Source: Candidatus Spongiisociaceae bacterium (lineage in GTDB: Bacteria > Actinomycetota > Acidimicrobiia > Spongiisociales > Spongiisociaceae). From it: DNA of 64,000 nt. The position numbers and the translations under genes were made by a program. Numbering within the stretch: the stretch's first letter is position 1; each line of letters starts with the position of its first letter. Of the stretch, positions 1 to 64,000 are shown piece after piece. Under the pieces are notes generated by a model. That model was given only the letters and a program-made list of their open reading frames with translations. It made no database searches and had not been told where the DNA came from. The DNA lies in NCBI GenBank assembly GCA_965219685.1, contig CBDCOH010000002.1, positions 2,592,001 through 2,656,000 of the forward strand, in the 5' to 3' direction.

Positions 1-147
1 CTGGTATCGGCGGACCTTGAGGAGTTGATCGGGATCTCGGATCGGATCCTCGTGATCCTGCGAGGCCGCTTGGTGGGCGAGTTCGATCCCGCGGCGATCG
101 GGCCGGAGGATCTGGGTGCTGCCATGACGGGAGCCGATGCCGCGTGA
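1..147 (+). CDS. Nucleoside/sugar (CUT2-type) ABC transporter ATP-binding protein, C-terminal fragment
   Basis: Frame 1 reads LVSADLEELIGISDRILVILRGRLVGEFDPAAIGPEDLGAAMTG, a typical C-terminus of dual-domain CUT2 ATPases; its TGA overlaps the next GTG (GTGA 144-147). Confidence 0.85.
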   Translation: MVSADLEELIGISDRILVILRGRLVGEFDPAAIGPEDLGAAMTGADAA

Positions 148-1244
148 TCGAGACCCGCATCGAACGTGTTCTGCTCCAGTTGATCGCGCCGGTGGTCGCC
201 ATCTTCTTCGCCGCCCTCCTGGCCGCTGCCATCCTCCACTTCACGGGCGCCGACGCCGGAAGCGTGCTCGGCGAAGTGGTTGCGTTCGGGACCACGCCGG
301 CGAGCCTGGTGGCTGTGGTCAACAAAGCCACGACGTTCTACCTGGCAGGAATTGCCGGCGCGATCGGGTTCCGGATGCTGCTCTTCAACATCGGCATCGA
401 CGGGCAGTACCGGCTTGCGGTGTTCTTCGCCGCGGTGGTGGGCGCGTCGGTGTCGCTTCCGCCGGTCCTCCATGTCACGCTCATCATCCTCGTCGCCATG
501 GTGGTCGGCGCCGGATGGGCGGCACTCGCCGGTTACATCAAGGTGACGCGCGGGGTCTCGGAGGTCATCAGCACGATCATGCTCAACGCCGTCGCAACCG
601 GAATCATCGCCTACCTCCTCGCTCCTGGAAGACTGGCCGAGCAAGCGGCCGGTAGTAACAACATCCGGACCACACCGATACCGGCCTCCGGGTGGTTTCC
701 CGGTTTCGAGGTCGCAGGCAAGGAGGTGTTCGGCTTCACGCTGGTGGCGGTGGCTCTGGGCATCGCCTTCTGGATCCTCCTCAACCGGACCCGCTTCGGC
801 TTCGAGCTGCGCGCCAGCGGCCTCTCGCTCCGGGCTGCCGCGGTCAGCGGCGTCAACTCCAAGCGCATGATCTTCGTGACGATGGTCATGTCCGGAGCGA
901 TGGCCGGTCTGGTGGGGATACCCCAACTCCTCGGGTCGTCTCACCAGTACGGCCTCGACTTCCCGGCCGGCTTCGGGTTCACCGGCCTCGCCATCGCGAT
1001 CCTCGGCCGTAACCATCCCCTGGGCGTCGCCTTCGGTGCCCTGCTCTGGGCGTGGCTGGAGCGATCCTCCCAGATTCTCGACCTGCTCGGCGTGTCGCGC
1101 GAGATAGTGACCATCATGCAGGCCACGATCGTGTTGAGCGTGGTGGTGGCCTATGAGGTAGTCCGCAGGGTCAACGTGCGCCGGCAGCAGAAGCTGGTCG
1201 GCCGGAGCGAACACGGAGGCATCGAGAACGGGGCAACCGCGTGA
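144..1244 (+). CDS. Nucleoside ABC transporter permease (NupB-like)
   Basis: LFNIGIDGQ, GVSEVISTIMLN, TRFGFELRASG and GFTGLAIAILGRNHPLG motifs; multi-TM. Confidence 0.9.
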   Translation: MIETRIERVLLQLIAPVVAIFFAALLAAAILHFTGADAGSVLGEVVAFGTTPASLVAVVNKATTFYLAGIAGAIGFRMLLFNIGIDGQYRLAVFFAAVVGASVSLPPVLHVTLIILVAMVVGAGWAALAGYIKVTRGVSEVISTIMLNAVATGIIAYLLAPGRLAEQAAGSNNIRTTPIPASGWFPGFEVAGKEVFGFTLVAVALGIAFWILLNRTRFGFELRASGLSLRAAAVSGVNSKRMIFVTMVMSGAMAGLVGIPQLLGSSHQYGLDFPAGFGFTGLAIAILGRNHPLGVAFGALLWAWLERSSQILDLLGVSREIVTIMQATIVLSVVVAYEVVRRVNVRRQQKLVGRSEHGGIENGATA

Positions 1245-2473
1245 AGACTATCCGCGAGCCCAGGTCTTCGCCCTCGATCTGGGGACGATGGTGGGTGCGG
1301 GTGCTGCTGGCCCTCCTGCTGCTGTCGGCGGTCGCCGACATTGCGAACACCCCGGACCTGCTGTCACGCGGCGCTGTGAGCGCCTCGCTCCGATTTGCGG
1401 TTCCGATCGTCCTGGCCGGGCTCGGCGGGTTGTGGGCGGAGCGCTGCGGCGTCATCAATATCGGCCTCGAGGGCATGATGATCATCGGTACCTGGATGGG
1501 GGCGTGGGCCGGGTTCCAGTGGAGTCCCTGGGTCGGAGTGCTGGCTGCGGTCGCGGGCGGGGCGGTGTTCGGCGCTTTCCACGCCCTGATGACGGTCTCG
1601 TTCGGCGTGGATCAGGCCGTTTCGGGCATCGCCATCAACGTTGCCGCCCTGGGACTGGGCCGGTTCCTGTCGTCGATCTTCTTCGAAGGCCAGCCGGGAG
1701 GAGGGATCAGCCAGTCACCGCACGTCGGCCAGATCGCAAACGTGTCGGTCCCCGGTCTCGCCGAAGTGCTCGATCCGATCGCGCGGCTGGAGACCCCGGT
1801 GATCTCGGACATCGCCGAGATCGGACTCGGCGTGACCACCGGCGTGTCGCTCCTGACCCTGCTGGCGGCCATGCTGGTGTTCCTGTCGTGGTGGGTCCTC
1901 TTCCGGACCAGCTTCGGGCTGCGGCTGCGGGCCTGCGGTGAGAACCCGGCGGCAGCGGATTCTCTCGGAGTGAACCCGAACCGGATGCGCTACGCGGCAC
2001 TCACGGTGTCGGGCGCCCTGGCAGGCCTCGGCGGGGCCTTTTTGGTGACGGTGGCTTCCTCGATCTACCGCGAAGGGCAGGTGGCGGGACGCGGATTCAT
2101 CGGTCTGGCCACGGTCATCTTCGGGAACTGGATGCCGGGTCGCCTCACCATCGGAGCACTTCTCTTCGGGTTCACCGACGCGCTCCGGACCCGCCAGGAG
2201 ACCACGATGACGGCCCTGCTGATCGTCGGGGCGGTGGTGTTCGCCTTCCTTACCGTCCGGGCTATACGCACCCGCAATCGAGGCGCGACCTTCGCGTATG
2301 CGATCGCCGCGGTGGGTCTGGGCTGGTGGTTCCTGGGCTTCGGAGTCGTCCCGTCGGAATTCGTCGGCTTCGCTCCGCACCTGACCACGCTGCTCGTTCT
2401 GTCCCTGGCGCACCAGAAGATTCGCCCTCCGCAGGGAATCGGCGTTCCCTACCGGCGCAGCGAGGCCAACTGA
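1241..2473 (+). CDS. Nucleoside ABC transporter permease (NupC-like)
   Basis: ERCGVINIGLEGMM, FGLRLRACGENP and GRGFIGLATVIFGNW motifs; GTGA overlap with the upstream permease. Confidence 0.9.
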   Translation: MKTIREPRSSPSIWGRWWVRVLLALLLLSAVADIANTPDLLSRGAVSASLRFAVPIVLAGLGGLWAERCGVINIGLEGMMIIGTWMGAWAGFQWSPWVGVLAAVAGGAVFGAFHALMTVSFGVDQAVSGIAINVAALGLGRFLSSIFFEGQPGGGISQSPHVGQIANVSVPGLAEVLDPIARLETPVISDIAEIGLGVTTGVSLLTLLAAMLVFLSWWVLFRTSFGLRLRACGENPAAADSLGVNPNRMRYAALTVSGALAGLGGAFLVTVASSIYREGQVAGRGFIGLATVIFGNWMPGRLTIGALLFGFTDALRTRQETTMTALLIVGAVVFAFLTVRAIRTRNRGATFAYAIAAVGLGWWFLGFGVVPSEFVGFAPHLTTLLVLSLAHQKIRPPQGIGVPYRRSEAN

Positions 2474-2504
2474 TGGGGTCGAATCCCCCGGAAGGAGAGG
2501 GAAC

Positions 2505-3506
2505 ATGGTGAGAGGACGGTACTGGGAAGGTCCGGTGCTGCGGTCCGTGGCGAACGTGGTGGACCGCTCGCAGCATGTCCATACGTCGAAGGACGCCGTG
2601 GACCGGGTTGCCGCGTGGATGGCCTACGAGGAGTTTTCGTTCCCACGCGGCGGGGCGGTCGGCGAGTTCGACGTGGGCTCCGACCCTGACGACATCATCG
2701 ATGTCACCATGCTGGTGTCGACCCTGAACTTCGCCTTCACGGACTTCGACACCGGACGCAAGTTCGAGGCCGACTACAAGGGGCAGACCTGGTCGGACAG
2801 CCTCGGAATGTTCGCCTGCCTCCATCAGGCCCTCTCGAACGGCGTCCCGCTGCTCGAAGGCCAGTACCTGGCGTCGGTCACGAGAGATGATCTCGATGAC
2901 ATCTTCCGGGGCAACATCGAGATGCCGATGCTCGACGAGCGCAGCGAGATCCTCAACGAGGTAGGGGCTGTGCTGGTGGATCGGTACGGGGGCCGGTTCC
3001 ATCGTTTCGTCCGCAGCTGCGCCCCGGCGATGTACGCGGAAGGTGACGGGCTCATGGAACGGCTCATAGCCGAGTTCCCCCGGTTCGATGACACGAGCAC
3101 CTATCACGGTGCGAACGTGCACATCCACAAGCTCGCCCAACTGGGTCTGTGGACCCTGCACATGGCGCTGCACGCCTCCGGCGAGTGGAGCCTCAGGGAC
3201 CTGTCGATGACAACCGCCTTCGCCGACTACATCGTTCCGGTGGCCTTGGAGGTGATGGGAATCTTCGAGTACACCCCCGAGTTGTCGACCCGCATCGCCG
3301 AGGGCCACATGATCGAGCGTGACAGCGATGAGGAGATCGAGATCCGGGCCCATACCCTGTACGCCACCGCGCTGTTGACGGACGCCATCAACGCTCTGAG
3401 GCCTGCAGACCTCAGCGTTGTGATCCCCCAGGTCGATTTCCGTCTGTGGTCGAAGTACCACGCCACCTTCCGTCCCCACCATCTGACCAGAACGGTGATG
3501 TACTGA
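2505..3506 (+). CDS. qng1: Queuosine salvage family protein (DUF2419 / Qng1-like queuosine nucleoside/nucleotide hydrolase)
   Basis: LNFAF, HKLAQL, TAFADYIVP, DSDEEIEIRA, VDFRLW and C-terminal HHLTRTVMY match the Q_salvage family pattern; RBS AAGGAG upstream. Confidence 0.85.
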   Translation: MVRGRYWEGPVLRSVANVVDRSQHVHTSKDAVDRVAAWMAYEEFSFPRGGAVGEFDVGSDPDDIIDVTMLVSTLNFAFTDFDTGRKFEADYKGQTWSDSLGMFACLHQALSNGVPLLEGQYLASVTRDDLDDIFRGNIEMPMLDERSEILNEVGAVLVDRYGGRFHRFVRSCAPAMYAEGDGLMERLIAEFPRFDDTSTYHGANVHIHKLAQLGLWTLHMALHASGEWSLRDLSMTTAFADYIVPVALEVMGIFEYTPELSTRIAEGHMIERDSDEEIEIRAHTLYATALLTDAINALRPADLSVVIPQVDFRLWSKYHATFRPHHLTRTVMY

Positions 3507-4702
3507 CCTGGCTGCTCCGGCGAACCGGCCCCGGCGGCTATCGGGCCGTGATGCGCATACCTGGGGCCCGGCCTCTGCTGTGGTTCGGGCTGGTCGGTCG
3601 GTTTCCCAACTCCATGTACCCGGTCGGCCTGGTGTTCGCAGTGGAGGCGATCACGGGATCGTACGGGTTGGCGGGCTCGGCCTCGGCGGGCTTCAGCCTC
3701 GCCGGAGCGGTGGCGAAGCCCATCGGCGGACGGCTCGTGGACCGCTACGGCCAGCGCCTCGCGGCGCGGTCCCTGCTGGCAGCCTTCGTAGCTTGCACCG
3801 TGGGCCTGCTGGTGGCGATCAGGGCGGTGGCGGCGCCGTGGATAATCGTGCTGGTGGCGGTCGGTGCGGGGCTGACCGCGCCCACCATAGGCGCCCTGAC
3901 CCGGGTCCGCTGGACCCGGATGGCCGAGGCTTCCGACATGCCACGGTGGCAGGCCCTGGAGTCGGCGAGCGATGAGATCAACTTCATCGTCGGTCCTTCG
4001 GCGGTCTCGGTCATGGCGGCCTGGGTGACGGCTTCGGCATCCCTGGTGGCCGCGACGGCGTTGGCGATCGTAGGCACGCTCGGGGTGACATCACTACCGG
4101 GCGAGCCGCGGGCGGGCCGCGCGAACCGGCCGAGAGCCGGGAACTGGATCAGGGCAACCCATCTTGCCGTACTCGGTTCGGTGGGCGGTCTCGGGATGGT
4201 CCTGGGCGGTGTCACCGTTACGGTCGTCGCCTATACGGCCGAACTCGGATATCCCGCCTGGTCAGCAGTGATCTTTCCCCTCAATGCCGGGGCCAGCTTG
4301 GTGGCCGCGCTGTTCATAGGTCGCATCGGACCTGGCGACCTCATGTCCCAACACCGTAAGGCAACAGTCTGGCTCCTGTTGGTGCTGCTCCCGTACGGCC
4401 TCGGTAACGGCCTCCTGTGGTTCACGGCTACGGCGATGATCGCGGGCCTGGGAACGTCGCCGAACCTGATCCAGGTCAATTCGCTGGCTGTCGCAACCAC
4501 CCCGCCCGAGCGGCGGACCGAGGCACTCTCGTGGATCGCTGCTGCGGCCGGTGTCGGCATCGCCGCCGGATCGGCGATCACCGGCCTGCTGGTGGATGCC
4601 GTCGGTGCTGACGCGGCCCGGATAGCGGTCACCGCTTTCGGTGCTTGTCCCGCCGCTATTACGGTCGCCATGACCTTGACCGGACGGAGAGCGAACCGAT
4701 GA
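3503..4702 (+). CDS. MFS transporter
   Basis: About 12 hydrophobic segments and motif A (GRLVDRYGQR); start uncertain (CTG 3503 overlapping the upstream TGA, or GTG/ATG at 3548/3551). Confidence 0.85.
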   Translation: MTWLLRRTGPGGYRAVMRIPGARPLLWFGLVGRFPNSMYPVGLVFAVEAITGSYGLAGSASAGFSLAGAVAKPIGGRLVDRYGQRLAARSLLAAFVACTVGLLVAIRAVAAPWIIVLVAVGAGLTAPTIGALTRVRWTRMAEASDMPRWQALESASDEINFIVGPSAVSVMAAWVTASASLVAATALAIVGTLGVTSLPGEPRAGRANRPRAGNWIRATHLAVLGSVGGLGMVLGGVTVTVVAYTAELGYPAWSAVIFPLNAGASLVAALFIGRIGPGDLMSQHRKATVWLLLVLLPYGLGNGLLWFTATAMIAGLGTSPNLIQVNSLAVATTPPERRTEALSWIAAAAGVGIAAGSAITGLLVDAVGADAARIAVTAFGACPAAITVAMTLTGRRANR

Positions 4703-5706
4703 CCACACCCATCTTGCTGGATGTCGACACCGGAATCGATGACGCGCTCGCCCTCCTCTACGCGGTGGCCTCCGCCGACGCCCGCCTTGTGGGTGTCAGT
4801 TGCGTCGCGGGCAACGTTTCGCTGGACGAGGTCACAGCCAACACGGCCGCCGTCCTGGATCTGGCCGGATGCCCGGAGACGGAGGTGTCGCCCGGCTGTG
4901 CCCGGCCGATCGAGCGACCGCTCGTCATCACCCCGGAGACCCATGGGCCCACCGGTACCGGGCATGAACGTCTCACGGCATCGCCCCAGCGGATAAGCGC
5001 CAGGTCCGGGGTCGATCTGATAGTCGACACCGCCCGTTCGCATCCGGGGGAGGTAACACTGGTGGCGCTCGGACCGCTGACGAACGTTGCGGTGGCCCTC
5101 GATCGGGAGCCTCGCCTGCTGTACCTGCTCAAGCGATTGGTGATCATGGGGGGTTGCTTCACCGTTGCCGGCAACACTGCTCCTCGTACCGAATGGAACA
5201 TGCATGTCGACCCGGAGGCGGCCAAGGCGGTATTCTCCGCCGCCGGTCGGGGTGCTCGCAGCTTGCCGCTCGTGATGCCGCTGGACCTGACCGAGCATGC
5301 GCGCCTCCTACCGGGCCACGTCTCGCGGATGGCCGAACTCGCCGGAACCGCGATGGAATCGCTGCAACCGCTGGTCTCCGGAGCTCACCCGCTGATGTCC
5401 TTCATCGCCAACGCGCTCAGGTTCTACATGGAGTTCCATCACCGCTACGACGGTTTCTACGGAGCCTTCGTCCACGATCCCTTCGCGGTAGCGGCCGCGA
5501 TGGATCCGTCCCTGGTGACTGTCGTGGAGACCACTGTCGATGTGGAGACGACCGGAGATCTGACGACCGGCGAATCCGTGGCGGACTTCAGAGGCTCCTG
5601 GGGCCGCGGCCGCAATGCCGCAGTCGCCTTGGACGGACGAGCGGACCTGTTCCTGGAACGCCTCGTGGTCAGGATCGGAGAACTGGCCGGCCGCCGGAGC
5701 GGGTAG
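4699..5706 (+). CDS. Nucleoside hydrolase (IUNH family)
   Basis: N-terminal DVDTGIDD (DxDxxxDD) motif, LGPLTN, EWNMHVDPEAA and VHDP; ATGA overlap with the MFS gene. Confidence 0.92.
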   Translation: MTTPILLDVDTGIDDALALLYAVASADARLVGVSCVAGNVSLDEVTANTAAVLDLAGCPETEVSPGCARPIERPLVITPETHGPTGTGHERLTASPQRISARSGVDLIVDTARSHPGEVTLVALGPLTNVAVALDREPRLLYLLKRLVIMGGCFTVAGNTAPRTEWNMHVDPEAAKAVFSAAGRGARSLPLVMPLDLTEHARLLPGHVSRMAELAGTAMESLQPLVSGAHPLMSFIANALRFYMEFHHRYDGFYGAFVHDPFAVAAAMDPSLVTVVETTVDVETTGDLTTGESVADFRGSWGRGRNAAVALDGRADLFLERLVVRIGELAGRRSG

Positions 5707-5819
5707 GAGCACATTGAGACGTCGGTCCCCGAAGGCTGAAGATCATGTCGGAGGTCGCCGAGCGGGCCTATTCAACCGTCGTACGGCCTCGCCGCGATCG
5801 CCGAGCGGGGATCGGTTGA

Positions 5820-6635
5820 TCAGAGGGCATCGGCCGCCGGGTAGGTTCCCAGGATGTGCAACTCCGCGAGGGTCGCAGGCCGCGGCTCTAGTACGGCCCG
5901 GACACCCTCGGGTCCGGGCCGGTGGAGCATGTCCGCGTAGAACCGGTACTTCCACGCTTCCTCGGCCGGTCGCGATTCCAACCTGGTCAGGTTGGCGCCT
6001 CGCAGTCCTAGTTCCGTCAGGGAGAGAGCGAGCGCTCCCGGGGAGTGAGCGGTCGCGAACACGAACGACGTCTTGTTCGCGTCCGGCGCCACTTGATAAC
6101 CGTCGGCTACGAGGACGACGAATCGGGTGGTGTTGTGCTCCCGGTCCATGAAGTCCTTTGCCAGCACAACCACGCTCTCGTCGAGCGCGGTGTCGGGCGG
6201 CGCGAGGGCCGCCGCGGTCGGGTCCCCCATCTCCACTATCAGCCGCACCGCTCCCGCCGTGTCGTGGGTGGCAAGCGGTTCCCATCCGGCCTGTTCGATC
6301 CGGTCGTCGGCCTGGGCCAGAGCCTGGGGATGGGAATGGACCGTCCTGATCATCTGGAGCGTCGCCCCGGCCAGCCCGATCACGGCATGGCGTACCTCGA
6401 CGAGATGCTCCCCAATTATTGAAGCACGGCTCCTGGTAAGCCTATCCAGAACCGGCAGGACGCTTCCCGTCGTGGAGTTCTCGATGGGGAGCATCAGCCG
6501 GTCCACCTCACCGTCGCGCAAGGCGTGGAAAGCGTGCGCGAAACCGCTGAAACCGAACCGCTCCGCATCCGGGAACAGTTCCCGGACCGCCTGGTCCGAA
6601 TACGATCGTCCTTCGCCCTGGTAGCCCACTCTCAT
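5820..6635 (-). CDS. pheA: Prephenate dehydratase
   Basis: PIENSTTGSV, SHPQALAQ, NTTRF and ACT domain NLTRLESRP; start placed at MRVGYQG. Confidence 0.92.
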   Translation of the reverse strand: MRVGYQGEGRSYSDQAVRELFPDAERFGFSGFAHAFHALRDGEVDRLMLPIENSTTGSVLPVLDRLTRSRASIIGEHLVEVRHAVIGLAGATLQMIRTVHSHPQALAQADDRIEQAGWEPLATHDTAGAVRLIVEMGDPTAAALAPPDTALDESVVVLAKDFMDREHNTTRFVVLVADGYQVAPDANKTSFVFATAHSPGALALSLTELGLRGANLTRLESRPAEEAWKYRFYADMLHRPGPEGVRAVLEPRPATLAELHILGTYPAADAL

Positions 6636-6741
6636 CGGCCGCAGGGTACCTGGCCCTGACAACCCCGAAACCGTCCGGTCGAGCCGCATCCAGCCGGGCC
6701 CGGCCGGCCTGCCGGGCCGCTCCGATACCATTCCCTCCGCA

Positions 6742-8286
<1,545 letters not shown>

Positions 8287-8331
8287 CGCTCACCGTCTCG
8301 CGGTTGAATCGGACTGCGGTAGCATGCCCGG

Positions 8332-8949
8332 ATGCCAGCGCGCGGTCCTCTAATCGACAGAGCTACACCGCGAAACGAAGGGTTCAACGCCCAGGCCAAC
8401 CTCCCCTACTCGCTCCGCATCGAGGACTTTCGCCTAGCCATGCTGGACGTCTACGACCTCCTGCATGACATCAACCAGGCTTTACTAACCCGAGGCGTCA
8501 AACGTTTCGAGGAAACGGTTCGGGCAGCCATATTCTCGGGCATTCTGAGTGATACGATCGCCGCCTCTCTCGCCCAGCACTCGCGCGTGCTGACCGAGAA
8601 CGAGTTCCACAATGGCCACCCGGACTTGATACCTACCGGGGTCTATCCGCACAACAAGGTTCAATCCGGACATGAGGGCGTCGAGGTCAAGGCGACCAAG
8701 GGACGCGGGGCGGTGGATACCCACGGAGCCCGGGACGCTTGGCTTGTCGTATTCCGGTACAAGGTGGATTCACAGTCCGAGCCAGCGATCGAACGGGCTC
8801 CCACGAGATTCATCGAGATACTCCTCGGTCAACTAACAACGGACGACTTCAGGCGCAACGAACGGGGGGAGCTAGGAACCCGAACGGCAAGTCCCAACCG
8901 TGCCGGTATGAAAAAGCTACGTGCCAACTGGATCTATCGAGAACTCTGA
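8332..8949 (+). CDS. Putative type II restriction endonuclease (PD-(D/E)xK)
   Basis: HPDL...GVEVKAT motif; convergent with and overlapping a DNA methyltransferase; own leaderless TAGCAT -10 box at 8320-8325. Confidence 0.6.
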   Translation: MPARGPLIDRATPRNEGFNAQANLPYSLRIEDFRLAMLDVYDLLHDINQALLTRGVKRFEETVRAAIFSGILSDTIAASLAQHSRVLTENEFHNGHPDLIPTGVYPHNKVQSGHEGVEVKATKGRGAVDTHGARDAWLVVFRYKVDSQSEPAIERAPTRFIEILLGQLTTDDFRRNERGELGTRTASPNRAGMKKLRANWIYREL

Positions 8950-9851
8950 TCCTCAACCTTCAATGCCGAGAGGGCAGGGATCGACTCCCTTGCGACCCCT
9001 ACGTAGTGGCGATCAATCTCTATGCCGATACTGGCGTATCCGACAGCCTCCGCAGCGGCGAGCGTCGAACCTGAACCGGCAAATGGGTCAAGCACCGTTC
9101 CCTCACCAAGAGGAAGAACCGCTCGAACGATCTGACGCAGAAAGGCCTGTGGTTTAAGACTGGGGTGGGGTGCCAGCCTCCGTTCGGTAGATCGGGTTGG
9201 CGCTGACCGGATCACATCCCCGAATGGGCGAGCATTCGAGATTCGACGCAACCCACCGGTCTTGTACTTCCGGAGATTGTCCATGACCCTCCCTTCGATG
9301 GGTCTCCGGAACAGCAGCCAAGGCTCCCACTGGGAGCGAGGCATGACGCTCACACCAGGGAACTCATCGTGTGCGTTCTTGGGCCGGTCCCCTCCTCGAA
9401 GCGTCTGGACGAGCCTCACCAATTCTCCACGCCGCTCCAACCCTGCTGCAGTCAGTGCCCGGGCGACGATATGGCTCACCAGAGGATTCGACGCAACCAG
9501 AACATGTGCACCCGGAACCAATACGGGCCTGAGGAACTCTCCCCACTCCACGAAGAAGAGTTCCAGCGCGTGAAGATCCCTTGGGCTCAGCGTCGTGAAT
9601 CTAGGTAGAGGAGACCGCTTCGAACCGTCGAAACTCGGGGGTATCCGCCAGACCCCGCCCCGGCCTTGGCGCAACTTGGTTTGCTGTTCTCTCGTGTACT
9701 CCACGAGACCGTACGGAGGATCGGTCACTACGCCGTGCAAGGTCTTCTCCGGCTGGCCCTCCAACCAGGTCATGCAGTCTCCCTCGTAGAGACGGGACTG
9801 CCCGTACTCGAAGGCCAAGGAGAGGCCCGCTGATCCCTGAGGGAACGACAT
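8934..9851 (-). CDS. Site-specific DNA methyltransferase, beta class (N6/N4 family)
   Basis: Catalytic TDPPY near the N-terminus; HPSLKP and SAM-binding DPFAGSGST near the C-terminus. Confidence 0.9.
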   Translation of the reverse strand: MSFPQGSAGLSLAFEYGQSRLYEGDCMTWLEGQPEKTLHGVVTDPPYGLVEYTREQQTKLRQGRGGVWRIPPSFDGSKRSPLPRFTTLSPRDLHALELFFVEWGEFLRPVLVPGAHVLVASNPLVSHIVARALTAAGLERRGELVRLVQTLRGGDRPKNAHDEFPGVSVMPRSQWEPWLLFRRPIEGRVMDNLRKYKTGGLRRISNARPFGDVIRSAPTRSTERRLAPHPSLKPQAFLRQIVRAVLPLGEGTVLDPFAGSGSTLAAAEAVGYASIGIEIDRHYVGVARESIPALSALKVEDQSSR

Positions 9852-9916
9852 ATGTGTAACTTAACATGTGGGTAGGACGGCAACGGTCGCCGGGGGCGAT
9901 GCACCGGTCCCCAGCG

Positions 9917-12061
9917 TTAGTTGTCGAAGACCGAGTCGGCCAGGATCATCGAAATGTCCCTGACCGCCACCGATTCGTCCTCGCCCAACTCCCGGATGCC
10001 GTCGTCGAGCATGACGAAACAGAAGGGGCAGGCCACTGCCACCTCGTCGGCGCCGGTGGCCACGGCTTCCTCGGCGCGATCGATGTTGACCTTCTTGCCG
10101 ACGTGCTCCTCCATCCACATCTGGGAGCCGCCCGCACCGCAGCAGAATGAACGCGTACCCGAACGTCCCATCTCGACCACGTCGATCCCGCCGATCGACG
10201 CCACTACCCCACGAGGGGCCATGTACACGCCGTTGTGGCGACCGAGGTAGCACGAGTCGTGGTAGGTGACCTTCCGCCCTGATCCGTCCTTTGGCTCGAT
10301 CAGGCCCATCTCCACCAGTTCGGACAGGAGTTGGCTGTGATGGATGACCTCGTACTCACCGCCGAACTGCGGATACTCGTTCTTCAGGGTGTTGAAGCAG
10401 TGGGGACACTGGGTGATGACCTTCCTCACCCCTCGCTCCCCCAAGGTCTCGATGTTCTGCAGAGCGAGCATCTGGAAGACGAACTCGTTTCCGGAACGGC
10501 GGGCGGGATCGCCGGTGCACAACTCGGCCGGACCGAGGATGGCGAAGTCCACCCCGGCCTCGTGCATGAGCCGGGCGGTTGCCACCGTCACCTTCTGGTT
10601 CCGGTCGTCGAAGGAGCCCGCGCAGCCGACCCAGTACAGATACTCGGCCGTCTGCACATCCTGGCCGAGGATGGGAACGTCGAAATCCAACCGGGCCGTC
10701 CAGGCAGCCCGCTCACCCTGCCCCATCCCGTAGGGGTTGGAGGAGTTCTCCATCGACAGGTAGGCCTTGCCCAACTCGCTGGGGAAGTCCGCCTCCATGA
10801 GGGCTAGGTAGCGGCGCATGTCGAGGATCTTGTCGAGGATCTCGATGTCGACCGGGCATATCTCGTCGCATGCCTTGCAGGACGTGCATGCCCACAACTC
10901 CTCCGGGGTGATCCTCTCGAACACATTCTCCGCAGAGACGGTTATCGCCTGATCGACCGTGACCGGGGAGGTGACCACAGGCTCGGCGGTGCGGGCGGCC
11001 ACCTCCCCGAGCTTGAGGACGATCTCGCGGGGATCGAGGGGCTTCCCGGTGACGTTTGCGGGACACACCGACGTACACCGACCGCACACCGTGCAGGTGT
11101 CGGTGTCGAGAAGCTGCTTCCAGGTGAAGTCCCCGACCATCGCCGCGCCGACCGTCTCGATGTCCTCAACCTCCATCAGGTTGGGCATCTCCCGCATCGC
11201 GCCCGGTGGACGCTCGCGGGGACCCAAGAACATGTTGACGGGGGATGTGACCATGTGGCGGAGCTTGGTGGTGGGCAGCATCACGAGGAAGACGAGGAAG
11301 GACACGATGTGGAGTATCCAGATGACCTGATGGATGCCGGCGGCGGATCCGGCAGGAACCAGATAGGAGAGCGGGTAACCGACGAAAGACCAGATCTCGT
11401 GGGCCGGCCGGCCCTCCACTGCGATCCTCGCCGCCTCGGTCGCCACCCCCGTGATCCCGATCGCGGCCAGCGTGACGAGGATCCAGAGGTCCTCGGGTCG
11501 GGTCTTCGAGCGCAATCGCCACGGCGCCTGCGCGTACCGGCGAACCGCCGCCCACACCAGGCCGCCCAGGAATACCAGCGCCGCCCCGTCCAGCACGAAC
11601 GAGTAGACGCGGTAAACGTTGTCCTGTAGGAACTTGAAGTCTGCCGGAAGCAGATGGTCTATCTCGAGGGTCACCGTTCCGAGGAACAGGACCAGGAATC
11701 CGTAGTAGACCATCGAATGCATGAGCCCGGCCCACCGGTCCCGCATGAGCGTCTGCATTCGCAGCCCCACGCCCATCGCTTCGAGCCGGTCCTTCCACTG
11801 CCCCGTCCGCCGGTCCGGGCCACCCCGCTGCCAGTTTCGTGCCCGTAACGAGAACAGGTAGAAGGTCAGGAACAGGAAACCTGCCACCGCCACGTAGAAC
11901 AACGCCTCGAGGGCGGTCGGGATGTTGACGAAAACCTCGCGGGAGACGGGACTCTCGGCATGTCCGGGGAATTGACCGCCGAACCAACTCGCCAGCGTGC
12001 CGACGGCCGCCAGCACACCCAACCACACCAGGATCTCGGCGGCGGTGAACTTACGGCGCAT
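9917..12061 (-). CDS. Membrane Fe-S oxidoreductase (FadF / heterodisulfide reductase-related)
   Basis: N-terminal TMs, two CxxCxxCxxxCP ferredoxin motifs and two CCG domains (ELCTGDP, SFCCGAGG). Confidence 0.88.
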   Translation of the reverse strand: MRRKFTAAEILVWLGVLAAVGTLASWFGGQFPGHAESPVSREVFVNIPTALEALFYVAVAGFLFLTFYLFSLRARNWQRGGPDRRTGQWKDRLEAMGVGLRMQTLMRDRWAGLMHSMVYYGFLVLFLGTVTLEIDHLLPADFKFLQDNVYRVYSFVLDGAALVFLGGLVWAAVRRYAQAPWRLRSKTRPEDLWILVTLAAIGITGVATEAARIAVEGRPAHEIWSFVGYPLSYLVPAGSAAGIHQVIWILHIVSFLVFLVMLPTTKLRHMVTSPVNMFLGPRERPPGAMREMPNLMEVEDIETVGAAMVGDFTWKQLLDTDTCTVCGRCTSVCPANVTGKPLDPREIVLKLGEVAARTAEPVVTSPVTVDQAITVSAENVFERITPEELWACTSCKACDEICPVDIEILDKILDMRRYLALMEADFPSELGKAYLSMENSSNPYGMGQGERAAWTARLDFDVPILGQDVQTAEYLYWVGCAGSFDDRNQKVTVATARLMHEAGVDFAILGPAELCTGDPARRSGNEFVFQMLALQNIETLGERGVRKVITQCPHCFNTLKNEYPQFGGEYEVIHHSQLLSELVEMGLIEPKDGSGRKVTYHDSCYLGRHNGVYMAPRGVVASIGGIDVVEMGRSGTRSFCCGAGGSQMWMEEHVGKKVNIDRAEEAVATGADEVAVACPFCFVMLDDGIRELGEDESVAVRDISMILADSVFDN

Positions 12062-12101
12062 CCGGGGCCTCCTAGAGCGACGGTCTCCGGAGTGTAGAGG
12101 G

Positions 12102-12304
12102 TGGTGGGTGGTGAATGGTGAATGGTGAATCGTGAATGGTGAATCGTGAATGGTGAATCGTGAATCGTGAATGGTGAATCGTGAATGGTGGATGGTGGAT
12201 GGTGGATGGTGGATGGTGGATGGTGGGTGGTGGATGGTGAATGGTGAATGGTGAATGGTGAATGGTGAATGGTGAATGGTGAATGGTGAATGGTGAATGG
12301 TGAG
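12102..12304. repeat. Heptanucleotide tandem array, 29 units (TGGTGAA / TCGTGAA / TGGTGGA / TGGTGGG)
   Basis: Exact period 7 without indels over 203 bp, followed by GTTCTA; lies between the proC stop and the Fe-S oxidoreductase start. Confidence 0.97.
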
Positions 12305-12322
12305 GTTCTAACCCATCACCGA

Positions 12323-13138
12323 TCACCGCGAGGCTTCGGCTCCCAGTTCGACGGACCGCTTGGTAGCTGCTGCTATCGCCTCGCCTACCAGTGGCCCGAA
12401 TCCGCCCTGGGCCATCACTGCCAGCGCCGCCTCGGTGGTTCCCCCTGGGGAGGTGACTTTGTGGCGGAGTTCGGCGGGCGAGTCTTCGGACACCTCCATC
12501 AAGCTCCCCGCCCCTTTGATCGTCCGGGCCGCAAGCCGTAGGGCTGTACCCGCGTCCAGACCCTGGCGGACTCCCTCCTCGACCATCGCTTCGGCGAGGA
12601 GGTACACGTAAGCAGGCCCGCTGCCGGACACAGCGGTAACCGCATCGAGGAGTTCCTCCGGCACTTCCTCCACCGCTCCGACAGCTGCGAGCACGGCGCG
12701 CGCCAAGGCCATGTGCTCGGGAGTCGCGTGGGCGCCGGGAGCACAAGCAGTAATACCCTCGCCGATGAGCGCGGGCGTGTTGGGCATCGTCCGGATCACG
12801 GGCACGGCTCCCAGAGCGCGCTCGTAGACGATGATCGGCACGCCGGCCACCAGGGCGACCAGAACCTGGTCAGCTGTCACGACCGCCGCCAACTGATCGA
12901 GGGCCGCGCGGATGTCCTGGGGCTTGACCGCGAGAACCACCACCTGCTGGCCGGAGACGCCATCCTGTGGAGAGGCGACTGTGCGGCAGCCGGTCGTTGC
13001 GCGAAGCTCGGCGGCTCTCGGCTCGTACGCCTCTATCAGGGTGAGCTCCGCCGGCTTCCAACCGGCCTTCATCAACCCTGACAGCACCGCGCCACCCATC
13101 GCACCCACTCCGACTATGGCTATGGAAGGTCTGGCCAT
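12323..13138 (-). CDS. proC: Pyrroline-5-carboxylate reductase
   Basis: GVGAMG, LAVKPQ, RTMPNTP, SGSGPAY and VTSPGGTT. Confidence 0.96.
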   Translation of the reverse strand: MARPSIAIVGVGAMGGAVLSGLMKAGWKPAELTLIEAYEPRAAELRATTGCRTVASPQDGVSGQQVVVLAVKPQDIRAALDQLAAVVTADQVLVALVAGVPIIVYERALGAVPVIRTMPNTPALIGEGITACAPGAHATPEHMALARAVLAAVGAVEEVPEELLDAVTAVSGSGPAYVYLLAEAMVEEGVRQGLDAGTALRLAARTIKGAGSLMEVSEDSPAELRHKVTSPGGTTEAALAVMAQGGFGPLVGEAIAAATKRSVELGAEASR

Positions 13139-13200
13139 CGGCAGTCAGTATATGGCGGATCCGGCATCCGGGACAGGGATCGATAACCGAACCCGTAGGG

Positions 13201-13878
13201 TCAAACCGGTGACGACCGGCCCAGAACCTCCCGGATCGTCGATACCAGCGCCCCCACCGCATCCCGGTTGTATCCCTCGGGGATGATGACGTCGGCATAC
13301 CGCTTGGACGGCTCCACAAACTGGAGGTGCATCGGGCGCACGGTGGCCAGGTACTGACGCACGATGGAGTCGAATGACCTGCCCCGCTCCCTCATGTCCC
13401 GCTCCACCCGGCGGAGCACCCGCACGTCGGGATCGGTGTCTACGAATACCTGCAGATCCATGACCCGGCGCAGTTCGGGTTCCACGAGGATCAGGATTCC
13501 TTCGATCAGGACGACCGGGCGCGGCTCCACCACCGAGGTCTCGGGTCGGCGGAGATGCCGGGAGAAGTCGTAGACGGGTTGGTGGATGGGTCGGCCGGCC
13601 GCGAGATCCGTCACATGGGATGTGAGCAACTCCGTCTCCAGGGAATCTGGATGGTCGTAGTTGACCCTCGTTCGTTCCTCGTATGAGAGTTCGGGCCGGT
13701 GCCGGTAGTAGGCGTCGTGGGCTATCAGCGCCACGTGATCCGGCCCGATCTGCTCGACGATGGAGGCGCAGATGGTCGTCTTGCCGGAGCCCGAACCACC
13801 CGCCACTCCGATCACCAGAGGTGTCCCCTGCGGCCACTCCGGTTCCGGCGGCGCAGCCGTCCGGCCGTCCGGGGTCAC
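13201..13878 (-). CDS. udk: Uridine kinase
   Basis: GGSGSGKTT, NYDHPDS, EGIL, RRVERD and MHLQFVEPSKRYAD; GTG start overlaps the upstream stop. Confidence 0.93.
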   Translation of the reverse strand: MTPDGRTAAPPEPEWPQGTPLVIGVAGGSGSGKTTICASIVEQIGPDHVALIAHDAYYRHRPELSYEERTRVNYDHPDSLETELLTSHVTDLAAGRPIHQPVYDFSRHLRRPETSVVEPRPVVLIEGILILVEPELRRVMDLQVFVDTDPDVRVLRRVERDMRERGRSFDSIVRQYLATVRPMHLQFVEPSKRYADVIIPEGYNRDAVGALVSTIREVLGRSSPV

Positions 13879-14444
13879 CGCTTCTTCTTCCGGGCCTTCT
13901 GCTCGGCTTTCATCCGCGCCTTGTGCTGCCTCAGCTCCTCGATCTGATCGAAGTCGGAGATGTCGGCTATGGAAGGCCAGTCGGCCGCCACCGCCTCCCA
14001 GCCCTCCGGTGCCTCCTCCAGACGTTTGCCCACTATTCCTACGAAGATCCGGGACTTGGCGACGCCGAAGCCGGGCAGCTTCTTGAGACGCCTCAGCAGA
14101 TCCGGCCCATCGCCCGCGGTGCGCCAAACAGCCGCTACATCGCCGTCGTAGTCATCGACGAGGGCCTGGCAGAGAGCTTGGGTACGGCGACCCATCGAGT
14201 TGGGGAAGCGGTGCAGCGCCGGCGGCCCCCGGAATATGGACTCGAGTTCATCACCGTCCATCGAGGCAATGTGGGCCGCATCCAACGGACGGCCCAACCG
14301 CTCCTGGAGTAGGTGGGGCGAGTTGAACGCCATCTCCATCTTCACCTGCTGGTCGAGCAGCATTCCGATCATGAGGGCGAGCGGGCTGCGGGCCAGCAAC
14401 CGATTGGCCTCCTCCGAGTACGTCCACGGGAGTGTGTCCGGCAT
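13875..14444 (-). CDS. HhH-GPD-type base excision repair protein (actinobacterial TIGR03252-like)
   Basis: LALMIGMLLDQQ, PPALHRFP and LPGFG helix-hairpin-helix. Confidence 0.85.
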   Translation of the reverse strand: MPDTLPWTYSEEANRLLARSPLALMIGMLLDQQVKMEMAFNSPHLLQERLGRPLDAAHIASMDGDELESIFRGPPALHRFPNSMGRRTQALCQALVDDYDGDVAAVWRTAGDGPDLLRRLKKLPGFGVAKSRIFVGIVGKRLEEAPEGWEAVAADWPSIADISDFDQIEELRQHKARMKAEQKARKKKR

Positions 14445-14508
14445 CGATCCTCCTCTCGTAACCAAACGGTAGCGGTCGGGCCGGGATGTAGTACCCCGAC
14501 ACATCTGG

Positions 14509-15441
14509 TTGACTTGGAACGTGTCCGTGATGCTAAACCCCACCACCGAGAGGCAGGAGTGGCTGGAGATCCTCCGACGGGAACTCCCCGATGAGCGAAT
14601 CCAGCTGTGGCCGGACATCGACGACCCCGATTCGGTCGAGTTTGCCGTTTTCTGGCTCCACGACACCACCGACCTGCTCCGCTACCCGAAACTGCGGACC
14701 ATCCTGTCGGTGAGCGCCGGGGTGGAGCAGTTCCTCCGTGGCGACTACCCCGACGTACCGATCGTCAGGATGTCCGATCCGGCGATGGCGGACGAGATGG
14801 CGGCCTACGCCGTCCACTGGGTGGTCCACTTCCACCGCCGGATGGCCACCTACCTGGAACTCCAGACCGCGAGCGAGTGGCGTCCGATCAGGACCGTGGA
14901 TGCCCATGGCTTCCCGGTGGGCATTCTGGGTTATGGCATGATGGGCCGCAGGGTTGGAGATGCGCTCGCCCGGCTCGGATATCCGTTGGGGGCATGGACC
15001 CGGTCGGGTGGCCAGAATCCCGGCGTCACGCATTTTCGAGGATCCGACGGTCTCGACCAGATGTTGGGCGTCTCCGCCGCCGTCATAAACATCCTGCCGC
15101 TCACGCCGGACACCGAAGGACTGATGAACGCGGAGCGGTTCGCCCGATTCCGTGGTGGCGCCCTGTACATGTCGATGGGACGGGGCGGCACGACCGTCGA
15201 GGCCGACCTCCTCGCCGCGCTCGACCGCGGTCCCCTGAGGACAGCGGTGCTCGACGTAACCGCCGCGGAGCCACTGCCTCCCGGATCACCCCTCTGGAGC
15301 CACCCCAGGGTCCGGATCACCCCCCACGCAAGCGGGTTCACCAGGGCCCGGACTGCTGCCCCACTCGTAGCCGCCAACGTCCGCCGGATTCGCAGAGGTG
15401 AGCACCCATTCCCGTTGTACGATCCTCAACGGGGCTACTGA
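14509..15441 (+). CDS. ghrA: D-2-hydroxyacid dehydrogenase (glyoxylate/hydroxypyruvate reductase A-like)
   Basis: GILGYGMMG, LPLTPDT, GRG, LDVT..EPLP and ITPH. Confidence 0.8.
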   Translation: MTWNVSVMLNPTTERQEWLEILRRELPDERIQLWPDIDDPDSVEFAVFWLHDTTDLLRYPKLRTILSVSAGVEQFLRGDYPDVPIVRMSDPAMADEMAAYAVHWVVHFHRRMATYLELQTASEWRPIRTVDAHGFPVGILGYGMMGRRVGDALARLGYPLGAWTRSGGQNPGVTHFRGSDGLDQMLGVSAAVINILPLTPDTEGLMNAERFARFRGGALYMSMGRGGTTVEADLLAALDRGPLRTAVLDVTAAEPLPPGSPLWSHPRVRITPHASGFTRARTAAPLVAANVRRIRRGEHPFPLYDPQRGY

Positions 15442-15547
15442 ATGGTGCCACGGCAGCCGGCGCCACGCGGGGGTGACAAGTCCGGAAGCGGACGTCCCGT
15501 CCACCCTCTGGCATGACTCAGGTCCCTCTCGCTACTGTCCTGCGTAT

Positions 15548-16333
15548 ATGGATCTGGCTGACCGGGTGTGCGTGGTAACAGGAGGCGCAGGAGGGATCGG
15601 CGCGGCGCTCGCGCGCAGGTTCGTGGCCGAAGGCGCCGGCGCGGTCGTGATCACGGACCTTGACAAGGACCGGACCGCAGCCGCGGCGGCTGAGATAGGC
15701 TGCATCGGACTCCCCCGCGACGTCACGGATGCGCAGGCGGTCGGAAGCCTCGTCCGGCGCGTGCTTGCCGATCATGGAAGGATCGACCTCTTCGCCTCCA
15801 ATGCGGGGGCGTCCGTGGACGGGGGCGTCGACGTGCAGGACGGGGACTGGCAGAGGTTGTGGGACCTCCACGTCATGGCACATGTCTATGCGGCCCGGGC
15901 GGTGTTACGACCGATGATCGCTGCAGGAGGCGGCTACCTGCTGCAGACGGTGTCCGCCGCCGGGCTCCTCGCATCCCTGACCAGCCTTCCCTACACGGTC
16001 ACCAAGACCGCCTCGCTGGCGTTGGCCGAATGGTTGGCGATCACCTACCGCCAAGCCAACATCCGGGTGTCGGCAGTGTGTCCATTGGTAGTGGACACCC
16101 CTCTTGCGGCGCGCTTCCATCTCGATGGCGGGGCGGGGCCTGCCATGAGCCCGGATGAGGTCGCAGGAGCCGTCGTCGAAGGGATCCGCGACGAGCGCTT
16201 CCTCATCCTCCCCCATCCGGAGGTGGCTGACTTCATGGATCGGAAGGCCTCGGACAGGGATCGCTGGCTGGCCGGCATGTCCAGGTTGTTCGAACATGTC
16301 ACATCCGAGACCGGGGCGGACAGCTCCACTTGA
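15548..16333 (+). CDS. Short-chain dehydrogenase/reductase
   Basis: TGGAGGIG, SNAG and YTVTK (YxxxK). Confidence 0.9.
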   Translation: MDLADRVCVVTGGAGGIGAALARRFVAEGAGAVVITDLDKDRTAAAAAEIGCIGLPRDVTDAQAVGSLVRRVLADHGRIDLFASNAGASVDGGVDVQDGDWQRLWDLHVMAHVYAARAVLRPMIAAGGGYLLQTVSAAGLLASLTSLPYTVTKTASLALAEWLAITYRQANIRVSAVCPLVVDTPLAARFHLDGGAGPAMSPDEVAGAVVEGIRDERFLILPHPEVADFMDRKASDRDRWLAGMSRLFEHVTSETGADSST

Positions 16334-17151
16334 GAGTTGCAGCGATCGATCTGCGCGGCGTCACGGTGATGAAGGCCGGGAAGGAATTGATCTCCGGTGT
16401 GGACTGGCGGGTGGAAACGGGCGAGCGCTGGGTGCTGTTCGGTCCGAACGGGGCAGGTAAGACAACCCTGCTGCAGGTGGTCTCCACCTACCAGTTCCCG
16501 GCCCGGGGGACCGCCACCATCCTCGGCCAGCAGATGGGACACACCGACGTTCGCCGCCTCCGTCCCCGGATCGGCTATGTGGGACCGGCGCCGGCGGCCC
16601 TGGTCAGGCGTCACCTTCCGTGCAGGGACATCGTGGTCACCGGCCGCCATGCGGCGTTCGTGGACACGCGATGGCATCACTACACCGACGCGGACTGGGA
16701 ATTCGCCCACCGTCAAATGGAGACCATGGGAGTAGCGGCTCTGGCGGACCGCGAGTTCGCCACGCTTTCCGATGGGGAGAGGAAGCGGGTCCTCATCGCC
16801 AGGGCCCTCGTGGCTCGTCCCGACCTGCTGCTGCTGGACGAGCCTGGGACCGGGCTCGACCTGGGCGCGCGGGAACGCCTGATCGCTTCCCTGTCCGGCA
16901 TGGCCGGGAATGCGGAGGGCCTGACTGTGATCCTGGTCACCCACCATGTGGAGGAGATCCCCCCCGGATTCGACAGGATGCTGATCCTGGCCGATGGCCG
17001 GGTGACGGCCCGCGGGGAGATCAGCCGGACGCTGACCGGCGACACCCTGACCGCCATCTACGGAATCCCGATCGGGGTGACTTCTTCCAACGGCCGTTAC
17101 ATGGCTACAGGCAACCACCATCCGGGGCGGACCATTGGTCCCAACTCGTAA
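16330..17151 (+). CDS. ABC ATP-binding protein (ModF/YlmA-like)
   Basis: GPNGAGKTT, LSDGE, LLLLDEP and H-loop VTHH. Confidence 0.88.
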   Translation: MRVAAIDLRGVTVMKAGKELISGVDWRVETGERWVLFGPNGAGKTTLLQVVSTYQFPARGTATILGQQMGHTDVRRLRPRIGYVGPAPAALVRRHLPCRDIVVTGRHAAFVDTRWHHYTDADWEFAHRQMETMGVAALADREFATLSDGERKRVLIARALVARPDLLLLDEPGTGLDLGARERLIASLSGMAGNAEGLTVILVTHHVEEIPPGFDRMLILADGRVTARGEISRTLTGDTLTAIYGIPIGVTSSNGRYMATGNHHPGRTIGPNS

Positions 17152-17342
17152 CTCCTGGTTGGCCCGGCCTTAACCCGGAGGTGGCACGGGATCGACATCC
17201 ATCGGGTACCTTCTCCGGTAACGCTCCGAGACTCGGCGAGCCAGGATTGCGACGCTCGCCGCGGCTCGGAGCCACATGTTCTCAGGGCAGAGGTTTCGCG
17301 CCTTCCGGGAAGCGCACGGTTGTTCCTCGACGGGCCGCCGGC

Positions 17343-17579
17343 TCAGACCTTGATGCCGCGGCGACGCATGTCGGCGATCACGGCCTCTATACCTTTCTTG
17401 TCGATCGTCTTTATCCCCTTGGTGCTGACCGTCAGGGTCACGTAGCGGCGCTGCGACGGAACCCAGTAGCGCTTCTTCTGGACATTCGGGGTCCAGCGAC
17501 GGTTCGAACGCTTGTGAGAGAACGAAACCTTCTTGCCGAACGTGGGCTTCTTCCCCGTCACCATGCAGATCTTGGACAT
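17343..17579 (-). CDS. rpmB: 50S ribosomal protein L28 (long, non-zinc C- form)
   Basis: [10 protein letters not shown]...[14 protein letters not shown]...[12 protein letters not shown]. Confidence 0.95.
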
Positions 17580-17819
17580 GTCGAGACCCCCGCGATGTAG
17601 AGGGATAGGGCGGATGCCAGTCTAGATGAGATGGCAGGTAGCGCAAGCCCCGCCGCCCCAACTGCGGGACATCTGTCCCGGACGATGGGGTTCCCCGCTA
17701 TCGGGCCAGGTTCCGAGCCCTCCGTGCCGCGGTGAAAACAGGAGCTATTCCCAACCCGGTTTCGTGGCGTCTGCTAGGTTGCGAGAGGTTAGGCCAGCAA
17801 CAGGGGAGACCAGATTCAG

Positions 17820-19208
17820 ATGGAACTCGCGCAACGTAATCGTGTCTTCACGAAGTCCGGAATCGCGGCGGTCGTCGTTCTCACGCTCGGACTGCTATTC
17901 CTCCGACCATTGGTAGTACACGCCGCCGGCTTGGTAGAGGGAGAGACCCAGTTCGTCCTCAACACCTTCGCCTTCCTCGTGTGGGGCGCGCTGGTGATGT
18001 GGATGTGTGCCGGTTTCACGATGCTGGAATCCGGCGCGGTCCGGACGAAGAACGCCTCGATGATCTGCCTGAAGAACATCGGCATCTACTCGATCGCCGG
18101 ACTGGCCTACTTCATTCTCGGCTACAACCTCATGTACGTGGACGTGGGTGGATTCATCGGTAAGTTCACCATCTTCTACGGGTCCTCGGTGAGTGAACTC
18201 GCCCTCCTGGACGGAGCGGCGGGGGCGGCCTCGGAGGTGGTTGGCAACGGGTATGCGGTGATGTCCGACTGGTTCTTCCAGATGGTCTTCGTCGCAACCA
18301 CTGCCTCCATCGTGTCGGGCGCTATCGCCGAGCGGGTCAAGATGTGGTCGTTCTTCCTGTTCACGCTGATCCTGACCGCGGTCCTCTACCCGATCATCGG
18401 CGCTTGGACCTGGGGAGAAGGCTGGCTGTACGAGATGGGGTTCGTGGACTTCGCCGGCTCCACCATCGTCCACAGTACCGGCGGATGGGCGGCCCTGGCC
18501 GGGCTGATCGTCATCGGGCCCAGGCTCGGAAAGTTCCGGAAGGATGGCTCCGTCAAGCCGACTCCCCCGTCCAACGTGCTGGTGGTGACCCTCGGGGTCT
18601 TCATCCTCTGGCTGGGATGGTTCGGGTTCAACGGCGGCTCGCAACTGGCGCTCGGAAGCGCGCTCGACGCGGTGGCCATGAGCAACGTGCTCGTCAACAC
18701 GAACCTGGCTGCGGCTGCCGGTGTCGTGGCCGCCCTCGCCGTCTCACGGCCCCTCCTGGGCAACATGGACCTGTTCGCCGGTCTGAACGGGGCGATCGCC
18801 GGCCTGGTGTCGATCACCGCCGGCCCGAACGTCAACGACCACTGGTGGGCGATCATTATCGGCGCCATCGGCGGCGTGCTGTGCACGGCGGGCATCAAGT
18901 GGCTGACGCAACTGAAGATCGACGACGTGGTGGGGGCGGTTCCTGCTCACCTGTTGTGCGGCATCTGGGGAACCCTGGCAGCCAGCATCGCGGCGGGCGC
19001 ACAGCTCGGGGTGCAGATCGTCGGCATCCTCGCAGTCGGAGCGTTCGCATTCATCGCCTCCTACATCGTGTGGCGTCTGATCGATATGACGGTCGGGCTG
19101 CGGGTGTCGAAGCAGGTCGAGCGGATGGGCCAGGACAGCGGCGAACTGGGGATCGAGGCATATCCCGAGTTCGTGCTCATGCCCGAAGAATTCGGCGACG
19201 AGGACTAG
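17820..19208 (+). CDS. amt: Ammonium transporter
   Basis: AGFTMLESG, FFQMVF, DFAGSTIVH, GWFGFNGGS and IDDVVGAVPAH (twin His present). Confidence 0.95.
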   Translation: MELAQRNRVFTKSGIAAVVVLTLGLLFLRPLVVHAAGLVEGETQFVLNTFAFLVWGALVMWMCAGFTMLESGAVRTKNASMICLKNIGIYSIAGLAYFILGYNLMYVDVGGFIGKFTIFYGSSVSELALLDGAAGAASEVVGNGYAVMSDWFFQMVFVATTASIVSGAIAERVKMWSFFLFTLILTAVLYPIIGAWTWGEGWLYEMGFVDFAGSTIVHSTGGWAALAGLIVIGPRLGKFRKDGSVKPTPPSNVLVVTLGVFILWLGWFGFNGGSQLALGSALDAVAMSNVLVNTNLAAAAGVVAALAVSRPLLGNMDLFAGLNGAIAGLVSITAGPNVNDHWWAIIIGAIGGVLCTAGIKWLTQLKIDDVVGAVPAHLLCGIWGTLAASIAAGAQLGVQIVGILAVGAFAFIASYIVWRLIDMTVGLRVSKQVERMGQDSGELGIEAYPEFVLMPEEFGDED

Positions 19209-19226
19209 GAACGGTACACCCGTCCC

Positions 19227-19275
19227 GGATCCCCTACGGAGCGCCCCGCCGGCGCCCGTAGGGGATCCTTCTTTT
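19227..19275 (+). terminator. Intrinsic terminator after amt
   Basis: GGATCCCCTACGG ... CCGTAGGGGATCC 13-bp stem followed by TTCTTTT. Confidence 0.8.
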
Positions 19276-19313
19276 CGAGCCCCGTACGAACGCACTAGCC
19301 GAGCTAGCTAAGG

Positions 19314-19344
19314 GATCTAACCACCGATTATCAACTAGCAACTA
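19314..19344 (-). repeat. Short heptamer element starting at the quinone oxidoreductase stop (TAGTTGC TAGTTGA TAATCGG TGGTTAG ATC)
   Basis: Period-7 units on the minus strand; shares the exact 14-mer TAATCGGTGGTTAG with 38512-38525. Confidence 0.65.
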
Positions 19345-20319
19345 GGGAATGAGTACAACCTTGCCGGTGACTTCACGGTTCGCGATGGCCGAGAGGGCCT
19401 CGGTGGCGGACTCCAGGGGGAAGCGAGCGGAGATGCGGGGTTCGATTACTCCTCTGGCCGTCCACTCGAGCAGCCTGGCGAAGTTAGCGCGGTTTCCCTC
19501 CGGATCACGGTCCGCGTAGGCACCCCAGAACACTCCCACGATCGAGGATCCCTTGAGCAGGGGAAGGTTCGTCGGGGCCTTGGGGATCCGGCCCGACGTG
19601 AAGCCCACCACCAGGATCCTGCCCTCCCAGTTGACACAGCGCAGGCACTCCAGGAAGGTGTCGCCACCCACCGGGTCGTAGATGACGTCGGCGCCGACCC
19701 CTCCGGTCAGTTCCTTGGTTCGCTCCTTTAGCGACTCGACGCTGTAATTGATGGTCTCGTCGGCACCGAGGTCCGTGGCCACCCGGGCCTTGGCGTCCGA
19801 GCTGACCGCGGCGATCACGCGGGCCCCAAGGGCCTTTCCGATCTGGATGGCTGCTGAACCCACCCCGCCCGTGGCCCCGGTTATCAGCAGGTTCTCACCC
19901 GGAGCCATACGGGCGCGGTCGACCAGGGCGTGGTACCCGGTCCCGTAGGTTAGCGCCATACACGCCCCCTGCTCCATGGTGACCGCATCCGGAAGGGCGA
20001 ACGTCCTGTCCGCCGGCACTACGAACTGCTCCGCCATTGCGCCCGACAGAAGGTTGAATCCCATCACGCGGTCGCCCACGGAGAGGTGGGTGACCTCTCC
20101 ACCCAACGCAAGGACCCTGCCGGCCGCCTCGGCGCCTGCCACGAAGGGGAGGCGGGGACGGTCCTGGTAGAGACCGCCGATCATCAGGATGTCGGGGAAG
20201 TTCAGCCCGACCGCTTCAACCCCGATCAGGACGTCGCCCGGCCCGGGTACCGGAGGATCGACGTCCTCGTAACGCAGTCCCTCGATCGGACCGAACTCGT
20301 GGACCATCTGGGCCTTCAT
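19342..20319 (-). CDS. NADPH:quinone oxidoreductase (MDR family)
   Basis: GLNFPD, GAEAAG, GATGGVG and YDPVGG. Confidence 0.9.
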   Translation of the reverse strand: MKAQMVHEFGPIEGLRYEDVDPPVPGPGDVLIGVEAVGLNFPDILMIGGLYQDRPRLPFVAGAEAAGRVLALGGEVTHLSVGDRVMGFNLLSGAMAEQFVVPADRTFALPDAVTMEQGACMALTYGTGYHALVDRARMAPGENLLITGATGGVGSAAIQIGKALGARVIAAVSSDAKARVATDLGADETINYSVESLKERTKELTGGVGADVIYDPVGGDTFLECLRCVNWEGRILVVGFTSGRIPKAPTNLPLLKGSSIVGVFWGAYADRDPEGNRANFARLLEWTARGVIEPRISARFPLESATEALSAIANREVTGKVVLIP

Positions 20320-20556
20320 GCCTTCTCCTTTGCGAGCTTGGGGCGCCGTTGGTACGGATTGAGAGGATACCGGCAGCGCGCTACTCCCATCTCACCCGGG
20401 GTCGGTTCGACCCGAAGGCCCACGGCCACATCCCTCAGGAATACCTTGAACATGCAACTGCGACTCATCGGTCGCTCAGGTGCCTTAACGAGGATAGGAT
20501 GAATGTCATGATTGTTTCAGTTGTCTTATAACACGGCACGCAACTAAACTCGTCGC

Positions 20557-21129
20557 ATGGACACGATCTCCCTCATCGATCTGGGCCCGGTGATCGCAGC
20601 CGTTCTCGGCCCGATGCTCGCTTTCGTCGCGGTGTCGATGCGCTATCAGCATGTCGACGGAACCAAGACCCGCCAACTGATCACGGACTCCGAGAAGGAA
20701 GCCCGCGGCCTGGCGGCGAACTCCCGGGAAGAAACCCGCCAACTGATCGCCAACTCCAAGGAAGAGACCCGCGAGCTCATTGCCAACTCCGAGATGGAAA
20801 CCCGCCAACTGATCGATCAATCGAACAAAGACACCCGCCAACTGATCGAGCGATCGAACAAAGACACCCGCCAACTGATCGATCAATCGAACAAAGACAC
20901 CCGCCAACTGATCGATCAATCGAACAAGGAGACTCTGGAAGCCGCACGCGAATTGATCGATGGGATCGCCGCCGGGCTAGCCGAACACCGGCGCGAGACC
21001 AGAGAGGGCTTCAGGGAGGTGAACAGAAGCTTGGCTGACACCCGTGAGAGGCTTGCCCGCATCGAGGGGCATCTCGGCATCGGGATGCCCCTGCCAAGGC
21101 CAGACGGGAACGCAGCCGACGCCGCGTAG
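20557..21129 (+). CDS. Hypothetical membrane-anchored coiled-coil protein with 11-aa repeats
   Basis: N-terminal TM, eight TRQLIxxSNKD-like repeats, C-terminal ERLARIEG; TAAACT 6 nt before the ATG. Confidence 0.75.
   Translation: MDTISLIDLGPVIAAVLGPMLAFVAVSMRYQHVDGTKTRQLITDSEKEARGLAANSREETRQLIANSKEETRELIANSEMETRQLIDQSNKDTRQLIERSNKDTRQLIDQSNKDTRQLIDQSNKETLEAARELIDGIAAGLAEHRRETREGFREVNRSLADTRERLARIEGHLGIGMPLPRPDGNAADAA
20668..20931 (+). repeat. Eight in-frame 33-bp tandem repeats
   Basis: Consensus ACCCGCCAACTGATCGATCAATCGAACAAAGAC; the last four copies are near-identical. Confidence 0.92.
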
Positions 21130-21153
21130 CGCATACGCGCCACAACCAGGCAA

Positions 21154-22299
21154 CTAATACAGGAACATAGGCTTGCCGGCCACGGCTCTGATGTCGGGCC
21201 GGTAGTTCTCGGCATCGTAGAAGGCGTCCACGTCCACGGTCCGCGCCCCCTCCGCCAGCACTGATAGGTGCCGAGTCGTATAGGCGCCGCCCTCAATGGC
21301 GACCATATGCCCGCTGGTGCCGGAGAGCATCAACTCGGCCGCCATCGTGCCGAAGTTGAACCCGACCATCAGGTCGAGGACATCCGGAGGACCGCTACGC
21401 ATGAGATAGGCGACCCGCTGGTTCATGATGCCTATGCCGGTGATCTGTTTGATCAGGCTGCCGGTCATTTCCCCGATCCCGCCCAGCTTGCGGTGACCGT
21501 AGGCGTCGGCCTCTCCCGATTCGACCCGATCCCCACCGGTGAGCGAGGCACCCTCGGAGACGACCACCACTGCGTACCGGCTGGGGTTGGCCTGCCGGTC
21601 AGCCACCACCATCGCGGCCAGGCGCTCGATGTCGAACGGCACTTCGGCTATCAGGGTCCGGTCGGCCGATCCGAGATAGCCGGCCGCCAGGCTGGTAGCT
21701 CCCGAGTAGCGCCCGAACAACTCGACCACGGCCACCCGCTCGTGGCTCCCGACTGCGCTCCGGAGGTTGTTGATGAAACCGACCGATCGCGTGACCGCGG
21801 TTGAGAATCCGACGCAGTACTCGGTCCCGGGCACGTCATTGTCCATGGTCTTGGGAATCGCCACCACGGGCACGCCCTCATCATGCATGCGCAGCGCGTA
21901 CGACAAGGTGTCGTCCCCTCCGATGGCCACCAGCGCGTCGAGTCCCAGACGCTCGACGACCCGGACGGCGTGGCGGGTGAGGTCGTAGGGCGGATCGGAG
22001 GCCGGAGGGGTGATGAAAGAGGGAACGCCGCGCTCCGCCACCCGTCCTGGGTTGGTCCGGCTGCTGTGCAGGATGGTCCCGCCGGTCCGGTCGATCGCCC
22101 GGACCGCCAGGCGGTCCAACTCCATCGTGTGGACGGCGACCGAATCGCGGTCATCAGGATCGATGTTGAGAACCGCACCCCAGCCACGCCGCAGACCGAG
22201 TACGGAGTGTCCGGCCTCCCCCACCCGGGTCACGAAAGCCTTGATGACCGGATTGAGTCCCGGAACGTCGCCTCCCCCGGTAAGGATCCCTATGCGCAC
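21154..22299 (-). CDS. pfkA: 6-phosphofructokinase (PfkA family)
   Basis: GGGDVPGLN, GGTILHSSR, IGGDDT, PKTMDND and VELFGR. Confidence 0.9.
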   Translation of the reverse strand: MRIGILTGGGDVPGLNPVIKAFVTRVGEAGHSVLGLRRGWGAVLNIDPDDRDSVAVHTMELDRLAVRAIDRTGGTILHSSRTNPGRVAERGVPSFITPPASDPPYDLTRHAVRVVERLGLDALVAIGGDDTLSYALRMHDEGVPVVAIPKTMDNDVPGTEYCVGFSTAVTRSVGFINNLRSAVGSHERVAVVELFGRYSGATSLAAGYLGSADRTLIAEVPFDIERLAAMVVADRQANPSRYAVVVVSEGASLTGGDRVESGEADAYGHRKLGGIGEMTGSLIKQITGIGIMNQRVAYLMRSGPPDVLDLMVGFNFGTMAAELMLSGTSGHMVAIEGGAYTTRHLSVLAEGARTVDVDAFYDAENYRPDIRAVAGKPMFLY

Positions 22300-22434
22300 C
22301 TGTGTCTCCGTCCGTCGCTGCCGTCCCGAGCAGGAGTCGGTGGGAACACCGGACCCGCCGGGCCGTCACATCCGTTGCTTGGGCGGAACGCTACCCGATG
22401 GGATCGGGGTCCGGTACCTGGCTACTCTGACCCG

Positions 22435-22842
22435 GTGAAGCTCTTGAACCTCGACCATGTGGCCATCGCGGTCCATGACCTCGATCAGGCGATCGCCGAC
22501 TACGGACGCAGGTACGGCGTATCGCCCATGCACCGCGAAGTGGTCGAGGAACAGGGGGTGGAGGAGGCGATGCTGCCCGTGGGAGGCTCGTTCGTCCAGT
22601 TGATCACCGCGCTTCGCCCGGACACGCCGGTGGGCAGGTTCCTGGAGCGTCGCGGGGAGGGCCTGCACCACATCGCCTACGCGGTGGTCGACATCGTGGC
22701 AGCCCTCGCCCATCTCGAAGCTGAGGGGGCCAGGCTGGTGGACGAGGTTCCCAGAATCGGGGGTCGAGGCGCCCAGATCGCCTTCGTCCATCCGAAAGGA
22801 GGAAACCAAACCCTCGTCGAGTTGGTCGAATACTCATTGTGA
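22435..22842 (+). CDS. mce: Methylmalonyl-CoA epimerase
   Basis: DHVAIAV, GEGLHHIAY, AFVHPK and LVELVE. Confidence 0.88.
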   Translation: MKLLNLDHVAIAVHDLDQAIADYGRRYGVSPMHREVVEEQGVEEAMLPVGGSFVQLITALRPDTPVGRFLERRGEGLHHIAYAVVDIVAALAHLEAEGARLVDEVPRIGGRGAQIAFVHPKGGNQTLVELVEYSL

Positions 22843-23108
22843 ACAATGGACACGCCACAGATTCCGGCGTTTGCTTCCGCATCACCGGGGGCGCCGGGCC
22901 TTACGAAGCAGCGGCTATCGCCGCCGCGATCGACCATTCGCTGGCCGAGGAGCGGAAAGTAGCCGGTCCGCCTGCCCGCAGGTTCTCGAACTGGAGGATG
23001 GTTGCGATGGGCGAGCCGTTCGTCCCACCGCGGCCCATCACCAATGGCGTGCTCAACGGCGCCGCACGATCGAGCGCGCCTCGGCCGAGCCGACCATCAG
23101 GGTCGTGA
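22839..23108 (+). CDS. Small protein resembling the acyl-CoA carboxylase epsilon subunit
   Basis: RITGGAGPYEAAAIAAAI...WR pattern; GTGA-coupled to mce. Confidence 0.45.
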   Translation: MNNGHATDSGVCFRITGGAGPYEAAAIAAAIDHSLAEERKVAGPPARRFSNWRMVAMGEPFVPPRPITNGVLNGAARSSAPRPSRPSGS

Positions 23109-24612
23109 TCAGGTAGACCACCCCGGCGACCCCCAACCCCAGCAAGGTCGCCACCACCCCGGTCGTGAAGTCCGGTACCAGCCCGCCGGTGACCGCGTTC
23201 GCAGCCAGCCAACCGGCGACAGCGGCCAACCCGGTGGCGATGGTTACCTGTCGGACCGTTCGAGCCAACCCGGCGAGGCCCTCCGCAGAGTGGCGACGAC
23301 GCCACAGCAGACCCAGCGTGAGCGCATGTCCGGTGATCGCGAGCGAACTGGCTACCGCGATTCCCGGCACCCCGCCCGCGTGGAAGCCGATCAGGAACAT
23401 GGGAATGGCGAGAAGAGTCCAGCCTGTTCCGGCCCCCACCGGGATCCACATCTGGCGATGGGCGTAGAAGGCCCGGCCGAAGACCTGATGGACGCCCCAG
23501 GCGGGGATGCTCAGCGAGTACCCGACCAGGGCCGCGGCGGTGAGTACCGTTCCTTGCTCGCTGAACTCGCCATGCTGGAAGGCGACCCTGATCGCCGGCT
23601 GGCTGACCGCGATGGCACCGGCCACCGCCGCACCACCGGCGAATACGACCATCCGCGCCGCCCTGCCCATCGAGGCCAGCATCTCGTCGCGGCGGCCTTC
23701 AGCCACGAGACGGGCCAAGTACGGGTAAGCGGCCACCCCTGCAGCCTGGGCGATCACACCCACAGGAACCATGTTCACACGGCGGGCCAGACCCAGACTG
23801 AAGATCGACCCGTCCGGGGCTGCCGCCGCCACGAGCTTGCCGATCGACTCGTCGAGCACCACGATGGACTGCCCGATCATCAGCGGGATCGCCAGGCGGA
23901 GGTACGCCCGGAACTCGGAGTGCGCGAAGTCGGGCCATCCCGCGGTCACGCGCATCCCCGTCCGGCGAGCCCCCCACCATTGCAGGGCCAGGTTGCCGAC
24001 CAGAGCCCCACCCAGCGCTCCGAGGATGAATCCGGTGGCGGCCACCTCACCCGACCCGGTTCCGACCAGGCCACCAACGATTATCCCCGCGTTGTAGATG
24101 ATGGGAGCCAGGACGGGGATGAGAAACCGCCCGTGGGCGTACTGAACGGCCATGAACAACCCGCCGAGCACGAAGAAGACCTGAGCAGGCAGGACCAACC
24201 GGGTGAGGCGGGTCACCTCAACCAACTGATCGGCGTCCAACCGACCGCCAGACCCGAACAGCACCTCGACGATGACCTCCGCAGCAGCCACAGCCAACCC
24301 GGTCAGGATGACGATCAATACCGCGACCGGGCGGAAGACCGCGTTGAACGCAGCACGCGCACCCTCGATGTCGTCGGCGGCGAGATAGCGGCTCAGGATC
24401 GGAATGAAGGTGATAGCCAGAAAACCCCCGGCCATCAGATAGTTGAGAAAGTCGGGAACGATGAAGGCAGCCTCGTAGGCGTCGGCCACCGGCGTGTCAC
24501 CTAGGCGGTTGGCCAGAACCACGTTGCGGGCGAACCCGAGCAGGCGGGACAGGAGGATCCCGGCTGCCACTACCTGCACGGCTCGGGTCATGCCCCTGGT
24601 GGCCCAGATCAT
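23053..24612 (-). CDS. murJ: Lipid II flippase MurJ
   Basis: [32 protein letters not shown] and RAFYA. Confidence 0.92.
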
Positions 24613-25451
24613 GGGATCCGGTCTCGGAGTGCCTCGAGTACCCGGTCCGGAACCTCCAGATCCCCCCTTCCGACACCCACCCCGATACCCGGCTTGTAAT
24701 CCCCGTGGAAGTCCGACCCGCCCGAAGGCAGCAACCCGAAGGATCGGACCGATCGCTCCAGTTGTCTGCGCATTGCGCTGTCGTACTCGCTGTAGAAGCA
24801 CTCGACACCGACCAACCCCATCCCCGCCAGCCATCGGTAGGTGGCTTCGTACTCCCCTGTACTGTCCAGGCCGAGAGTGTGGGGATGGGCCAGGACCGGT
24901 ACGGCCCCGGAGCGGCGGGCCATTGCGATCGCCTCCTCGGGAGACAACAAGCGGCGGGGCGCGTAGGCCGGTTTGCCAGCCCCCAGGTACTCCCGGAATG
25001 CCGTGGAGATATCCGGAACGTACCCCTTCCGCTTCATCACCGCGGCGAAATGAGGACGGCCGACGCTACCTCTCCCCGCCTCGGCCAGAACCTCCGGGTA
25101 GTCGATGTCGAGACCGAGGTCGCTCAGCCGCCGGGCAATGTCCCGATTCCGTCGATGGCGCGCTTCGCGCAGGTCCGCCAGCCGGTCCTGAAGGGGTCCC
25201 CGGCCGGGCTCCAGGAACAGGACCACCACGTGCAGGCCTCCCCGATCCCACTCGCAGGACAACTCGGTCCCGGGTATCAACTCGATCCCGTGCCGCGCGG
25301 CCTCCGATCGCGCTTCCCCTACTCCCTCGAGCGTGTCGTGGTCGGTGAGCGCAACGGCCGACAGCCCGGCGCGGGCCGCCAGCCTCACCACCTCCGAAGG
25401 CGGCTCGGTTCCATCCGACGCGGTCGAGTGAGCATGGAGATCGACAGCCAT
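24609..25451 (-). CDS. PHP domain phosphoesterase
   Basis: [24 protein letters not shown] and GGSDFHG. Confidence 0.92.
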
Positions 25452-25505
25452 CCCCTCGGGAGGCTAACCCCCGGCAACCGGTATCAACGGAACAAGGGGT
25501 CCGGT

Positions 25506-25739
25506 TCAGCCGTCCGGAGTGGTTACGTCGGTCACCGAAGGCTGCACCGGTGCCGGATCGGCGGGTTGGTCACCACCGGTGACCAGGTTTCCGATCACGA
25601 AGACCACCACCAGGATGGCCGCTATGACCAGCCCGTTGACTATGCGGCGGCGCCACTTGGCGCGGCGGGCGGCACGCCGCTCCGCCTCGAGCCGCGCTTG
25701 GCGGTTCTGCTTCTGGCGTGCTCGTTTCTCACTGCCCAT
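25506..25739 (-). CDS. Small basic single-TM hypothetical protein
   Basis: Arg/Lys-rich N-terminus followed by one TM; TAGAAT about 8 nt upstream of the ATG. Confidence 0.6.
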
Positions 25740-25853
25740 GCAGCCACTATTCTAGGGGTGCTGTTGCGGAGCCGGAACTTCGGGCCGTGTGCAGTGCCCG
25801 CGGTGCGGTGCGCGACGGCAGCCTTCAAACTGTTCCCCCCGGGATCCGAACTC

Positions 25854-27092
25854 ATGTCCTTGCTCGTCCAGAAATACGGTGGCACCTCGGTGGCCGACCC
25901 CCAGCGCATCCGGCACGTTGCTCGACGTGTCGCCAGGACGCGCCGCGCCGGCAACGACGTGATCGTGGTCGTGTCCGCGATGGGCAAGTCGACCGACGAC
26001 CTCATCTCGCTTGCCCACCAGGTCAACCGCCAACCACCCGCCCGCGAGATGGACATGCTCCTGACCGCCGGCGAACGGATATCGATGGCCTTGCTCGCGA
26101 TGGCGCTGCACCGCGAGGGAACACCGGCACTGAGCCTCACCGGCTCGCAAGCCGGCATCCTCACCGACGCCGCTCACGGGGAGGCGAAGATCACCGAGAT
26201 CCGCGGCACCCGGGTCCGTGACGGGCTGCAAGACGGCAAGGTGGTGATCGTTGCCGGATTCCAGGGTGTGGATCCCGCGTCCAAGGAGGTGACCACGCTC
26301 GGAAGGGGAGGGTCCGACGCGACGGCAGTGGCGCTGGCATCCGCCCACCGCGCTGACACCTGCGAGATATACACCGATGTCAACGGGATCTACACCGCCG
26401 ACCCCCGGGTCGTATCCGGCGCACGGAAGTTGGACGAGGTGTCGTTCGACGAGATGCTCGAGCTTGCGGCCGGCGGCGCGGGAGTGCTCATGGCCCGATC
26501 CGTCGAGGTGGGCCGCAGATTTGGCGTACCGATCCACGTCCGTTCATCCTTCGCGGAGGACGAGGGCACATGGGTCAAGGAGAGAACTATGGAAGAGGCG
26601 ATCATCAGGGGCGTCGCGCACGACACCTCGGAAGCCAAGGTAACGATCCGGGGAGTGCCGGACCGTCCGGGAGTTGCGGCTGCCCTATTCGAAACACTGG
26701 CAGATGCCCGCGTCAACGTCGACATGATCGTGCAGAATGTCGGGGAGGATGGAAGTACGGACATCAGCTTCACGGTCCCCGAGTCCCATGCTGGTGCAGC
26801 TTCCCGTGCCACCGATCCTTTGGTGGAGGAGTTGGGCGCCCACGGGTTTGCGGTCGACTCCGAGATCGCCAAGGTGTCGCTGGTCGGCGCCGGCATGAAG
26901 TCCAGTCCCGGCGTGGCTGCGCGCGTGTTCCGTGCTCTCGCCAATGCTCGCATAAACATCGAGATGATCTCCACCTCCCCGATCCGGATCTCCTGCGTGG
27001 TCCGCCGGGAGTGTGTCGAACCGGCCGTCAGGGCACTACACACCGAGTTCGATCCTCCGGTGATCACCGAGGAGGTGGGCGCAGATGCCTGA
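25854..27092 (+). CDS. lysC: Aspartate kinase
   Basis: [28 protein letters not shown] and two ACT domains. Confidence 0.95.
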
Positions 27093-28104
27093 CTCCCCCC
27101 GTATCGCAGTCGTCGGAGCTACCGGCGCGGTGGGCCGGACCATGATTGCCATCCTCGAAGAGCGGAACCTCCCGGTCGCCCAGCTCCGGCTGATGGCCTC
27201 CGAGCGCTCCGCCGGGACCGTGGTGAACACGCGCTGGGGGGAGGTGACGGTCGAGCAACTCGACGAGGCCGACCCCTCCGGGATCGATATCGCTCTGTTC
27301 TCGGCCGGCGCGGCGCGCAGTCGCCGGCACGCGCCCGCCTTTACCGCCGCGGGAGCGGTGGTCGTCGACAACTCCTCGGCCTTCCGCCAGGATCCTGGCG
27401 TGCCTCTGGTGGTGGCGGGGGTAAATGACCACGCCGTAGCCTCGCATGACGGCGTCATCGCCAACCCAAACTGCACCACCATGACGCTCATGATGGCCGC
27501 CGGTCCCCTCCACCGCCACGCCGGCCTGGCGAGGATGGTGGCCATGTCCTACCAGTCGGTGTCGGGTGCGGGGATGAGCGGGATGGATGCCCTCATGCAC
27601 CAGACCGGCGTCCTCATCAGCCAGCCCGAAGCCCTAGTAGCCGGAACCTGGAAGGACCCGGGAAGCGAGCCGTTCCAGCGCCCGATCGGCTTCAACGTCC
27701 TCCCGTTGGCGGGATCGATAACGGGCGCGGGTCACACCGACGAGGAGTGGAAGCTCGTGAACGAGACTCGCAAGATCCTCGAGCGTGAAGACATATCGGT
27801 GGAACCCACCTGCGTGAGGGTGCCTGTCATGGTCGGGCACGGCATCTCGGCCACCATGTGGTTCGACACTCCGCTGGATCCCGAGACCGCCCGTAAGGTG
27901 CTCGAGGAAGCACCCGGCGTGGTGCTGTGGCCCGACGACCACGTGGCGACTCCGCTGGATTCGGCCGGCGCCGACCCGGTGCTGGTGTCCCGGATCAGAC
28001 CCACTCTGGGTCAACCAGGCGGGATAAGCCTATGGACGGTGGGCGACAACCTCCGCAAGGGCGCCGCCCTCAATGCGGTCGAGATCGCCGAACTTCTCAT
28101 CTGA
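27085..28104 (+). CDS. asd: Aspartate-semialdehyde dehydrogenase
   Basis: GATGAVG, DNSSAFR, ANPNCTT and [12 protein letters not shown]. Confidence 0.96.
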
Positions 28105-28154
28105 TCGGCGCTCCCACAGTGCCCATCGCGGTGCTGCCGGTCTAGACTCATTCT

Positions 28155-28985
28155 ATGGATACCCCCACTCCGGCCTGGGTCTCCGGCGGAGAGTCGACCG
28201 CCGGGCCCCTCTTCCACGAGCCGTCGTTCGAGACCGTCCAAGAGCTCCGCGCCTACCGCAAACAGGTTCTGGTGACCGCGTACCGGCTGTTCGGCGCCTT
28301 CGGGTGGGGTTCACTGGGCGATGGGCACATTACGGCTCGCGACCCGGAGCAGCCCAACGCCATGTGGCTGATCCGCCATGGCGTACCCTTCCACCGGACC
28401 ACAACCTCCGACCTGGTCCTCGTAGGTCCTGATGGACGGGTCGACAGTGGGGACGCCATCAACAAGACCGCCTACTACATACATGCCCCGATACATGAGG
28501 CGCGACCTGAGGTGGTAGCAGTCGCTCACACCCACACCCCATATGCGACTCCGTGGGCCGCCAACGTGGAACCCTTCCAGATGATCTGCCAGGAAGCCAC
28601 CGCCTTCTTCGAGGACCACTCCATCTTCGAGGGTGAGGAGGTTCAGGTCTCCGACTTCGACACCGGCAAGCGTATCGCCGCCGCCCTCGGAGAGACCAAG
28701 GCGGTTCTGCTACGCAACCACGGACCGCTGACGGTGGGGTACTCGGTGGAGGAGGCGATCGGCTGGTTCCTGTTGGTGGAACGAGTGGCGGAGGTTCATG
28801 TCAAGGCCCATCGCGCCAAACCGATAAGCGACGAGTCGGCGCGGCACGCAGCCATCGAGATAGGCCACGTCGGCATGGCCCTCAACGCCTTCGAGTACGC
28901 CGTGATGTCGAAGCTTCCGGAATCCCAGATCTGGGGAGACCCTCGGGGGTCCCACACCCCGGCGTCGTTGACCCGCGGGGCCTGA
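28155..28985 (+). CDS. Class II aldolase/adducin family protein
   Basis: GHITARDPE, IHAPIH, AHTHT and LRNHG. Confidence 0.9.
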   Translation: MDTPTPAWVSGGESTAGPLFHEPSFETVQELRAYRKQVLVTAYRLFGAFGWGSLGDGHITARDPEQPNAMWLIRHGVPFHRTTTSDLVLVGPDGRVDSGDAINKTAYYIHAPIHEARPEVVAVAHTHTPYATPWAANVEPFQMICQEATAFFEDHSIFEGEEVQVSDFDTGKRIAAALGETKAVLLRNHGPLTVGYSVEEAIGWFLLVERVAEVHVKAHRAKPISDESARHAAIEIGHVGMALNAFEYAVMSKLPESQIWGDPRGSHTPASLTRGA

Positions 28986-29051
28986 ACGAGTAGTTGGTAG
29001 TTGGGGATCGGGAGACCGCGGGGTCGCTAGGCAATGGCGAACGGTGTCCGG

Positions 29052-29125
<74 letters not shown>

Positions 29126-29159
29126 TAGGGCGAGTCTACTCGAATCCGCACCGCCCACA

Positions 29160-30419
29160 TCAGACCGGGGTCCTCGAAACTCTCATCTTGGATATCCGGC
29201 GGCGATCCATCACCAGCACGGTGAAGAGCAACCCCTCGTACTCGACGCGGTCCCCGGCTACGGGTATGCGACCGGACACGAACAGGAAGAGACCGGCCAC
29301 CGTTGAGTAGGGACCGTCCTCCACCAGCGCACCGGTCGCCTCCTCGAACTCGTCGATCGGAGTCTTGCCGTCGACCAACCACGTGTCATCGCCGAGCGGT
29401 AGGGCGGTCGGAGCCCGCGGGTCGTACTCATCCTGGAGTCCCCCCACCAGCTCGCCTACGAGATCCTTGATCGTGACGAGGCCGTCAACTCCGCCATGCT
29501 CGTCCATGACCATCGCTATCCCGGTCCGGCGCGCACGCAGATCCCGGAGCACCCGCATCACGGGAGCACTCTCCGGCGCGTAGTAGGGCGTCCGGAGCAG
29601 GCCTAGTACGCCGTCCGGATCGAGTTCGTCCTGCTGGCTCAGCACATCCTTGGCGTAGAGAACACCCCGGACCGAATCCAGGTTCTCCTGCTCGCTGACC
29701 ACCGGAAAGCGAGAGTGTGCTGTGGCCGCCACCGCATGGCGGACTGCCCCGGAGGTCACGGGCATGGGGAGGCTGACTATGTCGACCCTTGGCGTCATCA
29801 CATCCCTGACCGGCTGATCAGCGGTCTCGAACAGGCGCTCGATGATCTCCCTCTCCGCCGAGTCGATCTCGCCCCTGCTCTCGCCGAGGATGGCAAGAGC
29901 CCTCACATCAGCCAGGGTCACTGTCCGCTCCTGCGAAGGCGGCAGCCGGAACAGTCTGATGATCCCGGTTCCGAGGCCGATGAACACCCGTGATATGGGC
30001 CGGAGTCCCACGGCCAGCACCCACACCGGCAGGGCCGCCAGCAATCCGTACCTCTCGGGATAGCGGGCGGCCAGCGTCTTCGGGGTCACTTCGCCCACAA
30101 CCAGAACAAGGATGGTCACCACCACCGTCGAAATGACCGTTCCCCATCCCTCCCCCACCAGGCTGATGGCCACAGCGGCTGCCACGGACGTGGCCAGGAT
30201 GTTCACGAAGTTGTTGGCGACGAGGATCGTGCTGATCGATCCCTCGAGATCGAGCACCAGAGCCTCCAGGCGACGTCCCCGTCTTCCCGTTCCGGCCAGT
30301 TGCTGGACCCGTTCCCTCGGCACCGCGGTCAGGGCGGTCTCGCTGCCCGACAGGAATCCCGAAGACAGCAGACACAACGCGAACACAACCAGCAGGACCA
30401 AGCGCAGGGACCCGATCAT
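29160..30419 (-). CDS. Hemolysin-family CNNM/CBS/CorC domain protein
   Basis: SGSETAL, GEVTPK, VMTPR, HSRFPV and DEHGG. Confidence 0.9.
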   Translation of the reverse strand: MIGSLRLVLLVVFALCLLSSGFLSGSETALTAVPRERVQQLAGTGRRGRRLEALVLDLEGSISTILVANNFVNILATSVAAAVAISLVGEGWGTVISTVVVTILVLVVGEVTPKTLAARYPERYGLLAALPVWVLAVGLRPISRVFIGLGTGIIRLFRLPPSQERTVTLADVRALAILGESRGEIDSAEREIIERLFETADQPVRDVMTPRVDIVSLPMPVTSGAVRHAVAATAHSRFPVVSEQENLDSVRGVLYAKDVLSQQDELDPDGVLGLLRTPYYAPESAPVMRVLRDLRARRTGIAMVMDEHGGVDGLVTIKDLVGELVGGLQDEYDPRAPTALPLGDDTWLVDGKTPIDEFEEATGALVEDGPYSTVAGLFLFVSGRIPVAGDRVEYEGLLFTVLVMDRRRISKMRVSRTPV

Positions 30420-30447
30420 CGGAACACCGGAGGACCCGGGCGTCGGG

Positions 30448-30810
30448 TCAGCGGTCCACTCCCAGCGGAGTGACCCCGGCGAGAACGGAGCGCAACTCCT
30501 GGGCGGCGAAGGGCTTCAGCAACCAAGCATCCGCACCGGCCCTCTTGGCGATGAACGCATCGGCTCGGCGGTCCAACAGCAGCACGATAGGACCGACTCC
30601 AGGATTCGCTCCCTTCAAGGCCCTCGTGATCGCCATGCCCCCCATCGAGCCGACCTGCATGTCGACGATCGCCAGGTCAGCGCCCTCCGCGACGGCCACC
30701 ACCTCAGCGTCGTAGGGGTCAGGCACGCTCACGACCTCGTGACTACCGCTCAGGGCCGCCCGGACCTGGTTCCGAACCCACGGGACATCGCACACCAGCA
30801 ATACCTTCAC
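30448..30810 (-). CDS. Stand-alone response regulator receiver protein
   Basis: DLAIVDMQ and GADAWLLKPF. Confidence 0.82.
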   Translation of the reverse strand: MKVLLVCDVPWVRNQVRAALSGSHEVVSVPDPYDAEVVAVAEGADLAIVDMQVGSMGGMAITRALKGANPGVGPIVLLLDRRADAFIAKRAGADAWLLKPFAAQELRSVLAGVTPLGVDR

Positions 30811-30906
30811 GGTGCCACTGTAGCGACTCTGCCGAGAGCCTCACCGATCCCACCGATCCCCGCCGTCCCGGCTGGGAAGCAGCACCCATCTATCATCCCC
30901 GCTGCC

Positions 30907-32208
30907 ATGAAGCTCCGTTCTTCCATCCTCCTCGGCATGATCGCCGTGTTCCTGCTCGCGCCAGGAGCCGGACTCGTGATGGCCGACGACGAGGAAACCC
31001 GCGTCGAGATAATCGAGATCAGCGGCAACCTCGACAGGGCGGCGCTCGACTTCGTCGCCAACCGGATCGATGCTGCCGCCCTGTCGGGCGCACGGGCTGC
31101 CATCATCCAGATCGACTCGAGCGCCACGTTGTCGGCTGCGGTGCATCATCTGGTTGCCCGCATAGCAGACCCTCCCCTGCCGCTCGTGGTCTGGGTCGGA
31201 CCGGAACCTGCCGTAGCCTTCGGCGGCGCCGCCCACATGCTGGCAGCGGCGCCGATCAGAGCGGCGGCTCCCGGGGTCCGGATCGGATACACGGACCCGG
31301 TCGTCGCCGGGAACCGCTCTCCGCTCGGTCCCGGGCACCCGCTTGCCGGCTACTCCAACAGCGTGGTCGAGGTGGACGGACCTATTGAGGGCCTCGTCGA
31401 CATCGTCGCTCCGTCGCTCAGCAACCTCATGGTCGAGTTGGCGGGCCGAACGGTACCGGTCCGCGGCCAGACGAGGACGCTCGACACCGTCCGGATCACG
31501 GCGGACGGGACGGTGGCAGTCCCGACCCTGTTCCACGAACCGGGCGTTGTGGTGCGACTCCTGCGGATCGCGACCGGAGCAGAGGCCGCGTTCTTCTTCA
31601 TCATGGTGGGACTCGCCGTCGTCGCCTTCGAGTTCTACGCTCTCGGACCCGGAATCGGTGCCGCCGTCGCCGCCGTCTGCCTGTTGATCGGGGGCTACGG
31701 GCTCGCGGTACTTCCTCTCCGCAGTTGGGCCGTCGCGATGGCGCTCCTCGGGATATGGTTCCTGACCGCAGACTTCCAGCGAGGCCGCAGCGGGCCTCTG
31801 ACAGCAGCCGGCGCTGTCTCGATGATGATCGGAGGCCTGTTCTTCACAGATGCCGCGCCCCAGATCCGACAATCGTGGTGGATAGTCCTCGTGATCGTGA
31901 TCTCGGTCACGGTGTTCTACATAGTGGGCATGCGCACCGTGGCCAGGGCGAGGTTCTCGACCCCGACAGTAGGGAGGGACCACCTCGTAGGCGAGGGCGG
32001 GACGGCCATCACCGACTTCGCCCCCGACGGCGTGGTCGAGGTCCGCGGCGCCCGCTGGAAGGCGTCGGCCCACCGAGAGGCCCACCTCGGTCCGGGGGAT
32101 CCGGTCGTTGTAACGGCCGTCGACGGGCCCAACCTCGAGGTAGAACCTGCCCAGCCCCCGCTCGGGCAGGTGGATCAAGCCGTTCCCACGCCGGTCCCGG
32201 AGGGTTGA
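30907..32208 (+). CDS. NfeD family membrane protein
   Basis: Signal peptide, degenerate ClpP-like domain, TMs and C-terminal OB fold (GVVEVRGARWKA). Confidence 0.82.
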   Translation: MKLRSSILLGMIAVFLLAPGAGLVMADDEETRVEIIEISGNLDRAALDFVANRIDAAALSGARAAIIQIDSSATLSAAVHHLVARIADPPLPLVVWVGPEPAVAFGGAAHMLAAAPIRAAAPGVRIGYTDPVVAGNRSPLGPGHPLAGYSNSVVEVDGPIEGLVDIVAPSLSNLMVELAGRTVPVRGQTRTLDTVRITADGTVAVPTLFHEPGVVVRLLRIATGAEAAFFFIMVGLAVVAFEFYALGPGIGAAVAAVCLLIGGYGLAVLPLRSWAVAMALLGIWFLTADFQRGRSGPLTAAGAVSMMIGGLFFTDAAPQIRQSWWIVLVIVISVTVFYIVGMRTVARARFSTPTVGRDHLVGEGGTAITDFAPDGVVEVRGARWKASAHREAHLGPGDPVVVTAVDGPNLEVEPAQPPLGQVDQAVPTPVPEG

Positions 32209-32336
32209 TCCCTTCCCGACCGGATCGAGTTGCCGAAAAAACCTCTCCCGGGCTCTCATATACCTCTTCCGGGATCAGGTTCTCGGTGGTAGGTTCACCT
32301 GAAGACAACTTAGGCGGAGTAGGGAGGCGGTCCACC

Positions 32337-32582
32337 GTGGACTATGACGACTCGTGGCATTTGCACGCTCGGTGCCGGAACAACTACTCGCACCTCTTCT
32401 TTCCCCCCAGCACCTTCGAACGGAAGGATGACCGGGAGAGGAGGGAGACCAGAGCCCGAGCAGTCTGCGGAGCGTGTTCGGTGAGGACGGAATGCCTCGA
32501 TTACGCCCTGCGGATAAGGGAACCGTATGGCATCTGGGGAGGCCACACGGAGTCCGAGCGACGGGAGCTACTGGCCGTCTGA
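32337..32582 (+). CDS. whiB: WhiB family transcriptional regulator
   Basis: W...ARC...LFFP...AVCGACSVRTECLDYAL...GIWGG; four Cys. Confidence 0.92.
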   Translation: MDYDDSWHLHARCRNNYSHLFFPPSTFERKDDRERRETRARAVCGACSVRTECLDYALRIREPYGIWGGHTESERRELLAV

Positions 32583-32587
32583 GCCGA

Positions 32588-34420
32588 TCAGGACACGGAA
32601 GAGACGATACCGCCCGACCTCGGGTCCATGAGCGCCCTATTGCTGATCGACCGCTCATCACCGAGGCGCACCGTCGCCCCGTATCGATCCATCCACTCCA
32701 GAAGCGGGACCGCGTACTTACGGGTGAGCCCCGTGGCGTCGCGGAACACCGCCACTGTGAAGCGGCCAGGAAGGTCCACTAGCCGTCGCATCAGTTCCTC
32801 CACCTGCTCGGGTAGGTAGACCAGGTCATCGGAGATCCGCACCAACCGACCCTCCCGGAGCAGTGCGTGGAGCAGTTCGGGATGGATCTCCAGTTCCTTC
32901 AGCCGGGGCACGGTCGGCCCTGTTGCCTCCAAGGCGTCCCGGATCCGTGTCCACTCGACCTCGTCCGCCTCGCTCAAGGTCGCTTCGAACCCCTCCACCG
33001 CTACTGCGGAGCCGCGCTGGCGCAAGCCACCGGCGAGTCCGAGCACGGCGGCCAGGCATTCGACATCAACGCCGAGCCAGCTGGCCAGGCTCGCCTTGGG
33101 TATCCCCGGCCGGAGCGGATTGTCGGCATGGTACCGAGCGGTGATCCGGCGAGCTCGGTCGGCCAGACCGGTGGCATAGCCGGGCGCCATCATCATGCCT
33201 CCGGCCGCGACCGCCCCGCTGGGAGTACCGCCACCCGAGTGGGCCTCGAGCACACCCGGTCCCTCTCTTCCCCGCCACTCCAGGAGGGCGGTTGCCCGGT
33301 GGTCCGCGTCCCGGTCCAAGGCCGGACGAAGCAGCCCCGCAGCCCGGCGGGCATCCCGTCCCTTCCGGGGCGCCACCGGTTCCACGACTCGCCCTCCGGC
33401 CACAATCAAACGGCGTCCGACATCCCGCAGCACGAACCTGTCACCCATCCGGACCGGTACCGACTCCTCCGTACGGAGGACCGCAACCGCCTCACCCCCG
33501 AGCATCCCGACATTGACCAGTCGAACCGGCCAGGCACCGCTTCCCAGATGCAACTGGTAGGCCCCCCGGCGGGATAGAGGCCGCTGCACGTAGCGGGCCA
33601 GCCGGATGGTCACCAGGAAGCGGTCACTCGGAATCCAGGCGCCGGGCAATCCAAGCATCGACCCGCGCGCGACCTTCCCCCTGTCCAGCCCTGCTACCCC
33701 GGCTGCAGCCCTGGTCCGGGCCGGGATGGCGGCGTGCTCCCTTTCATGCGCCTGGAGGGAACGGACCCGCCCGGACAGACCACCGGGCCACACCTCGACC
33801 CGGTCACCCACCGAGAGGGAACCACCGACCAGCGTGCCGGTCACCACCGTCCCGGCACCCGAGACGGGGAAGACGCGATCAATCCACAGCCGGGTCCGTC
33901 CCGACGGCTCCCCGAGAGCTTCGGCCAGCACCCTCGACAGAACCTCCCGAAGTTCGCCCATTCCTTCACCGGTCAACGCAGAGACGGGAACGATGGGGGC
34001 AGCCTCGAGAGTGGTACCGGCCAACATCTCCTCGGTCTCCAGCGTGGCCAACTCGACGAGATCCGAGTCTGCTCTGTCCACCTTCGTTATGGCCACCAGA
34101 CCGCGGCGGATCTCGAGCAGATCGAGTACTGCCAGGTGCTCCTCCGACTGGGGCATCCACCCCTCGTCGGCGGCCACCACCATGAGCGCGACATCGAACC
34201 CGCCGGTGCCGGCCAACATGTTCTTGATGAACCGCTCGTGGCCCGGCACGTCCACGAAGGACACCTCCCGCCCGCCGAGGTCGGTCCAGGCGAAACCGAG
34301 ATCGATGGTGAGACCGCGCTCCTTCTCCTCCGCCCACCGGTCCGGATCTCGACCGGTGAGGGCATGGACAAGAGTCGACTTACCGTGATCGACGTGACCG
34401 CCGGTACCTACGACCGGCAT
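32588..34420 (-). CDS. selB: Selenocysteine-specific elongation factor
   Basis: GHVDHGKS, DVPGHERF and C-terminal winged helix TRKYAVPLLE. Confidence 0.95.
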   Translation of the reverse strand: MPVVGTGGHVDHGKSTLVHALTGRDPDRWAEEKERGLTIDLGFAWTDLGGREVSFVDVPGHERFIKNMLAGTGGFDVALMVVAADEGWMPQSEEHLAVLDLLEIRRGLVAITKVDRADSDLVELATLETEEMLAGTTLEAAPIVPVSALTGEGMGELREVLSRVLAEALGEPSGRTRLWIDRVFPVSGAGTVVTGTLVGGSLSVGDRVEVWPGGLSGRVRSLQAHEREHAAIPARTRAAAGVAGLDRGKVARGSMLGLPGAWIPSDRFLVTIRLARYVQRPLSRRGAYQLHLGSGAWPVRLVNVGMLGGEAVAVLRTEESVPVRMGDRFVLRDVGRRLIVAGGRVVEPVAPRKGRDARRAAGLLRPALDRDADHRATALLEWRGREGPGVLEAHSGGGTPSGAVAAGGMMMAPGYATGLADRARRITARYHADNPLRPGIPKASLASWLGVDVECLAAVLGLAGGLRQRGSAVAVEGFEATLSEADEVEWTRIRDALEATGPTVPRLKELEIHPELLHALLREGRLVRISDDLVYLPEQVEELMRRLVDLPGRFTVAVFRDATGLTRKYAVPLLEWMDRYGATVRLGDERSISNRALMDPRSGGIVSSVS

Positions 34421-35763
34421 GCGGCCCGTAGCGAGTCTGCCAGTTGCGCGTCCTCTTCCTCGCCGGTGGCCCTCACATCGATCAACAGATCACCGGCGGA
34501 ACGGCGCGCTACCACCGGCGGGTCGGTCTCGAGCAGGCGCGGCCACAGCTCCTCGCCACGCTCCTCGACAACCAGCACCGGAGAGGGCACCGTCATACCC
34601 GGGACTGATCCCGCCCCTATCATCCCCTCCGACGACCGGATCGTCGGGGGTACCCCGGTCGCGGCGGCGATCGACTCGAGCCGGGCCTCCAGTTCCTCGA
34701 CCGTACGACTCACCGTGTCCCAGAAAGGAATCTCGCCACCCCTGCCCTCTGCGTACAGCTCAGCCGTACGACCGAGCGCCGCGATCGTCGGCCCGTCGAT
34801 GCGAACGGCCCTGGCCACCGGGCTGGCCTTTAAACGAGCAACCAGATCCGACCTTCCGACGATCACTCCCGCCTGGCAGCCACCGAACAGCTTGTCGCCC
34901 GAGAACGTGACCAGGTCTGCGCCCTGGGAGATGACTTGGCGCACTCCTGGCTCGTCACCGATCCACGGGGGCGGGGGTCCGGCGATCCAGGGAACACCGG
35001 AGTCGAGGAGGCCGCTGCCGACGTCGTACACCACCGGCAAGTCCCTCCGTCCCCCCAGGTCGACCAGATCGCGGAGGCACGCCTCCTCCGCAAACCCCAT
35101 CACCCGGTAGTTCGAGGGATGCACTTTGAGCAACAGCCGCGTGTCACCATCGAGCCCCGCTTCGTAATCGGCGATCCGCGTACGGTTGGTGGTGCCTACT
35201 TCAACCAGGCGGGCACCGGATGAAGCCATCAGATCCGGCAGGCGGTACGAGCCTCCGATCTCGATCAGTTCGCCGCGCGATACCGGCACCGAGCCTCCGG
35301 ACGCGAGAGTATGAAGAACCAGGAAGAGGGCAGCGGCATTGTTGTTGACAACAAGCGCCGCCTCAGCCCCTGAAAGCCGGCTGAGCAATCCGGACAGGTA
35401 GGCCCCCCTCGATCCCCTGCGCCCTTCGGACAGGTCGAACTCGAGGTTTGCGTAGCCCAGCGAGGCCCGCCGGGCCGCCGATGCCGCCTCGGGATGCAGT
35501 AGCGCCCTGCCCAGATTGGTGTGGAGTACCACGCCGGTGGCATTGATCACTCGCTGTAGGCGGGTCTTGGCGAAGCGCTGGGCGTCACGTCGAGCCATCG
35601 CTGCCGGATCCAGGTACATGCCTTGCAGCGCGGCGGACCGCGCCTGATCGATGCTACGGCGAGCCGCCTCCACCGCAAGCAACGCCGGGATGCCCTCTTC
35701 CACCTCGGCCAATAGTTGTCCCGCCAGGGCGTCGACGGAGGGCAGGCGCCGCAGGTAGTCCAT
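34408..35763 (-). CDS. selA: L-seryl-tRNA(Sec) selenium transferase
   Basis: VINATGVVLHTNLGRA, VNNNAAA, EIGGSYR, EVGTTNRT and FSGDKL. Confidence 0.96.
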   Translation of the reverse strand: MDYLRRLPSVDALAGQLLAEVEEGIPALLAVEAARRSIDQARSAALQGMYLDPAAMARRDAQRFAKTRLQRVINATGVVLHTNLGRALLHPEAASAARRASLGYANLEFDLSEGRRGSRGAYLSGLLSRLSGAEAALVVNNNAAALFLVLHTLASGGSVPVSRGELIEIGGSYRLPDLMASSGARLVEVGTTNRTRIADYEAGLDGDTRLLLKVHPSNYRVMGFAEEACLRDLVDLGGRRDLPVVYDVGSGLLDSGVPWIAGPPPPWIGDEPGVRQVISQGADLVTFSGDKLFGGCQAGVIVGRSDLVARLKASPVARAVRIDGPTIAALGRTAELYAEGRGGEIPFWDTVSRTVEELEARLESIAAATGVPPTIRSSEGMIGAGSVPGMTVPSPVLVVEERGEELWPRLLETDPPVVARRSAGDLLIDVRATGEEEDAQLADSLRAACRS

Positions 35764-35797
35764 CGGATAATGATACCGGCGGGATAAGCTGACCCCG

Positions 35798-36172
35798 ATG
35801 GGTGTCTATCTGGGTGCTCTGTTCCTCGCGGTCCCGATCCTCGAGTTGTTGCTCTTCGTCTACGTCGAGGAGCGGATCGGGCTCGGTAGGTTGTTACTGG
35901 GGATAGTGCTCACCGCGGTTCTCGGTGCGTTCCTGGTCAGGCAGCAGGGATTCGTCGTCTGGCTCCGCCTGAGGGAGGACCTCGTGGTCGGCCGCTTGCC
36001 CGGAACGCAGTTGGTACACGGAGCACTTGTACTGGTGGGCGGGGCGCTCCTGCTCACGCCGGGCTTCCTCACCGATGCCGTGGGCTTCGCCCTCATGGTC
36101 CCCCTGGTGCGGGAGGGGGTGCGCCGGGTGGGAGTTCGCCTCTTCCGGGGCAAGACCATAATCATCGAGTGA
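35798..36172 (+). CDS. fxsA: FxsA family membrane protein
   Basis: VPILEL and LLLTPGFLTD. Confidence 0.88.
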   Translation: MGVYLGALFLAVPILELLLFVYVEERIGLGRLLLGIVLTAVLGAFLVRQQGFVVWLRLREDLVVGRLPGTQLVHGALVLVGGALLLTPGFLTDAVGFALMVPLVREGVRRVGVRLFRGKTIIIE

Positions 36173-36300
36173 CCGACACTCGATGAGGACCGAGGCAGCG
36201 CCGGACACGGGTCCCACCGGGGAAGCCCCCGACCGCGGCCCAGCAGATCGGTCGTACGCCCTGCCACCAATCCATGTCCGGAGTCCGGGATCGGCCGCCG

Positions 36301-37143
36301 ATGGAAGTTGAGGTCGTGGGAAGCGCGAATCCGGCGACCACCGTACTGCGACTCCTGGCTCCGAACCCCGGGCTTCTGACCGGGCCGGGGACCAATACCT
36401 ACCTGATCGTCTCGGAGGACGAGTGCGCGGTTCTCGATCCCGGACCGGTGATCGACTCTCACCTCGCCGCCATCCTCGATGCTCTGTCGGACCTCCAACC
36501 CCGGGCCGTCATCGTGACTCACACCCACTCAGACCACTCCCCGCTCGCCAATCCGCTTGCCGCGCAGTTGGGGATACGGTCCTACGGCTATGCGGGGGGA
36601 CCGGACTTCGATCCCGACCGTATCCTGCGTGATGGCGACCGCCTACGCCTGGGCCGCGCAACCCTCGAGGTCATCCACACCCCAGGGCACTCGAGTGACC
36701 ACCTATGCTTCCTGGTCGGCGACACGCTGCTAAGTGGGGATCACATCATGGGGGGGTCCACCGTCGTCGTCGAGGATATGAGCGACTACCTCCGGTCGCT
36801 ACGACGGGTGGGAACGCTGCGCCCGGCAAGGCTGCTGCCCGGTCACGGCCACGAGATCGAGAATCCCGCCGAGGTGGTCGCCGCGTACCTGGATCATCGA
36901 ATGGCCAGAGAGGGCCAGATCGTCGCCGCGATACGGGATGGCGCTCCAACGGTGGGCGCGGTGGTCGAGGCGGTGTACAGCCAGGTGGATCGCCGCCTGC
37001 ATCCCGCCGCGGCGGTCTCGGTGCTGGCCCATTTGAGGAAGCTGACCGCCGACGGCATTGCGGACCTCGCGCCACACGGGCGAGGGGCCGCCGAGTCCTC
37101 GATCTGGAGTCGTCGTGTTAGTTGTCGGGAGTCTCGCCCATGA
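36301..37143 (+). CDS. MBL-fold metallo-hydrolase with C-terminal winged helix
   Basis: APNPG..TGPGTNTY, THTHSDH, TPGH, SGDH and PGHG; start may be 36274. Confidence 0.9.
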   Translation: MEVEVVGSANPATTVLRLLAPNPGLLTGPGTNTYLIVSEDECAVLDPGPVIDSHLAAILDALSDLQPRAVIVTHTHSDHSPLANPLAAQLGIRSYGYAGGPDFDPDRILRDGDRLRLGRATLEVIHTPGHSSDHLCFLVGDTLLSGDHIMGGSTVVVEDMSDYLRSLRRVGTLRPARLLPGHGHEIENPAEVVAAYLDHRMAREGQIVAAIRDGAPTVGAVVEAVYSQVDRRLHPAAAVSVLAHLRKLTADGIADLAPHGRGAAESSIWSRRVSCRESRP

Positions 37144-38486
37144 GGTGGCGACCGGCCACGCTCGGACTGATGGTCGTGATGCTGTCCTGGATTCCCGCTG
37201 TGGCCCAAGTCGAGGACGAGGGGTTGCGGCGGGCGCGGGCCGAACTGGAGCAGCTGCAGGAAGAGGCGCGGGAACTGACGGAGGAGTACCAGGACGCTTG
37301 GGCGGCCGACGCCGAACTCCAGGTCCGGATCGAACAGCTTCAGTCCACGATCGCGGGTCTCGGTGTCGATGTACGGAGGCTTCAGGAGCAGATTCGCGAG
37401 CGCGCCGTCGAACTCTACATGGACAACGCAGCGGCTACCGGCCTGGGGTCCTTGCTCTTTTCGGCCTCGCCAACCGATCTCGAAACCCGGTCGGAGTATC
37501 TGCACGACATACGCCAGAGGGACCAGGCGATGCTCAACGGTCTCGAAGTCCTGACCGGCCAACTCGAAGCCGCAACCGACGAACTGCGACGGGACAAGGA
37601 GGAGCAGGAATCGGTTCTGGCCCGGTTGGAGGAACTGGCGATCGACCTGAACAAGCGGTTGGAGGAGGGGCAATCCGCCTATCTGGTCCTGCAGCGGGAG
37701 GAGCAGGCCCGGCGCGAGGCGGAACGGATAGCCGAACTCGAAGCGGCCAGCGCCGCAACCAGCACGAGTCCGACGACCCAACCGACCACCGCCGAACCGG
37801 TCACAACCACCACCGAGACAACCACCACCGAGACAACCACCACCGAGACAACCACCACGACCGGTTCCCCCGGCACCACCACCGACACGCCCACCACAAC
37901 AACCGCCGAACCGCCCACCACAACCACCACCGAACCACCCACCACAACCACCACGGAGCCACCCACCACCACGACCACGAGCCCGATCGTTGTCACCGAC
38001 ACGACCCTGGCTTCACCCGGTGGAGGCACCGGGAGTAGCGGACAGGGGGAGGGGACCAGCGCCCCGGAGGGCACGATGACCTGCCCCGTGGACGGCTTCA
38101 GCACGTTCAGCGACACCTGGGGAGCACCCAGGTCCGGCGGGCGACGGCATCAAGGTGTCGACTTCCTGGCCGCCCGTGGTACACCCGTCGTCGCGGTTGA
38201 GGACGGCACGGTAGAGAGGATGCAGAACGGTGGTTTGGGAGGTATCACGGTCTGGCTGCGCGGCAGCGGCGGCGATGCCTACTACTACGCCCACTTGGAC
38301 GCTTGGGCCCCGGGTCTCTCTGTCGGCCAGGGAGTCTCAGCGGGAGAGCCGCTCGGAATCGTCGGCACGACCGGCAACGCGCCGGCTCACATACCCCACC
38401 TGCACTGGGAATTCCACCCCGGTGGCTACGTACCCGGAGGCAGCAGCGCGGTCAACCCCACACCCCTTGCCAGCGAGCTTTGCTAG
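37140..38486 (+). CDS. Secreted coiled-coil M23 peptidase (murein hydrolase/activator)
   Basis: Signal peptide, coiled coil, Thr-rich linker, HQGVD, YAHL and HLH. Confidence 0.88.
   Translation: MRWRPATLGLMVVMLSWIPAVAQVEDEGLRRARAELEQLQEEARELTEEYQDAWAADAELQVRIEQLQSTIAGLGVDVRRLQEQIRERAVELYMDNAAATGLGSLLFSASPTDLETRSEYLHDIRQRDQAMLNGLEVLTGQLEAATDELRRDKEEQESVLARLEELAIDLNKRLEEGQSAYLVLQREEQARREAERIAELEAASAATSTSPTTQPTTAEPVTTTTETTTTETTTTETTTTTGSPGTTTDTPTTTTAEPPTTTTTEPPTTTTTEPPTTTTTSPIVVTDTTLASPGGGTGSSGQGEGTSAPEGTMTCPVDGFSTFSDTWGAPRSGGRRHQGVDFLAARGTPVVAVEDGTVERMQNGGLGGITVWLRGSGGDAYYYAHLDAWAPGLSVGQGVSAGEPLGIVGTTGNAPAHIPHLHWEFHPGGYVPGGSSAVNPTPLASELC
37785..37980 (+). repeat. Thr-rich coding repeats (ETTTT and EPPTTTT(T) units)
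   Basis: 15-bp ACCGAGACAACCACC repeats plus longer ACC-rich units inside the M23 gene. Confidence 0.8.
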
Positions 38487-38534
38487 TTGCTAATTGTTAG
38501 TTAACAAATAGTAATCGGTGGTTAGCGTTAGATC
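38484..38534 (+). repeat. Short heptamer element starting at the M23 gene stop codon
   Basis: TAGTTGC TAATTGT TAGTTAA CAAATAG TAATCGG TGGTTAG CGTTAGATC; AT-rich within a GC-rich genome. Confidence 0.65.
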
Positions 38535-38541
38535 GAGTATG

Positions 38542-39726
38542 TCAGGAGCCCGAGGTGAGTGGACGCAGGGCACCGACTTCCAATTCATCCACTTCGAGGC
38601 CCGCGAACAGGCGGGCGATCCTCCCGGTGCAGGTCTCGGACTCGGCGGGAGGAACCAGTTCCACCAACCGCTCGGCCACCGCCATAAAGGAGCTTGAGGA
38701 GCGCAGTCCCGGATTGGCTACGACAACCGGCTCTCCGGAATCGGCTCCCTGGCCGAGGGCCGGATCCAGCGGGATGCTGCCCAGCAACGGGATGCCCAGG
38801 GAATCGGCTAGCTCTCGCCCGCCACCCCGGCCGAACAGCTCGAAGCGATGGCCGTCCGGAGTTTCGAAGTAGGACATGTTCTCGATCACCCCGACGACGG
38901 GCATAGCGGATCGTCGGGCCATATCGGCCACCCGGATCGCCACCTTCTGAGCATTCTTGGCCGGGGTGGTCACGACCAGCATCTCCGCCTGGGGGAGCAA
39001 TCGGGACAGGGCCATCTGGATGTCACCCGTTCCCGGAGGCATGTCGATCACCAGGTAGTCGAGTTCGCCCCACTCCACCTGCTGGAGAAACTGATCGAGA
39101 GCCTTGGACAGCATCAGTCCACGCCACATGAGGGCGGTCTCCTCGGAGTCGACAATAAGCCCGGTGGATACCACGCGGATCCCGTGAGCGTCCACCGGCT
39201 GCATGAGCCTCGTCTCGGGGTCGGCTTCGATACGAGCCACCGTGCCGAGCATCCTCGGAATCGAGAAACCCCAAATGTCGGCATCGAGAAGCCCCACTCT
39301 GTAGCCGAGACGGGATAGGGCCAGTGCAAGGTTGACCGATACCGAACTCTTCCCGACACCGCCCTTCCCGCTTCCAACGGCGATCGCTCTCGTCGTCGCG
39401 CGTACCTGGGTAGGGGTGGCGTTCTCCCTCACCCGTCGGCGCGCCACGTCCATCAACCCGGCTCGCTGAGCCTTGGTCATCGCCCTGGTCTCCACGATCA
39501 CGTCGTCCACATCCGGGATCGCAGTGATCTTGCGCACCGTGTCGTTCTCTATCTGGGATCGCATGGGACACTCGGCGATCGTGAGAGCCAGCCCAACGGT
39601 CACCACACCCCCGTCGATCGTGATTTCTCGCACCATGCCGAGGTCGACGACATCGGACCCCAGCTCGGGGTCGAAAACACCCCGCAGGGCGTCAACTATG
39701 CGTTCTCTCGTCAGCGGATCGGGCAT
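38542..39726 (-). CDS. mrp: Mrp/NBP35 (ApbC) Fe-S carrier ATPase
   Basis: N-terminal DUF59 (DPELG...CPM), GKGGVGKS, DADIWG, DMPPGTGD and ENMS. Confidence 0.93.
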   Translation of the reverse strand: MPDPLTRERIVDALRGVFDPELGSDVVDLGMVREITIDGGVVTVGLALTIAECPMRSQIENDTVRKITAIPDVDDVIVETRAMTKAQRAGLMDVARRRVRENATPTQVRATTRAIAVGSGKGGVGKSSVSVNLALALSRLGYRVGLLDADIWGFSIPRMLGTVARIEADPETRLMQPVDAHGIRVVSTGLIVDSEETALMWRGLMLSKALDQFLQQVEWGELDYLVIDMPPGTGDIQMALSRLLPQAEMLVVTTPAKNAQKVAIRVADMARRSAMPVVGVIENMSYFETPDGHRFELFGRGGGRELADSLGIPLLGSIPLDPALGQGADSGEPVVVANPGLRSSSSFMAVAERLVELVPPAESETCTGRIARLFAGLEVDELEVGALRPLTSGS

Positions 39727-40006
39727 GGCCCCAAGGTAACCGCTGGAACGGGGTGCTGGAATGGAAATCTAGGGCTTCCTCGAGTGGAGGACGTGTTGCG
39801 GAGGGGGCGGGATCGTGAGCGAACCACTCTGCACGGGCTCGTTCAGCGCCGTCCTTGAGGCGACGTATCGTCCCTGGGCGGCCATCGAGATCCGCGGTTC
39901 CGCGGGTTCCTCCCTTCGCCCAACCCGGGAGGGGGCGTGAGTCCTGTCCTCCGTTATAATCGGGTTGCAGGTCGAGCAGCCCCACGGCCGAACGGAGAAC
40001 TCTGAG

Positions 40007-40369
40007 ATGGAACAGCTCGTCAGGATCAGCAGAAGAAAGACTCCCCGGGCGGTAACACTGACCCCCGGAGCGGTTACGAAGGTCCGCCAGTTGCTCGTCG
40101 CCGAGGACGACGCTTCGCTGGCCCTCCGCATGGCGGTACGGCCGGGAGGTTGCTCCGGTTTCTCCTACGAGATGTACTTCGACTCCGAGATAGATGCCAG
40201 AGACACCGTAGAGAGATTCGACGGTGTTCAGGTCGTCGTCGACAACCAGAGTGTCGAGCTTCTCCGCGGATCGGTTCTCGACTACCACGACGGGTTGATG
40301 GACGCCGGGTTCGCCATCAACAACCCCAACGTCAGCAGATCCTGCGGCTGCGGCAATAGCTTTAGCTAG
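40007..40369 (+). CDS. HesB/IscA/ErpA family Fe-S insertion protein
   Basis: GGCSGFSY and NNPNVSRSCGCGNSF. Confidence 0.93.
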   Translation: MEQLVRISRRKTPRAVTLTPGAVTKVRQLLVAEDDASLALRMAVRPGGCSGFSYEMYFDSEIDARDTVERFDGVQVVVDNQSVELLRGSVLDYHDGLMDAGFAINNPNVSRSCGCGNSFS

Positions 40370-40459
40370 TGAATAGTGAATAGTGAATAGTGAATAGTGA
40401 ATAGTGAATGGTATCGCATCGTTACTGCTGCTGATATACACTCACCACTCACCACTCAC
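40367..40459 (+). repeat. Heptamer element: (TAGTGAA)x6, spacer, (CACTCAC)x3
   Basis: The first TAG is the stop of the Fe-S insertion gene; the right arm is near-complementary to the left arm. Confidence 0.9.
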
Positions 40460-40475
40460 CAACCCTGGAGACGAC

Positions 40476-40877
40476 ATGGGCAAGCGAATCCTCGACACTC
40501 CCAGCGCCCCGCCGGCGCTCGGCCCCTACTCGGTGGCGGTCGCGGGTGGCGGGCTGGTGTTCTTCTCGGGGCAGGTTGCTCTCAAACCGGAGGGCGGGAG
40601 GAGCGACGGAGAGATCGGCGAGCAGACGCGACAGGTCATGGACAACATCGGTGCGATGCTGACCGACGTCGGCTTGGACTACGGCGACATCGTCAAGTCG
40701 ACGATCTTCATGACCGACATCGGCGACTACCCGGAGATCAATCGGGTCTACGCGGGCTACTTCGACGGCGAACCTCCGGCCCGTTCCGCAATCCAGGCTG
40801 CGGCACTCCCAGGTGGCTTCGGAGTAGAGATCGAGATCGTCGCATCCGGCAACGCACCTCCGCCGGTGGATTCGTAG
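40476..40877 (+). CDS. ridA: RidA/YjgF family deaminase
   Basis: APPALGPYS, SGQV, PARS and VEIE. Confidence 0.9.
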   Translation: MGKRILDTPSAPPALGPYSVAVAGGGLVFFSGQVALKPEGGRSDGEIGEQTRQVMDNIGAMLTDVGLDYGDIVKSTIFMTDIGDYPEINRVYAGYFDGEPPARSAIQAAALPGGFGVEIEIVASGNAPPPVDS

Positions 40878-41045
40878 GAGAGCCCTCCGCGCCCGGATCC
40901 GGACAGTTCTGAGAACGATTACTATCCGTGGCCACCGCCTAGCGGGTATGATCGCGCGAGTTTGGGACACTGCCATCGCGGTGCAACCCGCCGGGTCGGT
41001 AGCAGGTCACTACAACGGAACCCACCCCACCAGGAGGAGCACTGA

Positions 41046-42083
41046 ATGCCATACAGAGCCATGTACATCTGGATAGACGGAACAGAGCCCACCCCGATGC
41101 TTCGCTCGAAGACCAATGTCATAAAGGACGGCGAAGAGCCCGGGATCTGGGGCTTTGACGGTTCGAGCACCTCCCAGGCGCCCGGTCACGACTCCGATGT
41201 AGTGCTGAGGCCCGTCAAGACCGTTCCGGACCCGATCCGGGGCGGTGACGACATTCTGGTTCTGTGCGAGTGTCTGACCACCGACATGGAGCCGCATCCG
41301 ACCAATACGAGAGCCGCTTGCGTAGCAGCCGAAGCGAAGTATGCAGACTTCGAGCCGTGGTTCGGTATGGAGCAGGAATACACCTTCATCATGATGGAGG
41401 ACACCTCGGCGTACCAGATCAGTGGACGGCCGCCCGGATTCCCGGCGGACGGCTACCCGGCCCCTCAGGGCCCCTACTACTGCAGCGTCGGCGCCAACCG
41501 GGCGTTCGGCAGGCCCGTAGCGGATGCCCATAGCCAGGCTTGCATCGACGCGGGCTTGGACATCGAAGGCACCAACGCCGAGGTGATGGCCGGTCAATGG
41601 GAGTACCAGATAGGACCACTGCCCCCCGTTGAGGTGTCCGACCAGTTGGTCATCGCCCGCTGGATGATGGACCGCATCGCCGAGGACTACGGCATCGAAG
41701 TGACCTTACATCCCAAGCCGATGCTGGGGGACTGGAACGGCGCGGGGTGTCACACGAACTTCTCGACCAAGCACATGCGGGAGGGTGAGGGCGCCTACGA
41801 TGCCATCATCGCCGCCTGCGAGGCCTTGGGCAGCAATGCCGCCGAGCATATCGCCAACTACGGCGTCGACATCGAGATGCGCCTCACCGGCGCCCACGAG
41901 ACGCAGCGGTACGACCAGTTCACCTACGCCGTCCGGGACCGGGGCGCTTCCATACGCATCCCATGGCAGGTCGAACGGGACAGGAAGGGCTACATCGAGG
42001 ACCGCAGGCCAAACTCAAACTGCGATCCCTACACGGTGACCCGCCTCATCGTCGAGACCGTCTGCGGAGCCGCCTCCGCCTAG
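41046..42083 (+). CDS. glnII: Glutamine synthetase type II
   Basis: 345 aa; YIWIDG, WGFDGSST, NAEVMAGQWEYQIGP, DWNGAGCHTNFST and YIEDRRP. Confidence 0.93.
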   Translation: MPYRAMYIWIDGTEPTPMLRSKTNVIKDGEEPGIWGFDGSSTSQAPGHDSDVVLRPVKTVPDPIRGGDDILVLCECLTTDMEPHPTNTRAACVAAEAKYADFEPWFGMEQEYTFIMMEDTSAYQISGRPPGFPADGYPAPQGPYYCSVGANRAFGRPVADAHSQACIDAGLDIEGTNAEVMAGQWEYQIGPLPPVEVSDQLVIARWMMDRIAEDYGIEVTLHPKPMLGDWNGAGCHTNFSTKHMREGEGAYDAIIAACEALGSNAAEHIANYGVDIEMRLTGAHETQRYDQFTYAVRDRGASIRIPWQVERDRKGYIEDRRPNSNCDPYTVTRLIVETVCGAASA

Positions 42084-42097
42084 CCCTGTCGACTCTT

Positions 42098-42129
42098 CCC
42101 GGCCCGATCGCTGATCCGCTCGGGCCGGG
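42098..42129. terminator. GC-rich hairpin downstream of glnII
   Basis: CCCGGCCCGA...TCGGGCCGGG stem between convergent genes; no clear U-tract. Confidence 0.4.
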
Positions 42130-42155
42130 GGGTCACTTCATACCGAAATGGTTCC

Positions 42156-42197
42156 TAGTAGCTAGTTGCTAGTTACTGTTTGCCATTCGTAACTAGC
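42156..42197. repeat. Short heptamer element with hairpin (TAGTAGC TAGTTGC TAGTTAC ... GTAACTAGC)
   Basis: Three period-7 units; GCTAGTTAC 42168-42176 pairs with GTAACTAGC 42189-42197. Confidence 0.6.
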
Positions 42198-42306
42198 GTT
42201 GGATTGAGAAGTTTGTCGCTTCAGTGTAAGTAGTGTGATCCCTTCGGCCGGATGGCTTGGAACCACCTGTCCAGAGGCCAGCTCCGATAGCCAGCCACCG
42301 GCCGTT

Positions 42307-42948
42307 CTAACGGCCGAATCCTTGGAGGGTTATCTCCGTGATCTGGTCGACCTGCTGGTTGAAGCTCTCGGCCGCAGCCCGGAACTCGACCACTGCTTCA
42401 CGTCGCTGGTCCCCCGGATCGGATGACCGCAGGCCGGCCAGCGCCTTCTCCGCCGCGGTCGCCACGGCGGTTGCCGGGTCCAGGATCCTCTGGTGAGCAT
42501 CGGCCAGACCGGTTATTCCGTCCGGGGGACGGTGTAGTTCCACTGCCTGGCTGAAGGCGACTGCCTTCTCGGATACCGCAACGAACGCCGCTTCGGCTTC
42601 CGCATATTCGATGTCGCGGTTCTCCCACTCGTTGTTGGCCGCGTTCAACTCCGCCAGTACCTCGGCGAGGTTCAGCTTGTCATCCGCAAGGTTCTCCAGA
42701 TAGACGTCGATCTCCGGGGGCAGCAGGGTCGTGGTCGTGGTCTCCCGCTCTTCGGCCTCTTCGGCGCCCTCGGCGTCATCGGGCGGAGTCGTGGAGGTGG
42801 TTGTGGCCGAGGTGGTCGAGACCGGCTGGGTGTCGTCCACCTCGGGCGGACCCAGTCGATTGATCCACACCCAAGTGAACAGGACCATTCCCAGGACAAC
42901 CAAGGGCAGCACCCAGCGCCCTGGCTTGGGATCGGGGTTACGCATCAT
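42307..42948 (-). CDS. Hypothetical membrane-anchored helical protein
   Basis: N-terminal TM (PGRWVLPLVVLGMVLFTW), Thr-rich linker and helical C-terminal domain. Confidence 0.7.
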   Translation of the reverse strand: MMRNPDPKPGRWVLPLVVLGMVLFTWVWINRLGPPEVDDTQPVSTTSATTTSTTPPDDAEGAEEAEERETTTTTLLPPEIDVYLENLADDKLNLAEVLAELNAANNEWENRDIEYAEAEAAFVAVSEKAVAFSQAVELHRPPDGITGLADAHQRILDPATAVATAAEKALAGLRSSDPGDQRREAVVEFRAAAESFNQQVDQITEITLQGFGR

Positions 42949-43035
42949 GTCGGGTCCAACGTTACTAGCCCGAGCGCGAATGTCCCGGCCTTCCGCGGCT
43001 GGGGAGGGGTCTAGACGGCCAAGTGCCTGTCGGGT

Positions 43036-43953
43036 ATGTTGTCGGACGGCGCGATATCCGCGGAGCGACGGGGAACACGAAGGGGTTTCGCCGTGCAAAA
43101 CGTTCCACCGACAACCGAAGACCACGTAAGCGAACACGTACCCTGGGAACATCTCACGATCCCCCCGGCGCCTGATCGTCGGTTCCTCATCTATGGGGTG
43201 GCCGCGGGGCTGGTTATCGCCGTGCTCGGGGTGGTCGTGGTCCGCCAGTTCCAGGCTCCCTCGCCTGCGGAGTTGACACCGGTCACGCCGGTCGAAGACT
43301 CACGTGTAGTTGCTCCCATCGAAGAGGTCATCCCGACCACCCCGGAAGAGGTCCCAGGACCCATGGTCACGTTGGCTCCCGCCGAACCCGAGGCGCGGAG
43401 CGAGGTGTCGGAAGCCGATCTCAGGGCGGTTGAACCGGGAAACCCCCACCAGGAGGTAGCGGCACAGGCGGAATGGTTGGTGCTCGAGTTCTTCACCATC
43501 GATCCCACCGATCCGTGGCGTGATCGGGTGGAGACCGCATCGGGACTCCGGCTTCCCTCCGACCTGGCACCGGACACGCCGGACGCGACGGCGGTTTCCT
43601 ACGTCGAGTGGACCCGTACCCGGTCGGTGGAGCAGATCGGTCGGAGCACCTTCCGGACAACCGTCCTACTCCGGCGGCTGGTGGCACCCGAAGGAAACGA
43701 CCTCCGTCGCCTGCCGACGGAGCAGGTGACCGTTACCGTTCAGATAGAACCGGACGGCCGGATCCGGGCAGCCTCTCTACCCGAAGTCACATCCCCACCA
43801 ATCGTCGAACTGGTACCCATGGCAGGAGAGCATCTGCGCTGGGTATTCGACCAGGCCGGGATCGGATGGCCATCCTCCCGCGCCGGCGGCTCGGCGACCA
43901 CGCCTTACGATCCTCTCAGGGAAGGTGAGGCCTCAACTCACGCGCCGGGGTAA
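43036..43953 (+). CDS. Hypothetical single-TM protein (possible TcpC/VirB8-like extracellular domain)
   Basis: One TM, Pro/Glu linker and alpha+beta domain; start uncertain. Confidence 0.6.
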   Translation: MLSDGAISAERRGTRRGFAVQNVPPTTEDHVSEHVPWEHLTIPPAPDRRFLIYGVAAGLVIAVLGVVVVRQFQAPSPAELTPVTPVEDSRVVAPIEEVIPTTPEEVPGPMVTLAPAEPEARSEVSEADLRAVEPGNPHQEVAAQAEWLVLEFFTIDPTDPWRDRVETASGLRLPSDLAPDTPDATAVSYVEWTRTRSVEQIGRSTFRTTVLLRRLVAPEGNDLRRLPTEQVTVTVQIEPDGRIRAASLPEVTSPPIVELVPMAGEHLRWVFDQAGIGWPSSRAGGSATTPYDPLREGEASTHAPG

Positions 43954-44198
43954 CGCAGCTCGAGGGAGGTCTGGACGAGCGGAGCGATTACGGACCAGTC
44001 GCCTTCCGGCGCCTTGGAAACGGTCACGAAGTCAGCCGTCATGAACACGGCCGTCACCCCGTCGATCCGGAGCAACTCGTCGGCCACCGGGTCGTCGGCG
44101 GCATTGGCCGCCACATAGCTCCTCGGGCCGCCTACCTCGACTCCGACTCCGAACTTGAGCGCGTTGGGGTTCGGGGTCCGTTGCGGTGTGATGCTCAT
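43938..44198 (-). CDS. NifU/Nfu N-terminal domain protein
   Basis: TPNPNALKF...GVTAVFMTADFVTVSK...W. Confidence 0.88.
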   Translation of the reverse strand: MSITPQRTPNPNALKFGVGVEVGGPRSYVAANAADDPVADELLRIDGVTAVFMTADFVTVSKAPEGDWSVIAPLVQTSLELRYPGA

Positions 44199-44268
44199 TC
44201 GAACCTCCTGCGGCAGATCGTAGCCGCCCCCTCGCGGCCCGGCCGCATGTCCGGGTACAATCCGGCGC

Positions 44269-45693
44269 ATGTTGTCCCGCTTGGAGAGAGACCTGCGCCG
44301 GCAGTTGGGCGCCGAGAAGGTGGCGTCCGATCCTCTCGATCTGTACGTGTTCGGCAAGGACGCGGGGCTCGTCCGCGGCGAGTCGAGCCTTATCGCCTTT
44401 CCCACCAGCACGGAGGATGTCGTCACCATCGTTCGCCTCGCCGCCCGGCATGGGGTGCCGGTCATTCCCAGAGGTTCGGGAACCGGGCTGGCCGGAGGGG
44501 TCGTGGCCACCGGTCAGGCACTCTTGATGGTCACCACACGTATGAACCGGATCGGGGAAGTCGATGTGGAGAACCGCATGGTGTGGGCACAGCCGGGTGT
44601 CATCAACCAGGACTTGAGCACCTTCACGGCTCCTCTGGGCCTGTATTTCGTCCCCGACCCGTCCTCGCAGTCCGTATGCACGATCGGTGGGAACGTGGCC
44701 AACAATTCGGGCGGCCTCCACTGCCTGGCCGAGGGAACCACCGTGAACCATGTCCTTGCGGTGGAGGTTGTAACGGCCGACGGCGAGGTGGTCGTGCTGG
44801 GAAGCTCGACCCCGGACCCGATCGGGCTCGATCTCCGTGGCGTCATGGTCGGCTCGGAGGGAACTCTCGGCATAGTGACCGACGTCCTGGTGAAGCTGAC
44901 CCCCAACCCGCCGGCCGTCCGCACGCTCCTGCTGGCCTTCGGTTCGGTGGAGGACGCCGCCGCCACCGTTTCGGGCATCATCGCCAACGGTCTGGTGCCG
45001 GGAGCCCTCGAGATGATGGATCGGGCAATGACCCAGGCCGTCGAACGTTTCGCCCATGCCGGGTTCCCCACCGAGGCCGAGGCGCTGCTCATTGCCGAGG
45101 TCACCGGGCATCCGTCCGCAGTCGACGCGGAGGCCGACCTCATCCGCCGCGTCGGCCAGAGCCACTCGGCGACTCTGATTCGCGTGGCTGTCGAGGAGTC
45201 GGAGCGCAAGCGCATCTGGCTCGGGCGAAAGTCAGCCTTCGGCGCCATCGCCCAGATGAACCCCGACTACTACCTGCACGACACCGTGGTGCCCCGGACC
45301 CGGCTCGTGGAGGCTATCAGGCAGGTCTACGTAATCGGGGAGCGGCACGGCATCCCGATGCTGAATGTGTTCCACGCCGGCGACGGGAACCTGCATCCTC
45401 TCATGACCTTCGATGCCTCCCAACCTGGCGTCCTCGACAGGGTTCACGCAGCCGGAAGAGATCTGATCGAGGCATGTGTGGCGGTCGGGGGTTCCCTGTC
45501 CGGCGAGCATGGGATAGGGCTCGAGAAGCGGGACTACATGCCGCTGATCTTCGACGATGTCGACCTCGACGCCCAGGCCAGGGTACGTGAGGCCTTCGAC
45601 CCCGAAGGGCGGCTCAATCCCGGCAAGATCCTCCCCGACGGCTCGCGCTGCTTCGACTTCGGACGCCCACCCCCGGTGGGTGCCTGGGTGTGA
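44269..45693 (+). CDS. glcD: Glycolate oxidase subunit D (FAD-linked oxidase)
   Basis: PRGSGTGLAGG, PDPSS, GSEGTLG, HAGDGNLHP and GEHGIG. Confidence 0.88.
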   Translation: MLSRLERDLRRQLGAEKVASDPLDLYVFGKDAGLVRGESSLIAFPTSTEDVVTIVRLAARHGVPVIPRGSGTGLAGGVVATGQALLMVTTRMNRIGEVDVENRMVWAQPGVINQDLSTFTAPLGLYFVPDPSSQSVCTIGGNVANNSGGLHCLAEGTTVNHVLAVEVVTADGEVVVLGSSTPDPIGLDLRGVMVGSEGTLGIVTDVLVKLTPNPPAVRTLLLAFGSVEDAAATVSGIIANGLVPGALEMMDRAMTQAVERFAHAGFPTEAEALLIAEVTGHPSAVDAEADLIRRVGQSHSATLIRVAVEESERKRIWLGRKSAFGAIAQMNPDYYLHDTVVPRTRLVEAIRQVYVIGERHGIPMLNVFHAGDGNLHPLMTFDASQPGVLDRVHAAGRDLIEACVAVGGSLSGEHGIGLEKRDYMPLIFDDVDLDAQARVREAFDPEGRLNPGKILPDGSRCFDFGRPPPVGAWV

Positions 45694-46772
45694 ACGGGTC
45701 CGCGGCCCGCTCCGACACGCCACCGGCCCCTCCTATGTTGGTACCCGAGACCATCGAGGAGGCGGCGGCCCTGCTCTGCGAACTGCCTCAGGAGAGCCGG
45801 GTTCGCATCGTCGGCGGCGGAACCCGCCTCGGCATCGGTCACCCATTCACGCCCGACGCCACCCTCTCGACATCCGGTCTGGACCGGATCGTGGATTGGG
45901 AGCCCGACGACCTTACCGTCGTCGTGGAGGCCGGAATGACGGTCGAGGAGTTGGAGTACACCCTGGGGACCAAGGGCCAGACGGCTCTCCTCCATGAGAG
46001 GCCCGGTGCCGGAACCGTCGGAGGCGCCCTCGCCACCGCAACATCGGGTTGGCGCCGCTACCGCTACGGTCCCATCACCGACCGGGTTCTGGAGGTAACG
46101 CTCGTGTCGGGCGACGGCAGGGTCGCAACGGCCGGGGGACGGCTGGTCAAGAACGTCACCGGCTACGACATCCCCCGCCTCGCCACCGGCTCGCTCGGAG
46201 CCCTTGGCCTGATAGCCCGGGTCTGCTTGAAGCTCTGGCCCCTCCCCGTGGCATCGGCCACCGTAGCCGTAGAGTCGGCCGAGGAAGCAGTGTCCCGCGC
46301 GTTCCGTCCGCTGGCCGTGCTCGAGACGGACCAGAGAACCTCGGTGTTCCTAGGGGGCACTCCAGAAGAGATCGAGGGGCAGGCCGGAGCGCTGGGGGGT
46401 TCCCCGGTGGACGGGCTCGACTGGCCCCTGCCCCCTTCCGGAGCGACTCGGTTCTCGGTCAGGGTTCCCCCATCTCACCTCCGGTCCATGGTCGGGCGCC
46501 TCGGGAAAGACTGGCGTTACGTGGCCCAGTTCGGAGTGGGGGAGATGGCGGTTGGCGCCGACCACGTAGGTCGCGAGACGCTGGACGGACTGCGGGCAGC
46601 GGCGGAGTCGGTCGGCGGCGCGCTGGTGATCATCGACGCCCCGGATGATCTGAGGCAACGGTTCGACCCGTGGGGCACTCCCCCCGCCTCCGTGGCGATC
46701 CAGAGGCGGCTGGTCAACCTCTTCGATCCAGGCCGCATGCTGAATCCCGGCGTCCTGCCCGGGAGGATCTGA
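45690..46772 (+). CDS. glcE: Glycolate oxidase subunit E
   Basis: GGRLVKNVTGYD, GSLGALG and FDP..MLNPG; coupled to glcD. Confidence 0.85.
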   Translation: MNGSAARSDTPPAPPMLVPETIEEAAALLCELPQESRVRIVGGGTRLGIGHPFTPDATLSTSGLDRIVDWEPDDLTVVVEAGMTVEELEYTLGTKGQTALLHERPGAGTVGGALATATSGWRRYRYGPITDRVLEVTLVSGDGRVATAGGRLVKNVTGYDIPRLATGSLGALGLIARVCLKLWPLPVASATVAVESAEEAVSRAFRPLAVLETDQRTSVFLGGTPEEIEGQAGALGGSPVDGLDWPLPPSGATRFSVRVPPSHLRSMVGRLGKDWRYVAQFGVGEMAVGADHVGRETLDGLRAAAESVGGALVIIDAPDDLRQRFDPWGTPPASVAIQRRLVNLFDPGRMLNPGVLPGRI

Positions 46773-48020
46773 GTGGGCTGGGTAACGGAACACGCTCCCC
46801 ACCCCGACGATCTCGCATCGTGCGTCCAGTGCGGGTTGTGTCTCCCCAGTTGTCCCACCTTCCGGCTGACCGGCCTGGAAACCGCCTCCCCCAGGGGCCG
46901 CCTCACCGCCATGTCCGCCGTAGCGGCAGGGAGACCGGTCGACGATCGCTTCGCCGAGATAATGGGAAGTTGCCTCCAGTGCCGGGCCTGCGAGGTGGTC
47001 TGTCCGGGCTTCGTCCCGTTCGGGAAGGCCATGGAAGGCGCCAGAGCCGAGTTGGCCGCCCAACTACCCGGGATGGGGCGCCGGATCCGATGGCTCGTGA
47101 CCGTCCGGCTGCTCAGGAGCCGCGCCGCCATCCGCGTAGCCACGACCCTCATATCCATTGCCCAAGTGCTCCGGCTGAAGAGGCTGACCCCCCGGCCCTT
47201 CCGCGGTGCCCTGACGGGCCTGCGGCTACTGAAAGGACGCCCGGATTCGGTCCTGGCCACCAACTGGCCGGCGGTCGGCGAGACACGAGGAGTGGCGGCC
47301 CTTCTAGCCGGATGTGTGATGGACCAGTGGTTCGGTGATGTACACGCCGCGACCATCGGGTTGCTCACCCGGTCCGGGTACGAGGTAGTCGTCCCCCCTG
47401 CCCAGACCTGCTGCGGAGCGCTGGCCGCCCACGACGGCTGGGCCGGTGCGGCCCGTGAAATGGCCGCCGCCAACATCGCTGCCTTCGAGGATGCCGACGT
47501 GGTGGTGGTGAACGCAGCCGGGTGCAGCGCCCACATGAAGGAGTACGACCACTGGGCGGAGGACGGCGGCAGGCTTGCCGGCAAGGTGATGGACGTGACG
47601 GAGGTGGTCGCTGACGCGATCGCGGACGGCCGGCTCCCGCGCCTGGGAGAAACCGGGCAGACCGTGGCCGTCCAGGATCCTTGCCACCTACGACATGTCC
47701 AGCGGGTGACCGGCCAGCCACGGGCCATCCTCGCGGCCGCAGGCTTCTCCGCTCTGGAGATCGACCCGGATGGTCGGTGCTGTGGAGCAGCCGGCATCTA
47801 TAGCGTCCTGGAACCCGAGCTCTCCTCACAACTCGGCAAGGCGAAGGCGGAGCAGATACGCACCACGCGTTCGAAGATCGTCTCGAGCGCCAACCCCGGA
47901 TGCGAGATCCAACTGCGCTCCCACCTTGCGGAATCGGGCACGACAGCGCGGGTCGCCCATCCAGTGGAGCTCTATTGGGAAAGACTGCAGGAGAGGGACC
48001 CGCAACCCGCCGGGAGATGA
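46773..48020 (+). CDS. glcF: Glycolate oxidase Fe-S subunit
   Basis: CVQCGLCLPSCPT, SPRGR, CLQCRACEVVCP, two CCG motifs and SANPGC. Confidence 0.88.
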   Translation: MGWVTEHAPHPDDLASCVQCGLCLPSCPTFRLTGLETASPRGRLTAMSAVAAGRPVDDRFAEIMGSCLQCRACEVVCPGFVPFGKAMEGARAELAAQLPGMGRRIRWLVTVRLLRSRAAIRVATTLISIAQVLRLKRLTPRPFRGALTGLRLLKGRPDSVLATNWPAVGETRGVAALLAGCVMDQWFGDVHAATIGLLTRSGYEVVVPPAQTCCGALAAHDGWAGAAREMAAANIAAFEDADVVVVNAAGCSAHMKEYDHWAEDGGRLAGKVMDVTEVVADAIADGRLPRLGETGQTVAVQDPCHLRHVQRVTGQPRAILAAAGFSALEIDPDGRCCGAAGIYSVLEPELSSQLGKAKAEQIRTTRSKIVSSANPGCEIQLRSHLAESGTTARVAHPVELYWERLQERDPQPAGR

Positions 48021-48712
48021 CGGACGCCCGATCCTCCTCCACCACCTCCCCGGGCGGGGCAAGCCCCGCGAAAGCAGATCGACCAGAGCCCGCGGCTTGG
48101 TGGCGGCCAGAGGGGATTCTTCCCGCCGCGGTGCGACCGGGAACCGAGCCTTGGCGCTGGGCAGGCATCTGCGCCAGGTCACTCAGGGTCGTGATCGGGA
48201 TCGGCCTGGCAGTCGTGGCGACAGGCTTGGTAGGAATGGGAGCGGGCCTGACCCTCCACGGACTCGGCGTCCTCCACTTGAACATCTCGCAGCCCGACCC
48301 CGAAGCCCTCGCCGTCGGAGTTGCCATGGCGATGATCGGCTGCACGATCCTCGGGCTGGCCGTGGAGGGTGGCTTCCGGTCCCGGAGCCTGCACCCGGAT
48401 GCCGTCCCCTGGGAGACAACAGTGGCCTGGATTCCGGCGATGCTGATCGCCCTCTGGATAATCGAGAGGCTTGAAGGTCTGGCAACCCGGCACCTTCCCC
48501 GCTTCTCGGACCTCCTGAATCTGGTGCCCGCCTACCTGGACGAGGTGGGGAACCAGGGCCTGGCGGCCGGCTTGGTCGGCCTGACGCTGGTCTGGGTGAC
48601 CATCCAATTCGGAGCGTCGCGCTACCGCTTCATCGGGGAGAACGCCGCCTCGCTGCTCTACGTGTGCTGGATGGCGATGGTGACCATCGCCTACTGGATA
48701 GCGGCTGCCTGA
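48017..48712 (+). CDS. Hypothetical multi-pass membrane protein
   Basis: About 5 hydrophobic segments; ATGA overlap with glcF. Confidence 0.6.
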   Translation: MTDARSSSTTSPGGASPAKADRPEPAAWWRPEGILPAAVRPGTEPWRWAGICARSLRVVIGIGLAVVATGLVGMGAGLTLHGLGVLHLNISQPDPEALAVGVAMAMIGCTILGLAVEGGFRSRSLHPDAVPWETTVAWIPAMLIALWIIERLEGLATRHLPRFSDLLNLVPAYLDEVGNQGLAAGLVGLTLVWVTIQFGASRYRFIGENAASLLYVCWMAMVTIAYWIAAA

Positions 48713-48764
48713 CCGGAGATCGCAGCATCAACACCACGTGCATCACGCGATGTATTAGCATCAG

Positions 48765-49205
48765 ATGATGCGCAGAGTCACGGTCACAATTCCTGATGAT
48801 CTCGAGGTGGATCTCGATAACTTTCTCTCCTCCCACGAGTTGCCACCACCGGTCGCAGCGGTAATGCGAGCCGCTCTCCGGCAGTACATCTCCGAGGCGA
48901 AGATAAGACCCACACCGCCCCTCCTGCCGCGCGTGCTCGCCAACCGGGAGGAGATCAGGAGCTTGGCAACAAAACGACGCGTCAACCGTATCCGGGTCTT
49001 CGGATCGGTCGCGCGGGGCGAAGATACAAGCGACAGCGACATCGACTTTCTGGTATCGCCCAAGGCCAATTGTGGCCTGTTCAACCTCGGAGGTCTCCAG
49101 ATTGAGCTCGAAGAACTCCTAGGCATCGAGGTCGATGTGGTGTCTGATCGCTCGGTACCGGTCGCGCTCCGCGATGAACTGGAGGCGGAAGCAATTCCAT
49201 TGTGA
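48765..49205 (+). CDS. MNT (minimal nucleotidyltransferase) antitoxin with N-terminal RHH/CopG-like domain
   Basis: RVTVTIPDDL...VMRAALRQY followed by VFGSVARGEDTSDSDIDFLV (GSx10DxD). Confidence 0.85.
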   Translation: MMRRVTVTIPDDLEVDLDNFLSSHELPPPVAAVMRAALRQYISEAKIRPTPPLLPRVLANREEIRSLATKRRVNRIRVFGSVARGEDTSDSDIDFLVSPKANCGLFNLGGLQIELEELLGIEVDVVSDRSVPVALRDELEAEAIPL

Positions 49206-49560
49206 CTCGTTCCGACCAGCGCCGCCTCCACGACATGCTGGAGGCCATCGATGACATCCGGTTGTGCATTGCAGCGGGGTGGGAGTCCTTCGAGGCGGAC
49301 CGCATCACACAGCACGCAGTGATGTACTGCCTGACCATAATCGGTGAGTGCGCTTCGCGAATAACACCGGGGACCACAGCGAAGGTCCCATCCCTGACCG
49401 TCGCTGAGGCAAAGGATTACGAAACATCATCGTGCACGAGTACTGGAGGGTCAATCTGAGAGATCTGTGGACGACCATCAGCAACGACCTTCCCGGTCTG
49501 GCCGACGACATCCGATCTGTGTTGGACGACCTGGACCGCTCCGTCGACTCGTCAGGATGA
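49202..49560 (+). pseudogene. HEPN/DUF86 (HepT-like) toxin interrupted by a frameshift
   Basis: The N-half (LHDMLEAI...IIGE) is in one frame; GLRNIIVHEYWRVNLRDLW...DLPGL (Rx4HxY) continues in the -1 frame from about 49414 to TGA 49558-49560. Confidence 0.82.
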
Positions 49561-49608
49561 CCGACGATCTCTTACTCAACCGGCCAATAGCAGCGCCCCC
49601 TAACCCGG

Positions 49609-51372
49609 CTACATACGCTCCGGGACCTCGATGCCCAATAGGTCCAGCAGTAGCTCAAGGGTGCGGCGGTTGGTTCGGACCAGCGCCAACCACGACGCCC
49701 TCCGCCGGGAATCGGCCTCGGTGAGTATGTGGCATGCCTCGTAGAACCGGCTGAAGTCGGAAGCCAACTCGTAGGCGTACTCGGCCAGATGGTTGGGCGC
49801 CCGCAACTCGACGGCCCGCCCGGTCACCTCCGGTAGTTGCAGCATCCGGAGCATCAGGCGCCGCTCCGCGTCGGCGGTGGGCGGCAGGACCGGACCGGGA
49901 ACGAGGTCTCGGCTCGCCGCCTTGTCGAGGATCGATCCCGTGCGTACCGCCGCCATCTGGAGATAGGGACCGGTCTTGCCCTCCAGGGAGGTGAACCGTC
50001 GGAGGTCGAAGACGTAGTTAGAGGTGCGGTTGTTGATCAGATCCCCGAACTTGAGAGCCGCTATACCCACCTGGCGGGCGATGGTGGAGCGCTTCTCCTC
50101 CGGGTAACCCGCCGCCAGATCCGACTCCTTCAGCCGGGCGGTCGCCGCCTCGGTCACCATCCCGATGAGGTCCTGCAGCCTCAGAACGCCCCCGGAGCGC
50201 GTCTTGAAAGGCGTCCCGTCGCGTGCGTTCATCGTGCCGAAGCGGATGTGCTCCAGGACGGCATCGCCGGCCGCCCCGGTCCGTCGAGCTGCCCTGAAGA
50301 CCTGCTCGAAATGGTAGGCCTGGCGTGCGTCCACCACGTAGAGGATCAGGTCGGCGTCAAGGTCGCCCACCCTCATTGCGATGGTGGCCAGATCGGTGGT
50401 TCCGTAGAGGAAGGCGCCGTGGGACGTCTCGAGGATCAGGGGGCTGACCTCGGTCTTGTCGTCGGGCTCGGCCACCTCGACGACCACCGCTCCTTCCGAG
50501 CGCAGCGCCACCCCCGCGGCGAGTGCATCGTCGACCATCGGGCGCAACCGGCGGCGGACCGTGCTCTCCCCGTACCACAGGTCGAACTCCACCCCCAGGT
50601 CGGCGAAGTCCCGTTCCTGGGACTCGCGGGACACGCTCACGAAGTGCTTCCACAGAGCCTCGTATCCCGCCCGGCCCGACTGCAGATCCCGGGTTGCCCG
50701 ACGCGCCTCCGTAGCTACATCCTCATCCGTTCCGACCCTGACGGCGATGGCCGGGTACCACTCCTGGAGGTCGGCTAGCGTGATCGGAGGCTGCACGGTA
50801 TATGGCCCCTCGAAACCCTCGTCGAGGTGAGGGAGGTCCGGAAGATGCTCCCGCGCAGCAACGATCAGCATCCCCATCTGGAGTCCCCAATCACCGAAGT
50901 GGGCATCCCCCAACACCCGATGCCCGGCGAAGCGGAACAGCCGCTTGAGGCTGTCCCCGATGATGGTGGCCCGCAGGTGGCCCACATGCATCGCCTTCGC
51001 AACGTTGGGCCCCGCATAGTCGACGACCACGTCGAGCGGGCCGGACACCGTCTTCACCCCCAACCGCGGGTCGTCGGCCATGGCGGCGACATACCCTGCG
51101 ATGGCCTGGTCCGTGAGGGTCAGGTTGATGAACCCGGGCCCGGCCAACGACAAATCTGCCAATCGGGAGTCGCCACTGATCTGCTCGACCACCGAAGTAG
51201 CAATCTCCCGCGGGTTGCGACGGGCCTGGCGAGCGGCAGCCAAGGCCCCGTTGCACTGGAACTGACCCAGATCAGGCCGGTTGGACACCACCACGGCACC
51301 GCAACTCGCGTCAATCCCGACGGCTTCGAAACCGCTCCCGACGAGACGGCTCAGGTCTGAGAGAACGCTCAT
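49609..51372 (-). CDS. argS: Arginyl-tRNA synthetase
   Basis: GPGFIN, PNVAKAMHVGHLR, GDWGLQMG, FKTRSG and GPYLQ. Confidence 0.96.
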   Translation of the reverse strand: MSVLSDLSRLVGSGFEAVGIDASCGAVVVSNRPDLGQFQCNGALAAARQARRNPREIATSVVEQISGDSRLADLSLAGPGFINLTLTDQAIAGYVAAMADDPRLGVKTVSGPLDVVVDYAGPNVAKAMHVGHLRATIIGDSLKRLFRFAGHRVLGDAHFGDWGLQMGMLIVAAREHLPDLPHLDEGFEGPYTVQPPITLADLQEWYPAIAVRVGTDEDVATEARRATRDLQSGRAGYEALWKHFVSVSRESQERDFADLGVEFDLWYGESTVRRRLRPMVDDALAAGVALRSEGAVVVEVAEPDDKTEVSPLILETSHGAFLYGTTDLATIAMRVGDLDADLILYVVDARQAYHFEQVFRAARRTGAAGDAVLEHIRFGTMNARDGTPFKTRSGGVLRLQDLIGMVTEAATARLKESDLAAGYPEEKRSTIARQVGIAALKFGDLINNRTSNYVFDLRRFTSLEGKTGPYLQMAAVRTGSILDKAASRDLVPGPVLPPTADAERRLMLRMLQLPEVTGRAVELRAPNHLAEYAYELASDFSRFYEACHILTEADSRRRASWLALVRTNRRTLELLLDLLGIEVPERM

Positions 51373-51387
51373 GTGAGTGAAGGAGGA

Positions 51388-51418
51388 TAGTGGTTGGTGG
51401 ATGGTGACCACCAACCAC
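51388..51418. repeat. Heptamer-derived hairpin between divergent argS and murA
   Basis: TAGTGGT TGGTGGA TGGTGA; GTGGTTGGTGG 51390-51400 pairs perfectly with CCACCAACCAC 51408-51418. Confidence 0.6.
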
Positions 51419-51474
51419 CCGTCCAGCCAAATCACCGATAAACCCGCCAACCCCTACTACCCTAAAATCCCGTC

Positions 51475-52755
51475 ATGACTAGTTTCCTCGTGCGGGGGCC
51501 TACACGGCTGAGCGGCCACTTCGAGCCTGCGGGCAACAAGAACGCGACTCTTCCGATCGTCGCCGCCTGCCTTCTGACCGAGGAACCGGTCACCCTCCAC
51601 AACGTCCCGCAGATCGGCGATGTGGAATCGCTCCTCGCGATCCTGGAGGACATGGGGGCCAGGGTCGAGCGCCTGGCGCCGAGGACGATCCGGATCACCT
51701 GCAACGGGATCACGACGTCGAACATATCGGTGAAACGGGCAACCAAGATCCGGGCGTCCATCCTGCTGGCCGGGCCCGCGGTGGCCCGCTTCGGGGAAGT
51801 CGTCATCCCTCCTCCGGGCGGGGACGTGATCGGGCGAAGGCGCATCGACTCGCACGTTCATGGCCTTGAGGGCTTAGGCGCCGACTACCGGTTCGTCGAC
51901 GGACACCGTTTCCGGGCCGGGACTCTGAAGGGATCGGTGGTGTTCCTTGACGAGCCTTCGGTAACCGCCACCGAGAACCTGATCATGGCGGCGGTTCTCG
52001 CCGAGGGATCGACGACGATCGAGAACGCGGCCTGCGAACCGCATGTGCAGGACCTGTGCGGATTCCTCAACACGCTGGGCGCCCGCATCGCCGGAATCGG
52101 CAGCAACATCCTCCGGATCGAGGGCGTTGAACGGCTCACCGGCGGCAGCTACACCATCTGCCCGGACCACATCGAGGTGGGCAGCGCGATGGTTCTGGCC
52201 GCGGTCACCCGGTCGCCGATCACGATCGGGGGAGTGAGACCTGCCATGTTCAAGCCGATCGACCTTGCCTGGCAGCGCCTGGGAATCGACTACGAGTTCC
52301 TGCCGGACGACCGGGTTCGTATGTCCGACTCCCCCGCGTTGACGGTCCGGACCGACCTGGGAGGCGCCATTCCCAAGATAGAGGACGGTCCCTGGCCTTC
52401 GTTCCCCGCTGATCTGACCTCGATCGCGCTGGTGGCCGCAACCCAGGCCGACGGATCCATCATGATCCACGAGAAGATGTTCGAGTCGAGGATGTTCTTC
52501 GTGGACCGCCTCATAGCCATGGGCGCCCGGATAGTCCTGTGCGACCCGCACCGGGCGGTGGTGGTCGGACCCACCGCCCTCCAGCCGAGCGTGATGGCCA
52601 GCCCCGACATCCGGGCCGGCATGGCGCTGCTGATAGCTGCACTGGTGGCAGAAGGCGAAAGCAGGATCGACCACGCCGAGCAGATCGAACGAGGTTACGA
52701 AGCCATAGACCGCCGTCTCTGTGCCCTGGGAGCTGACATACAACGGCTCGACTGA
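51475..52755 (+). CDS. murA: UDP-N-acetylglucosamine 1-carboxyvinyltransferase
   Basis: GNKNA, RASI, PGGDVIGRR (Asp at the fosfomycin-target Cys position), SVTATEN and PDIRAG. Confidence 0.95.
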   Translation: MTSFLVRGPTRLSGHFEPAGNKNATLPIVAACLLTEEPVTLHNVPQIGDVESLLAILEDMGARVERLAPRTIRITCNGITTSNISVKRATKIRASILLAGPAVARFGEVVIPPPGGDVIGRRRIDSHVHGLEGLGADYRFVDGHRFRAGTLKGSVVFLDEPSVTATENLIMAAVLAEGSTTIENAACEPHVQDLCGFLNTLGARIAGIGSNILRIEGVERLTGGSYTICPDHIEVGSAMVLAAVTRSPITIGGVRPAMFKPIDLAWQRLGIDYEFLPDDRVRMSDSPALTVRTDLGGAIPKIEDGPWPSFPADLTSIALVAATQADGSIMIHEKMFESRMFFVDRLIAMGARIVLCDPHRAVVVGPTALQPSVMASPDIRAGMALLIAALVAEGESRIDHAEQIERGYEAIDRRLCALGADIQRLD

Positions 52756-52778
52756 GCCCCTGCCGGGCCGGATCTCAC

Positions 52779-53561
52779 CTACTTCGAGCCGCGCTGATCC
52801 CAACTGAAGAACCGGGTGACGATCACCACCGCTAACACCAGCCAGGCGCCCATGATCAGCAGGTCCTCCCAACCCAGAACGCGCCCGGTGTGGCGCGGAT
52901 CGAAGGCAGCACCGAACGGAGCGGCGAAGTGTTTCAACGGGAAGATGTCTCCCAGGATCACCAGCCACCGCGGTGCGTCGTCCAGCGGGATGAAGATTCC
53001 GGAGATGAAGGTCATGGGCAAGAAGACGCCGTTGGCGACAGCAGGCGCCGCATCGGCGTTCCTTATGAGGGCGCAGACCGCGAGCCCCAGCGCCGAGAAG
53101 GTGGCGATGCCTATAACGAAGACCAGCACGGCCGGACCGATGTCGTCCCATATCATCCGGAAGCCGAAGGCCGCCCAGCCGATCACGAACATGAGCAGGA
53201 CGGAGAGGACTGCGATCCACACGCCGGACAGGATCGTTCCCGCCATGTAGATCCATGGCGGCAAGGGGGTTCCCTGCACGCGCTTCAGGATGCCCAACTC
53301 GCGCGCGTAGGCCGTCTTGATCACCAGGTTCGAGAAGGTCGACGACACCGCCGCGAACACGGCCATGGCCGGAGCGAAGAACTGGGAGAAGCTGTAGCCG
53401 CCTCCCACCTCCTCGCTACCGAAGATCACGCTGAACAGGACCAGGAAGATGACCGGCAGGGCCAGGGTGAAGAAGGCGGCGACGGGAGTCCTCCAGAACA
53501 GCCGGTTGGTGTTACGGGTCTGCAACCAGACCAGCGCGAGGGGGGAACTGCCTCCGCTCAA
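52779..53561 (-). CDS. ABC-2 type exporter permease
   Basis: AFFTLALP, RELGILKR and FISGIFIP. Confidence 0.88.
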   Translation of the reverse strand: MSGGSSPLALVWLQTRNTNRLFWRTPVAAFFTLALPVIFLVLFSVIFGSEEVGGGYSFSQFFAPAMAVFAAVSSTFSNLVIKTAYARELGILKRVQGTPLPPWIYMAGTILSGVWIAVLSVLLMFVIGWAAFGFRMIWDDIGPAVLVFVIGIATFSALGLAVCALIRNADAAPAVANGVFLPMTFISGIFIPLDDAPRWLVILGDIFPLKHFAAPFGAAFDPRHTGRVLGWEDLLIMGAWLVLAVVIVTRFFSWDQRGSK

Positions 53562-54484
53562 ACCGGTTCCTCCTGCCGCCCCGCCTCACCGACGATCTCC
53601 AGGTACACATCCTCGAGGCTGGGTCTCGACACTTCAAGGCCGCCCAACTCCACACCCCGGCCGGTGGCCCAACCCGTGAGCCGGTAGAGGAGGGCGGTCG
53701 GGTCGACCGTCCGGTACGTCACGCCCGGTCCGGCCACCTCGGGTGTTTCGGCGAGGGAGGGCAGATCCCCCGGTTCGGGAACGCTGAACCGCACGGTGGT
53801 CACCGGTCGGGCGCCGCCCAGCGTCTCAGGGGTGCCTTCAGCCACGATCTTCCCTCTGTTGAGTACGACGATCCGATCCGCCAGGTGCTGGGCCTCATCG
53901 AGGTAGTGAGTCGTTAGCAGGATGGTCTTGCCGAGGTCGGTGAGCCCCTCGACCAGTTTCCAGGACTGGCGGCGCGCTGCCGGATCGAACCCGGTGGTGG
54001 GCTCGTCCAGGAAGATCAGATCGGGATCGCCTACCAGTCCCAGCGCGAGGTCGAGACGGCGACGCTGACCCCCCGACAAGGTCTTTATGCGGGCGTCCGC
54101 CTTCTCCTCCAACCCGACCAGGGAAATCAGTTCATCCCGTGGGCGCCGGCGTGTGTACGCGGCGCCGTAAAGGTCGATGGTCTCTCGGACGGTCAGCACG
54201 GTTTCGATGCCCGTCTCCTGGAGCACGATGCCTATCCGGTCGCGGAACTCCCGCCCTCCGTTGGCCGGGTCGTAACCGAGAACCTCGATCTCCCCCCTAT
54301 CAGCGCGCCGGTAACCCTCCAGTATCTCGACCGCGGTGGTCTTACCCGCTCCGTTGGGACCCAGGAGTGCGAGTACTTCACCTTCGCGTACGGAAAAACT
54401 CACACCGTCGAGCGCCACAACCGTTCCGTAACGTTTGGCCAGATCCTTGACCGTTACCGCGGGAGCCGCACCGTCCATCCTCAT
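53558..54484 (-). CDS. ABC exporter ATP-binding protein (DrrA-like)
   Basis: GPNGAGKTT, LSGGQ, FLDEPTTG, TTHY and SLEDVYL. Confidence 0.92.
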   Translation of the reverse strand: MRMDGAAPAVTVKDLAKRYGTVVALDGVSFSVREGEVLALLGPNGAGKTTAVEILEGYRRADRGEIEVLGYDPANGGREFRDRIGIVLQETGIETVLTVRETIDLYGAAYTRRRPRDELISLVGLEEKADARIKTLSGGQRRRLDLALGLVGDPDLIFLDEPTTGFDPAARRQSWKLVEGLTDLGKTILLTTHYLDEAQHLADRIVVLNRGKIVAEGTPETLGGARPVTTVRFSVPEPGDLPSLAETPEVAGPGVTYRTVDPTALLYRLTGWATGRGVELGGLEVSRPSLEDVYLEIVGEAGRQEEPV

Positions 54485-54561
54485 AGGGATGCTCCCCAAC
54501 TCTCCTTAGGAGTTAGGCCAGCCCCTCCGTTTTCTGAGCCTGACATCGGAACCCCTCCCAG

Positions 54562-54615
54562 TGGGTTTGTGTTGCAAACTAGTTTAGCACGAGATGGGTT
54601 TGTAACACAAACTAG
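54562..54615. promoter_or_regulatory. Tandem pair of palindromic operator-like sites upstream of the ABC exporter
   Basis: TGGGTTTGTGTTGCAAACTAG (54562) and TGGGTTTGTAACACAAACTAG (54595); each is GTTTG-N5-CAAAC; 33 bp apart. Confidence 0.65.
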
Positions 54616-54680
54616 CTTGTGGCACTAACACGCATGGGCCGCAAAGCAGCCCCTGCGCGAAGCTAGGCGAAAGACCGGAG

Positions 54681-54756
54681 TGGTGGCCAGGCCCGGCGTC
54701 GATCCGGGGACCTCTGCTTTTTCAGAGCAGCGCTCTACCGACTGAGCTACCTGGCC
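54681..54756 (-). tRNA. tRNA-Phe (GAA)
   Basis: GGCCAGGTAGCTCAGTCGGTAGAGCGCTGCTCTGAAAAAGCAGAGGTCCCCGGATCGACGCCGGGCCTGGCCACCA forms a cloverleaf. Confidence 0.93.
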
Positions 54757-54795
54757 GCATGGTTACGAGGGCCGACCCGCAACGGTCAGCCCTCC

Positions 54796-54873
54796 TGGCG
54801 GGGACGACGGGATTTGAACCCGCGACCTCCGGCTTGACAGGCCGGCGTGAACTCCAGACTTCACCACGCCCCC
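54796..54873 (-). tRNA. tRNA-Asp (GTC)
   Basis: GGGGGCGTGGTGAAGTCTGGAGTTCACGCCGGCCTGTCAAGCCGGAGGTCGCGGGTTCAAATCCCGTCGTCCCCGCCA. Confidence 0.95.
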
Positions 54874-55099
54874 GTACCGCGCCCAGGCTACCCCGCTCCT
54901 GTAAGAGAGGCCAGAGAGACCAGGGCGGGAGCATCAGCAGTATAGGACAGTTCGAACCGGAAGAATGCAACGATCCCAACCGGAGGAAGGCAAGCGCCTC
55001 GAATCGGGAAGTGCCATGTTGACACACGGGCAGGGTCCGAATCCCGAGATCACCGGGTTCGCGTCCGGAGCGTCCCGGTCCTTTGGGCGTACAGCCCGT

Positions 55100-56122
55100 T
55101 CAGTCCAGCAGGGAGGCCAGGACCTCCAGCAGAACATCCACATCGGGGTCGTCAACATCGAGGTGGGTAACGATGCGACAGGAGCGCCGGTCCCGCCCGG
55201 ACATGATCACACCGGCCTCCGCGGCCAATTCGAGGAGACGGGGACCGGTGGGACCGGCCTCGTCGATCCGGAACACAACGATGTTGGTCTCGACGGGGAG
55301 AACCTCTTCGACCAACGACATCCCAGCCAGAGCCTCCCCGATCCGGGCCGCCCGGGCGTGGTCCTCCGCCAGCCGGTCCACATGATGATCCAGCGCGTAG
55401 AGTCCCATCGCAGCCAGTATTCCCGACTGGCGCATCGATCCGCCCCACTGCTGCTTCCAGCGCCACGCCTGGTCTATGAATCCGGCACTGCCCGCCAAGA
55501 CGGCCCCCACCGCAGCTCCCAGTCCCTTGGTCAGATCGATCCACACGCTGTCCATGTCGCGCGTGTACCGGTCCGCTGCGGTGCCTGTTGCCACGACCGC
55601 GTTCAGCAGGCGCGCACCGTCCATGTGGGTCGCCAAGCCGGCATCGTGGGCTACCCCGGCCACCTCGTCGATGAGTTCGACCGGCCAGATGGCGCCTCCG
55701 GCGAGGTTGGCGGTCTGCTCGATCGAGACGAGCCTCGAGCGGGGCATGTAGCGGGTCACCGGCCGGATGGCTTGACTGACCTGCGCGGCCGAGAAACGGC
55801 CGCGGTCACCTTCCAGCGCGTAGACCATGACGCCGGAGAGCATGGCCGGGCCTCCGGACTCGAAACCGACTATGTGGCTCGACCGGTCACAGATCACCTC
55901 GTCACTCGGATCCGTCAGGACCTTGATGGCGATCTCGTTGCACATCGAGCCGGAGGGCAGGAAGACCGCCGCCTCCTTCCCGAGCAGTTCTGCCACGCGC
56001 CTTTCCAAGCGAATGGTCGTCGGATCCTCGAAACGCTGCTCGTCACCCACTTCGGCGCCCATGACCGTGGCAAGCATCGCCCTCGTGGGTTTGGTCTGCG
56101 TGTCGGAGTAGAAGTTGTGCAT
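55100..56122 (-). CDS. ltaE: Low-specificity L-threonine aldolase
   Basis: SDTQTKPT, GDE..EDPT, PSGSMCN, HMDGARL and TKGLGA. Confidence 0.88.
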   Translation of the reverse strand: MHNFYSDTQTKPTRAMLATVMGAEVGDEQRFEDPTTIRLERRVAELLGKEAAVFLPSGSMCNEIAIKVLTDPSDEVICDRSSHIVGFESGGPAMLSGVMVYALEGDRGRFSAAQVSQAIRPVTRYMPRSRLVSIEQTANLAGGAIWPVELIDEVAGVAHDAGLATHMDGARLLNAVVATGTAADRYTRDMDSVWIDLTKGLGAAVGAVLAGSAGFIDQAWRWKQQWGGSMRQSGILAAMGLYALDHHVDRLAEDHARAARIGEALAGMSLVEEVLPVETNIVVFRIDEAGPTGPRLLELAAEAGVIMSGRDRRSCRIVTHLDVDDPDVDVLLEVLASLLD

Positions 56123-56135
56123 CAGTGCGGTCTCC

Positions 56136-57410
56136 TCATGCCCTGGCGACCACCTGCTCGCGCTCCGGACCGACCGACACCCAGCTGACCGGGATACCCA
56201 CTTGGTCCTCTATGAACTCGATATAGCGGCGGGCTTGGAGCGGCAACTCGCCGAAGTCCCGTGCCATCGTTATGTCATCGTGCCATCCCGGCAGCTCGGT
56301 GTAGAGCGGGCGGCAGTTGTACAGGACTCGCTGCTGGCGGGGAAACTCTGTGTAGGTGTCGCCGGCCGCCGTGTAGCCGGTGGCCACCTTGATCGTGTCG
56401 AATCCGGAGAGGATGTCGAGCTTGGTGATGAACAGTTCGGTCAGGGAGTTCACGCGCCGGGCATAACGGAGGGCCACTAGGTCGAGCCAACCACAGCGCC
56501 GCCGCCGACCCGTGACCGTGCCGAACTCGTGCCCCACCTCGACCATCCGGTCGCCGGCCTCATCGAAGAGTTCGGTTGGGAACGGGCCACTCCCGACTCT
56601 GGAGATGTAGGCCTTCGCAACCCCGACCACCCTGTCGATCGCCTTGGGACCTATCCCCGACCCTATCGCTGCTCCCCCTGCGGTGGGGTTCGAGGAGGTC
56701 ACGAACGGATACGTACCGTGGTCGATGTCGAGCAAGGTCCCCTGCGCACCCTCGAATAACACGGTCCTGTCGCGTTGCAGCGCATCCCAGATGAGATGAG
56801 AGGTGTCCTCGACGAGTGGCAGTAGGGAATCCGCAAATCCGAGATAATCCGAGACGATCCCTTCGGAGCCCATCGGAAGCTGGTTGTAGACGCGGGTGAG
56901 GATCTTGTTCTTCTCCGACAGAACCGCCTCCAGCTTGTCACGAAAGATGTCGGGATCGAACAGATCCTGAACGCGGATGCCGGAGCGCGCGTACTTGTCC
57001 GTGTAGGCAGGGCCGATACCCCGCTTGGTCGTACCGATCCGGTTGCGCCCCAGGTAGCGCTCCATAACCAGGTCCAGCTTGCGGTGATAAGGCATGATCA
57101 GATGGGCGTTGCCCGACACGCGCAGGCGGGAAGGATCGACACCTCTGTCCCGGAGCATGGCGATCTCCTCGAGAAGGACCTGGAGATCGATCACGACGCC
57201 CGAGGCGATCACCGGAACCACGCTCGGGTACATCACTCCTGATGGCACCAGCGAGAGGGCAAACCGCTCGGCGCCGATGACTATGGTGTGGCCCGCATTG
57301 TTGCCCCCCTGGTAGCGAACCACGTAGTCGGCCTGGCGGGCGAACAGGTCGGTTACCCGACCCTTGCCCTCGTCGCCCCACTGTGCGCCGACCACAACCG
57401 TCGCGGGCAT
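56136..57410 (-). CDS. purA: Adenylosuccinate synthetase
   Basis: GAQWGDEGKG, QGGNNAGHT, EGAQG and GTVTGRRRRCGW. Confidence 0.97.
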   Translation of the reverse strand: MPATVVVGAQWGDEGKGRVTDLFARQADYVVRYQGGNNAGHTIVIGAERFALSLVPSGVMYPSVVPVIASGVVIDLQVLLEEIAMLRDRGVDPSRLRVSGNAHLIMPYHRKLDLVMERYLGRNRIGTTKRGIGPAYTDKYARSGIRVQDLFDPDIFRDKLEAVLSEKNKILTRVYNQLPMGSEGIVSDYLGFADSLLPLVEDTSHLIWDALQRDRTVLFEGAQGTLLDIDHGTYPFVTSSNPTAGGAAIGSGIGPKAIDRVVGVAKAYISRVGSGPFPTELFDEAGDRMVEVGHEFGTVTGRRRRCGWLDLVALRYARRVNSLTELFITKLDILSGFDTIKVATGYTAAGDTYTEFPRQQRVLYNCRPLYTELPGWHDDITMARDFGELPLQARRYIEFIEDQVGIPVSWVSVGPEREQVVARA

Positions 57411-57585
57411 CGTCTACCCGCCCACCTCTGCCGCGAACCGGCCCGCGCCCGACCTCAAGGACCGCCGCCGAAGTCGATGATGCTCGCCATAACCTGCTTT
57501 CCCACCTTACAAGTAACCGGCCGGCCGGCCGGATAGGTGGGAGCATAGGTAGTGAGGAGCGGCAAGACACAACGATCGCCGCTCG

Positions 57586-58803
57586 ATGAACCAACGCAGA
57601 CAGGCCCAGGAGAGATTCATGTCCCGGATCCGAATCGACGCGGAAGAGAGACGCAGACGCATAGGAGTCCGGCACCACCTCCACCCACGTCACAAGGCGG
57701 TGTCGGTGCCGGAAGCGGCCCGGCACCAGGTGGGCCTCCACTCCAGCGACCCTGCCACCGTGTTCCTATCGGCGTGGGCCCGGGTAGCGGACCCGACGAT
57801 CACGGGCATCGAGAACTGCCTCTACAGCCCCCGCCCCTCCTTACATCGCGTGCTAGGGATGCGACGGACGTTGTTCGCGGTGCCGAGCGACCTCGTTCCG
57901 TTGCTCCACCACGGCTGCGCCCGGCGCCTCGCGCCCGCCGAGCGGAAGAGACTCATCGGTTACTTGCGGAAACAGAACATCGCCGGCCAAGCGGAACAGT
58001 GGCTGGATCGGGTGGCGGATGCCACCGTGGCCGCCATCGCCGAGCAGGGAGAGGCCGCGGCGATGGAGCTGCGCGAGCACGTGCCGGAACTACGCCTCAC
58101 CCTCACGTTCGGGGAAGGGAAGAAGTGGGGCGGCCGAGTCGGTGTCTCGACCCGGGTCCTCTTTCTGCTGGCGACGGAAGGACGGATCGTCCGCGGACGC
58201 CCCAGGGGATCATGGATCAGCGGCCAGTACCGATGGTCGGTGACCGAAGACCGCATACCGGGCGGAATACCTGATCTCGATGGTGTCGAAGCGCGTTCTC
58301 GACTGTTGAGACGGTGGTTGACCACCTACGGGCCAGGAACCGAGGCTGACCTGCGATGGTGGACGGGTTGGCCCCTGCGCGACGTCAGGAAGGCACTGGG
58401 ATCCCTGGACACCGTCGAGGTCGAGGTCGACAGCGGGCCGGCCCTCATGCTCGGCGGGGATCCGGCGGCCACCCCACCACAGGAGCCATGGGCCAACCTG
58501 CTCCCCTCCCTCGACTCGACGGTGATGGGCTGGCGCGACCGCGGTTGGTATCTCGGAACCCGTTCGAGGCAGTTGTTCGATCGAAACGGCAACGCCGGCC
58601 CGACAGTCTGGTGGAACGGGAGGGTCGTCGGAGGCTGGGCCCACACGGCGGGAGGCGCCGTCGCCTACCGGCTGCTCGAGGACATCGGCTCGGAGGGAGA
58701 AGCACTTGTAGGGGAATTGGCCTCCGAACTCGAGGAATGGATCGGGCCCATCCGGGTCACTCCCCGATTCCGCACACCCATCGAGAAGGAACTGACCAGC
58801 TAG
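57586..58803 (+). CDS. HTH_42 winged-helix protein (AlkZ/YcaQ-like DNA glycosylase family)
   Basis: GLHSSDP..VFLSAWAR, GMRRTLF, YGP....DL.WWTG, LLPSLD and GRVVGGW. Confidence 0.82.
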   Translation: MNQRRQAQERFMSRIRIDAEERRRRIGVRHHLHPRHKAVSVPEAARHQVGLHSSDPATVFLSAWARVADPTITGIENCLYSPRPSLHRVLGMRRTLFAVPSDLVPLLHHGCARRLAPAERKRLIGYLRKQNIAGQAEQWLDRVADATVAAIAEQGEAAAMELREHVPELRLTLTFGEGKKWGGRVGVSTRVLFLLATEGRIVRGRPRGSWISGQYRWSVTEDRIPGGIPDLDGVEARSRLLRRWLTTYGPGTEADLRWWTGWPLRDVRKALGSLDTVEVEVDSGPALMLGGDPAATPPQEPWANLLPSLDSTVMGWRDRGWYLGTRSRQLFDRNGNAGPTVWWNGRVVGGWAHTAGGAVAYRLLEDIGSEGEALVGELASELEEWIGPIRVTPRFRTPIEKELTS

Positions 58804-58804
58804 G

Positions 58805-58894
58805 TGGTGAATGGTGGATGGTGGATGGTGGATGGTGGATGGTGGATGGTGGATGGTGGATGGTGGAGTTCTACAAATCACCAATCGCCAAATC
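58805..58894. repeat. Heptamer element: TGGTGAA (TGGTGGA)x8 GTTCTA then C-rich arm CAAATCAC CAATCGC CAAATC
   Basis: Begins 1 nt after the TAG stop; same GTTCTA junction, in the same register, as the 12102 array. Confidence 0.93.
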
Positions 58895-58931
58895 CCCCCG
58901 GACGGTGCCGCTCCTTGGGTAGCCTTCGCCC

Positions 58932-59615
58932 ATGCCCCGAATTCGTGCAGCCAGCATCGCAGAGCACAAGGTCATCACGCGGGCGCTCATCCTGGAGATG
59001 GCCCAAGAGTTGTTCGCTACCTGGGGATACCAGGACACATCCTTCGGAGACATCGCAGCGGCTGCGGGCGTCGGCCGCACAACCCTCTACGACTACTTCG
59101 CCGACAAGGACGACCTCCTGGCGTCACTGGTCGAAGAGACCCTGCCCCCGACAATCAAGGCGATGGTCGAGACGGTCCCCCAGAATCTCCCCCCCACCCA
59201 ACGTCTCCACCATCTGATGGCCAGCACCGTCGAGTTCGTCGCTCTGGAACCGACGCTGGGACAGCTGCTCCACCGGGACGTACCGAAGCTGTCGGAGTCG
59301 GCCCAGCAGCGGGTCGCCAACGCACACCAGGCCTTGGCACGAGAATTCGTCGACGCCTACCGCGCGGGTGTCGAAGCCGGAGCCCTGAAACAGCTTCCCC
59401 CCGGCCTTGCGGGCCGTTTCCTCAACGACATGATCATGTCGGCCGCCCAGCTGTTGATCGACTCGGACCACCCGGAGGAGTCCCTCTCGACCGTGACCGA
59501 CGCGATGAGCGACCTGATATTCAATGGCCTGGCCAGGCGGGAGCCGCTCCGGAAGGCCATGACAAATGCGGACACGTGTGGAAGACTGAGATCCGAGCGA
59601 ACCAATGGTCACTGA
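58932..59615 (+). CDS. TetR/AcrR family transcriptional regulator
   Basis: GYQDTSFGDIAAAAGVGRTTLYDYFADK helix-turn-helix. Confidence 0.92.
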   Translation: MPRIRAASIAEHKVITRALILEMAQELFATWGYQDTSFGDIAAAAGVGRTTLYDYFADKDDLLASLVEETLPPTIKAMVETVPQNLPPTQRLHHLMASTVEFVALEPTLGQLLHRDVPKLSESAQQRVANAHQALAREFVDAYRAGVEAGALKQLPPGLAGRFLNDMIMSAAQLLIDSDHPEESLSTVTDAMSDLIFNGLARREPLRKAMTNADTCGRLRSERTNGH

Positions 59616-61662
59616 GGAAGCCGCCCACACAGCCGAACCATTCTTGATCCGGGAGTTGTCCCTGCTCGAGTTCGTACGTCGCGTGCTGGCCCAAGCCGAA
59701 AGGGAGCGCACACCGCTGCTCGAGCGCGTCAGGTACGTAGCCATCGTGAGCGAGCTGATAGACGAGATCTACCAGGTTCGTGTCGCAGGACTCGACGAGC
59801 AGGTTGCGGCGGGCTTCGTGAGCCGTTCCCGGGGTGGGGTCACCGCTCCCGAACTCCTCGACCGGATCCGTAGCGTGGTCAGCGAGATCTGCGAATACCA
59901 GAGCGCTGTGTTCCGTGAGGAAATCCAACCCGCCCTCGAGAGGGTCGGAGTCCGGGTACTCCTCTGGGACGGGCTTGACGAGACCGACCGCGAGTACCTG
60001 AGCGGCGTGTTCCACGAGCAGGTCTACCCGGTCCTGACACCCTTGGCGGTCGATCCGGCGCACCCCTTCCCCTACATCTCGAACCTTTCGATGAACCTCG
60101 CGATCATGGTTCGAGAGCCGGAGACGGGCATCCAACGCTTCGCCCGGGTCAAGGTTCCGCCGATCCTCCCCCGGTTCATCGAGTTGCCCGAAGAGAGGGG
60201 ATTCGTCCCGCTCGAACAGCTCATCTCTGCACATCTGCACGAGCTTTTCCCCGGTATGGACGTCACGGAGTGCCATCCGTTCCGGCTCACCCGTAACACC
60301 GACTACCAGATCGCCGAGTTCGAAACCAGCGACCTACTGGAAGCCCTGAAGTCGGAACTCGGGCGCCGCCGAAGAGGACAGGTGATGCGGCTCGAGGTCG
60401 AGCGCGACATCGATCCCGACGTGCTGCACCTGCTCATGCGCGAGTTGGAGATCAAGGACCGTCATGTCTACCGGATTTCGGGGTTGCTGGGTCTCGGGTC
60501 TCTGACAACCCTCGCTGACCTGGATCTGCCAGAACACAGATGGAAGCCCTTCCCACCGGTGGTCCCGGCCCGCATATCGGGCAACCACGACTTCTTCAGG
60601 ATGATCAGCAAGGGGGACCTGCTCGTCCATCACCCTTACGAGTCGTTCGCAGCTTCGACCGCCGAGTTCGTCCACCAAGCCGCCCACGACCCTCATGTGC
60701 TCGGGATCAAGCAGACCCTGTACCGCACCTCGCCGGACAGCGCCATCGCCCGTTCGCTCATCACCGCGGCGGAGTTGGGCAAGCAGGTCGTGGCCCTCGT
60801 CGAACTCAAGGCGCGTTTCGATGAGCAACGCAACATCGAACGCGCCCAGGCTCTGGAGGAGGCAGGCGTCCACGTGGTGTACGGCTTGGTGGGGCTCAAG
60901 ACCCACGCCAAGCTGTGCCTGGTCGTTCGCCAGGAGGACGGGAAACTGGCCCGCTACGTGCACACGGCAACAGGCAACTACAACGAACGCACGGCCCGCA
61001 TCTACGAGGACGTAGGCCTTTTCACGAAGGATCCCGACATCGGCGCGGATGTGAGCGACCTGTTCAATCAATTGACCGGGTACAGCAAGCAGAAGTCCTA
61101 CCGCAAGCTGGTGGTTGCCCCGGCCGAACTTCGCTCCCACATCGTCGAGCTGATTTTCCGGGAGGCCGAACAGGAGCAGGGTCACATCGTCGCCAAGCTG
61201 AACGGCTTGGTGGACGAGGAGACGATCATGGCGCTGTATGAGGCGTCGAGGGCCGGGACTCGTATAGACCTCATCGTGCGGGGCGTGTGCTGCCTGCGGC
61301 CGGGGATACCCGGGATGAGCGAGAACATCACGGTCCGTTCCATCGTTGGCCGTTTCCTGGAGCACTCCCGGATCTTCCGGTTCGGCCGACCGGAACGCGG
61401 CTTCCGGTACTACATAGGTTCGGCTGACCTGATGCCGCGCAACCTCGACCGGAGGGTGGAGGCTATGTTCCCCGTCGAGGACCGGGAGGCCCAGCGGCGC
61501 CTGGAGGAGATACTGGACCTCTGCCGAGCGGACGACCACCTTGCTTGGGAACTCCAACACGACGGGTCCTACATACGCCGGGGGTACAGGAACGACGTCG
61601 ACGTCCATCAGGCGCTCATGGACACGGCCCTGCGTCGGTCCAGGTCACTGAGAAAGCGGTAG
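59605..61662 (+). CDS. ppk1: Polyphosphate kinase 1
   Basis: RELSLL, HPFPYISN, HHPYESF, ELKARFDE, KTHAK and RFLEHSR. Confidence 0.96.
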   Translation: MVTEEAAHTAEPFLIRELSLLEFVRRVLAQAERERTPLLERVRYVAIVSELIDEIYQVRVAGLDEQVAAGFVSRSRGGVTAPELLDRIRSVVSEICEYQSAVFREEIQPALERVGVRVLLWDGLDETDREYLSGVFHEQVYPVLTPLAVDPAHPFPYISNLSMNLAIMVREPETGIQRFARVKVPPILPRFIELPEERGFVPLEQLISAHLHELFPGMDVTECHPFRLTRNTDYQIAEFETSDLLEALKSELGRRRRGQVMRLEVERDIDPDVLHLLMRELEIKDRHVYRISGLLGLGSLTTLADLDLPEHRWKPFPPVVPARISGNHDFFRMISKGDLLVHHPYESFAASTAEFVHQAAHDPHVLGIKQTLYRTSPDSAIARSLITAAELGKQVVALVELKARFDEQRNIERAQALEEAGVHVVYGLVGLKTHAKLCLVVRQEDGKLARYVHTATGNYNERTARIYEDVGLFTKDPDIGADVSDLFNQLTGYSKQKSYRKLVVAPAELRSHIVELIFREAEQEQGHIVAKLNGLVDEETIMALYEASRAGTRIDLIVRGVCCLRPGIPGMSENITVRSIVGRFLEHSRIFRFGRPERGFRYYIGSADLMPRNLDRRVEAMFPVEDREAQRRLEEILDLCRADDHLAWELQHDGSYIRRGYRNDVDVHQALMDTALRRSRSLRKR

Positions 61663-61666
61663 GCCG

Positions 61667-62149
61667 ATGCCGACGTTAATGCTGCTCCGGCACGCCAAGT
61701 CCGACTGGAGGGCCGACTACGGACACGACCGGGACCGGCCTCTCAACAAACGCGGGGTTCGATCAGCCCGGGCAATCGGCCGGTTCGTGGAGCGCTACGG
61801 ACTGGTTCCGGACCTGGTCCTGACATCGCCGGCGGTCCGGACCGCCACCACTGCCGACCTGGCTGCGGAGGCGGGAACCTGGAAGAGCGAGATCGTGGCC
61901 GTGCCGGACCTGTATGGCGCCGAGCCTAACCGTCTGCTCAGCTTGGTAAGGGGGATCAACGACGTGGACCGTGTGATGGTGGTAGGACACGAACCCACCA
62001 TGTCCGGTTTCTTGGGCCGGATGACGGGCAGCCATCTCCGGGTTCCGACCGCCACGCTGACTTGCCTGCGCCTCTTCTATAGCCGCTGGGCGGACTTGGG
62101 ATGGGGGACCGCCGAAGTCGAGTTGTACATAAGACCGCGCTTACTCTAA
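61667..62149 (+). CDS. sixA: SixA-like histidine phosphatase
   Basis: LLRHAKS, DRPL, SPAVRT and VGHEP. Confidence 0.88.
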   Translation: MPTLMLLRHAKSDWRADYGHDRDRPLNKRGVRSARAIGRFVERYGLVPDLVLTSPAVRTATTADLAAEAGTWKSEIVAVPDLYGAEPNRLLSLVRGINDVDRVMVVGHEPTMSGFLGRMTGSHLRVPTATLTCLRLFYSRWADLGWGTAEVELYIRPRLL

Positions 62150-62413
62150 AGAATTGGTCCAGGACACAAGTCTAGCTTTTTATCTATGGTGTACTAAACC
62201 GCACAGTTGTGCTGTGGTCCAGCCGCGTTCGTCAGCCGGTGACCGTCAGTACTCTCCTGATGTGCTCAGGTAGCTCTAGAACTTCCATCGGTCTCTTGCG
62301 TAAGATGAAAGCGAAGCGGTTTTGCGTCCCCGGCCCGCGTTCCGGTGTAAGTGCACTCGAACTCTCCCACCATTGGATACCGTACAAGGCCGATCGGTCC
62401 GTTAACCTGCTAC

Positions 62414-64000
62414 ATGATCGAGGCGATTGTCGAAGTGGACCCCCCAAGCACACCCTTGCTAGACCGGATCAGAGGACCTGAGGATCTTAGGCGGTTCGAG
62501 ACCCGCGACTTGACGCGCCTCGCCTCCGAGATCCGAAGGCTCATAATCGCGACTGTGAATCGCAACGGGGGCCATTTGGGATCCAACCTGGGAATAGTCG
62601 AGTTGACCATCGCCCTCCACCGTGTGTTCGAGTCTCCCCACGACGTAATCCTTTTCGACACCGGTCATCAGACCTACCCGCACAAGCTTCTCACCGGCAG
62701 GCGCGAGGCATTCGACAGCCTCCGAAGTCCCGGGGGAATGTCCGGGTATCCCAGCCGGGTCGAGTCGTCCCACGACTGGATTGAAAACAGCCACGCGTCC
62801 ACCGCCCTCGCGTACGCACACGGACTGGCGACCGCAGTCAAGGCAAGAGGGGAGGACCGCCAGGTGGTCGCGGTGATAGGAGACGGCTCGTTGACCGGGG
62901 GAATGGCGCTCGAGGGCCTCAACAACCTCGGTCACTCCAGCAGTGACGTGACGATTATTCTCAACGACAACGGCCGCTCCTACGCTCCTACCATTTCAAA
63001 ACTGTCGGAGAGTCTGATCAAGCTCCGCGCCAGCCCCGCATACATGCGAAGGCAGGAGCGCATCGAACAGATTGCCGAATCGGTTCCATGGGTCGGAGAC
63101 ATGCTTCGCCGTGGAATCGACGCCACCAAGATGGCAATACGCCACATGTGGGATCCGCCCGCCATCTTCGAGCAGCTAGGTATTCACTATGTCGGACCCT
63201 ACAACGGCCACGAGATAGCGGAACTCGAGAAGGTTCTGGAGAAGGTGAAGCTGTTCGACGGACCAACTGTGGTCCATGTGATCACCCAGAAGGGCCGCGG
63301 ATACAAACCGGCGGAGAGGGACCCGATCAAGAACATGCACGACCTCTCGTCGATCAAGCAGGGCAGCTACACGGCGGCCTTCGGCGAGCATCTGGTGCGT
63401 ATGGGCGAACGGCACCCGGAATTGGTCGCGGTCACTGCTGCCATGCCCGACTCCACGGGGCTACTGCCTTTCCTGGACCGGTTTCCCGACCGCGCCTTCG
63501 ATGTAGGCATCGCGGAGCAACACGCGGTCACCATGGCCAGCGGGATGGCGATGGGAGGAATGCGCCCGATCGTGGCCATCTACTCGACATTCCTCACCCG
63601 GGCCCTCGATCAGATAAACCTCGACACCGCCCTGCACCGCTGCCCGGTGGTGTTCTGCATCGACCGCGCCGGCATCACCGGGGACGACGGAGCTTCGCAT
63701 CACGGAACCCTGGACATGGTGCTTCTCTCCAAGATCCCGGGCATGACGATCTTCGCGCCCTCATCCTACGAGGAACTCCCGGTGATGCTGGATACCGCCC
63801 TGGAAACCACCTATGGCCCCTGTGCCATCCGTTGGCCCAAGACCGCGGCGCCAAGGGTGTCTCCAGACCAGGTGGGCTCCGGGCTGTCGGCGCGCCGCGC
63901 CCGGGAAGGCTCCGATGTGTGCCTCATCGGGATAGGGAAGATGCTCGCGACCGCCTCCGAAGCCGCCGATCGGCTCGAATCCGAGGGGATCAGTTGCTCG
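62414..64000 (+). CDS. dxs: 1-deoxy-D-xylulose-5-phosphate synthase (runs off the window end)
   Basis: Not in the ORF track; translates to GGHLGSNLGIVELT, DTGHQTYPHK, GDGSLTGG, LNDNG, DVGIAEQHA and IDRAGITGDDG. Confidence 0.95.
   Translation, partial: MIEAIVEVDPPSTPLLDRIRGPEDLRRFETRDLTRLASEIRRLIIATVNRNGGHLGSNLGIVELTIALHRVFESPHDVILFDTGHQTYPHKLLTGRREAFDSLRSPGGMSGYPSRVESSHDWIENSHASTALAYAHGLATAVKARGEDRQVVAVIGDGSLTGGMALEGLNNLGHSSSDVTIILNDNGRSYAPTISKLSESLIKLRASPAYMRRQERIEQIAESVPWVGDMLRRGIDATKMAIRHMWDPPAIFEQLGIHYVGPYNGHEIAELEKVLEKVKLFDGPTVVHVITQKGRGYKPAERDPIKNMHDLSSIKQGSYTAAFGEHLVRMGERHPELVAVTAAMPDSTGLLPFLDRFPDRAFDVGIAEQHAVTMASGMAMGGMRPIVAIYSTFLTRALDQINLDTALHRCPVVFCIDRAGITGDDGASHHGTLDMVLLSKIPGMTIFAPSSYEELPVMLDTALETTYGPCAIRWPKTAAPRVSPDQVGSGLSARRAREGSDVCLIGIGKMLATASEAADRLESEGISCS

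What the first reader, a model, noticed from the sequence alone, without database searches (positions are those of the whole stretch)
1..5706. Candidate queuosine uptake and salvage operon: nucleoside ABC transporter, Qng1, MFS and IUNH hydrolase
Seen: six same-strand genes, nearly all with overlapping stop/start codons (GTGA 144, GTGA 1241, probable CTGA 3503, ATGA 4699; one 31-bp gap). A DUF2419/Qng1-type protein retaining the KLAQ, FADY and DFRLW motifs sits between the ABC permeases and an MFS plus nucleoside hydrolase. Established: Qng1 releases queuine from queuosine or its monophosphates; QueK of Clostridioides difficile is an IUNH-family queuosine hydrolase; the best-characterised bacterial Q-precursor importers are YhhQ/QPTR and ECF-type QueT. 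Inference: this BMP/CUT2-type ABC system imports queuosine, two mechanistically different hydrolases release queuine, and the MFS moves queuine or a by-product. I do not know of a described ABC route of this kind.
Basis: partly seen in the sequence, partly recalled or inferred. Interest (0 to 1): 0.8.

Follow-up and report, generated by a model that had tools for sequence, protein, structure and literature searches.

The report
Nucleoside-scavenging operon carrying a Qng1-type glycosylase
This is a repressor-controlled gene cluster for importing and splitting nucleosides that carries a relative of the queuosine-salvage enzyme Qng1, in a sponge-associated actinobacterium that cannot make the queuosine precursor itself; it offers untested candidates for missing steps of bacterial queuosine salvage.

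Summary
Window 1-5706 is the 3' part of a nine-gene locus. Upstream of the window lie a divergent ribokinase-type PfkB, a LacI/RbsR-type repressor, a Bmp lipoprotein and most of the ABC ATPase. Inside it lie two permeases, a Qng1-family gene, an MFS gene and an IUNH hydrolase.

The genome has tgt, queA and queG. It lacks queC/D/E/F, queH, YhhQ and QueT, and its TGT pocket is the canonical preQ1 type.

- The Bmp/ABC type is widespread (95 of 301 class genomes) and sits in ordinary ribokinase-IUNH-Bmp-ABC operons elsewhere.
- The genes tied to this Qng1 subfamily are the ribokinase-type kinase (49 of 58 strong Qng1 genes lie under 500 bp from it) and the MFS (9 of 9 homologues lie near Qng1).
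- This subfamily keeps the catalytic core of solved Qng1. It lacks the residues that hold queuosine's side chain.
- It is never near tgt (0 of 80 loci). The characterised subfamily is near tgt in 12 of 80 loci and is never near these genes.

Best reading (0.5): nucleoside scavenging with an embedded salvage module for queuosine-like nucleosides. How queuine would become preQ1 is unknown. Boldest reading: the kinase is the unidentified queuosine 5'-kinase.

The parts
1..147 (+). 3' end (48 codons) of the two-domain ABC ATPase. The whole gene is G000:C2:2590630-2592147, 505 aa. Further upstream, outside the window: Bmp lipoprotein (C2:2589529-2590623), LacI-family repressor (C2:2588395-2589435) and, on the opposite strand, a ribokinase-type PfkB (C2:2587290-2588231). 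A LacI-type operator, TGAAAACGTTGTCA, lies between PfkB and LacI (L004 6319-6332).
   Evidence: (ABC_tran 5.7e-49 in 2 stretches; Bmp 1.8e-56; LacI/Peripla_BP_3; PfkB 1.5e-64).
144..1244 (+). ABC permease 1 (BPD_transp_2), GTGA overlap with the ATPase stop.
   Evidence: (8.2e-38).
1241..2473 (+). ABC permease 2 (BPD_transp_2), GTGA overlap with permease 1.
   Evidence: (1e-35).
2505..3506 (+). Qng1-family (Q_salvage/DUF2419) N-glycosylase, 333 aa, single copy in the genome. Catalytic core conserved; the pocket for the 7-substituent is remodelled.
   Evidence: (StQng1 7u07 4.6e-45, full length).
3446..4702 (+). MFS_1 transporter. Start uncertain: GTG 3446, CTG 3503 or ATG 3551. Homologues were found in only 9 of 301 class genomes, every one within about 2.2 kb of Qng1 on the same strand.
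4699..5706 (+). IUNH-family nucleoside hydrolase, ATGA overlap with the MFS stop. One of 5 IUNH matches in the genome. Nearest curated models are UriH and RihA, both below their cut-offs.

Best explanation
The locus is a LacI/RbsR-type-repressed nucleoside-scavenging system with a Qng1-based module built into it. The module would salvage queuosine-like (7-substituted guanine) nucleosides.

Proposed mechanism:
1. The Bmp lipoprotein and the ABC transporter import nucleosides. The MFS imports the Qng1 substrate or moves its product.
2. The IUNH enzyme cleaves ordinary nucleosides.
3. The Qng1-family enzyme cleaves the N-glycosidic bond of a queuosine-type nucleoside or its 5'-monophosphate.
4. 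The divergent PfkB phosphorylates the released ribose.
5. The repressor binds the palindrome in the divergent promoter region.

The host is a Q-precursor auxotroph, so the released base most likely feeds tRNA-Q synthesis. The step from queuine to preQ1, or a different released base, is unknown.

Shown: gene content, junctions, family memberships, pathway gaps and linkage statistics. Inferred: every substrate, the direction of transport and the link to tRNA.
For: Families.

Operator: a palindrome in the PfkB/LacI intergenic region, found in 9 of 11 own-type loci. Two promoter-like sites lie beside or over it (consensus matches only).

Auxotrophy: tgt, queA and queG are present. QueC, PTPS, QueF, QueH, Vut_1 and QueT were not found. 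The two weak hits are TilS and FolE. None of the 8 radical-SAM proteins is QueE. In the class sample QueA is in 223 of 301 genomes and QueC in 27 of 301.

Linkage of this Qng1 subfamily:
- The PfkB orthologue lies under 500 bp from 49 of 58 strong Qng1 matches (46 divergent, 3 co-directional), in families f3, f4, f5 and f12. It lies 6.4 kb away, with the ABC genes between, in G000 and G182.
- In 80 species-level loci, PfkB occurs in 50 (within 600 bp in 28), Bmp in 17, MFS in 14 and IUNH in 13. All nine genes occur in 10.
- The same gene set occurs in another order in a Nitriliruptoraceae MAG (L057). In ~1-Mb, 33-37% GC genomes the order is PNP | PfkB | Qng1-IUNH-MFS-EamA-IUNH.
- MFS homologues: 9 of 301 genomes, all beside Qng1.
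- A divergent Qng1-like gene lies back to back with a Bmp-ABC operon in 7 of 9 family-f2 cases (coordinates; loci).

Generic character of the rest: PfkB-IUNH(-Bmp-ABC) operons without Qng1 in 7 of the 14 control loci where my gene caller found the kinase (20 fetched). The own genome has a second BMP ABC locus and only one ribokinase-like gene.
Against: - The TGT pocket is canonical (DVC and GGLSVGE align to Z. mobilis C158 and V233; the role of these residues is recalled). With queA and queG present the cell inserts preQ1, and no queuine lyase could be identified. I had no QueL model or sequence.
- In the alignment, this Qng1 subfamily lacks St D69, D207, W48, H53, Y93 and W94.
- 0 of 80 loci of this subfamily have tgt or queA within 10 kb. 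The characterised St-like subfamily has tgt within 5 kb in 12 of 80 loci.
- No preQ1 riboswitch.
- Qng1 is patchy among QueC-lacking, QueA-bearing families (f2 8/35, f3 4/9, f4 4/16), so it is not required for Q in these lineages.
- No substrate has been tested.
Confidence: 0.5

Rival explanations
1. One reading: a dedicated queuosine uptake and salvage operon. The BMP/CUT2 ABC system is a queuosine importer, Qng1 and a QueK-like IUNH both release queuine, and the MFS moves queuine or a by-product.
For: Auxotrophy, and no YhhQ or QueT. Tight operon structure. Qng1-family genes lie beside BMP ABC genes in at least three arrangements. An ABC family next to Q-salvage genes is listed as an untested candidate in PMC11130926 (passages read).
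Against: The Bmp subfamily is in 95 of 301 genomes, including families without Qng1, and the own genome has three copies. The build matches generic PfkB-IUNH-Bmp-ABC operons. The regulator is RbsR/CytR/UriR-like and there is no preQ1 riboswitch. The nearest IUNH models are UriH and RihA. Qng1-adjacent IUNHs in the ~1-Mb genomes are not orthologous to this one. Queuine has no known route into tRNA here.
Confidence: 0.15
2. Plain nucleoside catabolism or salvage with no role in tRNA-Q. In this reading the Qng1 subfamily has shifted to another guanine-like nucleoside or nucleotide, such as a different 7-substituted guanine or guanosine itself, and acts as one more N-ribohydrolase paired with ribokinase.
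For: The side-chain pocket and the proton-relay residues of solved Qng1 are not conserved, while the base-edge and ribose contacts are (roles from PMC9881137, sections 22 and 27). The context is ribokinase, IUNH, PNP and nucleoside transporters, never tgt. In this class, ribokinase is habitually paired with a nucleoside hydrolase. A published oddity fits: a transporter next to a qng1 gene carried preQ0/preQ1 rather than Q (PMC11130926, passage read).
Against: The subfamily has two invariant acidic residues of its own, D80 and D98, near the aligned pocket region. These could still hold an amine-bearing side chain. The highly specific MFS partner and the retention of the module in ~1-Mb genomes suggest a special substrate. 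The hosts do need an external Q precursor.
Confidence: 0.25
3. Phosphorylative salvage. The ribokinase-type PfkB is a queuosine 5'-kinase that makes Q-5'-MP, the preferred Qng1 substrate, by analogy with pseudouridine kinase and glycosidase. This is compatible with the best explanation for the other genes.
For: The PfkB-Qng1 pair is kept through rearrangements and across classes. Linked kinases form a separate high-identity group: 43-82% to ours against 46% or less for the unlinked ones. Qng1 prefers Q-5'-MP and the kinase is called unidentified in PMC9881137 and PMC12207525 (passages read). My searches found no paper naming one.
Against: The score against the ribokinase equivalog TIGR02152 is 298.2 bits, with a cut-off of 299.65. 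The best solved relatives are ribokinases. The GGKGANQA, QLEIP and DTTGAGD motifs are all kept, and group-specific changes are few and conservative. It is the only ribokinase-like gene in a genome with 5 IUNH matches. 0 of 80 loci of the characterised Qng1 subfamily have such a kinase nearby. Bacterial StQng1 prefers Q-5'-MP only 1.7-fold (PMC9881137, Discussion).
Confidence: 0.15

Closest known systems
Qng1/QNG1 (DUF2419) of Sphaerobacter thermophilus and human, a queuosine-5'-monophosphate N-glycosylase (PMC9881137)
   Same: Full-length homology (4.6e-45 to 7u07). Conserved K199, D231, Y232, E267, D298, W302, H316 and the C-terminal Tyr.
   Different: About 38% identity (my count from the alignment). 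D69, D207, W48, H53, Y93 and W94 are not conserved. The subfamily has an FTDFDT insertion and invariant D80 and D98. Its neighbours are ribokinase, transporters and IUNH rather than tgt.
Clostridioides difficile QueK-QueT-QueL indirect queuine salvage (Yuan 2019; known to me only through passages in PMC11570991, PMC11130926 and PMC12632869)
   Same: A transporter plus an IUNH-family hydrolase clustered in an organism with a canonical TGT, QueA and no de novo preQ1 synthesis.
   Different: No ECF/QueT. No QueL could be identified. Qng1 is an added second hydrolase. QueK subgroup membership of this IUNH could not be tested. Streptococci pose the same open question: QueK present, no QueL, canonical TGT (PMC12632869, passage read).
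BMP/PnrA-type (CUT2) nucleoside ABC importers
   Same: Bmp lipoprotein, one two-domain ATPase and two BPD_transp_2 permeases. Solved relatives include TmpC/PnrA, BmpA, BmpD and mycoplasma lipoproteins.
   Different: A Qng1-family gene and an MFS gene are inserted in the operon. The ligand is unknown.
Corynebacterium glutamicum uriR-rbsK1-uriT-uriH uridine/ribose operon (recalled; the UriR and UriH model names come)
   Same: A LacI-type regulator, ribokinase, MFS transporter and IUNH hydrolase in one regulon.
   Different: All matches are below the equivalog cut-offs (UriH 199.5 against 450; UriR 191.9 against 550). ABC and Qng1 genes are added.
Candidate Q-precursor transporters from neighbourhood networks of Qng1, QueK and bTGT (PMC11130926, Table 1)
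   Same: MFS_1, EamA and ABC_tran next to Q-salvage genes are listed there. ABC_tran and EamA are marked not tested.
   Different: The ribokinase link does not appear in the passages I read.

Membership tests
Qng1 / Q_salvage (PF10343) | Pfam match above the gathering score, and full-length homology to the solved enzymes | tested here: met
   187.1 bits against a cut-off of 25. 7u07/7uk3 at 4e-45 over residues 11-333.
Qng1 / Q_salvage (PF10343) | Catalytic and ribose/base-edge residues: K199, D231, N72, F75, Y232, D298, W302, E267, H316, C-terminal Tyr carboxylate (roles from PMC9881137, sections 22 and 27) | tested here: met
   K209, D241, N75, F78, Y242, D311, W315, E277, H326 and terminal Y333.
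Qng1 / Q_salvage (PF10343) | Pocket for the cyclopentenediol side chain (P46, W48, H53, Y93, W94, W299) and proton relay (D69, D207) | tested here: not met
   Aligned residues are P47, G49, E54, S99, L100, F312, S72 and T217. The N-terminal part has indels, so the result depends on the alignment. No structure was available to check it: the job had not finished.
Qng1 / Q_salvage (PF10343) | Hydrolysis of queuosine or Q-5'-MP to queuine | not testable with these tools
   Needs an enzyme assay.
QueK (queuosine hydrolase subgroup of IUNH) | IU_nuc_hydro domain | tested here: met
   6.9e-86.
QueK (queuosine hydrolase subgroup of IUNH) | Membership of the QueK sequence subgroup; usual adjacency to queT (PMC12632869, passage read) | tested here: inconclusive
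   No QueK sequence or model was available. The nearest curated models are UriH and RihA, below their cut-offs. No QueT in the genome. The gene sits in its own clade with the L057 homologue.
BMP/PnrA-type nucleoside ABC importer | Bmp substrate-binding lipoprotein, two-domain ATPase and two BPD_transp_2 permeases | tested here: met
   N-terminal signal with a Cys (MRGKRTVLLALPALLALVMATACGG).
BMP/PnrA-type nucleoside ABC importer | Nucleoside ligand | not testable with these tools
   Needs binding assays.
Ribokinase (TIGR02152 equivalog) | Score at or above the curated cut-off | tested here: inconclusive
   298.2 bits against a cut-off of 299.65. The best solved relatives are ribokinases at 8e-52.
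Ribokinase (TIGR02152 equivalog) | Ribose and anion-hole motifs (the roles of these motifs are recalled) | tested here: met
   GFGGKGANQA, GQLEIP and DTTGAGD are conserved in 28 linked and 13 unlinked kinases.
Known Q-precursor importers (QPTR/YhhQ, QueT) | Vut_1 or QueT domain anywhere in the genome | tested here: not met
   No match. Genome completeness is 96.74%.
LacI-family repressor with palindromic operator | LacI HTH plus periplasmic-binding-protein fold, and a CG-centred palindrome in the controlled promoter region | tested here: met
   Binding itself was not tested.

The most novel reading that the evidence does not exclude
The conserved PfkB|Qng1(-MFS) module is a phosphorylative queuosine salvage route. 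Queuosine is imported by the MFS (and, in this lineage, by the ABC system) and 5'-phosphorylated by the ribokinase-type PfkB. It is then cleaved by Qng1 to the base and ribose-5-phosphate. That would make this bacterial kinase the first identified queuosine kinase, and a direct lead to the 'unknown kinase' of the eukaryotic pathway. It is about 46% identical to human ribokinase (my count over the aligned stretch).
Probability: 0.15. Interest if true: 0.85.

Novelty: new variant of a known kind. Interest (0 to 1): 0.6.

Why it matters
Three gaps in queuosine biology are open in print:
- the kinase that makes Q-5'-MP (PMC9881137, PMC12207525);
- bacterial importers of queuosine or queuine beyond QPTR and QueT (PMC11130926);
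- the fate of queuine in bacteria that have a canonical TGT and QueA but no QueL (PMC12632869).

This locus and its relatives supply concrete, cloneable candidates for the first two gaps and a further lineage that shows the third. The candidates are a ribokinase-type kinase almost always paired with one Qng1 subfamily, an MFS subgroup found only beside it, and a BMP ABC system linked to it repeatedly.

The work also shows that 'Qng1' is not one uniform family. A large Acidimicrobiia/Chloroflexota subfamily has a remodelled side-chain pocket and a different genomic context, so its annotation as a queuosine salvage protein needs testing.

The hosts include sponge symbionts and ~1-Mb marine planktonic genomes, in which dependence on micronutrients from other organisms is of ecological interest.

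Tried and rejected
- preQ1 riboswitch or any other Rfam element controlling the locus: none in L004 at E<=1, apart from two sub-threshold chance hits, and none in 7 related loci.
- QueL: I had no model or sequence. I listed all 8 radical-SAM proteins of the genome: MoaA, MiaB, RimO, CofG, CofH, LipA, one Rv2578c-family protein and one CUAEP-tail-family protein. The last two have no known function, so QueL-like activity is neither shown nor excluded.
- Expression: no RNA holder listed.
- ESM Atlas for the MFS: only generic MFS clusters.
No fold search was run.
- Specificity-determining positions between Qng1-linked and unlinked kinases: 8 conservative differences, none at a recalled ribose contact. 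This did not settle the question.
- A co-evolving IUNH clade: rejected, because Qng1-adjacent IUNHs of the ~1-Mb genomes group with other paralogues (long branches and composition bias were flagged by the tool).
- Papers not held: Yuan 2019, Zallot 2014 and the 2024 MMBR review. Supplements of PMC11130926 (Tables S2 and S3, Figure S2) were closed and may already show this ABC, MFS or kinase neighbourhood.
- Earlier findings of this scan were not open to the session.


Full report
1. WHAT IS THERE

The window is G000:C2:2592001-2656000 of a 4.42-Mb, two-contig genome (96.74% complete, 5.93% contamination). The closest public relatives of its Qng1 gene are Acidimicrobiia MAGs labelled Candidatus Spongiisocius or Spongiisociaceae. 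GC content is about 66%.

- the last 48 codons of an ABC ATPase (1-147);
- two BPD_transp_2 permeases (144-1244 and 1241-2473);
- a Q_salvage/DUF2419 protein (2505-3506);
- an MFS_1 protein (ending at 4702);
- an IU_nuc_hydro protein (4699-5706).

The junctions are GTGA at 144 and 1241, a 31-bp spacer with a purine-rich stretch before ATG 2505, and ATGA at 4699.

The MFS start is not settled. GTG 3446, CTG 3503 and ATG 3551 are all possible.

Reading upstream in the genome (L004) completes the unit. There is a LacI-family regulator, a Bmp lipoprotein and the full 505-aa two-domain ATPase on the same strand, and a PfkB kinase on the opposite strand. Downstream, a convergent prephenate dehydratase closes the unit.

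A 14-bp CG-centred palindrome, TGAAAACGTTGTCA, lies in the PfkB/LacI intergenic region. It has one exact site in 16 kb, and it or a close variant is found in 9 of 11 loci of the same build. Two promoter-like matches lie beside or over it. These are consensus matches only.

2. THE HOST'S QUEUOSINE PATHWAY

Present: tgt and queA, adjacent at C2:314146-316277, and queG.

Not found: QueD/PTPS, QueH, YhhQ/Vut_1 and QueT. The sub-threshold QueC and QueF hits are TilS and GTP cyclohydrolase I. The genome has only 8 radical-SAM proteins and none is QueE.

The TGT aligns to the Z. mobilis and T. maritima enzymes with DVC and GGLSVGE at the positions of C158 and V233. That these two residues separate preQ1-type from queuine-type enzymes is recalled, not tested here.

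The cell therefore appears to insert preQ1 and finish Q with QueA and QueG, yet it cannot make preQ1 and has neither known importer.

This profile is typical of the class. In an even sample of 301 Acidimicrobiia genomes, QueA was found in 223 and QueC in 27. QueC was found in 0 of 35, 9, 16 and 65 genomes of families f2, f3, f4 and f12. Two of the 301 genomes are flagged unpublished and count only within these tallies.

3. WHICH GENES BELONG WITH QNG1

Species-level loci. I took 80 loci of this Qng1 subfamily, 60-93% identical to ours, and searched them with the nine proteins of the locus. Hits needed at least 35% identity and 50% coverage.
- PfkB: 50 of 80, and within 600 bp of Qng1 in 28.
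- Bmp: 17 of 80.
- ATPase: 14. Permeases: 14-15.
- MFS: 14. IUNH: 13. LacI: 13.
- All nine genes: 10 of 80, all among the closest relatives.

Class sample. Qng1 was found in 69 of 301 genomes and 21 of 136 genera. Of 58 strong matches (at least 150 bits, 56 genomes):
- 49 lie under 500 bp from the orthologue of our PfkB (46 divergent, 3 co-directional);
- 2 (G000 and G182) lie 6.4 kb away, with the ABC genes between;
- 7 have none on the contig. Five of these are in family f9, the one family that also has QueC.

The adjacent pairs come from families f3, f4, f5 and f12, but 39 of the genomes are in family f12, nearly all in a single genus. The number of independent events is therefore far smaller than 49.

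The MFS is the most specific partner. Homologues were found in 9 of 301 genomes. Every one lies on the same strand within about 2.2 kb of Qng1.

In the ~1-Mb, 33-37% GC genomes of f12 the cluster reads: nucleoside phosphorylase | PfkB | Qng1, IUNH, MFS, a 190-aa lipoprotein without a family, an EamA transporter, and a second IUNH. A Nitriliruptoraceae MAG (L057) has permease-permease-MFS-IUNH, then PfkB, then Qng1.

4. WHAT IS NOT SPECIFIC

The Bmp subfamily (43-58% identity) is in 95 of 301 genomes, including families with no Qng1. The own genome has three copies. Its second BMP ABC locus lies next to clpC.

I fetched 20 loci of Acidimicrobiia that hold only the more distant, unlinked ribokinase type (39-44% identity). 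My gene caller recovered the kinase in 14. In 7 of those 14 it sits next to an IUNH gene. In 4 of those 7, Bmp and the ATPase follow. Ribokinase-IUNH-Bmp-ABC is thus the ordinary nucleoside-use build of this class.

The regulator's nearest curated models are RbsR, CytR, PurR and UriR, all below their cut-offs. The IUNH's nearest models are UriH and RihA.

One observation still favours a real tie between Qng1-family enzymes and BMP ABC systems. In family f2 a very divergent Qng1-like gene (25-27% identical to ours; 82.9 bits to PF10343) lies back to back with a Bmp-ATPase-permease operon in 7 of 9 cases. I read these coordinates; three loci were fetched.

5. THE QNG1 SUBFAMILY

Against solved StQng1 (residue roles from PMC9881137, sections 22 and 27, which I read) the following are all kept:
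- the HhH lysine and aspartate;
- the ribose-stacking F and Y;
- the D and W that read the guanine edge;
- E267 and H316;
- the C-terminal tyrosine.

The residues that hold the cyclopentenediol-aminomethyl side chain (W48, H53, Y93, W94) align to G, E, S and L. The proposed proton relay (D69, D207) aligns to S and T.

Across 105 diverse family members these positions vary widely. The St/human pattern is a minority of the 105 aligned members. Our subfamily instead has an FTDFDT insertion and invariant D80 and D98. These might take over the role, but I could not check this on a structure.

Context differs too. Of 80 metagenome loci of the St-like subfamily (41 with at least 1.5 kb on both sides), none had a homologue of our PfkB, Bmp, ATPase, permeases, MFS or IUNH, and 12 had tgt within 5 kb. 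Of the 80 loci of our subfamily, none had tgt or queA within 10 kb.

6. THE KINASE

It scores 298.2 bits against the ribokinase equivalog, whose cut-off is 299.65. Its best solved relatives are ribokinases, including the human enzyme. It keeps the sugar and anion-hole motifs. It is the only ribokinase-like gene in a genome with five IUNH matches and two BMP ABC systems.

The plain reading is a true ribokinase that recycles ribose from nucleoside hydrolysis.

The alternative is that it phosphorylates queuosine to feed Qng1. The unusually tight and mobile pairing, and the published gap, favour this: 'an unidentified kinase' in PMC9881137 and 'unknown kinase' in PMC12207525 (passages read). No paper was found for 'queuosine kinase', and no relevant one among the 3 that hold both 'ribokinase' and 'queuosine'. 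The points above argue against it, as does the absence of such a kinase near the characterised subfamily.

7. VERDICT

The locus is best read as a repressor-controlled nucleoside-scavenging operon that has taken in a PfkB|Qng1-MFS module for a queuosine-like substrate, in an organism that depends on external Q precursors. It is not shown to be a dedicated queuosine ABC route. The ABC part is the least specific component and the MFS the most specific.

Two things stay unexplained: how queuine would reach tRNA through a canonical TGT, and what this remodelled Qng1 subfamily actually cleaves.

Prior art: MFS, EamA and ABC_tran next to Qng1, QueK or TGT are already listed as candidates, the latter two untested (PMC11130926, Table 1).

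Noticed in passing
window 8332-9851: An N6_N4 DNA methylase (8934-9851, minus strand; 2.9e-17) overlaps the end of a 205-aa ORF with no Pfam family (8332-8949). GC content drops to about 0.61 here. This may be a small restriction-modification island.
   Followed up: partly
window 5820-8286: A convergent prephenate dehydratase (5820-6731, minus strand) and a GH13 alpha-amylase-family gene (6742-8286) follow the operon.
   Followed up: partly
L123:6063-6635 and L124:5035-5613 (also L121, L122): A 190-aa predicted lipoprotein with no Pfam family sits inside the Qng1 cluster of ~1-Mb, low-GC Acidimicrobiia genomes. In L121-L123 it lies next to an EamA/TPT-type transporter (L123:6639-7496). EamA is a listed, untested Q-transporter candidate, and I recall it belongs to the same superfamily as eukaryotic SLC35F2.
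   Followed up: partly
L040-L087 (21 of 79 loci, e.g. L063:9147-9926): In a group of loci that includes the Poriferisocius-labelled ones, Qng1 lies next to a Cu-oxidase_4/YfiH-family gene. A MazF-like toxin gene often sits directly upstream of Qng1. No ribokinase is nearby.
   Followed up: no
L131-L133 (genomes G023, G174, G234): A very divergent Qng1-like gene (25-27% identical to ours) lies between clpC and a Bmp-ABC operon in family f2. The own genome has the matching clpC-Bmp-ABC locus without it, at C2:2374588-2383278, where Bmp reads as one 688-aa double frame.
   Followed up: partly
G000:C2:206558-207808 and C2:1499737-1501083: Two of the genome's only 8 radical-SAM proteins have no known function: one Rv2578c/PA0069-family protein and one CUAEP/CCAEP-tail-family protein (493 bits against a cut-off of 500). 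They are the only visible candidates for an unknown queuine-processing radical enzyme.
   Followed up: no
G000:C2:1286693-1289053 (L097): LipB and LipA match one continuous open frame of about 786 aa. This is either a fusion or an over-long ORF call of mine.
   Followed up: no
class sample, family f9 (G083, G111, G127, G139, G175): The one sampled family in which every genome has QueC (de novo Q synthesis) also has strong Qng1 matches, but with no ribokinase-type kinase on the same contig.
   Followed up: no
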